Program-made: the position numbers and the translations under genes
NCBI GenBank assembly: GCA_976551045.1
Contig: CDPCPM010000344.1
Span: 14,136,001 to 14,200,000, forward strand
Length of the DNA: 64,000 bases
Direction of reading: 5' to 3'
Source: Glaucostegus cemiculus
Taxonomy: Eukaryota
Shown here: positions 1-64,000 of the stretch, one piece after another
Numbering within the stretch: the stretch's first letter is position 1
Layout of the letters: every line of letters starts with the position of its first letter
Notes under the pieces: model-generated
What the model was told of the DNA's origin: nothing
The model's input: the letters and a program-made list of their open reading frames with translations, nothing else
Databases searched by the model: none

Positions 1-1429
1 TAATAGAGGAATTTTTATATTATATTATTTTTGCTGGATGGGAAGTCACTGACAGAAGCTCAATGATAGTGACACTGATTTGTTTCCAATTCTAATGAGT
101 GGTTTATAATATTCATTTGATAGAGAAATTACAATAATATTGCACAGTTCCTTGAATAGCAAGAACATACAGATAAATGTAATAAACATTTGAAGCTACT
201 TTAATTCAGGACGTGATCTTATGGAGGCACTATGATTAATTTGAACACAGAGATCCAACATAATTTAGTTTTAAATCTTTATGTAACAGATGCAAGTGAC
301 TTCTGTTATCCATCTCTCAATAAATTCTTAATCCAACAGAAGAACAGCTGGGAATCTTTCAGTACTGCTATTGACCACAGACATCACTCAACAATGGCTT
401 AGAATGTAACCAAAAGGCAAAAATTACACACAAGAAAAAAATAAAAATACATTAATATGGCAAATATTGGCAGTTGAAGTATGGTTAGTAAGTTTGCAGT
501 TGGCATCAAAATCTGTGAAATGCACTTTTTAAGTATTTGCCATATAATTGCAATGGTCATTGATCTAAAACAGTGTCTTAGGTGTTGGTAGGACAAACAT
601 GGTATACACATATTAGAGATACCAATACTGAAATTGATTAAAAGGAGTATTTAGTTATGATGTCATAAAGAGCATGATTAACTTTAAATGGCCTTTCCTT
701 CCTGTCAATTTCCCATGATTGTGAGATTTAGTAAACTTTCAGTGTCACAGATTAGTAATTGTACTGTTGTCTATTTCTGCTCCTCCCATGCACCCAACTC
801 TCACTACCACCAATTTCAGATTCAATCAGGGATTTTAAATGCTATCAGCCCCAATTTTTACTTCTTTTCTCAGGTCCAAGCAATTTCCAACTTTGGAATT
901 TAAAGCATGTACCACACAAAAAGTTTGCTTGTTACATCTCCATTTCTATTTAAAGTTTGGCAGTTATCCAAATAAGCAACTTTTGATTGGTATCTGTTTG
1001 TACCTCAACTACAATACCTACAGCATTTCTCTCTTATATTGAATGCTATTTTGACCCAACAAACCATAACTAAGGAGTTATATAGTGTCATGCCTTAATA
1101 TTGCAATAAATCATGTAATCTGAGCACATTCTAATCATAATGCCAAGCTATAACAATAACAAACTATCTCACAGCACAAAATTAACAAAGTTTTTCCCTC
1201 ATTTTACATATGGATGAAAATATTTGATGAATAATAAGAAAGTAAGTAGTAAGCAGGCTAAATCATTTAAGCATACTCAAGATTTCTAAAATGGTTTTCA
1301 TATTTGCCTATGTATAATTCATTTTAAATGAACACAAATGTTTTGATGTTAAACCCATGATACTGTTAGTTCATATAAAATAGGCCTTTACCAATAGAAT
1401 TCTGTTTTTACCACTATGCCACAAAATAA

Positions 1430-2500
1430 AGGCTCTGGAATCAACCAATATCCCAGCAGTATTGAAGGCTTAGACACTAATCTAGACATAGTTCTTAACT
1501 GGACAAATTGTTCCAGTACAGCCACATTACAGGCACCTACCTGACAATACAGAAAATTTCCCAGGTAATGGGAAATAGGGTTGCCCTGACCTCAAAAGAC
1601 ACAACAACCCCAACTGAATAGCCACAGAATTCTACTCTCAAACAGGTGGAAAATATCTTTGACAATGGTTATTTATGTACCAATAACCAGCTCGCTCATG
1701 TGCAGTTTGAATTCCACCAGGACCAATTGGCTCCAAGCTTCATTGTAGTGTTGGGCCAAATACACACAAGAGGTGAATTCCAGAGACAAGGTAATAATGA
1801 CTGCCCTTGAGGCCAAAGCAATTTTTGACCAAATGTGACACTGAGAAGCCATAGTAAAATAAAGACTATGAGAATCAAGGAGGAAAGTCACCATTAGCTT
1901 AAATTGATATTAATGTACATTAATGTAAGTCAAACCTAAGGAAGCTTGTTTTGTTTAACAGTTGTATGATCTCAGTGCCAGGACATCATTTCAGAGCAAT
2001 TTCCTCAAGCCCAACCATCTTTAACAGCTTCATCAATGACCTTTTCTCCACCATGAGGCTAAAAATGAAAATGTTTTCAGATAGTTGCAAAATATTCAAT
2101 ATTCACAGCTACTGAAGCACTCTGTCTGCATACAAGCAGTTCTGGACATCATTCAGGCAAAAACTGACGTGGCAAGTCACCAGGTACATCAGGCATTGAC
2201 CATCACCAAAAGCAAAAGTGGGTCTAAAAACTAACCAGGATATTTACTTAATTTCCTACTGTCAATATCCTTGGGGTTTGGAGGGAGGGAAAGCACCAAT
2301 GAAGCTGAACTGGATAAGGCACTGGTATACAACGGCTAGAAGGGCAAATTAGCAGGGCATCCCCTATAATGAGCAACTCATCTTCTGCCTTCAAAATGCC
2401 TATACATTATCTAAAAGGTACATCTAGAATGGAATACTTTCCATATATCAGGATGTGTGCAACTCTGACAACACTCAAAAAACTTGATACAACCCAAGTC
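1430..2500 (+). mobile_element. Degenerate CR1-like LINE reverse-transcriptase remnant in SPEN intron 3
   Basis: Decayed RT-like motifs (KAxGxxNIPAVLK, LFQYS, WKIxQV, FINDL). Visibly similar to the better preserved copy at 61510-62950 (e.g. ccaggacatc/ccaggatgtc, tcaatgacct/ttgatgagct). No open frame; boundaries approximate. Confidence 0.6.
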
Positions 2501-3099
2501 AGTAGGAATGCCTTCATGAAAATGAATTATAAAAATTGATTTTCTATACTTGTTGAACTTCCCCCAACTTGTTCTAACAATTCTGAATTAACTCATTTCC
2601 AGGTATAACCACACACTGCTTGGTTTCTAATACTTCAAAGTGAGCCTTTTTTTTTTAGATACTTTTAACAATGAACAACAGACTATTTATATTATGAAGA
2701 GCACCACAGCCGTCCAAATGTCCACACCATTATTTGCATACACTTGCCACAGAGGCAATGGGAAATTAATATATTATGACATCAAAAACCAGTTAATTAA
2801 ACTAAAAATCAAACGTGTTCTTCTAGTTTTGGACAGCTTATTGATGCATCATGTTAACTAACTAGGAGTGGAGGAGCCAGCAAATGCATTGTTTTGAACT
2901 CATTTTTAAAAAATGCATTTTACTGAATCAAAACCAGTAAACCATTCCAATTCCTAAATACCTTAACTGTTCACACATTAAAAGTGGAGATCAAATCCAT
3001 GTCATTAAAAGAGCTCAAATCTATTTACTACTTATTACTGTACTAGATATCAGATTTGCAAAACATTTCCATTCAATCTGCAAACAAGACCCTGAGCTT

Positions 3100-3250
3100 C
3101 AAGCTGCCTGCCACATTAATTACCTAATCCAGTTTGACCTCTGTCTTTAGCCCCTTACACTGTTTTAGCAAAGCTCAATGCAAGCTCAAGGTAAAATCCC
3201 TCATCTTCTGACAGGTACATTAAAGCATTCTGGACTAAACAATGTCTTCA
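3100..3250 (+). mobile_element. Possible Penelope-like element remnant (GIY-YIG C-terminal region)
   Basis: gcaagctcaaggtaaaatccctcatcttctgacaggtacattaaagcattctggactaaacaatg resembles the recalled RKLEEQHLIFRLGTLQPSGLNI end of Penelope ORFs. Heavily decayed. Confidence 0.35.
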
Positions 3251-4662
3251 GCCATTTCATATAGCCCACAATTCCAGCCTTTAGAGCTTCACAATCCTAG
3301 CACTCTTAATTGCTTTTTCACCCTTCTCTTTACTGCTGGTAATTTCACATATATAATCATCATCTCCTATTTATACCTCCTGTTACATTCTGCTATTCAT
3401 TACACTGTTACCTCAGTTAGACCTCAGAATGCATTCCTGGGAACAAGAATGCTAATGGAATCAGCCATACAAAAGGTGTCATTACAGCATTATATAGAGA
3501 GATGCAATATGTCCTGTGCTGCTATACAGGAAACCTGGCATGAACTACTGCCCTTCTTGTTGCTATGTACTGCTGTGCTGGAGTCCTCACACAAAATAAG
3601 TCACATCACTGACTTATGTGGAGGCTGCCTGTGACAGCTGGTGTTCGGCAGACCAGGATGAGCAATGTGGTCACTCAGCACTGAGACATAGAGCTTAGAG
3701 TTGCTTCTGGCTGGCACCTACAACCATTGCTTAGTAATTGGCAGCACCTGCTCCATGTGCCGGCTCTCTCATCACCTTCTAACCTGATGGAACCTGCTGC
3801 ATCCCCTTGCTGGGCTAGGGAGATCTGTGCAGGCAAACAAAAGGAGAAGGCAGCTTCCATTACATGCTACAGGTGGCAATGAAGGAAACCGTATTATCTG
3901 CATGGTCTATGAACACATGGAGAAAGTGCTTCCAGTCCCCAGCAATGGCCTGTATTCATTGTGCTAGTCAAGATGCAGCCCTGAATCTAACATCTCCGTG
4001 CTTGGCAGCTGCACCATTCATCAAGCCCACCTAAAATCAGACTTCACTGGCAGTATCTCCACAATAAGGATTTCATTGCTGGATATGTACCAAGGGAAGG
4101 TAGAGATTCACACCAGATTCCCAGCACAGCAAAGTGAAATCTGAGTAAATACATTTTTTTTAAAGGTTATCTGTGAGTGTTCACAGTGGAGGACCATGAC
4201 CACCACAATGAATTAGTGCTTTAAAAGCTCTCAGTGGGGTACTAATGTAACGCCTTTATTACACACTTTCACTTGGTTTCATCACCCTTTCAATCATTTA
4301 AGCACTCTGTCTCCACCCTATCACAGATATTCCCTTATGTTCTTCCTTCTACACCCAACATTTTTGCAAATTAATCTACTTTTTACTGTTAATTTTTCCT
4401 AGCTTTAATGACAGGCTATTATCCAAATACACTAACTGTGTTTCTCTCTCCATGGTTGCTGCCTAACCTACTGAACATTTTGCATTCTATTTTTGGACTG
4501 GTGAACATCCATGATTTATTTAACTGGCACCATAACTGCTCCAAGATTAGTTAATTTGAAAACAGAAACAGTATTCCTATTACATCTACATAAGCAATGG
4601 TGGAAAGAAAATAATGCATATAACCAAGTTCCCAGGAAATTCTTCAGTCTGGGAGTCATCGA

Positions 4663-4975
4663 GTCGTATAACCTACCAATTCCACACCTACCATCAAGTA
4701 CCCATTTACACTAATCCCATTTTATTCACCCCACATTCCTATCAACCTCCCCCACTTGTACCATTCACCTACATTCTGGGGCAATTTACAGTAGCCAATT
4801 AACCCAAGAACCTGCATGCCTTTTGGGATATGGAGGAAACTGGAACACCCACAAGAAATCCACGTGGTCACTAGGAGAAAATGAAAACTCCACGCAGACA
4901 GCAGTAGAGGTCAGAATTAACGCTGGGTCAATGGAACTGTGAAACAGTCGCTCTACTAGCTCTACCACCGTGCTG
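4663..4975 (-). mobile_element. tRNA-derived SINE (HE1-like)
   Basis: Same body as other copies in the window (ggaggaaactggaacacccacaagaaatccacgtggtca...aaactccacgcagacagca). tRNA-like head at the right end on the minus strand. Confidence 0.8.
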
Positions 4976-7900
4976 TTTTGCAAGCACCTTCACAATGTGC
5001 CAAAATCCAAATGAATAACTTCCAAACAACAAATTCTCCTTCACCTTAATGCTTGAAATTAAACTCCACATACTGACAATACTGATTCAACTTGAAAATG
5101 CACAAGCATTAGAAGTGGGTTTGCTTTTAGATATTAATATGGTACTCAAAAAAAAAATGAGACTACTATTCATCTAGGTTCATATAAACTATCAATCAAA
5201 GGAAAGGTTGGCAAAAAATGGAATTCCTATTGTGTTTTGCCTTTTGAAATTGAAAACAGTGGATGTTCCAAAAAGACCAACAGTATTCCACCGTTTAAGG
5301 ATACACAGCATAGCTCAGGAACTTGGCTCCATTTACTTAAAGGAGAACTTTAAAGGGAGACAAGACCTCGTTGCTGTATTTTATGACACAAAAATCTTCT
5401 CATTGGACAATTTCTTTGTAATCCAATAAAAAGCCACTCTAGATCTTGCCAGTTTTTTTTTTAGTTTCATTAAACAATTAAATGTTGAGAACTATTAGAA
5501 AAAGAAATGGGAATAACTTGATATGAATATAAGGGATGGGGATGTGCTTGCAAGCTATTGCAAATTATTTTGTCACCATAACGAAAGTATGGTGTCAGAT
5601 TTTTATGCAATGCATGATTAATGTGGCGTTTCAACCTCCCATCTTCAAGTTTTATTTAAATTAACAAAGTTACTATTTAATTAATTCAGAAATGTAGCCA
5701 TACGATGGCCTGGTGGTCATCATTTGGGTTAATCTATTTAATTTGATCATGGTTGTAGATCAAGATTTTCTCCACAGCTTAATACATAACTTAAACACAT
5801 CCCAAAGGGAAGGTAGGAAAATTGATGGAAAGTTATTTTTAGTTTATTCACTCAACTTTTCTCAGCTGATTATACAATAGCAGAAACATCTTGGGAGCAA
5901 GCTATTCCCTAATCCCTAACAAAGGCACAAGTCATTAAGTGAACAGGAACAGCATCTTTCTTGGTAAGAATACAAGCTAATATCAAGCAACTTAAAGAAT
6001 TTTGTCCCTCTTACATTATCAGAGATATTTAGACTCTGCAACTTTACAAATAAATGACTGAAGCAATTCCTCAGTTAAACCCACACCTCATACATCTTAT
6101 AGAACTTTCTTACAGTTCAGCTTTGCAGATGCTTTTGGTCAGCACCAACGTCTCCTCAAGGTTATAAATGGGGTTGTTAACCATTTCTGTTCCCACAGAT
6201 GCTGCCTGACCTACTAAGTATTCCTAGTAATGTGTTCCAGGATCTGCAGCATTTTGCTCTTTGACTAATAGCTCTTCCTTTGGCTCAGCATTCATAAATG
6301 CCATTAGACTTTTCTCTCCATTAGGCATTATTTAAATACATATTATTTAACAAACTCTGACAGAAGATTATTTTTTAATCTAGTGTCATTTAAATTTGCA
6401 AAAATCATGTATTTAAATGATTCTTTACACTGCAAAGCCAAAATCAAAACACTGCCAATTGTGTGCAATGTCATAGCATTTTGGTGTGCCTGTACTCCTT
6501 ATTTGGTTAATCTGATAGGCTATCTTAAAATTACAAGTAAAAAGAACACAGTGTGGCTTTAGTCACTGTAAACAAATTAATTATGCCGAAGATTCAATGC
6601 TATTTTTTCTGCTGTGAATCTCCTGCTTTGCATTTTGAGGATTAGCCAGGGTAATTAGATGCACCATTTCCATTGCTCATCTACACATGAATCAAGAGCA
6701 ATAAGGTACATAGGGCTATCTCTAAATGGAATACATCCAGAGTACTTATTAATAAATTCATACATTGTTTATTTAACAATAAAAATACATTGAGCCACAA
6801 ATTTAACCAATATCATAAATAATTTAACAGTGTTATGTTTCATTGGCAAATAGGTATTAGCTCTGATATTGTTATTTCATTATTCCAAATTCCAATCTTT
6901 AGTTTATAAAGGATTTGTTGGATATTTTCAGTGCAAAAGTTCAGTAACTGAGACAATCTAACAACCTAAAACAACATCATTTATGCAAGGCTAGCATTTC
7001 ACAGTAGGGGTGGCTGGGTGGGGTGGCAGCAGGGTTTTAAGCTGACGTGGTGGTGGTTGATGTTAAAGATTTTGAATCCTGAACCTCTGGTGAACTTGTT
7101 TAGGAAAGGAGTTGATTAAACAGTTATCCAATAAATGTGACACAGCACAATCAAATATAACCCTAGGAATGGTGGCAGCTGTCAATGTCCTTTCCAACAA
7201 AATCCATATGTTATGCATCACAGCTTATTCTCAGAGCTCTGATTATCTGTTAGAAATGTGTGAATGTGTGATATTTACACATTAAAGGAACATGATTTAG
7301 TTTCATATTTAAAAAGAATCAGGGCCATTAACTTTCATCTATCTTGCATCTACGTAAAGGAACAACAGACTGATATCGACACCACCACAAAATTCCCATT
7401 CATTCAGATCAAAGTACATTTGCATACAACACATCAATGTACTTACTGACCTACATAAAGCATCAAGACACACATTCAATATATTATCATAAGGGTGTAT
7501 TTCCTAAAAGGACTTGAAAAGCAGTGATAGATAAAGATAGGTCTGAAACATCATTTTTCTATAAAACATATGGTCTACCTCACAACCAAAGGCTATTGGG
7601 ACATTTACTCAGAAGGAATCCATTTGCCCAGGTTAACGTATTTCACTCATAGTTGCTGTCCTTTCCTACGTTTAAAATGGGTGCACACTTATGAAGATGT
7701 TATGTCACACAAATGTTCCATGTATATAAAAAGAAATTCAGGAAGTAATAGAAGCTGCACAATTTAATATTTATAAAAATCTATTAGAAAGTGTCAGAGG
7801 ATTGCAGACAGAAAATGCTCGGCTACACTCAAATGGGAAAACTGAATCTGAAACTCAAAAGTAGTGAGCTTAATGAAGATAATGACTTAGATCTTGTGGT

Positions 7901-8749
7901 TATTATGGTATCGCAACTACCAGTATACATTTTAACAATTCTTTACAACCAACAGGAACTTTAAAATTTTCACACACGTACAATTTAATGTAAAAATCCC
8001 AAACTTTCTGCTAGTAATCCAGTGCTTTCATATTTGCAGTTTTCAGCCTGCTCCAGCACAATGAAGAACAATTGCTTGAAATGATATAAATTTAGGCTTT
8101 TTGCAAATTAGCCTCACTACAACATTTCATACTCAGTCACGAGATCATAGTGAATTATGACTAAACAATAATTACAGTAAACATGCATTGTAATTTCCTT
8201 ATATTGTAACCATCTCAAAATATATGGGATTTTAAGATGTTTCTGAAGTTTGTGATATTTCAACTTTAATTGTATTGAATGTGACAATCTTTTGTTTAAA
8301 ACTTCACTAAAATTAACTAAAGGCTACTTCCCAGTATTCTGATTCCAAATTTCTTTAATGAGATTGGCTGTTAAATCAGCCCAATGATATTAAAGCTACT
8401 GGACACAGGGAATTTACTTGGAACTTTTATTTGACAGCAGCATGCATTAGAAATGGAGGAGTTCTCACCATAGAAGTCCGTAGGTATTTTTTGAGGCACT
8501 TTATTTTCATTGGTGGGAACCACCGTCAATTCTTTGCTGACCTTAAGTTCTGGGTCAATGGAAATCTTACTCAATGATGTGGCAAAATAATCATCTAAAG
8601 AACAATTTAGCACCAATTTCAAAAGGACAGGTCATGCTTGACTATTCTTGGTAGAAGTACTAGATGACAGATAAAGGTCCTTAAGCAGGTATAATATATT
8701 TAATAAAATATTCTAAGTCTGAAGTATATTAGAATAATAACTAAGGTAA

Positions 8750-9450
8750 CCTGGGGTTAAAGGCCAAGGAGAAGAATTCATAGTAAGCTGGCAATAAAAC
8801 AAAAAACTTACGAGTTAAAACTGTTTCATTCAGATTAGTGGGAAATCAAAAAATGGTGTGCCACAGCAAATGGCATTGGAATCACCACTGTTAACCACTT
8901 CCATAAACAATTTAGACTTGGAAATCAGAAATACTCTAATAATTGCAATACATATCAATACTGTTTGCTATAAAGTAAACTTGTAGAACTGAAGTGTAAA
9001 TGGCAAATGAATTTCAAAATAGGTAATTAAGATTTGTGCAATATGGCATGAGAAATATGAAGGCTGCATACTTCTTGCAATCAAACCACTGCAAGAAACA
9101 GAAATTAAAAAGTACCACAGTTATATTAAACTTGCGTAGAACCTTGGATAGGTCTCATATGAAGTACTGTGCACAGTTCTGAATTATCAATGGCACTGCA
9201 GAAATGCAACAAAAATTTACATGGATAATACTGAACAAGGTGGAACTTTTCTCTGTAAAAACATTTCAGAAGTCTTGAAAAATATGAAGGGATTTAGGAG
9301 CAGATGTAAACTATATATCTCTGCTTGTGAGATATCTAAAATTAAGAAACATAACTAAACAGCTAGTAATAAATCCACGGAGTAATAAAAGTGAATAGAA
9401 GGGAAGCTATACAGCCATGGATGAGAGAGAAATGAAGGATATGCTGAAAA
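8750..9450 (+). mobile_element. Highly degenerate CR1 LINE 3' remnant
   Basis: Residual CR1 motifs (agtggg...ggtgtgccacag, tggcaaatgaatttcaa, gaagtactgtgcacagttctg). No ORF. Confidence 0.45.
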
Positions 9451-10322
9451 GGCTAGGCAAAGTCTCATAAAACAGGTGATTGTAAAATATGCAAATCACC
9501 AATTTGTACAATGTATGCAGCAATGACCAAGTTGAGGAAAAATAGACTTCATTGCTTTTGTACATGTATAAGAATTTAATATTGCTATCCTGCCACTAAC
9601 TTTATATTCAAATAAAGTCTGAAAGAAAATGGCTTCTAATATTTATAAACATAGGATGTGCAACAGCAGAAATCAGTCCACTGAAAAACTGAAATGCATA
9701 TTTTTCTAATTAGAAAGCATTTGAATAGACTAAGCTGATACAACTATCTTGATGCAATGACTAACCCACACAGAAGGTCACTGTGGCGAGAATACACATT
9801 CAAATGTGTAAGCACTGTTACCAAACTGTCACATGGGGTAAAAGATCATACTCAAACTTACAGTATTATCTTATCTCAAATTGCTACTGCCATCAACATC
9901 ATCAATTTAACGTGTTTTACACAAAATGTTATTTCCAGGTTTAACCTTTTGTAAAAATAACGATGCTCCTTAATGGAAATGGCATGTAAATTATACATCC
10001 TTACCACTGCACATTCATTGAAATCCTAGTAACAAGAGCAAGTTACTTTTGTATCATGGTGGCACAACAAACACTTTGTCACAGGTGGGTTTGTGCTAAA
10101 AATACATTCTTTTCTTTTAAATAACTTTTTGAGAACTCTCCATAATGAAACATGTGGTCCTATAAATAAAATTAACTAGGTGAGTTTTTAAAATATTGAA
10201 TTACCAACTTGTACACTTCACCTTTTCTGATGACTAGTAAAAACGACCAAATGATCCCCTTTATTCTGACGTCAAATGGGATACGTTGATGGAAACTTTT
10301 TGGTATGCTCCTCTCCACCTAC

Positions 10323-10793
10323 CTGTCACTGCTGGTACTACTGCTGCTGCTGACTGAATCACTGCTTGATGACCTACTCCGGGACCCACTGCCACTGGGA
10401 GATCGTCGTGACCGTCCTTGGCTAGGTCGTTGTGGGGACTGGTTTCCTGACCGTGAGGAATGTGGGGATCGACTTCTGCTGTGCTGATAATTCTTTTCTT
10501 GCCGTCTCCCTCTTACTTCCCGAGTAATATCTTCCCTGTAGAGATCTCGGTGTACTACACTTGAAATTGCAAACTGTTCCCTCCCTCTTTGTTCATAACG
10601 TGGATCATGAGCTTCAAATCGAGTAGGACTTCGACTTCTTGACCCATAATAAACTCCATGTTGTATAGTTCGATCCCGAGGATCTCTATAATAATCCTGT
10701 TCATAATGTCTGGGACGATCAAACCCTGCTGTTGTACGATCGTGGTGTCCATAGGCACTATGATCATAAGTACGCTCCCTGTTATCAGAAGCC
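10323..10793 (-). CDS. SPEN: SPEN coding exon 3 (471 nt): R/D/Y-rich and RS/poly-Ser low-complexity region
   Basis: Acceptor aaaacag|G and donor AG|gtaggt, phase 2/2. Encodes ASDNRERTYDHSAYGHHDR...SRSRSP...SSSSDSVSSSSSTSSD, matching vertebrate SPEN. The gene continues beyond the left edge of the window. Confidence 0.97.
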
Positions 10794-11710
10794 CTGTTTT
10801 GTTTGGAAAAGGGGATGGGAAGAGGAAGGAAAAGAATGACAATCAGTCGCTCATTACTCACACAGCAGGAAGATCCCCTAATTGCCCCCTCTAAACACTG
10901 GCAAAATAAGCATTTGACTTTTAAATAGCAAATATATGGAAACAATAAAGAAATTGGCAAAAACATTATGTTCAGTAGCTATTATTAAGAAACTGAATGC
11001 TTTCTTTCAATGCTTATCCTTCACAGTTAACTATCATTTTCTAATGCAGTTGATATTATACTAATTATTAAGCTTATATTTCTTAATTCTCATGTATTAA
11101 AGTTAGGAAAAGATTAATGCAGAACCTGATTTACCAAAGTCTAATTAATTTGCTGCATAATTTACCTCAGTAAAAATAACAATACTCAGAAATGTAGTTA
11201 TTTTAAATTCTGGAATTTCCATAATTCTACTCATATCTTCATAGTTATTTTATATTCAGATCATTTTTAATCACTTCCCATTCTAAATTTCTTCCATGCA
11301 AGATATTATAACAGTATTACTTTTCCACTGACACACTACAGATTCAGAAAACAGAAAACACTGAGTAGCAAAGCCACTAAGCTATGCATAGAGTCAAGTT
11401 GACTTAATCAGCGATGTATAGAACTGTGCTTACAATGTACTGTGGAATCATTTTACACTGACCTTTCAGCAATGAAAAGAAGCAAGCTGATTCCAAATTA
11501 CTGCCATCAGCTGACACACAAAAAAAATATAAATTCCTAATCCATGAAAGACAAAGACAGGCAAAGAAGCTAACAGAGGTGCAAGACAGTGAGATTCTAT
11601 TGACTAAGTGCTGATTGAATTTTTAGCAGTGCTAATGACTACTGGAGTTAGTGGAAAGAAAGGGTTGACTGGGTTAGGAGAGGGGCTAAGATACGCATGG
11701 CAGGGCATAC

Positions 11711-12982
11711 CAACCTTTTTAGACTGCAGTAAACACGACCTAAATCCCAATTAAATCTAGGGAGAGAAAAGTGTACAAACATTCCCAATTTGGTCCCCTC
11801 TTAAAGGGGTAATCCAACTTCGGATAGTGCTAGTGCCGCATTGATTTGGGGATTGTATCAAGAAAACTGAACGCCCAAGAAAGATAAACTTCCATTGCCA
11901 GTGTTACGTACATTCGCCTCAAACAGATAGCTCCCAAAGTTTAATAGTAACTCCCAAACCCCAAGACCTTTCTGAGATGCGGAGTACGTTCAGATGGATG
12001 TATGACGGTAAATAGATGTATCCCAATTCCAGTCGACATTAAGCAACTATACCCGTTACTCCCAGAGCACAGTGCTTTCTTCTAGCAGTAGGCATATAAT
12101 ATCCATTTTCTAGCAGTCAGTTGCCATGTCTTAAAATATTTTCACATTTGATCTGAAAGTTAAAATGTAATGTATCCACTAACAGATTTCCCTTGTTTGA
12201 TAGTCCACTGGTACAATAAGTAGAATCAAGAAGAGTATGAAACACAAACCAGGTAATCCAAACTGCCATACAACTATTTTAAGATGAATGTAATCCCACG
12301 TCGAAGAGATAATGCCCTCCATTCCATTATGCAGGAAAATGAAATTCCAAAGTGTTTGAAAGCTCCTACAATTTAATCGTTGGACCAGAAATATCCATAA
12401 GATCCAATTGGGGTGAATCAAAATAAACAGTACAGATATGTAGACCCTTGTATATGTTACGTTCTCAATTCTTCAGTTTTCCTTCAAATGAATTCATGTT
12501 GAAAATCATTAGCTGTAATATCCTTCAAGGAAAGTAGTAGATCAAAGAGTACTATATCTTCATTGAAATAATTTCATATCCAAAGAACGTGCATCAATAC
12601 CTTACACTTAAGCCAAAGCCAATATGATACTGCAGAAAGTCTTCAATGCACTTCAATATTGCCTCAAACAGTAGGTCTAGTAATTCCATAGTATTCCTTA
12701 GGTTGGTTGTACCAGGATGCAATATCATAGCCACTCAATCGTAGGGATACATCCAGAGGGAACGGCTTGCAATCCATGGAGAAAAGGGAAGCTTATTACG
12801 AGGGTTAACTCCATAGTAACTGATAAAAACCTTCCATCAAACTAACCAAACTTATCCCAGGAGTAGTCATCCAGCCAGCTGCAGAATAGATCCACTGCGA
12901 AGAGGCCAGAGCTGCTACTGGTTTCAATTCTCTTCCATATCCAACAACGACGCGAATGTATAGATTTCCTCATTAAATCCAT
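11711..12982 (-). other. SPEN: Candidate alternatively spliced/poison cassette region in SPEN intron 2
   Basis: Acceptors ttccccag|ATGG (12982) and ttttctctccctag|ATTT (11756). Tandem donors AAG|gttggt (exon end 11715) and TTG|gtatgc (exon end 11711). No recognisable repeats; GGA/GAA-rich on the sense strand; stops in all frames. Confidence 0.55.
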
Positions 12983-13058
12983 CTGGGGAACCTAAACATG
13001 AGTTGCTGCTTCTCACACTATTTATCAAAACCCTGCCTAGAGAAACCTTGGAACTTAC

Positions 13059-13379
13059 CCATCAAGTCTCCGTTCATAACGTCCTTCCCGTCCATGTAGT
13101 GATGGTGGTGGTCCATATGTTGGCCCCCCACCACCTCCCCTGAACCCTGAAACCTCTCTAGTACGAGTTCCTATAGGAACGGTATCATCTAATCCCCGAG
13201 CAGCACTTGGAATAGTGCCAGGCTCATTGTAATCCGTTCGAAGATCTCGGTCTCCCATTTTGTTGACAGAATTGTGCGCTTTCTGTGCACTTTTGATGTC
13301 CACAAAATCCACAAAGGCTGCCACTCCTCCTTCTGAGCCCCTTTTGGGAAGAATTTTGACACTTTCCACACGGCCATAT
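13059..13379 (-). CDS. SPEN: SPEN coding exon 2 (321 nt): rest of RRM1 plus Gly/Pro linker
   Basis: Acceptor ctttctttcag|A and donor GG|gtaagt. Encodes YGRVESVKILPKRGSEGGVAAFVDFVDIKSAQKAHNSVNKMGDRDLRTDYNEPG...GRYERRLDG (RNP1-like AAFVDF). Confidence 0.98.
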
Positions 13380-13526
13380 CTGAAAGAAAGAGAAAAAAAT
13401 AAATATGCAAAATACAAACTAGCCAGGACATGTTACAATCAACATTTTACATAATATTACAATATTCAAACAGTAATATTTTCAACTTTTGCTTTTAGTA
13501 ACTAGAAAGAAATATAAATTCAACAC

Positions 13527-13858
13527 TAGTGGCACAGCAATTAGTGCTGCCACCTTACAGGTCCAGAGACCTGTTAATTGATCCTGATTTTGGGTGTTGT
13601 TTGTATGGAGTTTGCATATGGTCCCTCAGTGTCAATCCTCCCTTGCCCCCCCACACACCCCAGCCTGCGCCCCCAGAAGTTCTCAGTTTCCTCCCACATG
13701 TTAAAGATGATGGTTGGTGGGTTAATTGGCTATCCAGGAGAATCAGAGAGGGGAGCTGATGGGGATGCCAAAGGAAAAAATGGGATTAATGCAGGGCTTG
13801 ACGGCTGGTGTGAATGCAGTGAGCTGCAGGGCACGTTCCTGTGCTGTATGACTCTACA
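13527..13858 (+). mobile_element. tRNA-derived SINE (HE1-like)
   Basis: tRNA-like head gtggcacagcaattagtgctgcc, body tgtatggagtttgcat...tttcctcccacatg, and CR1-type tail gttcctgtgctgtatgactcta. Confidence 0.75.
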
Positions 13859-15569
13859 ACTAACTTCATTTTCATGTTTTTAATATAAACTATACTGTTC
13901 AGCTGCCATCAACTCTCTCTTTCAGAGAATATAGCCAACACCATGAAGAAAGTATATGTGGTATGACAGGACCAGGAGTGGAGGTCTGTATCTGATCACC
14001 AGATTCCTGATTGTGGTACTGATGAATAGGTAATATTGTTAATTTGAGGACATGCATATTTTCGGATTAAAACCATTATAAGATCCTAATTTACACTGTG
14101 TAAAGTAAACCTTGCAAGTTAAATTAACTGTTTGGATTCTTTTATACCTGATGCAGAAATTTGAACAGAGCACACTAACAGCAGTCAAGTATCATTTCCA
14201 ACATTCACTGATGCACATCACTGAATTCATTGGTAGGTCTGCATTCTTTCCCTGTTCTTTTTCCCACTTTCAGAATCTGAGTCCCCAGTTCCTCCAACCT
14301 CTTACTGGTCTTACTCCATTAGTAATCTTATAGTCCCAAATAATTTTCACATTTCCATTCCTTTGTGAATTATCCATTAATGCTTTAGGGTATGTATTCA
14401 ACATCATGGTTATTAACTGCACTAATTAAATTCCAAAGGGAATAATAGATCTTGCTATACTCTTTATTTAACCTAAATGGAGAAACATCAATGTGCTTGA
14501 ATCTGCTGAGAAACATGTATTCAAATATTCCAACAAAATGTCATTCGCAAAATAAGATTTTCAATTTCCAGGTTAAAATTATACCATACCAAAAACATTC
14601 ATTAATGTCAAGTCAACTAAAATGCAACATACAATGCTCAACTGTAAATGCATTCTTGCAACAAACTAAGTTCTGTTCTGACATGTCAATGGAATAAACA
14701 TGAATACTACAAAAGAAAAGCAGAGTTCACGGCTTTCATTCCATTCACACAATCCCCATTTTTTTCTTATTTAAATAGCTTCCTCATGTTCTATAGTATA
14801 TTGTTGATACTAAGCTTGTACCTTAGGAAATGGATTATGGTCAAAATTTTACTTTGTTAAAAGATTATGCAAAAATGAAGGTAACAATTGTGTTATCAAT
14901 GAATGCGCTAACAGTAAAAACAAAAAGTAATAAAACAGAATATACAACCTACTTTTTTAAAGCACAATGTAAAAGCTAATTTCCATCAGTTCTCTAATTA
15001 TCTCTACCCTACAACATCCCAATCTTGGCCTTGAATTCATGTTTTGTAGGAAAGAATCTGCAGGACTATGGGGAGTGTGGGGAAGGAGACTACTCTTGCT
15101 CAGAGCCAGTAATGACATGAGGGGCCAAATGACCTTCTCCTATCCTGAAACAATTGTGCTATAAATACTTTGTCAGTTATTCTTTGATTGCACTCTGGTG
15201 CTTCATCAAAATAATCATTTTTCTTGCTTACGAGAGATAATACAGTTGAGCTTAGTCTTATGTTCAATAGTCATACAAACTAAAAATATAGTTCTCTTAC
15301 AGCCTAGTGGTATAAAATTGCTAGATGTGCTACAGATTGTGGGATAACTACAAAGTTTATTTTGGGATGCCTGTACTGGCTCCCTTGGCAACTCCAAATC
15401 ACTAAACTAAAAGCAGTTGCATGTACTTCCAGGAGGTGTCATTATACAGTGATCAGAGAAAAAGATGTTGCTCTTCAAACCCTGATGACAGGTTCATCGT
15501 GACACCCCAAATGCTTTTCACCTACCCTGGTCAAGACCTGCAATATTCAGTAAACAAAAAGATACCAGC

Positions 15570-16260
15570 AGTCCAATGGGGGGCGGGGTTAATACTGTGG
15601 ATAAACGTGGGTGCTGTTTTATATTAGGGATAATTTTGTATTTTATTGAATTATTTTGTTTCATTAAATCTTATACTATTACAAGACATAATTATGGAAT
15701 ATTTAAAGCTATGTTGCATGGTTACAACTCGTGACTGTCCTGCCAAATAAGGATAACGTGGAATATTCACAAATTTTAATCAATCTGATCAATGTTTTTC
15801 CATCAGCAATTATGAAAACCGCAGGCAGTAAAATGTCATCTTTTCACAAACATTTCGGTGGCTGCTGCTATCAGACTTTTTTTCCCCCATTTTAACCCAC
15901 ATTCAAATGCGTGCTGTTTACAGGCTTGTGTGTACTTTGAGAAACCAAGGCCGTTTAAACAAACAAATGGACTTTGAGCAAATCCCGAGAGCAGTTATTT
16001 ATGTGCTTTCCCTCAGTGACGAGCTAAACTGGCCGCATGACACACCTTGTGGCTGCTTTCCAATCTCTCCCGATTGCTGCAATCTCGCAGCCGACCAGCG
16101 GTGCAATGCTGTAAAATGGCGGGACATAGCACAGGCATCAAACGGACACATATAATGGCGGGAGACGAAGGGGTAAAAAAAAGCTCAAAATTGGGTCGTT
16201 GTAGTAAATCGATATCGCTAACGAAAAATGATCGGTTATTTAGATACTGTTGGATGTAAT
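15570..16260. promoter_or_regulatory. Candidate intronic regulatory element (CCAAT + GC box, YY1 motifs, CpG retention)
   Basis: ccaatgggggcgggg at about 15573-15588, aaaatggcgg at 16113-16122, taatggcgg at about 16153-16161. CpGs are visibly dense compared with flanking intron. Confidence 0.45.
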
Positions 16261-16889
16261 TCTCCCTAAAGCAATCTTTTTCATTTCAAGGACATCATTC
16301 TTTGTAGGGTTTTCATTGGGCGCAGTCATCAAATAATCTACCTCTCAGAAACTGGGCGGATCTTTCAAGAATATCACATGATCTGCTTGTATTGCAGTAA
16401 GATTTCAATGCGGTACGTTCTAATTTGTATTTGCCTCCTTACGTAAATATAAAAAGAAATGATTCCCAATTTCTGTAAGTAGAGAGGTGTTTCGATTTAA
16501 TACTTCAGTATCTAGTACAGAGGTCTCTATGAAAGCGATTGTATTTGTTTTTAAATAATTCGTGATGCGATTAGAGTGACGTTTATCAGCGGAATAAATT
16601 GCCTTGTTGCTTCTGGGCAAGTCTCTTGGGAGAAGTGAATGCCACACCGAGATTTTTACACAATGCATGTTATGCGGACTTTGAGAAACTGCTCTGCTAT
16701 TGCAGAAATCCTGCATTTCAGACTTCTCGATTTCTACGAACGTTACTTCTAAAACTAAGCGCAATAATGAGTCTATTTTCGCAATAGCAACATTTGAAAG
16801 GAAACAATGTCCCACTCGAGATGTGATAAAATTGTTTTTATGCTAACTCAAACTTAATTTAAACTATCCGCACACCCCATCCAAACTGA

Positions 16890-17125
16890 ATACTCAGGTG
16901 GCGGGAACATTCAGCAGTAGAGCTAACGTTGCAGATAGAAAATTCTTCGTCAGAACTGGGGGAAAAGAAAACAAGGGCGAACTTGTTTTCTTTCCCAGTT
17001 TTGACGAAGGGTCTTCAAACCAAAACGTTAACATGTTTCGCTTTCACAGATGTTGCCGGATCTAAAGAGTGTTTTCTGCATTTTATGATTTTACTCAGAT
17101 TTCTAGCATCTGTAGTTTTGTTTTA
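16890..17125. repeat. Palindromic Penelope-associated short repeat with central hairpin
   Basis: Arms cttcgtcagaactgggggaaaagaaaacaag (16945-16975) and cttgttttctttcccagttttgacgaag (16982-17009). The cacagatg(c/t)tgcc motif is shared with copies at about 6190, 18180, 19870 (minus) and 40940. Confidence 0.55.
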
Positions 17126-20100
17126 AATTTTCACTTCCCGGGAGAAGGATGATATCTAAAGGAAACCCGTAAAGGCCTCTCTACTGATAGCAACTTGATC
17201 CTTTAATATGGACATGGGTGAAGTTATGTGCCAAGGACTACACTACTTCGCAACTATTCACTTAGAAAAGAAATGCAGAATCGAAATTTAAGATTGACGA
17301 GAAATACCTCCCTAGATTTTGCTGGATTATTCATAATTTAATTTTTGAGACAGGTCCTCAGTATGGAATCCAGTAGACAGCCAGGAATCTGCCGACCTGA
17401 CGCGGGATCCACAATCCCATAATTTCACTAGGGTCAGTAGGATTGCGGGGAAGGAAAGAAATATCTGCCCGTTTATATTTAATGGTAGTTCGCCTAATAT
17501 CTAACATTTAGATTTAATTCTACTTCATTTTACTCGTTTTGAGTCGTAATACCGAACATTGAGAAACAATTTAAAACTGACGACATTGACAATCGGCTTT
17601 GGCATTTTGTTAACGGTAACTGTTCTGATCCATCCACTGTCCACCGCTCGACCTTGGTTCTACCTGATCAAACGAGATCAGCCTTTATTCAAATAAGATA
17701 AATTCAGACGAGTGGCGATAGCGAGTAGCAGGGCCGTAGCAGTAACATCAAAGCCATTTCATGGCAATAGACCATTTAACACCCTGCGAAGAAGCACTCC
17801 CTAATAGCACTGCTAGTTTAAAAATTGTTGGAGGGTTTACACCATGTTGGCTCCAGCTACCCTGTCGATAATGTTCCAGAGTGGTCATAAATATGAAATG
17901 TAGCGCTTAATTTCCAAAGCAAAGCTCCAATGTATTAAAATAAACATCCAGAAATACATTTAGTGCTGGGAAAGATAATGGAACCGCTATTCAAAGATCC
18001 AACAAAAAAATCATGTAGAAAATATAATAAAGAATAGTCAACACATATCCCAAAAATGAATGACCAAGCCTGTTTAACGTGAAACAAAATAGAAGATGTC
18101 AAAAATGTTCATCAGGCCAGGAGGCATCTATGGAGAGCGAAAATAAAGACAACCTTTCAGATCAATGAATCTATCTTTCTCCATTGATGCTGTCTCACAT
18201 GCCGAGTGTTCACAGTGCTTTCTGTTTGAGATTTCCAGCATATGCAGTAGCTGTGATATTCATGGGCTTTTGAAATGTCTTTGATAAGACACGACTAAGG
18301 TCAAAGCATGTAGAATCAGACTAACAACAAAACTGAAAGTAAATGTTAAAGGAAGTTAGTCGCGTTGTCAGGACATGGGAACTGGTGTCCCAAAAAAACC
18401 AAATAATCTTGCGCATTCTCTACAATGCTATATCAATCTTCAAAAATGGGATGGTTGAATCACACTTACTGCAATCATCTTGCCATGCAAAAAGGAGACA
18501 TGCAAAAAGGTATCCCAAGTTTAATGCCACCATGATGTTGCTTAAAATCTACCATCTCAGTATTGGCAGGCAAACCAGTTTTTTTTATTAGTTATCCATG
18601 ATAACTTAATTCATGTATATTTATTGTCAATTTTTCTCTGGCATTACAACAGTGGCAACATTTAGTCACTACAGATGTCATCACTGGCTGTTACACCTCA
18701 ACATGCAATCTTAACAAACACCCTTCCTGCCACTGCTTATTCCAGTCACATGAGAGGAAGATACAAATTAGTCCGATGCAATTTTCCAGTAACAAATCTA
18801 TGTTGCCTGTCCTTTACTTCAGTCAATGCATCCCATGGATAATAATGGCATTGAAAGAAACAACAACAATTTGCATTTATTCAGCATCCTTATTATGATA
18901 AAAATAATCAACAGTGTTAATCAGCAGCAATATCAAGGTCTGACAACTAGCTACAGAAGGAGAAATATGGAAAAATGACCACAGCTTTGACAAAATGAGA
19001 TAAAAACACAAGGGCACTGAAAAATAAGACCCCTCAGGTCTACACTACCATTCAATAGGATTGTCGCTGATGTGATCTTGGTGTCAGCTCCACTTTCCTG
19101 TCTGGTTTCTTTAACTGCTGATTCCACTAACTTCTAAAATCTCTCTCAATACTGAATATACAAAGTGATTTGGCCTCCACAGCATAATCTAAAGATTCAC
19201 AACCATCTCATTATGTCCCATGTTCTGTATTCCACCTACTAGAGGAAATATCCTTTCAAATCATGACAACAGGTTGCATAAACTTGGATCATATTTCATT
19301 AAGTTCAGTAACATGCAGGGTGACCCAACTAAGTTGTCTAAAAATAATTTAAAAGGGCAAATATAGATAAATCTGAGCTACTGTACCTCTCTAATGTTTT
19401 ACTTCTGTGCTTTAGTGTTTTAAAATCATTCCCAGACAACATAGTATCTATAAGCACCATAAAATCTTGAAGATTAAGACATGTCTAGTCAGCAGAAAAC
19501 TTATTTGCATCTACTAAAACTGCCCAATATCAAACATCTGCTAGCAATATACTGCAGATTTTTCCCAGATTACAGGAAATTCTTATTTAATCCATACCAT
19601 GATTAACCATATAGATCCAATGGTCCAACTACATTGCTGTTGTTTAACACAACCATCCCTACTCTAACCAGTATGAAACAAGTAAATCCACAATTACGAA
19701 GTACTGCTATTTTTCTAAATACACACTATATCCACACTTTGTATGTTTACTTTCAATACTTTAAAAGTGGTTTCACTTTTTTTTACACATAAAATGTCAG
19801 AAGTTTAGCAAGCAGAGAGAGGGTGCATTTACTCAACAAACAAATCCAACATTGCAACTATATTGGAGACACAAGAGACTGCAAATGCTAGAATCTGGAG
19901 CAAAAAGCAAACTGCTGAAGAAACTCAGCGGGTCAAGTACCAAAATGGACAGTTGTCATTTCAGGTCAAGACCCTTCATCTGGACTGAGAGAAGAGAGGA
20001 AATAGCCAGTATAAAGAGGTGAGGGAAAGGGGTGGGGCAAGAGTGACACTACACTACAAGAATTACAACAACATTGTTCAAAATACTATCAAACTAGTAC

Positions 20101-20509
20101 TGTATTCAAAATTTCAAGTGTGCACATGCTCTATACAGTATTGTTAAATAACTCTGGTCCAGTTACAAACACCAGGTCTGATTTGTCCAGGTAGAATTCT
20201 TAGCTACAATTGTTTTTCCCAGCTCAAAACTGATAATTATCTAACTTGATAATGCGGCTTAATGCTATGGAGGAAACAAATTAAAGGCCTGAAATCCTTG
20301 ATGTTTAAGTGCACAGCAAAAATTATAGTAAACTGCTTAATGTAGATGATATATTTGTGGTGTATTCAAGTAAAATATTCCCTAACAGAACTTCAAAAAA
20401 ATCAAGTTGTAAACAATAGACATAGTTTGCAGAGCTTGTTGTTTGCCGAGATCATTAACAGAATGTTATCACGTAAAGAACTTGCAGTTAGATGGTGCTA
20501 TTTATCTCC

Positions 20510-20766
20510 AGGATGCCCTAAAGGTACTACCATCAAGGAGGAGGTACAGAAGCCTAAAGACCTACACTCAACGATTCAGAAACAGCTTCTTCCCCTCTAC
20601 CATCAGATTTTTGAACAGTCCATGACTCATGAACACTACCTCGTTATTCTTTTTTTTGCACTATTTCTTTTTGTAATTTTTTAGTAATTTTATGTCTTTG
20701 CACTGTACTGCTGCTGCGCAACAACAAATTCCATGTCATATAAGTCAGTGATAATAAATCTGATTC
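20510..20766 (+). mobile_element. Rex1/Babar-type LINE 3' end
   Basis: Translates LPSRRRYRSLKTYTQRFRNSFFPSTIRFLN, a typical Rex1/Babar C-terminus. Followed by a 3' UTR ending gataataaatctgattc. Confidence 0.8.
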
Positions 20767-23700
20767 AGGTCTGGCTTTGACTTATCATAACATTCACATA
20801 CTGCTATGGTGTCAGCTCCTTCATTGTGGTGTTGGCCCAAGTTTTTGCTTCAGGTTCCACACTATGGCTTGAATCTACTGTAGGCTATTTGTACCAAGTC
20901 AAAGATGTCAGAGTCAATATTAATATAAATTTTTAAAAGGTCATATTTTTAGAGAGTTGTACACAACTAATACACTTGCATTCAGGAGGAAGATCATTTC
21001 ACCTTGTATGTGAAACCAAAAGCTCTCACTCAGACACAGGAGCAGCTGGCACCTTTGTTGAATACAGTGCTAACGAAACTCAACTGGTGGTTTGGAGCCA
21101 GCGATTTTGGACAAAAAGTAATGACTCTTTATTCATCTTTTAACTGCTAGCCATGCAATATCAAAGCCAAACTTATCATTCCACAATCCTGTGCATAATT
21201 TACTTCACTGTATCACAAAGAAATGTGCACGTGGATTAGAAAGCAAGAACAGCACGTGCCAAATTAATTTTAAAGATTGTTTAAAAGTAGTTAATGACTA
21301 TCATCATCAATGGAAAATATCCAGTTTGAATCTGACTCCAACATCAGTCAGAGCACTGTAACATAAATGAAATTAAAAAGAAAATTCTCATTATAATGAA
21401 ACTTCCACAAATTGTGCACAACTTATTTATTGAATTTCAGAAAGGCTGGCATTTTTTTTTGATAGACAATAGGTGCAGGCGTCTTGGAAGTGGGAGAGGA
21501 GCAGCAACGTCAACTGCATTCCTGACGTAATTTACATTAAACTTCTTCTGAAGTGATCCTGGGAAGAAGCCCTGTCCAGCATGGAATACAAATTTCGGTT
21601 TATGCATGTCAAATTTCACGGATTTCTGGATGAATCTACCTTCTTCCATATCAGTAGGAACTATCCTTAATAACAAGAATAGACAGGAAGAACAAGTTTA
21701 AGTTGTTGGCCCTTTCATTTGATCAAAAGGGAAATGATTCAATCGATAGCTGTTTGGCAAAATAATCCTTTATTAAAAATGAACTATAGAGTTTCGCTTA
21801 TTACAAGGAAGTGTTTTGTTTTAAAATCACGGATGCAAACAAACAAAAATTAAACCTGATCGTGTATTACAACCCATTAGTAACATTTCTCTGAGAATAT
21901 TAAACCTCCTAAATTTGAATAATTGTTCCGATTAGACTGCTACTACAATTAAGTCTCATTTAACTACGCTCATGAAAGTAGGTTTACTTTGGCAAAATAA
22001 AGTAGACCACAAGGAGACCACGCCCTCTTCATAGCGCACACCAACTGTTTATACACACACAAAAAATGACAACACGGCGTGGACAAGAAAATTTAAACGA
22101 TTTGAAACATTAATGCCAAATCTTCCTTTTGCTGGAGAAAGCATCCAGACTATCGTTGCTGACGTCGCCCACCTTGCTAACACTTTTAAAAAACTATTTC
22201 CTAAATATACAAGGGTGCACGACGGAAGAAAAACTCATCGATCAACACTATTTAACATAGAAAGATGCATTTTGTGCTAATGGTTTCCTAACGATTCTCC
22301 ATGCTGTTACAATATAGCGCAAGCTGCAAATACAATAAAAAAACTAAAGACACCGAATATTAAATATTGTAACACCATGAATTAGCAAGAGCTTTGTTTC
22401 ACAATCTACAAATTTATTTGTATGTTTCGCCTGAAGTATAACACTGTTCCAGATCGTTTCTATCTGAAGCCTTTTGCACCCTCCCCCTTATGCGTTTCTC
22501 GCGTTCTCCGGTGGGGGAGGGGTGGGAACTGGCTTATTTGCATTTCAAACTGTTATACCAGAAATACAGCGCTCTTCTATAATTAAATATAAATATAGAC
22601 ATCAGATTCTGCAAACCGCAACTTATCTCAATTCTTATAACTGTTGTGATAGTACATAATACGTACTAAAATGTTTTAATTTTACAGATTTTTTGCTCAG
22701 CCAATCTGCTGGGCGAAAGCACCAAAACTGCTAAATGAATTTCTGTCAAACAAATTATTTTAATACTTGGTAGATTTTTTTTAAGGACTATTTTGTAGCA
22801 CTTCTAGATGTGCTCCCGTTCTCATCCCCATGAGACAATGTCAAGATTGTAATCACACACGTTTATATAAAAGTACATTGATGTAATGCAAATTATGGAA
22901 TTGACGTTACAACACGAGTAAAACAATCTATAAAAGTTTGACATAAAGGGGGTCAAAAACGCAGGATAACGAATGCTTGTAAATGGGAAATAAAACACGG
23001 AAGTTCATCTTCATTGTGACCATGCGTAGTAATTAAATGAATGATCTATTACTTCATATAAGATTTTTGTCAAACTCTAGATCCTGCTGGATCTAAACTA
23101 GTAACTAGATCTAACTTAAGACTGGCAACAGTAATTTTTTGACGAATCACCAAGCAAATGCAACTAGGCAGCTAATATATAGAAGCCTCTGACTAAAATC
23201 TTTTATCTAAACGTGGAATGCTGCCAAAATATGCTGGATCCCCTTGTTACCATTTATTTTTTTTTATCGCAGAAAACGACTTTCAAATACTGGTTCCTAC
23301 TCAATACCTACTCCTGACAAGAAGCGAAAAGTCAGATGTAGAGGTATGAGAACAATGCATTTTGCATCTTTGTCCAAACCCTTCAGCCTTTTTCATTTTT
23401 GACCACATAAATCGTCAATAAGTGTAATGATTTTCAATACAGGCACAGCATTTTGAACACGAGATTAAAAACTCTTACAGATCAAGTCAACTATGGTTAG
23501 CTTTACTAAGATCCAACATGGATTTTTACATAACCATCAACCAACAAACAGACAAGGTTCGTTATCAGGTCTATTTAAATATCCCAATGAAATCAGAGTT
23601 AAATTCCTAATGCGTCTTGGAATTCTTAAAAAGATATTTCCACAAAAAACTGATGAGCTTTTTCGCATTATTTTAAAATAATCTCCCCACTTGACTTAGC

Positions 23701-24950
23701 TTCTGTACTTCGATAGTTGTGATGCATCTTCCTACAGTACTGGCATGCCTTTCTATTTAAAAATATATAATGGGGACCAAAAATGCAAATTTAAAACATC
23801 TTAAAGCATAATGTTTTCCAAAACAATTTATTAAACATTTTAAAATCACAGAATCATACACAATATGGTAATTGGATTTTGCTACACATCCTCCAACAAA
23901 GTACATGTTTCAAATGCCAAACGTGAGGTTTGATGCCGAGAATGGGATCCGCCATTTTACTCACGCTAGCACCACACGCTACGCTCAGTATCCTTATTTT
24001 ATCATTTCCTTTTACATCAATAGCACCACTGATTAAAACATAATAATTAAAGTTAGGAACAAACAGTATGCACACTTGTAAGTAGCTTTCACAACGTAAC
24101 CATGTTTTTGTACAATAAATTAGGTACAATTTCCAAATTCCAACCCTTCACTACACGAGAAACAAATTCGAACCTTTAACTGCAACTTGGATCGCTGCTT
24201 CCTTTCTAGAAAATATAAATAACCTGCAAAATTCAACAACTATACTTGAAAGATCAGAAATTTCTCAGAGATACTGTAATACAATCGGAGCATTGTACCT
24301 AAAACTTCACATCAAATAGTTTTTTTTCAATTAAACAATTTCAATGACATTTTGCACACATTTCCTGCTAACAGAAGTCTATCATGAGCCTGTAAGTTTT
24401 TTCGTCTGCTATGCAGGGTCAAACAGCTTCTTCTGATCGCAGATAAGCGCCAGTTAGGACCTTTGCTATCACAAATGTGTTGTGTTGTGTTGGGCTCCCC
24501 TCCCCCAGTCCTGTTTCCCACAGACAGTCCTGTCCTCCATTACAGCTCCCATGTGTCTAAAACACAGTCAGATCTTCACATCCTTCCCTCTCGTGGGGCT
24601 GGAGCTTCCCAAACTACTAAAAATTTCCAAGATTAACTTAACTTTATTGCAAACTTTACGCCCTAAAACATAATATACAACATTTTTAAAAAACATATAC
24701 TAGATTCAGTACCGATTTAGCCAAGTCACGGGCTAGAATTTAAAAAAAGGCAAAACGTTTTGTGTCCCATTTCACTTTTTAAGTGCACGATCTTTCTTCT
24801 CGGTGAAGCGATGAAAAGGAGCCCGGTGACATTAGTGAGCACGTATAAGCAGATCGCCCCAGGATTGTAGCAATACCACACAACAATAGGAATACTGTTG
24901 GGCCGCCTGTGACCCCCTTTTACTGGAGTGAAGGATGCGAACTTAACCAG

Positions 24951-24955
<5 letters not shown>

Positions 24956-24982
<27 letters not shown>
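24956..24982. repeat. (GT)n microsatellite in SPEN intron 1
   Basis: About 13 perfect GT units. Confidence 0.95.
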
Positions 24983-25117
24983 CGATCTCACTCACACAGC
25001 TGCAGCAAGACGCCGGCACTTTCTCCGGTTTCAGTTTACCCCAAGCGGCCTCGAGGCCGGGCCCACACAATAACACACCGAGCAGTGTTTACTTGGCATC
25101 TAGCCGTGCCAACTTAC

Positions 25118-25200
25118 CGCTTAAAATGCTCGATAATCTTGTCTTCGCGGACATTTTCCGGCAAATTCCCCACCCAGAGGTGCCTGGTTTCTCGTACCAT
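25118..25200 (-). CDS. SPEN: SPEN coding exon 1 (83 nt): start of RRM1
   Basis: ATG at 25200. Encodes MVRETRHLWVGNLPENVREDKIIEHFKR (RNP2 LWVGNL). Donor CG|gtaagt is in phase with exon 2. Not in the ORF track because it is short. Confidence 0.98.
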
Positions 25201-28200
25201 CCTTAGCGAGTCATAGGACTCCTTTTCCGTGTGTGAGAGTCCGGGATCGGGTTGGCTTCTGTCAGCGCCAGGCCGGGTTAATCCTTGAGGTAAAATCCCA
25301 CCATTAGGCTAACGCACACACTCACTCCCGCTCCGCGCCGCCCGACCTGACGCGGTTTTTTTTTCCTCGAGACGCTAACAGTCCGTCCCGAGACCCGACA
25401 CCGAACAGTACCACGCATGCGCGGAATCCGCCACAGCGGGCGCGCAAGCGCCACGAAACCCCGGGTCGATTCAGCTCCACACGCACGCGTGGAGAAACCC
25501 TCGCCCTTCTCCCTCCCCCCCACACTTCCCAGCCGAAAGAATGGACATCAACTGCGCCTGCGCCGTACCATCTCAACACCGCTCTGCTCTCCCCCCTCCC
25601 CAGCAAAGACCGTGGAATCTACGCATGCGCGGAAAATGCAGCTCCCCGGCATACTACGCAGGAGGGTCCACAGCCGCTGCAGGAGCCGGGAGTGGGAGTA
25701 CGCGTGCGCAGACAGCGGCTGGGAGTGTTTTCTGCGCAAATGTGCCGAGTTGGTGTTTAGCTTACTCCAGTGACTGGGAGGAAAGTTCTGGAAAGGCTGC
25801 TGTCGGCGCAGGAGCACGATGAATAGAGAGGAATCTGAGAGCGCAGTTCCAGGGATATCCACTATTTCATTTAAAGAATAGATCTGTTTAACCCGTGTAT
25901 AAGTGCCTCCTTCGACTAATACTAAATTTTGGATGGTCTGAACGATATGGGAAGATTTTAGATGGCTTGAACGCCGAAATGACCGATATGAGGAAATACA
26001 ACCTTCAAAAAAAGCTTGTTACCAGTAGCTTTATCAGGAAACTGCTGTGTGTTCGTGGGGTTTATCTTACAGGAATATCGTCCATTCTCAGTCCTTTGTC
26101 CCTGTCTTTGTTCCCCTCCCCCTTGTCTTTTTCCACTCGGGCGCCATTTTAAGGCGATGGAAAGTTCTGGAGAGTCCGCCATTTTGTGGCAGCCAGTTAC
26201 TCTGCCCTAACAGGGAGTGCAGCGCATAGACACTGCTGGAATATCAGAGATGTAGACTACTTTGTGGCTTAAAATAGTGGAATAACAAGCACTTATGCCC
26301 TATGCGATCTTAAAGTGTGAGCTTTCTTGGAAGATGTTATTTCGTTTAGTCATAGCACTAAATAAAACTGGCTTTGCGTCCAACCTATACAGATCAACTG
26401 TTTACAAGATCGCTAAAATTAGGATATGTTAAATTTATATCGGGTTGGAGAGAAGGAAAGAATTCTCTGGGGAAAGGACAACAGTTTGGGTAGTGATACC
26501 ACAATACAGTAAGTGTTTCAGAAAGGAGACCAATATAAATTTTTTTATTAAATTTTGTATTTAAGCATTACGTCACCATTCAAACATACATTTACAAACA
26601 TAAGTACTGACATAGCCTGATGGGTCACATGCTTCTCACGCTCTTGCTGTAAATTTGAGACTCAAAAATCACGAAGCTTTTCAGATTTTTTTGGGGAAGG
26701 GGATTAAGGTTGGTTTTCTGGCGAGCAACTGTTACGGGGTTACTAAATGCTGATTGAAATTGCGAACTGTAATTTGAATCCAATTTATGTGACAAATTAA
26801 AGTAGCGAAAATGATGCAATAACCACATTTTGGCGATTTCAAAAGCCTGTTCTTTCAGCAGGCCCATTTATATAGAAAAAAAAGGTTTTAATTATATAAT
26901 GTGTTTTGATATGCTGGAAGTTGGCGGCATATCGCAAAATTGAGGCTGAAATGGATATTGGTTGTAAAAGGTTTAATGTTTTACCTATGGATTTCCTAAT
27001 GAAGGATTAAGCATGCAGTTCTTTTATGTTGGCCCTAGGTTTGAAAATCTATGGTGCAAGATACCAAGGCGGAAAGGGCAGGCTAAAAGTAAATGACTCA
27101 TAAGGTTGGCTTTTCAAAGGCTGCAATTATGTACTGAGTTATGCAATCGGCACACAGGCTATATTCTCAAGATTGCCTTTTGTCTCATGACATACGTACA
27201 TTCAGTGGTAATATAAAAACTGAACTGATAAGGAGGGTAATATCCTAATTATTGCAGAACTTTGAATTTAGTGTGTTCTGTTTATTTGTAGCTAATCAGC
27301 AATAACTGAGAAACTGTTACAAATGGAGGATCTTAATCTAACTAATTTTCTGCATTGTATCCAGAGTACCTGACATTGGTCTTTATTATAGTCGCAAGTA
27401 TTTTTAGAAAACACCCTTTTGAGCCCACCTGCAAAGACCACAGCGAAGGCTGTATTATTTTTGGAATGTGTTTTTCTCTGAGTTATCTATGGTAGACCTG
27501 GTTGGACGTGGAAATCGAAAACAATTCTTGTGTGCAAAGGCATATATTTTGATAGCCAAATAAATACAGGTTTGCATTAAAGCTATTTAAATATTTTTAA
27601 CCAGATTTTCAAGTATTAAGAGAATCGGAGGATTTGACATTCGTTCAGGAAAGTGGTGTAGATATATAAGATCAGCCATGATCTTACTGAATTCTGGAGT
27701 AGACAGGAGGACCCAAATGGCTTACCCGCTTCTGTTTCCTATTTGTGAAGGCTGGCAATAATTTGTAAAGTGAGCACTTCCATTAAAGTACATCACAAAA
27801 CAAAATTGTGAAAGCGTTTGGTGGAGCTTCCTGTGTATGGCTTGCACTTTGCTTTATCATTGATAGTGATAACCTAAATTACCTCTGTAGTCTTCACATG
27901 CTTATAGTTTTGCATATTTTGGTTAACCTTTGTTCTCTTTGAACTGTGTATTTTATCCGTTTTGTTTGTAAATTATCCTTTAAAAAAAACAAATAGTAGC
28001 TTGTGCATATTGCAACAAAGGCTGGTCTATATAGAGGCCTTTGGATTGCATTCTGCTGATTAAGCCAGTCGTAAACAGAACTGCAGTTTAGCTTCATGTT
28101 CCATTTATGTGTGTACTTAGTGATGTTTTGTAACGAATCCAGTAATTGCTTCCCAGCAACTATTTTTGTGGTTTCCCAGCAACTACCTTTTTGTGTTGTG

Positions 28201-28469
28201 GAAACCATGTGCCTTCTTTCTGAACTGGCTTTGTTTGCTGTTCATTGGTTTTACTCCACGTGTAAACATGTACAGTTACAACACTTTTTGTTGCTTTGTA
28301 TTTTGCATAACATCAGAAATCTTGAAGGTTTCCTTTTGAATGTCATTGAAGTTCCCAAGACTTCTGTATGATCTCAAAATGGGTCACTTTGCTTCAAGCA
28401 GCTTGATATCAGACGGTTCTGTCTGGGTGCATAATTTTTATTAAAAAATTTAAGTTTCTATTACAAGAA

Positions 28470-28780
28470 CACATAAGAGCAGAAGTACATCCCTTAAGCC
28501 TGACCCATGTCTCAACTGTACCAGTTCCATTGAGCCCTCAATTGTGCAATGCTTCAAAAATGCATCCAACTCCCAATGTTCTAACCTCCATAAACTTCCG
28601 GGATACAGAATTCCAGGGATTCACCTACGTTGGTGAATCAAAATTCCTATACATCTCAGTTTTAAATGACTGTCCCCTTTTTAACTCTTTGCCCTCATAC
28701 TAGGGCAAAGAGTTAAAAAGAGGAAACACTAGAGTAAACATCTCATAATCTACCTTGTCATGCTCCCTTAGGATCTCAGT
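28470..28780 (-). mobile_element. Degenerate CR1 3' end
   Basis: acataagagcagaagt..., agaattccagggattcac, aaattcctatacatctcagttttaaatg are typical reverse-complement CR1 tail motifs. Similar remnants at about 19010-19260, 30470-31150 and 56320-56510 (plus). Confidence 0.5.
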
Positions 28781-29939
28781 AAGATGGAAAGTATTACTTG
28801 TTTTGAATAAATCATTAATTTCGCTGATGGATATGTTTTCCAAATGCATTGAGCTGCTTAATTAACTGAAATAACAGGTCTTTAACCAAATATCCTCTCT
28901 ATGCTAATTTAGGGAAAATAGAAAAAGTAATGCTAAAGCTAACACAGAACCATGTGGATTATGTCACTAACTGGGTTCTTCTATATGTAAAGACAGCACT
29001 AAATAGGGTGAAAATATTCAACATGATGAGCAACATCTGTGCAGAAAAACATTTCACATCAACGTCCAGTCATTACTGTAGTTCTAAAATATTGGCCTAT
29101 TTTTGTCCAAATGCTGCTTAAGCTGAGTATTTGCATTTTTCTGATAGTGACAGTTTGTCATTTGATTTTCAAAGTACTATGCAAAGTATAGTCTCTAAAT
29201 ACAATAGTAGATTACTAGCAGTCATATAAGCTAACTTTCATACAGTGAATGTCTTTATCCTTTCTCTGCTTGTTTTATACATATTCAAGTTTCAGAATTA
29301 CTCCATACATTCTCACTATTTGATTGGTGGCATGTGGAATTTATGAAACTCATTTTATCCATGTGAAAATGAATACGCAAGGAATTAAAAAATCTAGGGA
29401 AGCATTTTTAGCATTTATTTTGTTTCCTTAAAATTGTCAGATTTCCTTAAGGACCTGATGTTCTACTGGCAATTCTTAAAATGTCCATTCTATTAAGTGT
29501 CAGTATGCTATTCAATTCTGAAATGTTTCATGGGTGAATTAATCTGGATATCCATATGCATGTGCTTTCCAGCTCAATTCATTGTCTGGCATACTGGCAT
29601 TCATGCTGATTTTCTTTTTGCCCTAATTCAAGACTGCTGCAGCTAACTAGTGACTCAACTGTTGCCTTGATTTCTAAATGTTGCCTTCATCTTTTAACCT
29701 TAGTGTCATTGTGTTTTCAAAAATGTGTGTGCTATTTGATATTGCAGTATTTTTAAATTAAATTGACATCTGCTTGTGAAATCCTTGGATGAAAATAGGC
29801 ACAAGAGGAAAAAGTCTGTGACCCTACATTTATATTAACATTAAGTTCTTCAACTAACCATGAAAATACTGGCTTGTTTTTGTAAAAAAAAATCTGGTTT
29901 ACTGATACCCTTCAGGGAAGGAAATCTATCTTTACGTTG

Positions 29940-30354
29940 TCTCCTCGTCGTCGTGGCTATCACTCGAGGTCGAGGATGATGGTCTTCGTTCCATTGATAA
30001 AAGTAACCCACAGAGTGAAGATGCCTGTGCATGTATTTGTTTAACGTGTACTTGATGTTGCACTACAAAAAGCACATGATACTTCACAAATCAACCAACT
30101 GATTCTAATGGCATGGAAACCACAACAATTGGAGCTGATGGATTTGTTGCAGCCTTCATCTGCCTTCACAACTGTTGACTTCGAAGTAACTTTGTCCGCC
30201 TGTTCCACCGTTGAGGTCTTGGTTGGATTGTTCTTTGTCAGGGACCTCCCCATCGACCTTACCGCTATGGGTGACCCTACCAGGAGCATCGCTCTCGGGA
30301 TCTCAGGACTACACAAGCTTCTCCACCATGACAAGGTGACAATCCATGGAGAAG
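29940..30354 (-). mobile_element. Short non-autonomous RTE-derived retroelement
   Basis: The minus strand starts cttctccatggattgtcaccttgtcatggtggagaagcttgtg...cctggtagggtcacccat, resembling the 5' end of RTE/Rex3-type elements. It ends in a (GAC)n-like tail and retains CpGs. Confidence 0.55.
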
Positions 30355-33300
30355 TACCTGGTCTAGTGTATGTGTGATTCCAGAACACCTGATGTGGTTG
30401 ACTCCTAACTCTATCCTCAATTATAAAGAAGAATTAGAGTAGGAGTATACCACTTGGCCCTCAAAACCTGGTCTGCCATTTCAATGAGCCTCAATACCAT
30501 ATTCCTGCCATTTCCTAATGACCTTGATGAACCTTGAGCCTGGAAATATGCCTGCCTCCTTTTAAATATATTCTGCAACTTGGTTTCCACCTCCCTCTGG
30601 TAAGGAATTACACATTTCACCTCCCTCTTGAATGGGGATAAAAAAAATCTCATCTCTGTTAAGTGTATCATGTAAAGCCGTGGTCCCTGATTCCAGTCTC
30701 TTTTCTCCTCCTACCCCCCCCCCCCCCCAAACTGGGGAAGGTAAACCGTTCTGCATCCATGCTGTTGTTGACCCTGAGAATTTTTTGTACATCCTCAATT
30801 TAATATCTTATTCTAAACTTATGTGAATTCAGATCTAACTTCTTCTCAAAGGACAATTGTGCTATCCCAGAAAGCCCTGTGTGGCAAGTATATCCTTGCC
30901 AAAACTGCATACAGTACTCAGATATTGTCTTACCAAGGTCTTATATAATCCTAGTAAGGCATGCTTGCTCCTGTACTCAAAGCCTCTTGTAATCAAAACC
31001 AAAATAATACTTGGCACCTTAACTGCTTACTTGCATGTTTGCTTTTGGTGACTGATGTGTAGAGACACTTGGATCCCTTTGTACATCAATTTATTGCCAT
31101 TTAAATAATCTGCCTTTCTGTTTTTCCTGCTAAAGTTGATAATTTCACATGTTGTGCTGCAGGGACAATTACTGATTGGCAATATCTGTGACGTTTTCCA
31201 CTCCCCACCCCATCCTGAAGAAGTACAAAAAACAGTACAATACAATCCACTTAGATCTGGGGCCTTCTCAAAAATACATGCTTTTCTGCAATAAATAGTG
31301 CTTGTTTATGTGATTGGCTTGTAAACTGTCACTTTGCAATGGTAGTCTCACTGGGAATTTCCATCAGAATCTTACAAAGTATAAGGTAATTTTGGCCTCT
31401 ATCTGAGATAGTAGTATTAATTTGCTGTGCTTCAATGAAATTGGCCAAGATTTCAGAGGACTGGTGTAAGACACATGCAACTTGTTTTAAACTCAAAAAT
31501 ACATTTAGATTATTGCACTCTTTTTAATATTCAAGAAGCATCAGTTTTGTAGTGCAGTGCTTAAAGTTAAGGTGCTTGTTTTTGTATCAGACTAAATTAT
31601 TATTTGTTTGAGTTACTCAAAATATGCCTTGTACTGTTTTTACATATTAAAATGTATGATGTTGATGGTATGCAGTTCTGAGTGACCAAATTTATTCAAT
31701 GTAGAAATTATTGTTACTGAGCATAGTTATTAACATCTACGTGGGTTTCATTTTCAGAAAAGTGTGCTGATTTATTTCCCTTCCCAGGAACCCTGAAGTC
31801 AACTGCAGTAACATCCCAAATGTGCAGAATCAGAACAGCCAAATCTTTTCTATTGTGGGATTTTAATCTTGCAGCTTCTATTATGCATTTATGCTGCATG
31901 AGGAATAAGTTCATTCCAGTGTGTAATCACCTAATTTGTCAGCTGCATTTTATTGGGACACAATGGTAAAACAGCCATCATACTTTTTGTAGAAATGTAA
32001 CTCTGACACAAGTATGGATAGACTATAGTGTATTTTTAGGTTGTACTCTGAGGATGTTTTTCTTTGAGAGGAATTTATTTTTCTATGTGCTTCAAGTTTG
32101 AGTGCAAGTGAGAGGTTGGGTAGTCAATTATGGGGTGTATTGCTATGAACCTGTCATTTAAGGCCCAAATGTAATTGCCTTTGAAACTGAGAGCTGCCAT
32201 CTCGAATTGTTATGGTCCCTTTGGGGATGGTCTTACTGTGTTTCCGAAGAATAGTGGTGTGCAACTTCAAGATGGTGATAATCGCATATCCCTTTTCACC
32301 TTGTTCTTCTAGGTGGGACAAGTTGTGGCTTTGGCTGTTATGTCTGGATTTGCCTACTTGAGTAACTGTAGTGCATTTTGATTTTATTAGGTGATACACT
32401 GCAGCTGTGGGGGTGCTGGTAGTGGAGGGAGTAAATATTTAAGGTGTGGATATCACAGTGAGTTTCTTAGGACTGCATGCATCTGGGCAAGTGACGAATA
32501 TTCCATTCTACTCCTGACATATTCCTTGAAGGTTGTGAAAAGGATTTGTGGGGCAAGTTGTCAGGAGTATAGATTCCCATTTGTCTTTGTAGCCGCAGCA
32601 CTTGTGTAGTTTGTTCAGTTGCATTTCTTGTCATTAGTCTGCAGTATGTTGATGATAGGCCATCTTTGAGAACAGAAGGTAATGCTGATTTGGAAACTTT
32701 AACTTTGAAAACCTGCATCAATATAGTTTCCTTTAGAATGTCTGAGAGTACCTCACAATCAGTGAAATAATACTAAAATACAGTCATTGTTGTAAGGAAA
32801 TACACAACTTGTGTGAACAATTTAATAACAGCACAAGTCAGTGTTTGGTCTCCTGCACTCCCTCCTGACTTTCTCTTGCTCTCCTCAAGGCTGGAATCCA
32901 TTTTCACAGCAACTCAGTTCCAAAATATTCTCCATATACAAATACATGTAATGCAAAGTGATGGCAGGATATCCCATTACTTGGGCCACACAGCCAAGTC
33001 CAATATTGCACTTGGCAATTATAATGGTATCCAGCAGCTGGAATTGCTGGATGGCATTTAGCATTACTAATTTTTTTTTCTTCTCATCCCAGGAACAAAT
33101 GTTCTTTTGCCACCCAGTCTTTGATTAACTCACTTGGCATAAATCAGGGATTGAATTTGGTCTGTATTATTTCAATAGTGTATACTGATTTCCTTTGCTG
33201 TGATGCAGTGAAACAGATATATTTCATATTGAATTAAGGTGGGGTGGCTGCTGCTGCTTTTAAAGACTTTTGTTATCAAGTGACATATGATTAGTTTTCT

Positions 33301-34232
33301 AAACTAATGCATATTCTGTTGTCGTTATTTCTTATGTACAATTCTTCCAATTCCAAAATGTAATCCAACCTAAAACATGATTGATTACTTTTATTTAATA
33401 CAAATATACTTTGAGGGTCAGTGTTATTTGACATGTGCAACTTCTGATCCAAAGTAATTGGGAACAGAAATGTCAAGTACTAAGATTCACAACTTCTAAT
33501 GTGTAATATTATATCAAATGTGCTACACACTGAAAGATGGGTTAGTGCTTGGGATTGACAGCAGTATATATGGGGCTGGTGAAAGGAAGTTGGGTGTAAG
33601 ATGAGAAGACTTGAATGTACTTGTATTTTGTGGAACTAGCTTAGAAACAGGCCATTTTGCCCATTGTGCCTGTGTCCATCCTTTGATAGGCTTTTGCAAA
33701 TGTGCTTTCTTGCATTTCTTTTCCCTAATACGCCAAGTTTATGTGTAGTCCTCACTCAAGCTAATTTTCTTTGCGCATCATAATACATGGAGCAGTAAAC
33801 CAATTAATTGTGCAGGCCTTCCATTCCATACCTGCCCAATCTGATTATGCTGTTTTGGTTAATACGTGAAAAAAAACCAATGATGCCATAATATCACAAC
33901 AGAGAAAATGTGATTGTTTGTGTCAGTTTGTATAGCCCTTCAGTGCTGTCACTGAACTGGTAGGGAGGGTGCTGATGCCAGTTATACAGCTGATTTTTTT
34001 TCTTGGGTTTGATTATTGATTATCAATCAAACCAGGAATTTTCAGGTTTACTTGGCGCAATAGAGCTGAGCTTTATAGAAGCTTCTAATGTAAATGGAGT
34101 CTGAGGAATGATCTTTCAGAGGTACAGGATCTGATATTGTCTATTTGAAGTGATTATAAATGAAAGAGTAGAGATTTGCAACAAAACACAGCAGTTCACA
34201 AGTTGAATAATTCAACTCTTAAAATCTGGTCT

Positions 34233-34346
34233 TCAAGTAGTGGAGCTGGTATTCAGGGATATGTGACAAGTCTTGCAAAGGATCTGTTTGTTGAGTGGAA
34301 AACATCCTTCTTCAGTTGGATCAGGAGATAGTAAAATTCCACATTT
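34233..34346 (-). CDS. FBLIM1: FBLIM1 last coding exon (114 nt): second half of LIM3 and stop
   Basis: Acceptor gtgttacag|AAA. Encodes KCGILLSPDPTEEGCFPLNKQILCKTCHISLNTSSTT*, completing the zinc finger begun in exon 46872-46992. Candidate AATAAA on the minus strand at 33390-33395. Confidence 0.93.
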   Translation of the reverse strand, partial: KCGILLSPDPTEEGCFPLNKQILCKTCHISLNTSSTT

Positions 34347-36639
34347 CTGTAACACAATGTGAAACATTTCAATCCACAGAATAAGTATGTACACATTACA
34401 TTCCAAAATCTTCACTAATGCTAATTTGAACAACCACCATCCTAGTCTTACCGCAATTAGTCTGATTGTGATGAAAAGCCTAAGTGGACTTCCTACCCCA
34501 CAACTCTGTCCCTAAATTAGCAAACATTAGCATTATCAGCCTAGAATAGCATCGTTTATCAGCTCCAGCATCTGTGCTCAAAGGAAATGTATGAGCAATG
34601 CTCCCAAATAGTGGGCTATTCCCTTTCCTGAAGATTAATCTATCCCTGTTTCCTCATTAAAATTGATTAGTTCATAGTAAGGTATCAAATGTTAATATAA
34701 AAATTTGTCTTTTATCTCAATGTATGGGATACAATACAGTTCACTAGAAGCAAAAACATCCCCACAGTAATACTACGCAATGGTATGCTAATGTAAGGAC
34801 ATTAATCTACTTTCACAATGGTACAATACATGTCTGTCACATGTAATAATTCACACTAAAAATAGTACTCATAGCACAATGTGCTGTAGCTTGTGCACAC
34901 TTCACACTTCGCCTCCAGACAGCAGTTTGTTCAGTCGTGTAGTATCCAGATTTCAACACCATCTGCTAGTATAATAGTGATACATTTAGAATAATGGATT
35001 TAAATGCGCTGTCATTGCCCTTGCTTATTAGTTGCAAGGACTAGATTTAATACTCTTACAGTATACAAACAAAGTAACTGGTCCAAGTGAGAGCATATAG
35101 AAGTTGGCAGCAAAAAATCAGTAATTTGATAAAGCCACATGTGAGCAAGTCTGATTGAGCAATGTATGGTACCTGATATTCACATTACTTGAAAGAGTGG
35201 TTAGTAGATTCAAATCTCTTTTGCATAGATCTTTCATCACACTGAAGTTGGGTTTTCGTCATTATTCTCAATGTTACTTGGCTTATTACAGCAGTTTATG
35301 GTGGTTGGGAAAGCAGCTAGGTAAAAATGCAATCATTATAGTAAGGACTAAGTATCTATCACGGCTGTGTAGAGAAGCAAGAAATTGCATTCCTGTTTGA
35401 TGGAACCGTCATTCATCACGTTACATATTCATGCTTGAGTCAGTAGAGTACTCATTATATGTGTTTCCCATTTCGGCTTTCTTTTTCCCATAATTATAAC
35501 CTTGAAACAGAAAAAATACGCACTATGTAGTTTGGCTTTAAATTTGGGTTTAAGTAGTAGTAGTTAAGCCTTACTTTTAAGTTTGCTGTCTGTTTACTAC
35601 AAATTTAGTATCTCCTGAAATGTTGCCAAAAAAAATCAATGACACTGCACAGTCCTCCTCTGCTTCTGCTCTAGAGAAATACTTGTCCTATCCTAAATTT
35701 TATAGCTGCTTTTATGCATTTTTTTTTCCACATCTTTAAAGATTTTTGGGCTCTATTGTCAATCTTGTATTTCAGTTATCTAGAAAATTATTCAAAGCCA
35801 TTAACTATTCACTTAAGTCAAACCCCATCCTGTTGCAATTGTCATTTAACCATTAAGCTGTTTTTGATGTGTAGATATTTTGCTTTTAAAGGAAGTTTGT
35901 GCTGCTGTCTCATTTAGTAAATCATTTCGTAATTCATTGAAGTTGATGGCAATGTACTTGGACATCTGGTCTAGAGAAATTTTTAGTGCTTTCTGTATGT
36001 TTTACATTGACTGAATATTGACTTTTTGGGGGTGGGGTAGATGTATAAAAGATAAATGTTGAGGTCAAAATAACAAGCTTGATGGTCATAGGAGTTCATA
36101 GAAAAGACCATTTGCTTCATGCAGGGCAATCAAAGTCTAATCCCAATCTCTCATTGTATATTCCAGTTTCTGATATTCAAGTATCGAAGGCACGTCAAAA
36201 CTGACAGCGATAATATTGTTTTAAATCTCCTGTTTCCCGCTTTGCTCCAGCAAAAATAATGACAGTGTAGTTTCTGTAATGAGGCAAAAAAAGTGTTCTA
36301 ATCAGTGTTTTAAACAAAATCATTACTTTGTTTACTATGTTATGCTATTTTAAAATCCCAGTTTGCTCTTTTAAATGGGTTGATCTATCTACATTTGTAC
36401 TCCAAGGAAATGTCTTTGAACCAGGTCTCTTGGTCCACATGAATACCTTTCTGTTGTATGTATGCTCCCTTGTTGTTTACCTCAATTTTATCCACATTAA
36501 ATTGTATTGTCTCACAACTGTTCTCTAACCTGCCGTTGTTTTACTGAAAACCACCTCCCTGTCTCAATTTATCATCTTCTTGTATCATAAACAAGTTGAA
36601 ATTTGACTTTTTCCCCAATTGCAGATAGATGTAAATGTG

Positions 36640-37150
36640 GTCTTGGACAGTCTCTCAAAATTGACGATAATATGCTTCCACTTTGGTTCTGAGGTGACAG
36701 AGGTCAATGTGGGAACAGCAGATTGGGTAGGACATACCTGACTAGGTGGATGAGTAGGTAGTTGGTAACTTGGTGTGGTCTTACTGCTCTTTACTGTGGA
36801 CTCCTATGTATTCTTGAGGCATGCATTTAAGGATTCTCAGTGCCATCTCAAATTCTCCTGCTCCACTCTGAGCAGTCTTATACCCTCTACTGTAGCAGAA
36901 ATCTTGTTGATGACATTCTGCATTGGGGCAAGGATGATTAGAAAAAAAGTGGGGCAATGGCACATCCTTGGCAGTCTTGTTTGAGACTGTTTGTGTTGTG
37001 GACTGGTTGGTTAGGATCATGGCTTGCATGCCATCATGAAATAAACATATGGAGTCATTTAGGTGGGCAACTGACTTTGAGAAATGTGTTTCACAACGTC
37101 TCCTTATTGATAGAACCAAATGCTTTGGAGAGGTTGAAAAGGCCATATTT
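36640..37150 (-). mobile_element. Degenerate RTE-type LINE RT fragment
   Basis: Minus-strand translation includes ICLFHDGMQAMILTNQSTT, matching the RTE RT region between KAFD and GVKQG. Frameshifted. Confidence 0.55.
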
Positions 37151-37589
37151 ATAGTGGTTGGTGCTGCTCCATGCATTTCACCTCAAATTGTCACACAATG
37201 AAAATGTTGTTTAAAGTGGGTGGGGCTGGAGGGTGTAATAAACTAGGCTTTGGAGCAGACAGTATTCCTAAGCTCAAAAGCTTGGTGGTGAGGAGCTTCA
37301 GTCACGAATCCACAAAGTTTTTCTCCACACCTTGGAAGTGGTGGACCTTGGAAATGCTGTGACCATGACTATCTTCAAGAAAGTAGAAAAAATTGACTTT
37401 GAAAGGGCCTCCTTGCTATCAACCATAGCGACTGTCATCCCCAGGGTTATCCTCAATCAGCTACCATAGAGCTACTCCCTGAATTGCAGCATTATATCTA
37501 TTTGTTCTAGAGGCACAGTGGATATAATTTATAGGATACTGTAAAATCCTTAAGTGATGAAGTCTTAACTTCATGTACATTCATTCTTC

Positions 37590-37838
37590 ACCATAGGTTT
37601 CCTCTGGCTGCTCTAGTTTCCCCCCACATCCCAAAGATGTATGGGTTGGTAGGCTAACTGGCCACTATAAATTGCCACTAGTTATTGTAGTACGTGAGGG
37701 ATAGAATCTAGGGGAGTTGGAAAGAATTTGGGGAGAATGAAAATGGGATTATGTACGATTAGTGAGGCATTAGTGGTTGATGATGAGTGTGGACTTGATA
37801 GGTTGAAAGGCCTGCTTTCCATGCTGTAGCTCTATGAC
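37590..37838 (+). mobile_element. 5'-truncated HE1-like SINE
   Basis: ccataggtttcctctggctgctctagtttcccccc...cccaaagatgt...tttccatgctgtagctctatgac, same family as 50350-50692. Confidence 0.7.
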
Positions 37839-37841
37839 ATA

Positions 37842-37946
37842 TGATAGAAGACCAAGTATTACATTCCCTGGAACCCCACTGGCAACATCTTTCCAATCAC
37901 ACACATACCTAGCAGAACTACCATCCACAGATTTTAAGTAGTTTGT
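37842..37946. repeat. 105-bp direct duplication, copy 1 (copy 2 at 41143-41247)
   Basis: Ungapped match with 5 mismatches by manual comparison. Confidence 0.93.
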
Positions 37947-38891
37947 AGAAGAATTAGAGGCAAGAGGATGGTTGTGATATGAAATTCGCTGATAGAAGGA
38001 TGGTGGTGGTAGACAATCCCCCCTCTGCCTGCCATCACGTTTAAACAGTACTTGGATGTGTATATGAAGAGCCACGGGGCTCCAGCCCAAGTGATGGAAG
38101 ATAGAATAAGGCTCAAGAGCTTTTTCTACTAGAACTGGCATGATGGGACAAATAGCCTTATCAAATTTTCTGATTTTTTTTATCCTTGAACTTAATGCTT
38201 TCCTTCACCATCAGGAACTTCGTTATGTGGGCTGCAGTTGGGCAATAAATGCTGGCCTTCCTAATGTTGCTGACATCCATGAATGAACTAAAAAAAAACC
38301 ATTAAATTTCAGTAAAGTCTTTAAAACAGTTGAAAATGTATTCACTCAATCACACATGAATTAATCTTTTGCTTCTTTGCCAATGAATTAATAGAATTGG
38401 ATGGAACCTGCATTATCAGAAACTGAAATTTAGCTTTAAGCTCTTCAACAACACTATGCAATCCCACCACTTTCATAACATTTAAGACAAAAGTAGTTGC
38501 AAAGGAACACCATGACCTTGGAACCACAAACAATCCTTCAGACCTGGTGGAACTTGTAACCTCACCATCTGGAATGCAATAGTTCAAGAATGCAGCTCCC
38601 CAACCACCACCTTTTTAGGCATGATGAGGAATAAGCCATTCCTACTAACTAGACCAACATTCCAAAAGTGAATTTGAAGTGTATATTTGATCACATTTAA
38701 TATTTAGTTTGCAGCAGAATCACTGAATGCTCTAAATTCATATATTTAATTAATGTTCATAAGTAGGCCTGGGAATGTATCCATAGTTCAGCCCATCTTT
38801 TAAACTGTCTTACCCTGCTGTTAAGTTTTACTCTATCATCAACTGCTTGGCATAATTTTTTTAAATTAAATTTTAATTAAATTATTTAATT

Positions 38892-39138
38892 AAATTTATT
38901 TACAGCATGGTAACTGGCCCTTTCGGCCCAACAAGTCCACGCCGCCCATTTTAAACCCCCCAAATTAACCTACTCGTACATCTTTTTTTCAGAATGTGGG
39001 AGGAAACCGGAGCACCCGGAGGAAACCCACGCAGACACGGGAGAACGTACAAACTCCTTACAGTCAGCGACGGGAATGGAACCCCGATCACTGGCGTTGT
39101 AACAGCGTCGCGCTAACCGCTACGCTATTGTGCCGTCC
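38892..39138 (-). mobile_element. Young tRNA-derived SINE
   Basis: Pol III A/B-box head on the minus strand, CpG-rich, AATT-type tail. Nearly identical to 52709-52948 and 55950-56172. Confidence 0.9.
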
Positions 39139-39989
39139 GTAAAAAGAAAACCTTTAAAACTCAACAAATAAGTGTTTACCTCTACTTGTAGACGGAATTT
39201 AAGCAAAATGTTTTGCTACATTTTTTTTAAATGTGGGTTACACCCTTGTTGCATTCAATGAGGGTAAACATTTAATAGTTCTGTTTTCCTGGATGTCTAT
39301 GCTTATGAAACATGCATTGTTCTGGAACTAGTATTTCAAGTTTAAGCAGGAAGATGGATCTTATAAGGAAACAAACTGCTAACCAGATCTCACACTTCAT
39401 CTTCATAATAGAACTGCTTTCCCGAAGAGTCATTATAATTTTGGCCCAGATGTACTAGGCAGCAGCAGAACTAAAATAACACATCCTATTGGTGTGGTAC
39501 GTAGTGTTGTAATTCTTCTTGCCTGCTTCCCCTAATATTGAAAACTTTCTAATCCATCCACCGTTTTTGATGATTAATCAATGTTTGCCCCAGATTTAGC
39601 CCTAGTAGAATATTCAAGGTTAGACTTGCAATGCAAAATAAAATAAATATAACTTGCAAGTTACTGAATATGAGCTGATTAAAGCCCAGGGACTGTAACA
39701 GGGTGACCAGTTACAATGAAGCAAACATTGAAGGATTAAGAAGGAAGGGGAAATTTGTGGAAAAAGTATAAATTAGTATTAGTGAATTCAATACCAAACC
39801 AGATACAAGAAAAGAGAAAGATTGAATTATGATTGAAAAGGAAAAAAAGTCTTGTTTAAAATTTGATTTGTTAGCTGTAATTAATATCTGAAGCAAAGAC
39901 AATTTAAGCAAAACATTACTGCATTTTAAAATGTGTGTTACACCTGTGTTGCAAAAACAAAATGCTGGAGATTACCAGATGATCAACCA

Positions 39990-40885
39990 CACTCACTGGA
40001 AGGTCCTTGATTCCATCCCACGGCACATTATACAGTACAGTACAAACTCAATACTACCCAAGCAAGATGTTGAAAAGACCATCCAACAGCTGAAAAACAA
40101 GTCCTCTGCAGGAGATGGAATCCCTCCTGAAGTTTTAATGTAGCACATATTCATAACCCTTATTACCCTCCACTCAGAGCACCAAGGGGATCTCAGAGAT
40201 GCTGTAACTGCAACCATCTCAAGAAAGGAAACAAGTCTTGTGTGAATAATTACAGAAAGTCCCTCTTATTTGCTACAAGGGTAGCCAAAGAGTTCCACCC
40301 AGAGTTTCATCCATTGAGAGGTACTATTGATGTGATATTCACTACAAAACAAACCCAAGAAAAATGTGGGGAGCAGCACCCATCCCATCACTTTTTTTCC
40401 ATCCTCCACAATAGCTGTCCTCAAATTTGTTAGCATTCTACATCGGCTACATAGCTCCACCACAAACCCAACACTGGTGCAGAATGAGACCAAGCAAGGC
40501 TATTTCATCACACTAACCCTCTTCTCAATTTTAAATATTTGCCTCCAACAGAATGAACATTCCAGAATGAAAGAGATCACTCAACCAGCTCAAGTGGGTG
40601 AGCCACATCATCTGCCTGCCTGATTGCAGACTTCTGAAACAAATATTCTAGTCTGAGCTTCATGATAGCAAGAAATTTCCTAGAGGATGCAGAAAATATT
40701 TCAAGGACAATTGTCAAAGTTTCCTTGAAAATCAACACCCAGAAAGGCACTGAGCATTTAAGTTTCTATCACAGGAGTAAACAGAAGGACCACACGACTT
40801 CCCAAAAGAACCCACTTTGACAAACACCACCTACCCCACCTATGGCAGAGTGTGGATCCCGCTTCATCGGTCACCTCAAAATATC
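39990..40885 (+). mobile_element. Degenerate RTE (BovB-like) LINE fragment
   Basis: Translated pieces DVEKTIQQLKNKSSAGDGIPPEVL, NNYRKSLL, RGTIDVIFTTKQTQEKCGEQ and ETKQG are RTE RT motifs. Multiple stops. Confidence 0.65.
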
Positions 40886-41059
40886 TTTAACTTGTCCAGT
40901 TCTATGAAAGGTCTTTGCCCTGAAACTTTGTTTCTTTGTCCCACAGATGCTGCCTGACCTGCCAAATATTTCCAGTGTTTTCTGTTTTTAAGCTTTTGTT
41001 TTACGAGATTGTTTTGATCTCAGTGCCGAGGATTCCAGCTCTGCAGTTATACTCTTTTT

Positions 41060-42600
41060 ATGTATTCATTCACAGAACATGAGCTTTGTAGGTAAGGGCA
41101 ACATTCCTATTCCAACTGTAATTACCTTTGCACAGGTCATGGTGATAGTAGACCAAGTAATACATTCCCTGGAACCCCACTGGCAACATCTTTCCACTCA
41201 CACACATACCTAGCAGAACTACTATCCACAGATTTTAAGTAATTTGTCCCTTTAGTGTAGGTTGAGATGTTCCATTGAAGAAGTCATGGCAAATTGTAGG
41301 TGGTACACACAGCAGCCAAGATGTATTGGTGCGCCAATGCTGAAGGATGTAGGTATTCACAGTGATGGATGGAGTGCTTTGTCTTCAATGGTACTGAGCT
41401 TCTTGACTATTACTGGAACTGCACACCTCCATCCAAGTGAATGGTATTCTGTCACGTGTCTGATTATGGATTATAGATGGTGGACAGACTTAATGGAATG
41501 TGGCCATTGCTGGCAAGGTGGGCATTAATTGGAAAGATGGTGGTGAGCTGTCTTCTTGACTACTGCAGTCAATGTGATGAAAGTGCTGCCATTATGCTGC
41601 TGTGTAGAGTTAATAGTATTTAATCTCACTGCCAATGAAAATGTGCTGATGTATTTCCAGATCAGTTTTGTACATGGCTCCGAAGGTAACTTGCAGATAG
41701 TGGCTTTTTTAAAAAGGAAATCCAGCTGACCCTGGCCTTCCAAGTGATAGTGAAGGTCATAGTTTTGAGAGGTGGTGTCGACGGAGCTTTAATTAACACA
41801 CAGCGGCTATGGTGCACTGGTGATAGAGGGAGTGAAAGTTTAGGTGGAAGATTGGATACCAATCAACCAGTTTACTTTGTCATTGGTGTAGGTTAGCTCC
41901 TTAAACATTGTTGGAGCCTCACGTATTCAATAAAGTGGAGAGCATCCCATTGTACTCCTGATTTCTAACTGGCAGAAGTGCTTTGGGGAATCATTTGTTA
42001 AGTTATTTGACAGAGGATACCTGCCCTCTCATCTGCACTTGTAACCCATAGTGTATGTGTGGTCAGTCCAGTTAATTTTTTGGTCAGTCATGACTTTTAG
42101 GTTGATGATGGTGGGATTCAGCAGGAATAATTCCATTGAATTTCTTGGGGAGATGGTTAAACTCTATCATTTTTAATCTGATCATACCCTGACAATTAAG
42201 TGGCACAAATGTTACTTGCCACTTATCATCCCATGACTGAATGTTGTCCAGATCTTGCTGCATACAGGCATAGTCTATTTCAATATCTGGGGCATTGCAA
42301 ATGGAATTGATCATTTATGTCCTCCTCAATGAACATGCATATTTCTGACATGTTAGAGAGGTCTTTGATGAAGGAGTTGAAAAGCTCTAGGACAGTTTTG
42401 AGGGGCTTCTGCAACACTCTCCTATGACTGAGATGATTGGCTTCTAGCAACCATATTTTTCTTTCTTGGTACTAGATATGACTTAATCCTCTGGAAAGTT
42501 TACCCTCATATTCCCATTGACTTCAATTTTGCTCGGGGTTCTTGATGTGCTACAATCAACTGCTGCCTTGATACTAAGAGCAGTTACTCACTTCAAATGT
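41060..42600 (-). mobile_element. Fragmented CR1-like LINE 3' regions
   Basis: The minus strand encodes MQQDLDNIQSWDDKWQVTFVPLNCQGM. The 3' UTR motif (ggtggtgagctgtcttcttga) matches plus-strand copies at 51 kb and 61 kb. Confidence 0.65.
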
Positions 42601-44556
42601 ATATTCATCACTCATTGAGAGAAACAGAGTTACATTTCAGATTGATGATCTTCCTTTAGAAATGGGATTTTTTAAATTTTAAGATGCTAGCTTTCAGATA
42701 AAATCTGTTTATGTTTTCCTAACTCTAAGGAAGGATCGTTGACTTGAACCATCAAATCTCTGATTCCTGATCTGCTAAGTAGTTCAAATGCTTTTTCTTC
42801 CTCCTTCAAACTTCAGATTTCCAACATCCAGAGTACTTTGGCATCTTATTCATCATTTACAGTATTATTCACAAATCAACCAATGCTAAAAAATTTTGTT
42901 TTAATATTTATAGTAAGACACCTTGTTAATAAAGTCTTCTCTAATTAGAAGTAAGGTGAATTATGAATAGAGGAAGTAGCTCATGTTAGATCACACTCAC
43001 TTTCTTCACTGTCACTTTAAACATTGTGAATTAAATTTTCCTCCATTGTACCACATTTAAAAAGATGATGGACCAGAGTTACCTGCCCATTTGCTTCACC
43101 TAACACCTCAAAGACCCTAGTCTGGCTCCACGAATGAGAGGAAGAGCACCATTCTCAGGGACAATGATCATTACTGGGGAGAGAAATGCTCCAGTATTTA
43201 TCTCTCCCTTTCCTTAGTCTCCTTTGCTGCAACATGAGGCTCTTTTTTACTTTTTTAAAACCTTGAATTAATTCTGCTGCATTTAAAGCTTCCTGTTCCT
43301 CTAAGTGAAATGCACAGAAGATGTATTATTGCATCTTCAGCGCATTTCCCAGAAAAGCAACCATGGACTTCCTCAATTTTATGAGGTTTCTACCAACAAA
43401 TTAAAGTTCTGTCAGAGAAATATGACTTAGGGTTGTGTCATGGGCAGCAGTTCTGACCCAAACTTCCCCATGAGCAAAACTACCCTAAATAACAATGCAT
43501 ACAGACATGGTCTGTTTCAATAACTGAGGAGTTACAAATGGAAGCTATCCTGGTTATGAAAGTGCATGCAATTCTAGTATTTTTGAGGGTTCGAATTTTG
43601 ATGGTGTATTAAGTGAATTGCTGAGACATACAGAGAAGTTTTCTGCTGCAGCCTTGTTTGGAATTCAAAATGCACATTGCATGTATCCAGAGGAATTTTG
43701 GGAGGTCTTCATCATACTAAAATATTTTAGAGGGCAAATACAAAATTCGCCAAAATATAATGTCATCTTGATTATAAAGTACAATCAATATGTTTAATAA
43801 TTTAGTTTTGTAGTGAGATTAGATACCTGCAACCATTGAGCTTACTTTGAAGGTCAAGAGCCTATTTTAATAATCAAAAACTAACAAACAGTAGATCATA
43901 AGAAGAAAGTTGATATTGTTTTCTGAAGCACAATGAGCAGGAAGAAAGACATTTGTATTTATAACTTTCACAGCCTTAAGACATCCCAAAGCACTTAGTT
44001 AATTAAGTACATTAGAACTATGCTCACTATTCCAATGTAGGAAACTTAGAAACCAATTTGCATACTGCCAGGACAATTATCTAAGTAGTAATGGCCAGAA
44101 TCTATTTCAGTAATGTTGGTTGAGAGAAACACATCATATAACTCTGTACAAATTTAATATGGAACCTGATCAGCATGACTTAATACAGCAGATTCTGTTT
44201 ATTCTTCCAATCTTTTGCACTTTGAGTTCTAGATATTTGGCTTAAACTGCCTTTTATCATGTGACCCTGACTTCATTCTGCAGAGTTTCTCTGTACTTTC
44301 AACTGATTATTTGAGTTTAGACTACAGTTTCACAGTAAATTGCAAAGTAAGGTCTTAGCAATGTATGAATGTTATGAGTCAGTTATAAGATTTTATGATG
44401 TTGTATAATATTTCATGTATAATTTGCTTTGAAGTAGGTGACTGTTGTTTTGGAAGAAAATATATCAGCAACAATCCTCAAACACTGCAAGTTCAGTAAC
44501 CTGTAGGTCACTTTTTGTTGGCGTCCTGGCCAAGATTTCTTGCACAATAATAGTGC

Positions 44557-44745
44557 ACAATCTAAAGAACCCTTACAGAAAATCAGTTGATAGCTAGGTA
44601 TAGATCATGTTGGAAGTGGTGTCCTTTAAGTAAGGAATGTCACAGTTCATTCAGGTGACCCTTATCAATCCCATGACAGTCACCACTTCCAACATGATCT
44701 ATACCTAGCTATCAACTGATTTTCTGTAAGGGTTCTTTAGATTGT
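44557..44745. repeat. Perfect 65-bp inverted repeat with 59-bp spacer
   Basis: 44557-44621 is the exact reverse complement of 44681-44745, extendable to 70 bp with one mismatch. Confidence 0.97.
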
Positions 44746-44979
44746 CCACTGTAAATCTGAAAGAACTATGAAAATCTTAAAAATATGATATAATTTTTGC
44801 AGAGTTTCAGTAGCTCCCCTGACAGTTGTAGTGGATGGCTAGGATAGTTTTGCAGGAGAACTTAACTTGGCTGGCAGGAGAGAACAAGGGGGAGGTGAAG
44901 AAGTGTGACATAACATAATTAGGTAGAAAATTTGTGGAGAGATATAGCATATGCTAAAGGCATGGTTCTAAAGGGTGTT

Positions 44980-45625
44980 CAGCAACAGAAGGACTTGGGT
45001 GTGTTTACATATAAATCTTGAAGGTGGCAGTACACCTTGATAGAAATGGGAGTCTGGGTCTCATAAATATAGATATGGAGCTAAGAAGGTGGGAGGTTAT
45101 GTTGGATCCTTATAAAGACCAGCTTAGGTCACATCTGCAATAGTCCAATTCTAGTCACCAGCCTTTAGAAAACATGTGAAGCTCCTGGAGTGGATTCAGA
45201 AGAGATATTAGAATGGTTCAGGATGAGGGATTTCAACTACAAGTTAAAAGTGGAAAAACTGAAGTTGTTCTCCTTGGAGCAATGAAAGTTGAGAAGATAC
45301 GATACAGGCGTAACAAGATCATGAGAGGTTTAGATAAGACTGGGAAAAGTTGTTACCATTAGCAGTCCAAGGACAGAGGGACACTAATTTAAAATTAAAA
45401 ACAAAACATAGAATGTGTGGATATTTATTTAATCACAGAAAATGGTGAAAGTTAGTCTAAACAGAGAAGGGTCAATCAGGGCTTTCAAAAGGGATTTTGA
45501 TAAGGGAAAATAATTTACATAGTCACGGGGAAAGAGCAGGAGAATGGGACAGAATAGATAGCAGTACAGGGAGTTGGCATGGATTTCATGGGTCGAATGG
45601 CTTCCTCCTCCACCACAGCAATTCT
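44980..45625 (+). mobile_element. CR1 LINE 3' end
   Basis: ggacttgggtgtg...ctggagtggattcagaagaga...ttgttctccttggagca...gggtcgaatggcttcctcc, the canonical CR1 C-terminus and 3' UTR. Confidence 0.7.
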
Positions 45626-46871
45626 ACGAAAAGAAATCACCCCCTAAATGCCTCAGCTCCAAAATACGTCAACCTCACAACTTTGTGTAACCCATCACAT
45701 CTCTGTGTACTGGACTGGTAGCTCTCTGGATCCACTTTGTTGCCACTTTGGCCAAGGAAGGGCAAGGAATAATATTCCCTCTCCATAAAGAAACTCCTAC
45801 ATTCTTTCAATTCCACTTCTTCTGTCCCATAGCACTGTTGTATCTCCAGTCATTAGAAAGGAAAATGGAGTGACATATTGATTATTGTTATTTATTGTTT
45901 AATTCCAAACTTTTTATAATTGACATATTCTAATGTACAGCCTTTTCTTCCATTATAAAACTGCTGTTCCTCTGTGCCAAGATGTGAATAAATTCACTTT
46001 AGCCTATTATAGGTTCTGCAATAACAGAATAATCTTCTGTCCTCCACAGATCTTTCCCATTCCTCAGTGGTAAGAACACTTTTGAGATACGTTATTACAA
46101 GTATCACAGCCTGCCTCAAAAACAGCAAATCACTTGAAATGCACGGAGTTCCTGACTATATTTTGTTTTCAACATTCTCTCTTCTATTAAGCCTTTCCTG
46201 AATTCTTTTTGCTACAGCAACCCCTCTACCTACAATTCATTATTCAGATGGTTTGCATTTATCTCTGGAATGCAGATGTGGCAGTTTTACTGAGATGTTG
46301 ATACCAATACTGCAGAACCTTGTTGCAGGTAAATACATTGAACATGATATGAAATTACACTTCCTGTCTACTACCTAGCACAGACAAATATAAAATGCAT
46401 GAAGGAGCAGAATCATGCTTTATTCTGTAAATAAAATCAAAACTAGTCTATCTTCTACAATAGTGCAGGCAATCAGAATTTTACCAACTTTTAGAAGACA
46501 AGACCAATCCTGGCTGAAAAATTTAAAGGGACAGTGTCGGCAGACTAGTCATCTCTGTGAGATTGTCACAAAGTTAAGCTTGATCCTGTTCATTCAATCC
46601 CGATGCATGCATTTTGTGGCAAGGGTCACTGGATATCCGTCAAAGTGAGTACATTATTAATCTGAAGGCCAATTATAGTGCCCCTTATAACTGCTCCATC
46701 ATAGAAAGGACATCATTCCTGAGACCTTTGTAATCTCAACAACTCTGACTTAAACAGAATTAGAAAATCTGAATATTTACAATGACAATAAAGCCATAAT
46801 TTTTAGTGAAATTAAGTAATCACGTTGAGTGCTCTGACTCAGAATTTACTTCTCCATGTACAAAGTCTCAC

Positions 46872-46992
46872 CTCACATCTATAACAGTTCACGTGAAAGC
46901 GGAGCCCAAACAGTTCAATGTTGATGCACTCCTCTTGTCCAGTTTCTGGTATGATTGGCATTTTGCAGACACAGCACTGTGGGGCATATCTC
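46872..46992 (-). CDS. FBLIM1: FBLIM1 coding exon 6 (121 nt): first half of LIM3
   Basis: Acceptor ctcatttcag|G and donor GAG|gtgaga. Encodes RYAPQCCVCKMPIIPETGQEECINIELFGLRFHVNCYRCE. Not in the ORF track. Confidence 0.94.
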
Positions 46993-47514
46993 CTGAAATG
47001 AGAAACATCAATTTTTTTTCCATTCCATTAATTTTCTTTTACTCTCGCTGAAAATTGTTGATCTGGGGATACATGGGAAGATCTCTGGGATCTTTCATAA
47101 ATTCTTCAGAACCTATATTGGGGAGCTCATATGATGCGACTTCACTCAAAGTCTAGCATCTCATACTTTCTAGAGGAGCTATATTTGTGCTTTTTTTTCC
47201 CTAACCAGAAAACTGAATCCAATTTGTAGCATCACCCTTGCATTCGCAAAGCCTTGCAGTCTATGTTTCTCAGCTCCACATTTGACAATTGATTTATCAC
47301 TTGTGCCATGAGTAAGAAAATTTCTTTTTAATAACTTTGCTAATTTAATTCTTGGTCATGAGGGGATGAGGGAGAATTCAATTATTCACAATGTGAGAGT
47401 AGGTTCAATATTCTACTGCCTCTAAACTAAATGCATGATCATCTGCTTTATGATATGCACTTAAGTTCTTTCACTGTTACCTATTGGCTTTTAAATGATA
47501 CTCAGATATTGAAA

Positions 47515-48630
47515 TCCATAGAATCATTAAAAATATCCCGCACAGAAACAGGCCCTTTTGTCCCACCTGGACCATGCCAATTGTGATGCCTGTCAACACT
47601 AATCCCATTTGCCTGCATTGGGCCTGCTTCCCTCTCTGTCTTTCCTAGCCAACAACCTATCCAAATGCTTTTTAAATGTTGCAATTGTATCAGCCTCCAC
47701 CACTTCCTCTGGCAGCTTGTTCCAGATTTTCACATCCTCTGTGTGAAAAACTTGCCTCTCAGATCTCCTTTAAAGTTTTCCTCTGTCACCTTATATCTGT
47801 GCCCCCTAATTCTAGGGTCCTCTGCCCTGGCAAAAAGATTCTGACTATCTATTCTACCTACACCCTCAAAATTTTATAAACCTCTATAATGTCACCCTTC
47901 AGCCTCCTACTTTCCTGTGAGGATAAACCCAGCCTATCCAATCTCCTTATAACTACAGCCCTTCAATCCAGGCAACATCCTGGTGAATTTCTTCTGCACT
48001 CTCTCTATGGCTATCATCTCCTACCTGTAGTATGGCAGCCAGAACCATACACAATGTTAAGTGTGATCTAACCAACTGTTTGTACTATTGGAACATGATG
48101 TTACAACTCTTATATTTAACGCTTCAGCCTATGAAGGTAAGCATACCAAATGCCTTTTTCACTACCTTATGCAACTGGTCACCACTTTCAATTCTCTCTG
48201 TACTGCATATCTATGCTCCTAAGGTTCCTGCCATTTACTCTATATGTCCTATCAGAATTTGACTTCCAAATATGCATTACCTCATACTTGTCTGGATTAA
48301 ATTCCATCTCCCACTGCTCCACCCAACTTTCCAGCCGATCTATGTCCCACTGTATCCTTCAATAAACTTTTTTCTCTATTTACAACACCATCAATTTTCA
48401 TCTTATTTGTAAGCTCACTAATCATACCACCAACATTCTCATCCAAGTTAACTGTATGTATATATATATTGCAAGCAACAAAGGTCCCAACACAGATTTG
48501 TGGTACACTACTTGTTGCAGACTTCCAGTCAGAAAAACACCCATCCACCACTACCCTCTGTATCACCAAGCCAATTTTGGATCCAATTTACCAACACACC
48601 TTAAATCCCTTGTGCCTTAGCTTCTGGACC
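47515..48630 (-). mobile_element. CR1 LINE RT C-terminus and 3' UTR (decayed)
   Basis: The minus strand encodes QRVVVDGCFSDWKSATSSVPQ...NLDENVGGMISELTNKMKIDGVVN, with a CR1 3' UTR at about 47515-47700. Confidence 0.85.
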
Positions 48631-49643
48631 TTCATTTTTCTTAGTTACCTCCTTAAAAAAACTCAATCCACTTGCACTATTTGGCACTAAATATGTCCTG
48701 TTATTTTTGTGGATTTGACATGTATATTCAAAGGCATGCATAAAATAGATTTGTCATCCAACAAATAGATATTTTGATCATAAAGTCTTGCATTATTAGC
48801 ATTTTATTAATAATATGCAGCCAGTAAAGCTCACTTGCTTTGCGTGATCCAAATTTCTGATTGGTCTGCAAAGCAGTTTCGATGTACAACAGTGCCACAG
48901 ACTGATAGAAAGTGGACTTGCAATTTTGCACCAGACTCATGATGAAAATGGGCAATATTTTAAGTTACTTTGAATGGCAAGGATAAGAAATTAAACATGG
49001 ATATTACAATTATTAAATGGGGAAATATTTGCATATTTACTCATCTAAGCTTCTTCAATAACAAAGATTTTTTTGCTCAGACATGGCAGGTAAGGAGATT
49101 TCTTCATACTTCTCAAAGTCATACAAGTTATTTTTACACAGTGAGTGATCAACACCTGGATTGGACTGGCATTAAGTTTATAGGAGGTTGGATGGGCTTT
49201 CAGAAATAAATGGATGCAATCATAGGCTAACAATAGAGTGCTTCTGGAGGAATGAACTAATACAAGTTAAATGGACTCTTCAGAGCCTGATCCAGTCCTC
49301 ATTCATTTCCATTCACTTTCCAGCAGAAATCACTGATCTTTTCCCATTCTAGCCCAGGGGCATTGAAGCTAACTTTGCCATCCAAAATGCTATTGTAGTT
49401 GAGATATGCTATTTCTGCTCACTGCAGCCACTGTGATCAGTACGATAGCATGTAATGCAATTACTCACTGAGCCACCTTATGAATTAGAGAGTGTATTAG
49501 AGAACTTAAATGATTTTGTAGTACCCTGGGTAAAGCATGGTAAGTCTGGATCTAATTTAGAACAATGAATCAGCATAAAAGGAAACCTTTTGCTAAAGCA
49601 TATATTTTCAGTATTGCTTTGCATAGAAATATAGGAATTATAC

Positions 49644-49822
49644 CTCTGGAAGTCTTCAAGGCAGTGAATCTCATTAGCTTGGTTCACTCCAAAACGCTCC
49701 GTTCCAATAAGCCGGTTGCAGACAACGCATGTGAAGCACTCAGGGTGGAAAGCTTTGCCCATAGCTCTAATAATCTGATTCATTATGGTTTTATTGCATT
49801 TTCCACACTTCTCCAAGGTGTT
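49644..49822 (-). CDS. FBLIM1: FBLIM1 coding exon 5 (179 nt): LIM2
   Basis: Acceptor ttgcag|AAC and donor AG|gtataa. Encodes NTLEKCGKCNKTIMNQIIRAMGKAFHPECFTCVVCNRLIGTERFGVNQANEIHCLEDFQ. Confidence 0.96.
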
Positions 49823-50349
49823 CTGCAATTTAAGGGAGAATGGAAATCATAGTTAACATCCTCACTGCAGCTGACAGAAAAAGAATCTATTATACTGTGC
49901 ACATTATATTATGTTAGCCAGGTTTGTTGGGTCTCCATTAAATTGCTTTTTCCCTTTTCAATAAAAACCACACAGAGTGAGGTGTGTGCAGAAATAATCA
50001 TCTTATCTTGGGAAGACATCTACATGATCTCTATTACATCTGGGCCTCTTCCACATGACCTGTATTACATTTAATATGATCCTTTCAAGTTGATGAGCCT
50101 ACTTGCAGAGAAAATTAAAGTTACTGTTCCCACAGGTTTGATGGTCTATCAGGATGTCAAGGAGTCCAATGAAAACTATGCTGTGCCACACTCAGTGCAT
50201 CTTCTAGGGGGACATCTAATGCAAGAAAATAGCATCAGAAAAGTATAATATTGTCCTAATAGACTATCCTGCCCACAATTTTCTTTTATTCATAACTCAC
50301 ATGTGGAGGATAGTGTCCAAAGGATTGCTTTAACAATGATTTAGTAGAT

Positions 50350-50692
50350 AGAGTGGCGCACTAGTAGGTCTGCTGCTTCAGACCGCAAGATACACAGGTT
50401 CAACCTGAGTGCTGTCTGTGTGGAGTTTGCATGTTCTCCCTCTGACTATGTGGGTTTCTTCCGGGTTCTTCTGCTTCTTCCCACATTCCAAAGGTGTGTG
50501 GGTTGGTAGGTTCATGGGCTACTGTGAATTGTGCCTAGTTTGTAGGTGAGTGGTAGAATCTGGGGGAGTGGATGTGAATAAAAGGAGAATAAAAAACATT
50601 GATTCAGGATTAATGTAAATGGGTGTTGATTGTCAGCAAGGACTTGGTGTGGGCTGAAGGGCCTGTTTCCATGCTGTATGTCTCTATGACTC
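50350..50692 (+). mobile_element. HE1-like SINE
   Basis: tRNA-like head, gtctgtgtggagtttgcatgttctccc body and CR1-type tail gggcctgtttccatgctgtatgtctctatgactct. Confidence 0.85.
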
Positions 50693-50939
50693 TAGGTAGT
50701 GGAAGGAAGCAAATCAAAAACCTTACTTATCAACTAAAGATTTCTCAAACATCTTGATGATTAAGGGAAGGAGAAAGAAAAGCCAATAGGGTTCCTACTG
50801 CTGATCATTTATCCAGCAAAAAGAAGAAAGTCGTTATTTTTGGAGATCAATTTCCCAGCCACAGTATATTACTGCAGCTGGTCCTCAAGGAAGTGGCCAA
50901 TGCCTTCATGTACAGCTCCTCAGCAGGTGAAGCAGTCCA

Positions 50940-51700
50940 TGTTTTTGTGCAGCAATACATAGACAACATTTAGGTGTATGCTGATAAATGGCAAGTAACT
51001 TTCATGCCACCAAAGTGCCAGGCAATGACCATCTCCATTAAGAGGGATCCTAACCATCTACCTTTGATGCTCAGTGGCGTTACTGTTGCTGAGTCTCCTA
51101 TTGTCAAAATTCTGGGGATCAGCAACTTGATTGAACCAACTACATGTACTGTGGCTGCAAGATCAGGTTGGAGGCTGGATACCATACATTGAATAACACA
51201 CCTTCTGATACTTCTAATCTTTTCTACCATCTACAGGGCGTAAGTTAAGAATATGGTGAAATATTCTTCATTTGACCCAAAGAGTACAGCTCCAACAATA
51301 CTCAAGAAGCTCAGTACCATTACTTGATTGACCCCGCATTCACTCTCTAAACATAAGCTCCTCACTGGCACAACTTGGCTGCAATTTGTGCAACCAACAA
51401 AATACATCATAACTATTTAGCTAGGCTTACCACCCAAACCTTCAATCTCTACCACCAATAAGGACAAGGACTTTGGTAGAAGATGCATTCAAGCATCCTA
51501 ACCAAGAGATTTCTGTCCAAGTCACACACCTTCCTGACTTGGAAACATATCATTGTCCCCTCATTGGTTCTGAATCCTGGAACTCCCTGCTAGCAACAGT
51601 AGAAAGACTGCAGTGGTACCACCACTTCTCAAGGGCAATTAGGGATGGGCAGTAAATGCTGACCTTGCTTGTGATGTCAGCATCCAGAAAAATGAGCTAA
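50940..51700 (+). mobile_element. CR1-like LINE 3' end
   Basis: Encodes YADKWQVTFMPPKCQAMTISIKRDPNHLPL. The 3' UTR caccacttctcaagggcaattagggatgggcagtaaatgctg is shared with the 61150 and 62890 copies. Confidence 0.75.
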
Positions 51701-51890
51701 ATAACAAAAATATTAAAAAGTCCACTAATTAGAAGTCATCCAGTGTGATGACTTAACTGTGATGCTGTCACAGTCAAAGCATTATTACACTGTCCTAAGC
51801 ATCATAACTTTATTTTAATAAAAATCATTGCCCTCAGGAACGCAAAGAAAAAAACCCCAGGAATTTTACAAAGAGAAATAATTACTGTAC

Positions 51891-52060
51891 CTGGTAGCAG
51901 GATTCACAGTGAGGGTCGCCATCTAGATTGTAATAGTTTTTTCCCACCAGTCTGCAGTTACATTTTCTACACTTCAAGCAATTCTCATGGAAAACTTTGT
52001 CCATGGCTTGAACAGCGGGGACAGTTGGAGGAATTGGTTGGTTGCAAAATGCGCAGATAT
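51891..52060 (-). CDS. FBLIM1: FBLIM1 coding exon 4 (170 nt): LIM1
   Basis: Acceptor ccctctcttag|AT and donor CAG|gtacag. Encodes (D)ICAFCNQPIPPTVPAVQAMDKVFHENCLKCRKCNCRLVGKNYYNLDGDPHCESCYQ. Confidence 0.96.
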
Positions 52061-52708
52061 CTAAGAGAGGGAAAAAGCCAAGATCTTAACTTCCCCCAAA
52101 TCTAGTGCACTCCAGTGTGACCAGGATTGATTAGTATATTAGTGCTTGGCCAGAATTAGGACACAAGTTAATGCATCACAGTTTGACTGAAACTAAGAGA
52201 CTAGATTTCAAAGCCAGGTCAACATTCTCAAACTCCAGCAGATAGATACCAATCTCTCCACAATTCTCAGGAAGTACAACTTCTCGCCAAGCTAGTGTTG
52301 TCAGGTACCATACTCATTAAGATTTCATGATTCATTAGCAAAGTTTCCAATAATCCAGTTGAGATAAAGCAATCAGTACAAGGAAAACCAGGTATCAAGT
52401 TGCATTCGTTATATGATTTTGTTTCCATACCCCGGAATGCCTCCCAATACCTTCCAAATCCTATTTCTTCTAAAAAAAACTTCTTAAAATGTGCCTCTTT
52501 AAGAAAAGTTATTATTTGCCAATTTTATAGCTCAGAATCCAATTCGTTTTTTTTTTACATTTCAACAAGGTGCTCTAGTATGCTTTTCACTAGCCGAAGA
52601 GCCGCAATGTTCAACAATGTTTCTCTTTTGAAACACTTAAATCAAAATGAAGCTTGTTTACTCTGGTACTTCTAATTGAGAAGAAAAGATGTTAAATTAA
52701 GTTAAATT

Positions 52709-52948
52709 AAATTTATTTGCAGTGTGGTAACAGGCCCTTTTGGTCTAACGAGTCTGCGCCGTCCATTTTAAACCCCCAAATTAACCTACCAGTACGTCTT
52801 TAGAACGTGGGAGGAAACCAGAGCACCTGGAGGAAACCCAAGCAGACACGGGAGAACGTACAAACTCCTTACAGTCAGCAACGGGAATCGAACCCCGATC
52901 GCTGGCGCTGTAACAGCGTCGGGCTAACCGCTATGCTATCGTGCCGCC
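52709..52948 (-). mobile_element. Young tRNA-derived SINE
   Basis: Near-identical to 38892-39138; B-box ggttcgattccc on the minus strand. Confidence 0.9.
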
Positions 52949-54064
52949 GTGCACTGTATGACTGCAATATTCTACCATAGTTTTAAGAAATCAACCAATC
53001 ACCACAAAAGAAGATGTTAACGTTCTCCAGAAACTGAACCTTCAAATTACAATGGAGAAGTTTTAATAAATTTTGTTTGTGATCATTAATGATGAATATT
53101 ATTGTATTAAGGAAAAAAATCTCTTCAGTTTCAGGTACTGGTGTCCCTAATCAAGCACACCCAAATTTGCTAAAGCACAAATTAAACAACAATGTAAAGC
53201 TTCTTCTACATTGTTCAACAATGTGCTTCTACTGCTACCCAATCACCACCATATCACTGTGGCATTCTTGAATTTGCCACATAATGTATGTTGCATTGAG
53301 GCCAATTTAACACTGTGGGTGTACTTTTTTTTCCAGTTTGGATCAAGACCATAATTAAAGGGCACATTAAAGTTCTATACCCAAGTAGTCAAGGTTGCAA
53401 TGAAAGATCAACAGCTAAACTAACTTTATCCAATAGATATCACAGAGTAACCACAGGTATAGTAATACCAAAACAGTTCTTGAATTAGGCACTACCTTTA
53501 ACAGAAAATGCTGTATTATCACGCAGGTAAATGTAACCCACATGTGAGTATTTCCACAATGAATACCCATTTCTACATAAAACAGAACAATCAAAAAATA
53601 ACGTGCACTCTGCTAATCTTTTTATCAACAGACTTAAGCCATGCAAATATGAGTTTTGAGATCATATGGCCATGAACAGCAACACTTTAATTGTGAATCA
53701 GTTGTGCAATTAACTAGTTCTAGATTCCCAATCAACTACATGTGGTTAATCTCTGATGCATTGGACAACTTGTTGGACAATGCATTGTCCAGTCCCCCAT
53801 TCAAAGTGAAACTTACAAACACGTTAGCATTTCTCCATGCTTCCCAGGAGATTCAATACAATTTTTACCATATGCAGGCAATTAATAGTTTTTTAAGTCC
53901 TGGTTGGAATTTTTTCTGGTTGTGGAAACACCAGATGATAAATAATACAACAGAGATAGCATGCAAATGATTTTAGCTTCCATACAATGTTCAATACCCA
54001 CAGTTATGCTCTAGGGAACCAGGAAATGTGTGAATCCATTCCACACTAAGTAGTACCCACCTAC

Positions 54065-54185
54065 CTGCTCTGGAACCTGGTAACCCATTCAGCTTGTCGT
54101 TCTCTGTTTGAGGTGATGAATTTTCCAGTTTGTTTCCCACATTTGGAATGCTGTGTTTCTCAGATTCAGAGGGTGGAGAGAATTC
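54065..54185 (-). CDS. FBLIM1: FBLIM1 coding exon 3 (121 nt): linker
   Basis: Acceptor tttttaaccag|GAA and donor G|gtaggt. Encodes EFSPPSESEKHSIPNVGNKLENSSPQTENDKLNGLPGSRA. Phases 0/1 fit both neighbours. Confidence 0.85.
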
Positions 54186-54400
54186 CTGGTTAAAAAGGAA
54201 TATTATTTTTTTAAAAGTACAACAGATAATTTTTTCCAGTTTTTCTTTCACCTTAGAACTGGAAATTAAGATTGCGCCTAGCACGATTACACTCAATGTT
54301 TGACACATCACGAGTTTGTAAGCCTGCAAAGACTCATGTCTCACTGAGAGTCAACAATTGTATGACAAAATGGATGAAGAAAAAAAATTAAGCTTCCCAC

Positions 54401-54585
54401 CTGCTGTTTGGAGCCTGCTCCACCATATGACTTCTGCACGTGGGTTTGGTTGGAATCATTCAAAGTGGGAACTGTCCCCTCGTCGGAAAGCAGAGGTGGT
54501 GGTGGAGGTGGAAGTGGCATCTCACTTGGGGGGAAAGCATCTCTTATGTTTTCTGGAGCAGGTGGAGGGGGAGGTGGGAGGTAAT
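54401..54585 (-). CDS. FBLIM1: FBLIM1 coding exon 2 (185 nt): proline-rich region
   Basis: Acceptor (t)11gcag|AT and donor CAG|gtggga. Encodes (D)YLPPPPPPAPENIRDAFPPSEMPLPPPPPPLLSDEG...SKQQ with two LPPPP EVH1-type motifs. Confidence 0.9.
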
Positions 54586-55429
54586 CTGCAAAAAAAAAAG
54601 CACATAATATGGGCAGAGAAAATTGCCAAGACTAGAGTGTATCCATTCCAAATGGTGGGACACTTTGCAATAGATAGATCAGAGTGACAGAAACCATTCC
54701 CAACCAATGATCTTAATGGTCAGAGTTTGTGCATTTGGCTGCTTAAAAATTATCAATGAAAATTAAAAATGTCAACAATTGCTGTTAGCTAATTTCTGAA
54801 ATTTTATGTTTATTATTTAATCTCACTGAGCAGACACAAGATTCCACTGTTCTTTCCTGGAAGCTCATTACAAGATATATGTAAATTATCCTCTGAAATT
54901 TTCTCAAAACACTCATCCTTTATGCAAACTGGCAGTAAGTGTTGAAAGGATTTTTAACTGTGCAGCCATGATAGTCGCCCATTTCTAGTTTTACCTGATG
55001 CTTTACATACATACATTTTATAGCAGGAATCACTAGATAATGATCATAAACGATCATAAAGCCTGGTTGTTTTTTTCCCTGTGTCAAGGTGGTGGTTAAC
55101 ACCCACTCCTTAGCTGAGATTAGTTAATTAAGGATTGATGAAGAATTGAATGTGGACCATCCTTGTCCATATGGATCAGTAATGCATTTCTCCACCATGG
55201 CCTTGGGGAAGATTTACAATCAAATTACCTTCAACATTACCAGTTCTCTGCTTATTTCCACCTATACCTTTATCATAATGCAACCAAAACTATCCCAAAT
55301 CAGACAGTCGTTATGACAACGACTCCAAACTATGCCCACAGTGAGTTTCACAGAATTTTGTTAGAATGACATCACACTGGTGAGAGATTGAAAGTAACCG
55401 AAGTAGACATACATTAGTGCTTTCCTCAC

Positions 55430-55661
55430 CTTCACTAGCAGAATGCAAGTCTGATGGCATGGTCCCTGCCACTCCTTTCACACCCACATTTTCAAATCTA
55501 TTGGAGGGGCTCCTGGACTTGGCTGCTGATGGCACTAATTTTTGGCGGCCATGATCATCCACCCTCGCAGCTTCTAGAGATTTATACGTCTTCGGGGTGC
55601 TGATAGTCCCAGGATTAGCCAGCTGAATATAAACCGAGGAAACCTTCTTTATCTGAGACAT
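55430..55661 (-). CDS. FBLIM1: FBLIM1 first coding exon (CDS part 232 nt): filamin-binding N-terminus
   Basis: Acceptor tttccctag| at 55677, ATG at 55661, donor GAAG|gtgagg. MSQIKKVSSVYIQLANP resembles the migfilin filamin-binding strand (KRVASSVFITLAPP). The summed CDS is 1122 nt = 373 aa plus stop. Confidence 0.9.
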
Positions 55662-55949
55662 CCTTAGTCTGTAGTATCTAGGGAAACAAACAACACAGAA
55701 TAAGTACTGGACTATTAGAGTCTTTGGCCCAGGGTACATCCAACCCTCTGCAGTGTCCTGGGTATTGCAGAGGTGATTAAAAAAATAAATATCAGCCATC
55801 ACTGGATGAGTATAGCTGGTGCTGCTGAAACAGGAATCAACTGAGGATCTCAAGAAAATGGAAAAATAAGCTGAAATATTTAAAACAAACTATCATGATA
55901 ATACATTTGTACTTGAATGATCATTCATTGTATTTCAGATTTTTTAAAA

Positions 55950-56172
55950 AAAATTTATTTACAGCGTGGTAACAGGCCCTTTCGGCCCAACGAGTCCACG
56001 CCGCCCATTTTAAACCCCCAAATTAACTTACCCGTACATCTTTTAGAATGTGGGAGGAAACCCACGCAGACACGGGAGAACATACAAACTCCTTACAGTC
56101 AGCGACGGGAATCAAACCCCGATCGCTGGCGCTGTAACAGCGTCGCGCTAACTGCTACGCTATCATGCCGCC
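55950..56172 (-). mobile_element. Young tRNA-derived SINE (small internal deletion)
   Basis: Same subfamily as the 38892 and 52709 copies. Lacks one ggagcacccggaggaaacc unit. Confidence 0.9.
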
Positions 56173-56811
56173 CTGGATAAATGCATTATTGTTTCTCCAA
56201 TTTCCAGAGTCAGTCAATAAACCCTGAGAGGTCCTGTCCACAGAAGAGGACCAATAAATAGACAAGTTTCCCTCCAGTTCACCTTGGTTTCCCTTTCACA
56301 GTTTCTGAATCTCTTCTTTCAGAGGGCAGTGATCCTCTAGAATTCTCTGCCCCCAAGGGTGGCATGGAGGACAAATCATTGGATATATTTAAGGTGAAGA
56401 TCGATAAGTATTTGATGGATTGTGGAATTGGGGTTATGAGGAACTGGCGCAGAAGAGGTGTTGAGGCCAGCATCGATCAGCTGTGATCATATTGAATGCA
56501 GGGCAGACTTGAGGAGCTTGGTTAATTTCAGAGTGAGTTACCAGTCTTTGGTAAGTTGTGCTGACACAGGCTGATAACACGTCTCCTTGGTGACTAGTGA
56601 AAGAAAAAGAGTAACACGACCTGGAGAAAATGCAAGGAATAATTCTCTATTGGAGCTGAAAGAATGGCCTTCAAGCAGAAAGGCTGGCCAAAGTTGACCT
56701 TACTTTGGTGTATTGACATTCACAGTTTTGCTGCAAATATGAACCAGACTGAAACCTTATGAACACACCTATTTTGTCTGTAAACATTATGAGTAGATCC
56801 AGCCCACATCA

Positions 56812-57110
56812 TATAAGATAAGATAAGATTTCTTTATTAGCACATGTACATTGAAACACACAGTGAAATGCATCTTTGCGTAGAATGTTCTGGGGGCAGC
56901 CCGCAAGTGTCGCCACGCTTCCAGCACCAAAATAGCATGCCCACAACTTCCTAACCCGTACGTCTTTGGAATGTGGGAGGAAGCCGGAGCACCTGGAGGA
57001 AACCCACGCAGTCATGGGGAGAACATAAAAACTCCTTACAGATGGGGGCAGGAATTGAACCCGGATCACTGGCGCTATAATAGCGTCACGCTAACCGCTA
57101 CGCTACCGTG
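56812..57110 (-). mobile_element. tRNA-derived SINE, different 3' tail subfamily
   Basis: Shares the head and body with the young SINEs but ends ...tgtacatgtgctaataaagaaatcttatcttatctt. Confidence 0.85.
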
Positions 57111-57799
57111 TATAAAACAAATTAATAGAAGAATGTTAATGAAAATTACTAAACTTATGAACTGAAAATGACAAGGCCTTTGGGAAGATCATGTCCTTTA
57201 CTATTGGACTCTGCTGTTGCTACCAAATGAACAAGTCATTGAAAGTTCCACTTCTAGTATGGAGCAAATGAGACTGTGAACTGTATTTTTGCACTTACAT
57301 AAACTGCACCAAGCCTCAATGGGCAACCATTCAGATACATGTTGTTTGAAGGATATAACATGTTGCTCGGCACATGCAATTAAAAAAATACTCAGAACAT
57401 TGATAAACTAAACTGCCCTGATCTCTAATATGATGTGTCGCAATGGAGATCACAGTGATAACTGCAGCCCTCCATAAAGAACACAAACCATAGAAAGATA
57501 ACCATTTGGGTCTCAATTCTTGTCAATAAATTGAATCCAGGGCCAGTACAAACGAACTAAGGGAATACTGTAGCTTGAGGTGCTGTCTGGACCTTCCTGA
57601 AACTTACTGTGTTAGGCAAATTCTATGGAAATCACTGATTGTAATGCCCCACCCAGTATGAGGTGTGTTGAGCAAGTAGTTCAAAGCTCAAATCTAAGTG
57701 TACACTATGTTGACAGATCTCAGGTGGTAGTGCTTGTGGTGCTGATAACTTGGCTGGTGTCCCAAAAGGTGTAGGGGAAATAAATCAGCAAAGGTTCCT

Positions 57800-58131
57800 G
57801 TTTCCAACCAATCCAAAGCCTTCTGCTTGCAACACTGTATGATCATTCTAAGATAAGACCAATTTCTTTGTAAGTTGCCTGGTAGATGACGCATTTCAGA
57901 CAAGAAATAGCTTGTCAGTTTTGCATTAAACACACCCAGCTGAAATATTCAGATGCTTATTAGCTGAGAATTATTTTGGTTTTAGTTAATACTTTGTATG
58001 GTTAATTTTACTTACAAGAGAGGAAGAAGATTGGATGAACAATGCAACACCTCAACCTCTTGAGAATTCCCTTTCCTTTTAATTACATGCAGGGAGGGAG
58101 AAGAGCTATTCAGTTAATCCTCTTTTGTATG
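57800..58131. repeat. Diverged direct duplication, copy A (copy B at about 58700-59040)
   Basis: Collinear shared blocks: ttctaagataag, aagttgcctgg-agatga, caagaaatagc, ccagctgaaatat, ttagctgaga, aagagaggaagaaga, gaattccctttcctttt. Confidence 0.9.
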
Positions 58132-58438
58132 CATGGATAAAGTTGAAGAACTCTCAAAAGGTACAGCAACACCCGCTATTTGAATGCGTTATTGAAGAAC
58201 AGTGAAGTACCAGAGGATGGCCAGAGGCTGTGAAGCTAAACTTCAGCTAGCATTCGCTCAATCAGTAAAGGAGGGAAGAACACTGCAGGAACAAAGGTAA
58301 ACAGACATGTAGCTGCCTATGGTCATGAACAATACCCAAGCCTGCTTGAAAACAATCTAATTTATAAATAGTGTATGTTACTGGCTACTGGTTGACCCCT
58401 AGAAACCCATTCCACACACAGTTCCCTGAGGCACTTAC

Positions 58439-58670
58439 CAAAGCTCTATTACTTGCTGTATGAGAGCAAACCCATCCACAGCCCTGCAGCGTTTTGTTCC
58501 ACTAGTACACCTCCTTCAGAGTCTGCAAACGGAACTGCACTGAGCCTGAACTGGTTCTAATCATCTAAATTCCCTCACTCGGGATAGTCTGTCCGCCTAC
58601 CTCTGCTTCACTTTACCATAAAAGGAGAATGAATTCCTCAGGCATTAGTACAGCAAACAGGAAGCTGCTC
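58439..58670 (-). promoter_or_regulatory. FBLIM1: Putative FBLIM1 non-coding first exon and proximal promoter
   Basis: Strong donor TG|gtaagt at 58438. The first coding exon has an acceptor and so needs an upstream exon. CArG box CCATAAAAGG at 58616-58625 and ETS core ACAGGAAG at about 58657. TSS not determinable from sequence. Confidence 0.5.
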
Positions 58671-59848
58671 CCTAACCTATCCACTCCGCACAGACTCCGT
58701 TATCCATCCAGTCAAACTTCTGTAAAAAATGCACTATAATGCGGTTCTAAGATAAGCCCAATCACTCTGGAAGTTGCCTGGCAGATGATGTGTTTCACAC
58801 AAGAAATAGCCTGTTGGTTTTGCATCAGCTCCTCCAGCTGAAATATCCAGGTGCTGATTAGCTGAGAGTTTGTTGTGTTTTAGTTAAAATCTTGTCTGAT
58901 TAATGTTACTTAAAAAGAGAGGAAGAAGACTGGAGGAACATTGCACCCCTGTGACCCACAACTTCCCCTGAATTCCCTTTCCTTTTAGTTGACTGCCTGC
59001 TGGGGATGACTAAGGGTAATTCATTTAACCCTTTGTGTGCTGTAAGCCATTATTTTAGGAGAGGCATCTTGAAAGAGCTTCTCAGAGAGTCAGAACTCCC
59101 TAAAAGATAAAGTAATAAATTGAGATACAAAATACTGGGGCAGGCAGGAAAAGATCTTTCATCATTTTTCTTATTGGTGAATCTTTTTCCGCTTTAAATT
59201 GCATGATGTTAGTCCCCAAAAATGAAACTTACTATTAGATTCAGGCCTAGAGATTGCCTCATTATTGCTTTTGACATTAAAACAGCATTGTGAAACACCG
59301 TAACACTGTGAAAGTCACACAAAGGGTGAGAAATTCAACCAAAAGGCTTAAAAGCAGCTTTGTTGGATATCCCAGGCTGAAACCGGCATTGCTGGTTTCA
59401 GTGCATCATTTCCTATTCATGCGTTGCAAGTCCTTGCACTTGTCTGCATCTAGGTCACAGATGCAAACTTTGCAGCCAACTCTTAAAAGGATATAAACCA
59501 AGCAACATTTCCAACTACAGAGCAGCATTGCTTTTGAATGAATAGAGGCTACAGTGATGAAGGAGGAGTGGGAGAGTGGTCCCAAATGGTTGAGGAACTT
59601 CGTAGGCTTGTGAAAGAGACATATTCTTTGTGCAAGGGGACCACAGAATCCTCCAGGGCTACAACCACATGTTCCTGCAAGGGCTTGAGTATATTTTGTA
59701 AATGCCTACATCTTGAGGTAGCCTGCAATGCAAGTAAATGCCTGTGCCTACTCTCGTAGGCTAAGGAAAAAATAGATAAAATCTTCTCTTCTTCGCTTTG
59801 GAGACCCTACTAATGCAGCAGCAAGCAGCAAACTGAGACATGTGGCGG

Positions 59849-59975
59849 AACATAGAACATTACAGCACAGTACAGGCCCTTCAGCCCACGATGTTGTGCC
59901 GACATTTTATCCTGCTCTAATATCTATCTAACCCTTCCCTCCCACATAGCCCTCCATTTCTCTATCATTCATGAG
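59849..59975 (-). mobile_element. Short CR1 3' terminus
   Basis: aacatagaacattacagcacagtacaggcccttcagcccacgatgttgtgcc is the reverse complement of a CR1 tail. Confidence 0.7.
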
Positions 59976-60689
59976 TTCAGCAGCAGTGCCTGAAATGATC
60001 TTGAGGCAAAGATGCTGAGGCATGACCCTACCTACCAAGAGGTCAAGGCACATACAAGATTGTTTCTGAGGTCGTAGAAATTCACAGTTCTACCAGAGTA
60101 TAAAAAACGCAGTTTGAGCATTGGCCCTTTTTAATAGCACATTTGAGGGAAGTGGTAATAAACTCTGTTTGGTGAGTGAATAAGAACTGAGAGACAATTA
60201 AGATGAAAATCTTACTGCAGACAAGCCTCTGTGTTTGCCTGTCTTCTGTTGGCATCCTTTGAGGGAATTTCATGCCAGATAAACAAAATGCTAGGGAGAA
60301 CAAAGATTCTGCCAAAGGATGTCAAAGATATTTTTGGCTCTGTAGAGTGAAGACCAACCTCTTATCTCAAAGAGTTGAATTTCCTGCCAGTCACAATCTA
60401 CCCAGAAATGTGTGCGAGATAGTTCTATTCCATGTCAAGCTGATTTTCAACAGAGTTTTGTCAAAACATTTCTGTTCTACTAGTGTCCCAATAGGTACTC
60501 ACAAGTCAGTCCAAGATGTGCTAAATGCAGATAAAAACTCCCTTTACATCTCCCACTTAAACAAGATGATATCAGTTAACACTGAGATGAAATTCAGTGG
60601 TAAAGATCCTTCTCTGCTGCTCCAAGTATTCCCAGGGTAAGTAAGCAGAGTTAGGTACAAAATAAGGTTGGCTGCAAGAGCAGGTCTGA

Positions 60690-62950
60690 TGCTAAGAATC
60701 CTGTGGTGAGTAACTCAACTCCTAACTCCCAAAGCCTGTCCACCATCTACAAGGCTCAAGTCAGGATTATGCTCTCCACCTGCCTGGATGAGTGCAGCTT
60801 CAACAACACTAGCTTGGCAGCATACAGGACATAGCAGCCCATCCACAACCATTCGCTCACTCCACCACTGACACACATTAGCAGCAGTTTGTACCATCAA
60901 CAGGGTGCACTGCAGCAACTCACCAAAACTCCTTAGACAGAACCTTGCAAACCCACAACCTCAAGTAGTTAGAATTAGAAGGACAAGAGCAGCAAAAGCA
61001 TGGAACCACCACCTGGAAGATGCCCTCTAAGCTTGGAAATATATCACCATTCCTTCACTGTCGCTGGGTCAAAGTCCTGCAACTCTCTTCCCTAACACCA
61101 TTGTGGGTATACCTACACCTCAAGGACTGCAGCGGGTCAGGAGGGCAGCTCACCATCATCTTCTCTCGGACAATTAGAGATGGGCAATTAAATGCTGGCT
61201 CAGCCTGTGAAACCCACATGCCTTGAATGAATAATAAAAAATGACTATTCCAGTCTTGCTGGTACTGAAGGAGTGTTGGATGCACTTTTGGATGTGACAC
61301 AAAATCTCGACACAGTCTGCCCTCTAAAGTGGATGAGTAGATCCCAAGGCACTATCTAGATAAATGGGGGATTCTCCTGGTGCACTGGTCAACATGAATC
61401 CTTCCAAAACAAAATGACTTGGTCATTTATCTTACTGCCGTTCTTGAGACCCTGCTGTGCAAATTGGCTGCTGCATTTTGCACCATTGTGCTACACCTCA
61501 CAAATATTTAGAACCAGCTGCACCTCTGGCCAAGCTGTTCCAACACTGGCTTTATCTGACAATGTGGAAAACTGTATCCTGTTCACAAATAGCAGTAAAT
61601 CCATCTAATGACTACCCGGTCAGCCTACTCTCAATCATCAGTAAAATGATGGAAGCTATCACCAACAGTGCTACTAAATTGCACCTATTCACCAATAACC
61701 TACTCACTGATGCCCATGTTGGGTTTCACCAGGACCACTCAGTTCACAGCCTTGGTCTAAGCATGGAGCCGAGAGCTGAATTCCAGAGGTGGGCTGAGGG
61801 TGACTGCCCTTAGCATCAAGGCAGCATTTGATTAAGTGCAACACCAAGGTGCCCTGGTAAAACTGGGCATCAAAGGGAATACACAGCAGTGGTTGGAGTC
61901 GTACCTCCTACAACTGTTCACCAGAGGTCCATCAGCCCAGCCCCAGGATGTCACTGCAGGAGTTCCTCAGGGGACTGTCCTTCCCAGCTATCAACTGCTC
62001 CATTGATGAGCTGCTTTCCATCATAAAGTCAGAGGCAGTGAATGCTGCAGTAGTGCAGCTGCCTCACATCTCCTGTAATCCGGGTTTGATTCTGACCGCT
62101 GGTGCTGTCTACGTGGAGTTTGCATGTTCTCCCCTGTGACTGATTGGGTTTTCTCTGGGTGTTCTGGTTTCCTCCCATGTCCCAGAGATGTGAGGGCTGG
62201 TAGGTTAATTGGCCACTGTAAATTTCTCCTAGTGTGTTGGTGGCAGGTAGAGTCTGGCGGGAGTTGAGTGATGGGATTAGTGCATAATGGGTGGTTGATG
62301 GTTTAAACAGAGGACCTGTTTCCATGCAGTATGGTTCTAAAAGAGAGTTCAACTGTCTACCCTTGATGTTCAATGGCATTATTATCTCTAAATCCCCCCA
62401 CTATCAAAGTTCAGGGCGTCACCACTGATCGGACGCTTAACTGAATCAGCTACATAAATCAGAGGCTGGGCATCCTGCGGCAAATAGCTCCTGACACACC
62501 AAGGCCTTTCTACAACCTGCAAGGCATGGGTCAGTGGGTGAGTGGAACACCACTAACTCTCAAGCAGCTCAATAGCATGCAAGGCAAAGCAGTTCACTTA
62601 GCTGGTTCCCCCTCCACCACCCCTAAACATTCATCCCTTCCGTCACAGTGCACAGTGACTGCAGTGTGTACCATCTACAAAGCTCTCTGTAGTTTCTCAC
62701 TGAGGCTACTCTCCCAAAATCATGACTCCACCACCAAGAGGGACCAAGGCAGCAACTATCCCTCCAATCGCACACTGACTTGTGTTGGAAATGTAACATC
62801 TGCCCTTCCTTGTTAGTGGCTGTGCATCCTGGAAAATTCTGTACTGCAGCACCAGCAGAGATGCAGAATTCAAGGAGCTGGCTCACTACCCACCTTCACA
62901 AGGGGAATTAGGAATGGGTGGCCTTGCTGACGACTGCCACATCCCAAAAA
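60690..62950 (+). mobile_element. Nested repeat cluster: CR1-like 3' end, DeuSINE/SacSINE1-like segment (about 61245-61510), CR1-like RT fragment interrupted by an HE1-like SINE (62033-62332)
   Basis: RT motifs MWKTVS...NPSNDYPVSLLSIISKMMEAI...NNLLTDAHVGFHQDHS. The SINE body tacgtggagtttgcatgttctcccc is inserted within the RT sequence. Confidence 0.75.
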
Positions 62951-63674
62951 TAAATAAAACAATCATCTGTAGCAGCTGCCCCAACCCTATCTTCTCCATT
63001 GTTCTCATATCTGTGGGACCTGTTCTTGTCTGTTTCTGACTCTGCTGCTATTTGTAAGCTGCCTGGCCTCTAAAGTATCTGCCCTAAATGTCTGCTTGTG
63101 TCCCGACAGCAACAGCATTTGTCCTGATCACTCCCTCTCCTCAGTGTGTTTTCTAACTCTGGGCTGTGTTGGTTTGCTGATTCCCAGTGATGTGTAAGAT
63201 GTTCTTACATCAACAGCTTCTGTGAATTCTGTCACCTCAGCAAATGGCTGGTTCCCCTGGGTCCATCCAGATGAGTGTTTTTCAATTGTCATTGGTGCTC
63301 AGTGGGTCAATAACATGTTATCTGTGTTCTCCTGCTAAACTGACAATGTACCCAAAAGTGGCAGGGAATGGAGGGCTGGCAGGAAACTCAGGAGAACAAT
63401 ATCCGACAACTTCCTCAGGACACCCCTGAAATTTTGTTTATACTTGCAGTCTTTCTGTGACACAGCTTCAGCAGCTGGGTCCTATTTGTGGTAGAAAAGC
63501 AATTTAAAAAGCAAAAAGTGAATTTGAACTATGCAAGGCATGCACAGAGAGAACAACTGTGGAGAGACTTCACAATAATTAGAGCTAACTAATGCCACTT
63601 GCACAATCTAAATTTATCCCAGGAGTCCCCTATGAAGCGTCTAATTGTTTCTTACGATTATTTTTACCTCCACT

Positions 63675-64000
63675 GTGCTCTCTGGAGTCCATTCCTGATG
63701 TCAGCTTGGCTCAGTGTCACTGTCACTTGTGAGTGACCTCCCCACTACCCCTCCTGGGACATGAACAATCTAAATTGACTCTGCACTGTAGTAATGGAGG
63801 AATGTTACCTTTTTGTACATGCCGCCTTTCAGATGGGACAATAAACCAAAGCTCCATCTTCCTGTTGAGATAGGCCAATAAATTTGCATGGTACTATTTA
63901 AAGAAGCTTGACATTAATCCCTCAACCAAGAGTTTTAATGCTGATTAAATGGTCAATTGGATCATTGTTCTTTGTTGGACTCTTGCTGATACCAGACATG
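63675..64000 (+). mobile_element. Ancient DeuSINE (SacSINE1/AmnSINE1-like) remnant
   Basis: tcagcttggctcagt head and gccgcctttcagatgggacaataaacc...catggtactatttaaagaag...atccctcaacc resemble the recalled Deu-domain consensus. Confidence 0.55.

Follow-up and report, generated by a model that had tools for sequence, protein, structure and literature searches.

What is the purpose of the 1.3-kb block (11711–12982) that lies in the second intron of SPEN in Glaucostegus cemiculus, within the 64,000-nucleotide stretch of DNA analysed here (the window)? The original prediction, made from the letters alone, had described it as a long poison cassette exon that would truncate SPEN just after RRM1 and thereby limit its dose. 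The gene assignment on which that proposal was built was borne out: on the minus strand, where the SPEN exons and splice sites described below are located, the coding part of exon 1 (25118–25200, ATG at 25200, donor at 25117), exon 2 (13059–13379, the remainder of RRM1 and a linker) and the first part of exon 3 (10400–10793) join in frame, and the window carries the 5′ part of the gene. A domain search found an RRM_1 match in the product, exon 2 shares as much as 95% identity with SPEN/MINT records from named vertebrates, and exon 3 matches the residues that follow exon 2 in SPEN records. In a tree of the first 275 residues of 22 rows, 21 of which were chosen from the retrieved records with no named cartilaginous fish among them, the window row fell outside the ray-finned fish clade (97/98) and was parted from the tetrapods by a branch with 88/90. 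The block DNA is present in nine related organisms.

Three further observations were made outside intron 2. A LIM-domain exon (49481–49846, minus strand) presumably belongs to FBLIM1, the upstream neighbour of SPEN in mammals. Two stretches of SPEN intron 1 (16000–18000 and 22000–25000) have kept their CpGs (observed/expected 0.6–0.96 in most bins) at a GC content of only 34–40% and are candidate unmethylated regulatory regions, and intron 1 also contains an interspersed repeat fragment (about 13670–13870) for which the genome has at least 37 further matches.

The block has an unusual composition, which agrees in part with its earlier description as GGA-, GAA- and CTAC-rich on the sense strand. 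When compared with 17 windows of equal length taken from introns 1 and 3, it was enriched in GGA (38 versus 17.1 ± 5.1, 0/17 windows as high), GGAT (18 versus 4.6 ± 1.9, 0/17), TAC (33 versus 16.2 ± 4.5, 0/17) and CTAC (8 versus 2.6 ± 2.1, 1/17), whereas the claim did not hold for GAA (32 versus 26.8 ± 5.0, 4/17 as high). Nor did the block stand apart from the other introns in retaining CpGs (23 versus 13.6 ± 12.8, 5/17 as high). GGAT was found 18 times on the sense strand and 5 times on the antisense strand, and TGGAT occurred 13 times versus 3.4 ± 1.9, a count reached by none of 300 dinucleotide shuffles. The m6A consensus DRACH was depleted (16 versus 27.1 ± 3.7); only one of the 300 shuffles was as low and all 17 intron windows held as many copies or more, which fits poorly with a plain m6A model, although a motif count by itself is no evidence on m6A marks either way. 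The block is also poor in A/T runs. It is single copy in its own genome (one match, compared with 38 for a control piece of intron 1), in line with its reported lack of transposon debris, but so is the remainder of intron 2, and the property is not peculiar to the block.

Searches for RNA structure were negative: an Rfam search of 9000–27000 returned one chance-level match outside the block, the region 11530–12000 was no more folded than its shuffles (z = +1.64), and in a scan of intron 2 none of 29 sliding windows fell below a z of −2 (lowest −1.87). A block that is no more folded than its shuffles and has a sense-strand excess of TGGAT would suit a role as an accessible docking site for some RNA-binding protein. 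An inverted repeat (11991–12002 with 12974–12985) that would mask the acceptor at 12982 was considered and rejected, because a substitution at 11996 in one of the sequencing runs described below (X3) falls within it.

The splice signals named in the original prediction are all present in the sequence. These are the AG before 12982 (12983–12984), which would leave an intron of 76 nt after exon 2, and the tandem donors GT 11714–11713 and GT 11710–11709 (together 11709–11714). The AG is weak (11/16 pyrimidines), and the acceptor is equalled or beaten by 13 others among the 67 YAG sites of the intron. An acceptor that had been overlooked (AG 11758–11757, 13/16 pyrimidines) is stronger and is joint-best in the intron; with the donor at 11714 it delimits a candidate 42-nt in-frame mini-exon (11715–11756), and with the donor at 11710 a frameshifting exon of 46 nt. 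Both stop readings were as predicted, and any form that contains the block would stop by codon 136–138. The stop, after residue 135 or 137, would lie over 1.2 kb upstream of the junction 11715/10793. The immediate stop on read-through does not carry the special meaning given to it, however: the canonical exon 2 donor (13053–13058) contains a TAA (13057–13055), and the stop is trivial since it is the donor's own GTAA read in phase. Use of the donor at 11714 would leave an intron of 921 nt (10794–11714) to be excised. In the pyrimidine-rich intronic flank past this donor (11329–11713), a donor-like site at 11462 (7/9 consensus letters) and a number of AG sites might belong to a second exon, cryptic or decoy.

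Is the donor at 11714 used? Four runs were aligned to 10745–13050: X3 (organism B, taken as RNA by guess), X20 (organism I), X21 (raw RNA, organism A) and X22; among the listed holders of the block DNA, no run is on record as RNA. A 489-nt sense contig of X3 spans 12187–11714 and continues at its loose end with the start of exon 3. The passage from 11715 to exon 3 demonstrates use of the donor at 11714, preceded by an uninterrupted stretch of at least 473 nt, in one contig of one run from another species, and the predicted junction 11715→10793 was thus seen in a relative. The same contig reads through the 11756 acceptor and gave no sign of use of the 11710 donor, and a separate X3 contig covers 11329–11594, downstream of the donor. 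Run X21 yielded 14 reads inside and downstream of the block, none of them across a joint; all seven read pairs had one orientation (p = 0.016), which would be sense in a stranded library of the common kind. X22 gave no reads. The region 12200–13050 was uncovered in all four runs except for a 34-nt chance piece, but the filter produces such holes, which prove nothing. No record in these runs connects exon 2 with the block. Word shares of 0.26–0.51, above roughly the exon-only expectation, were obtained for 11 presumed-RNA runs, X3 being the only one of these that was aligned and counted.

Differences between the window and these relatives revealed where the intron is constrained. In the intron-spanning contigs of X20, 60/491 positions differed at 10745–11235, 10/197 at 11329–11525 and 4/199 at 11534–11732, the last of these, beside the donor, being well below the first (Fisher p = 4e-6). 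In X3, at most 1/282 positions differed at 11714–11995, compared with 16/192 at 11996–12187 and 14/266 at 11329–11594, although the boundary 11995/11996 was chosen after seeing the data. Taken together, these counts show that constraint peaks around the donor and extends into the intron, reaching 380 nt past it, and that conservation above the intron background, as predicted for the block, applies to 11534–11995; part of the block is no better conserved than the flank.

The nearest known arrangement is that of mouse Spen, where an alternative 5′ splice site marked by m6A was reported in intron 2, with a minor form that drops upon loss of METTL3 (Wei et al. 2021, PMC8327914). The LeafCutter cluster described there, which we assigned to intron 2 from the text of the paper and the peak positions, consists of two introns with one acceptor (that of exon 3) and donors 1,213 nt apart; the PSI of the distal donor fell from 0.337 to 0.167 on METTL3 loss (p = 0.002, adjusted 0.156), and the m6A peaks 5053a–f form an unbroken series from exon 2 onwards that ends 24 nt before the distal donor (PMC8327914). 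In the guitarfish window the gene and the intron are the same, and here too a distal donor 1.2–1.3 kb past exon 2 is spliced to exon 3 and yields a non-coding extension, the donor at 11714 lying 1,344 nt past exon 2 (1,213 nt in mouse) and being joined to exon 3 in one contig. The two differ in the intron that remains (921 nt here, about 3,540 nt in the mouse report), in the paucity of DRACH here, and in lineage, which is outside tetrapods and ray-finned fishes. Judged by position, length and an echo in teleost peptides (see below), the donor at 11714 is likely orthologous to the mouse distal donor. The element is already in print for mouse, and what is new is that it occurs in a lineage other than tetrapods and ray-finned fishes; our literature search found the mouse report and nothing on a SPEN intron 2 element in fishes, and PMC11429800 offered nothing relevant.

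On this evidence we consider it likely that the block, whose alternative donor a relative's contig shows spliced to exon 3, lengthens SPEN exon 2 by 1,344 nt (11715–13058). With the extension included, the protein would end after 135 residues and the message would probably be exposed to decay. It is most likely such an extension, made by an alternative 5′ splice site, rather than a cassette exon. The full extent draws on the contig and on mouse: 12187–11715 is continuous and spliced in the relative's contig, and 13058–12188 would follow from the mouse arrangement. If the guitarfish gene behaves like its mouse counterpart, the normal exon 2 donor would be skipped, the long form would start at exon 2, and it would make up a sizeable share of nascent transcripts, promoted by METTL3/m6A. 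Read-through of the exon 2 donor would place the stop at codon 136 and give a product of 135 residues. By the established rules of NMD, a message is degraded when its stop precedes a splice junction by 1.34 kb, so that the long form would be expected to undergo NMD, or else nuclear degradation. In the weakest step of the scheme, SPEN or its family member RBM15 might bind the TGGAT-rich, open extension and favour the distal donor, which would close a negative feedback loop.

Fifteen of the 63 retrieved protein records with a spliced exon 1 start end exactly where exon 2 does (14 bear teleost names, one comes from a 2.5-kb contig), and many teleost annotations contain separate SPEN models of 124–135 residues (P0013, P0018, P0035, P0037, P0043, P0059, P0163, P0178, P0180, P0181, P0184–P0186, P0188 and P0191), which may reflect extended-exon RNA or split gene models; the 135-residue records came from a short-length search that favoured them. 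Most short matches are ORF calls that end at the donor's own stop and are uninformative on splicing. In the gene models of horse, turbot and salmon, exon 2 is followed by a short foreign tail. When placed on the window, the horse and turbot tails scored within the controls at the protein and the DNA level alike, and the salmon tail exceeded its control by one point at the protein level, not at the DNA level, the two tests placing it at different positions; a by-eye match of the horse tail near 12680 was dropped.

These records bear on the geometry first proposed, a 1,268-nt poison cassette exon (12982–11715) entered after the 76-nt intron, with a stop two residues in, which we now regard as improbable. 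Its AG and its stop do exist, the motif enrichment spans 12982–11715, the spliced X3 contig is compatible with it, and the three models with foreign tails would mean that internal acceptors are used in some of them. Yet those tails did not beat the controls in both tests, the predicted two-residue ending was found in none of the 63 spliced-start records (P0001–P0121 being among the records checked), and the pyrimidine tract is weak and the intron very short. As reported, moreover, the mouse cluster consists of two introns only, both leading to exon 3, with no junction of this kind, and the mouse m6A peaks cross the exon 2 donor (PMC8327914). What survives of the proposal is the idea of a conserved unproductive form that keeps SPEN dose in check: a long upstream piece is spliced at the donor at 11714, the reading stops by codon 136–138, and the mouse equivalent is regulated, m6A being its published trigger. 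A dose-limiting function thus remains plausible without the cassette.

Equally improbable in our estimate, the constraint could serve a short cassette on the same donor, either the 42-nt mini-exon, with 14 residues inserted behind RRM1, or a variant of it that is shorter or shifts the frame. This would suit its joint-best acceptor, its open frame and the peak of constraint around it, and in 2 of 28 longer SPEN records, those of the teleosts Lucifuga and Megalops, exons 2 and 3 are separated by an insert of 8 residues that could end at this donor. The Lucifuga insert matches the eight codons before donor 11714, a score reached by 2 of 1491 GT sites, the site itself included. The Megalops insert is weaker there (28 of 1491 GT sites reach its level) and, unanchored, scores best at 12057–12040, away from the donor, so that only the Lucifuga match was counted as good. 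The inserts point to the same donor in teleosts, as far as can be judged from peptides; against the mini-exon, insert length varies between lineages and the two teleost models may be products of gene finders. The sole spliced contig reads through the 11756 acceptor, none of the retrieved SPEN records has a 14-residue insert, and a search with the 46-residue ORF that crosses the donor and holds the mini-exon gave no match. The mini-exon is also absent from the mouse cluster as reported (PMC8327914).

Still less probable is a detained intron, in which the block would slow the removal of intron 2 or supply intronic poly(A) sites and the distal donor would mostly be a decoy. RNA-like records are found downstream of the donor too (the X3 contig at 11329–11594 and X21 reads), ATTAAA occurs at 12377, 11945 and 11271, and the 135-residue models are many; however, the donor is truly joined to exon 3, the X3 contig passes 11945 uncut, and in mouse the distal donor takes a third of the reported junction reads (PMC8327914). 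That the block is a conserved DNA-level element such as an enhancer, with incidental splice use, is very unlikely given strand-biased motifs, constraint centred on the donor and the regulated splicing reported in mouse, even though constraint extends 380 nt beyond the donor into the intron.

The extended exon can be set beside other systems in which RNA-binding proteins restrain their own genes. Feedback splicing within the m6A machinery has been described for Ythdc1 intron 11 and Wtap intron 6 (PMC8327914); these, like SPEN, are m6A-linked genes limited by an alternative splice form, and Ythdc1 is also of the alternative-donor type, but they are other genes with a reported effect at the protein level, whereas the SPEN form is known here from sequence. 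Spen binds its own mRNA, the level of which rises when Spen is lost (Carter et al. 2020, PMC7282817), and binding of SPEN to its own mRNA was also seen in the SPIDR preprint (PMC10274648). Both would agree with a negative feedback by which SPEN lowers the output of its own RNA; the repression considered in these accounts acts in cis or on transcription, and, as presented, they give no binding place and make no tie to the block. Like the ultraconserved poison exons of SR genes (TRA2B, SRSF3), the extension is conserved non-coding sequence in the gene of an RNA-binding protein, and it likewise places a premature stop far upstream of a later junction; unlike those cassette exons, it is most likely an exon extension, is longer and is only partly near-invariant.

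SPEN is the silencer recruited by Xist, and a 2024 CLAP paper, on which nothing here rests, reportedly mapped it on its own intron 2. A bolder reading, which we hold to be doubtful, is that the TGGAT-rich, DRACH-poor open extension is the ancestral RNA target of SPEN, a self-silencing module as old as jawed vertebrates through which SPEN or RBM15 would choose at one donor among full protein, a dead-end message and a 14-residue mini-exon insert, long before Xist borrowed SPEN.

SPEN is dosage-sensitive, and its haploinsufficiency causes a neurodevelopmental syndrome. What the window adds to the mouse case is evolutionary depth, the contrast between TGGAT and DRACH, and a candidate mini-exon. 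The constrained 460 nt around the donor offer a target for probing or releasing the brake with a splice-switching oligonucleotide or a small deletion. In mouse this brake diverts about a third of nascent transcripts, and its survival outside tetrapods and ray-finned fishes probably reflects old selection; with the same layout in mouse and the donor used in a relative of the guitarfish, this restraint on SPEN output probably dates back to the origin of jawed vertebrates.
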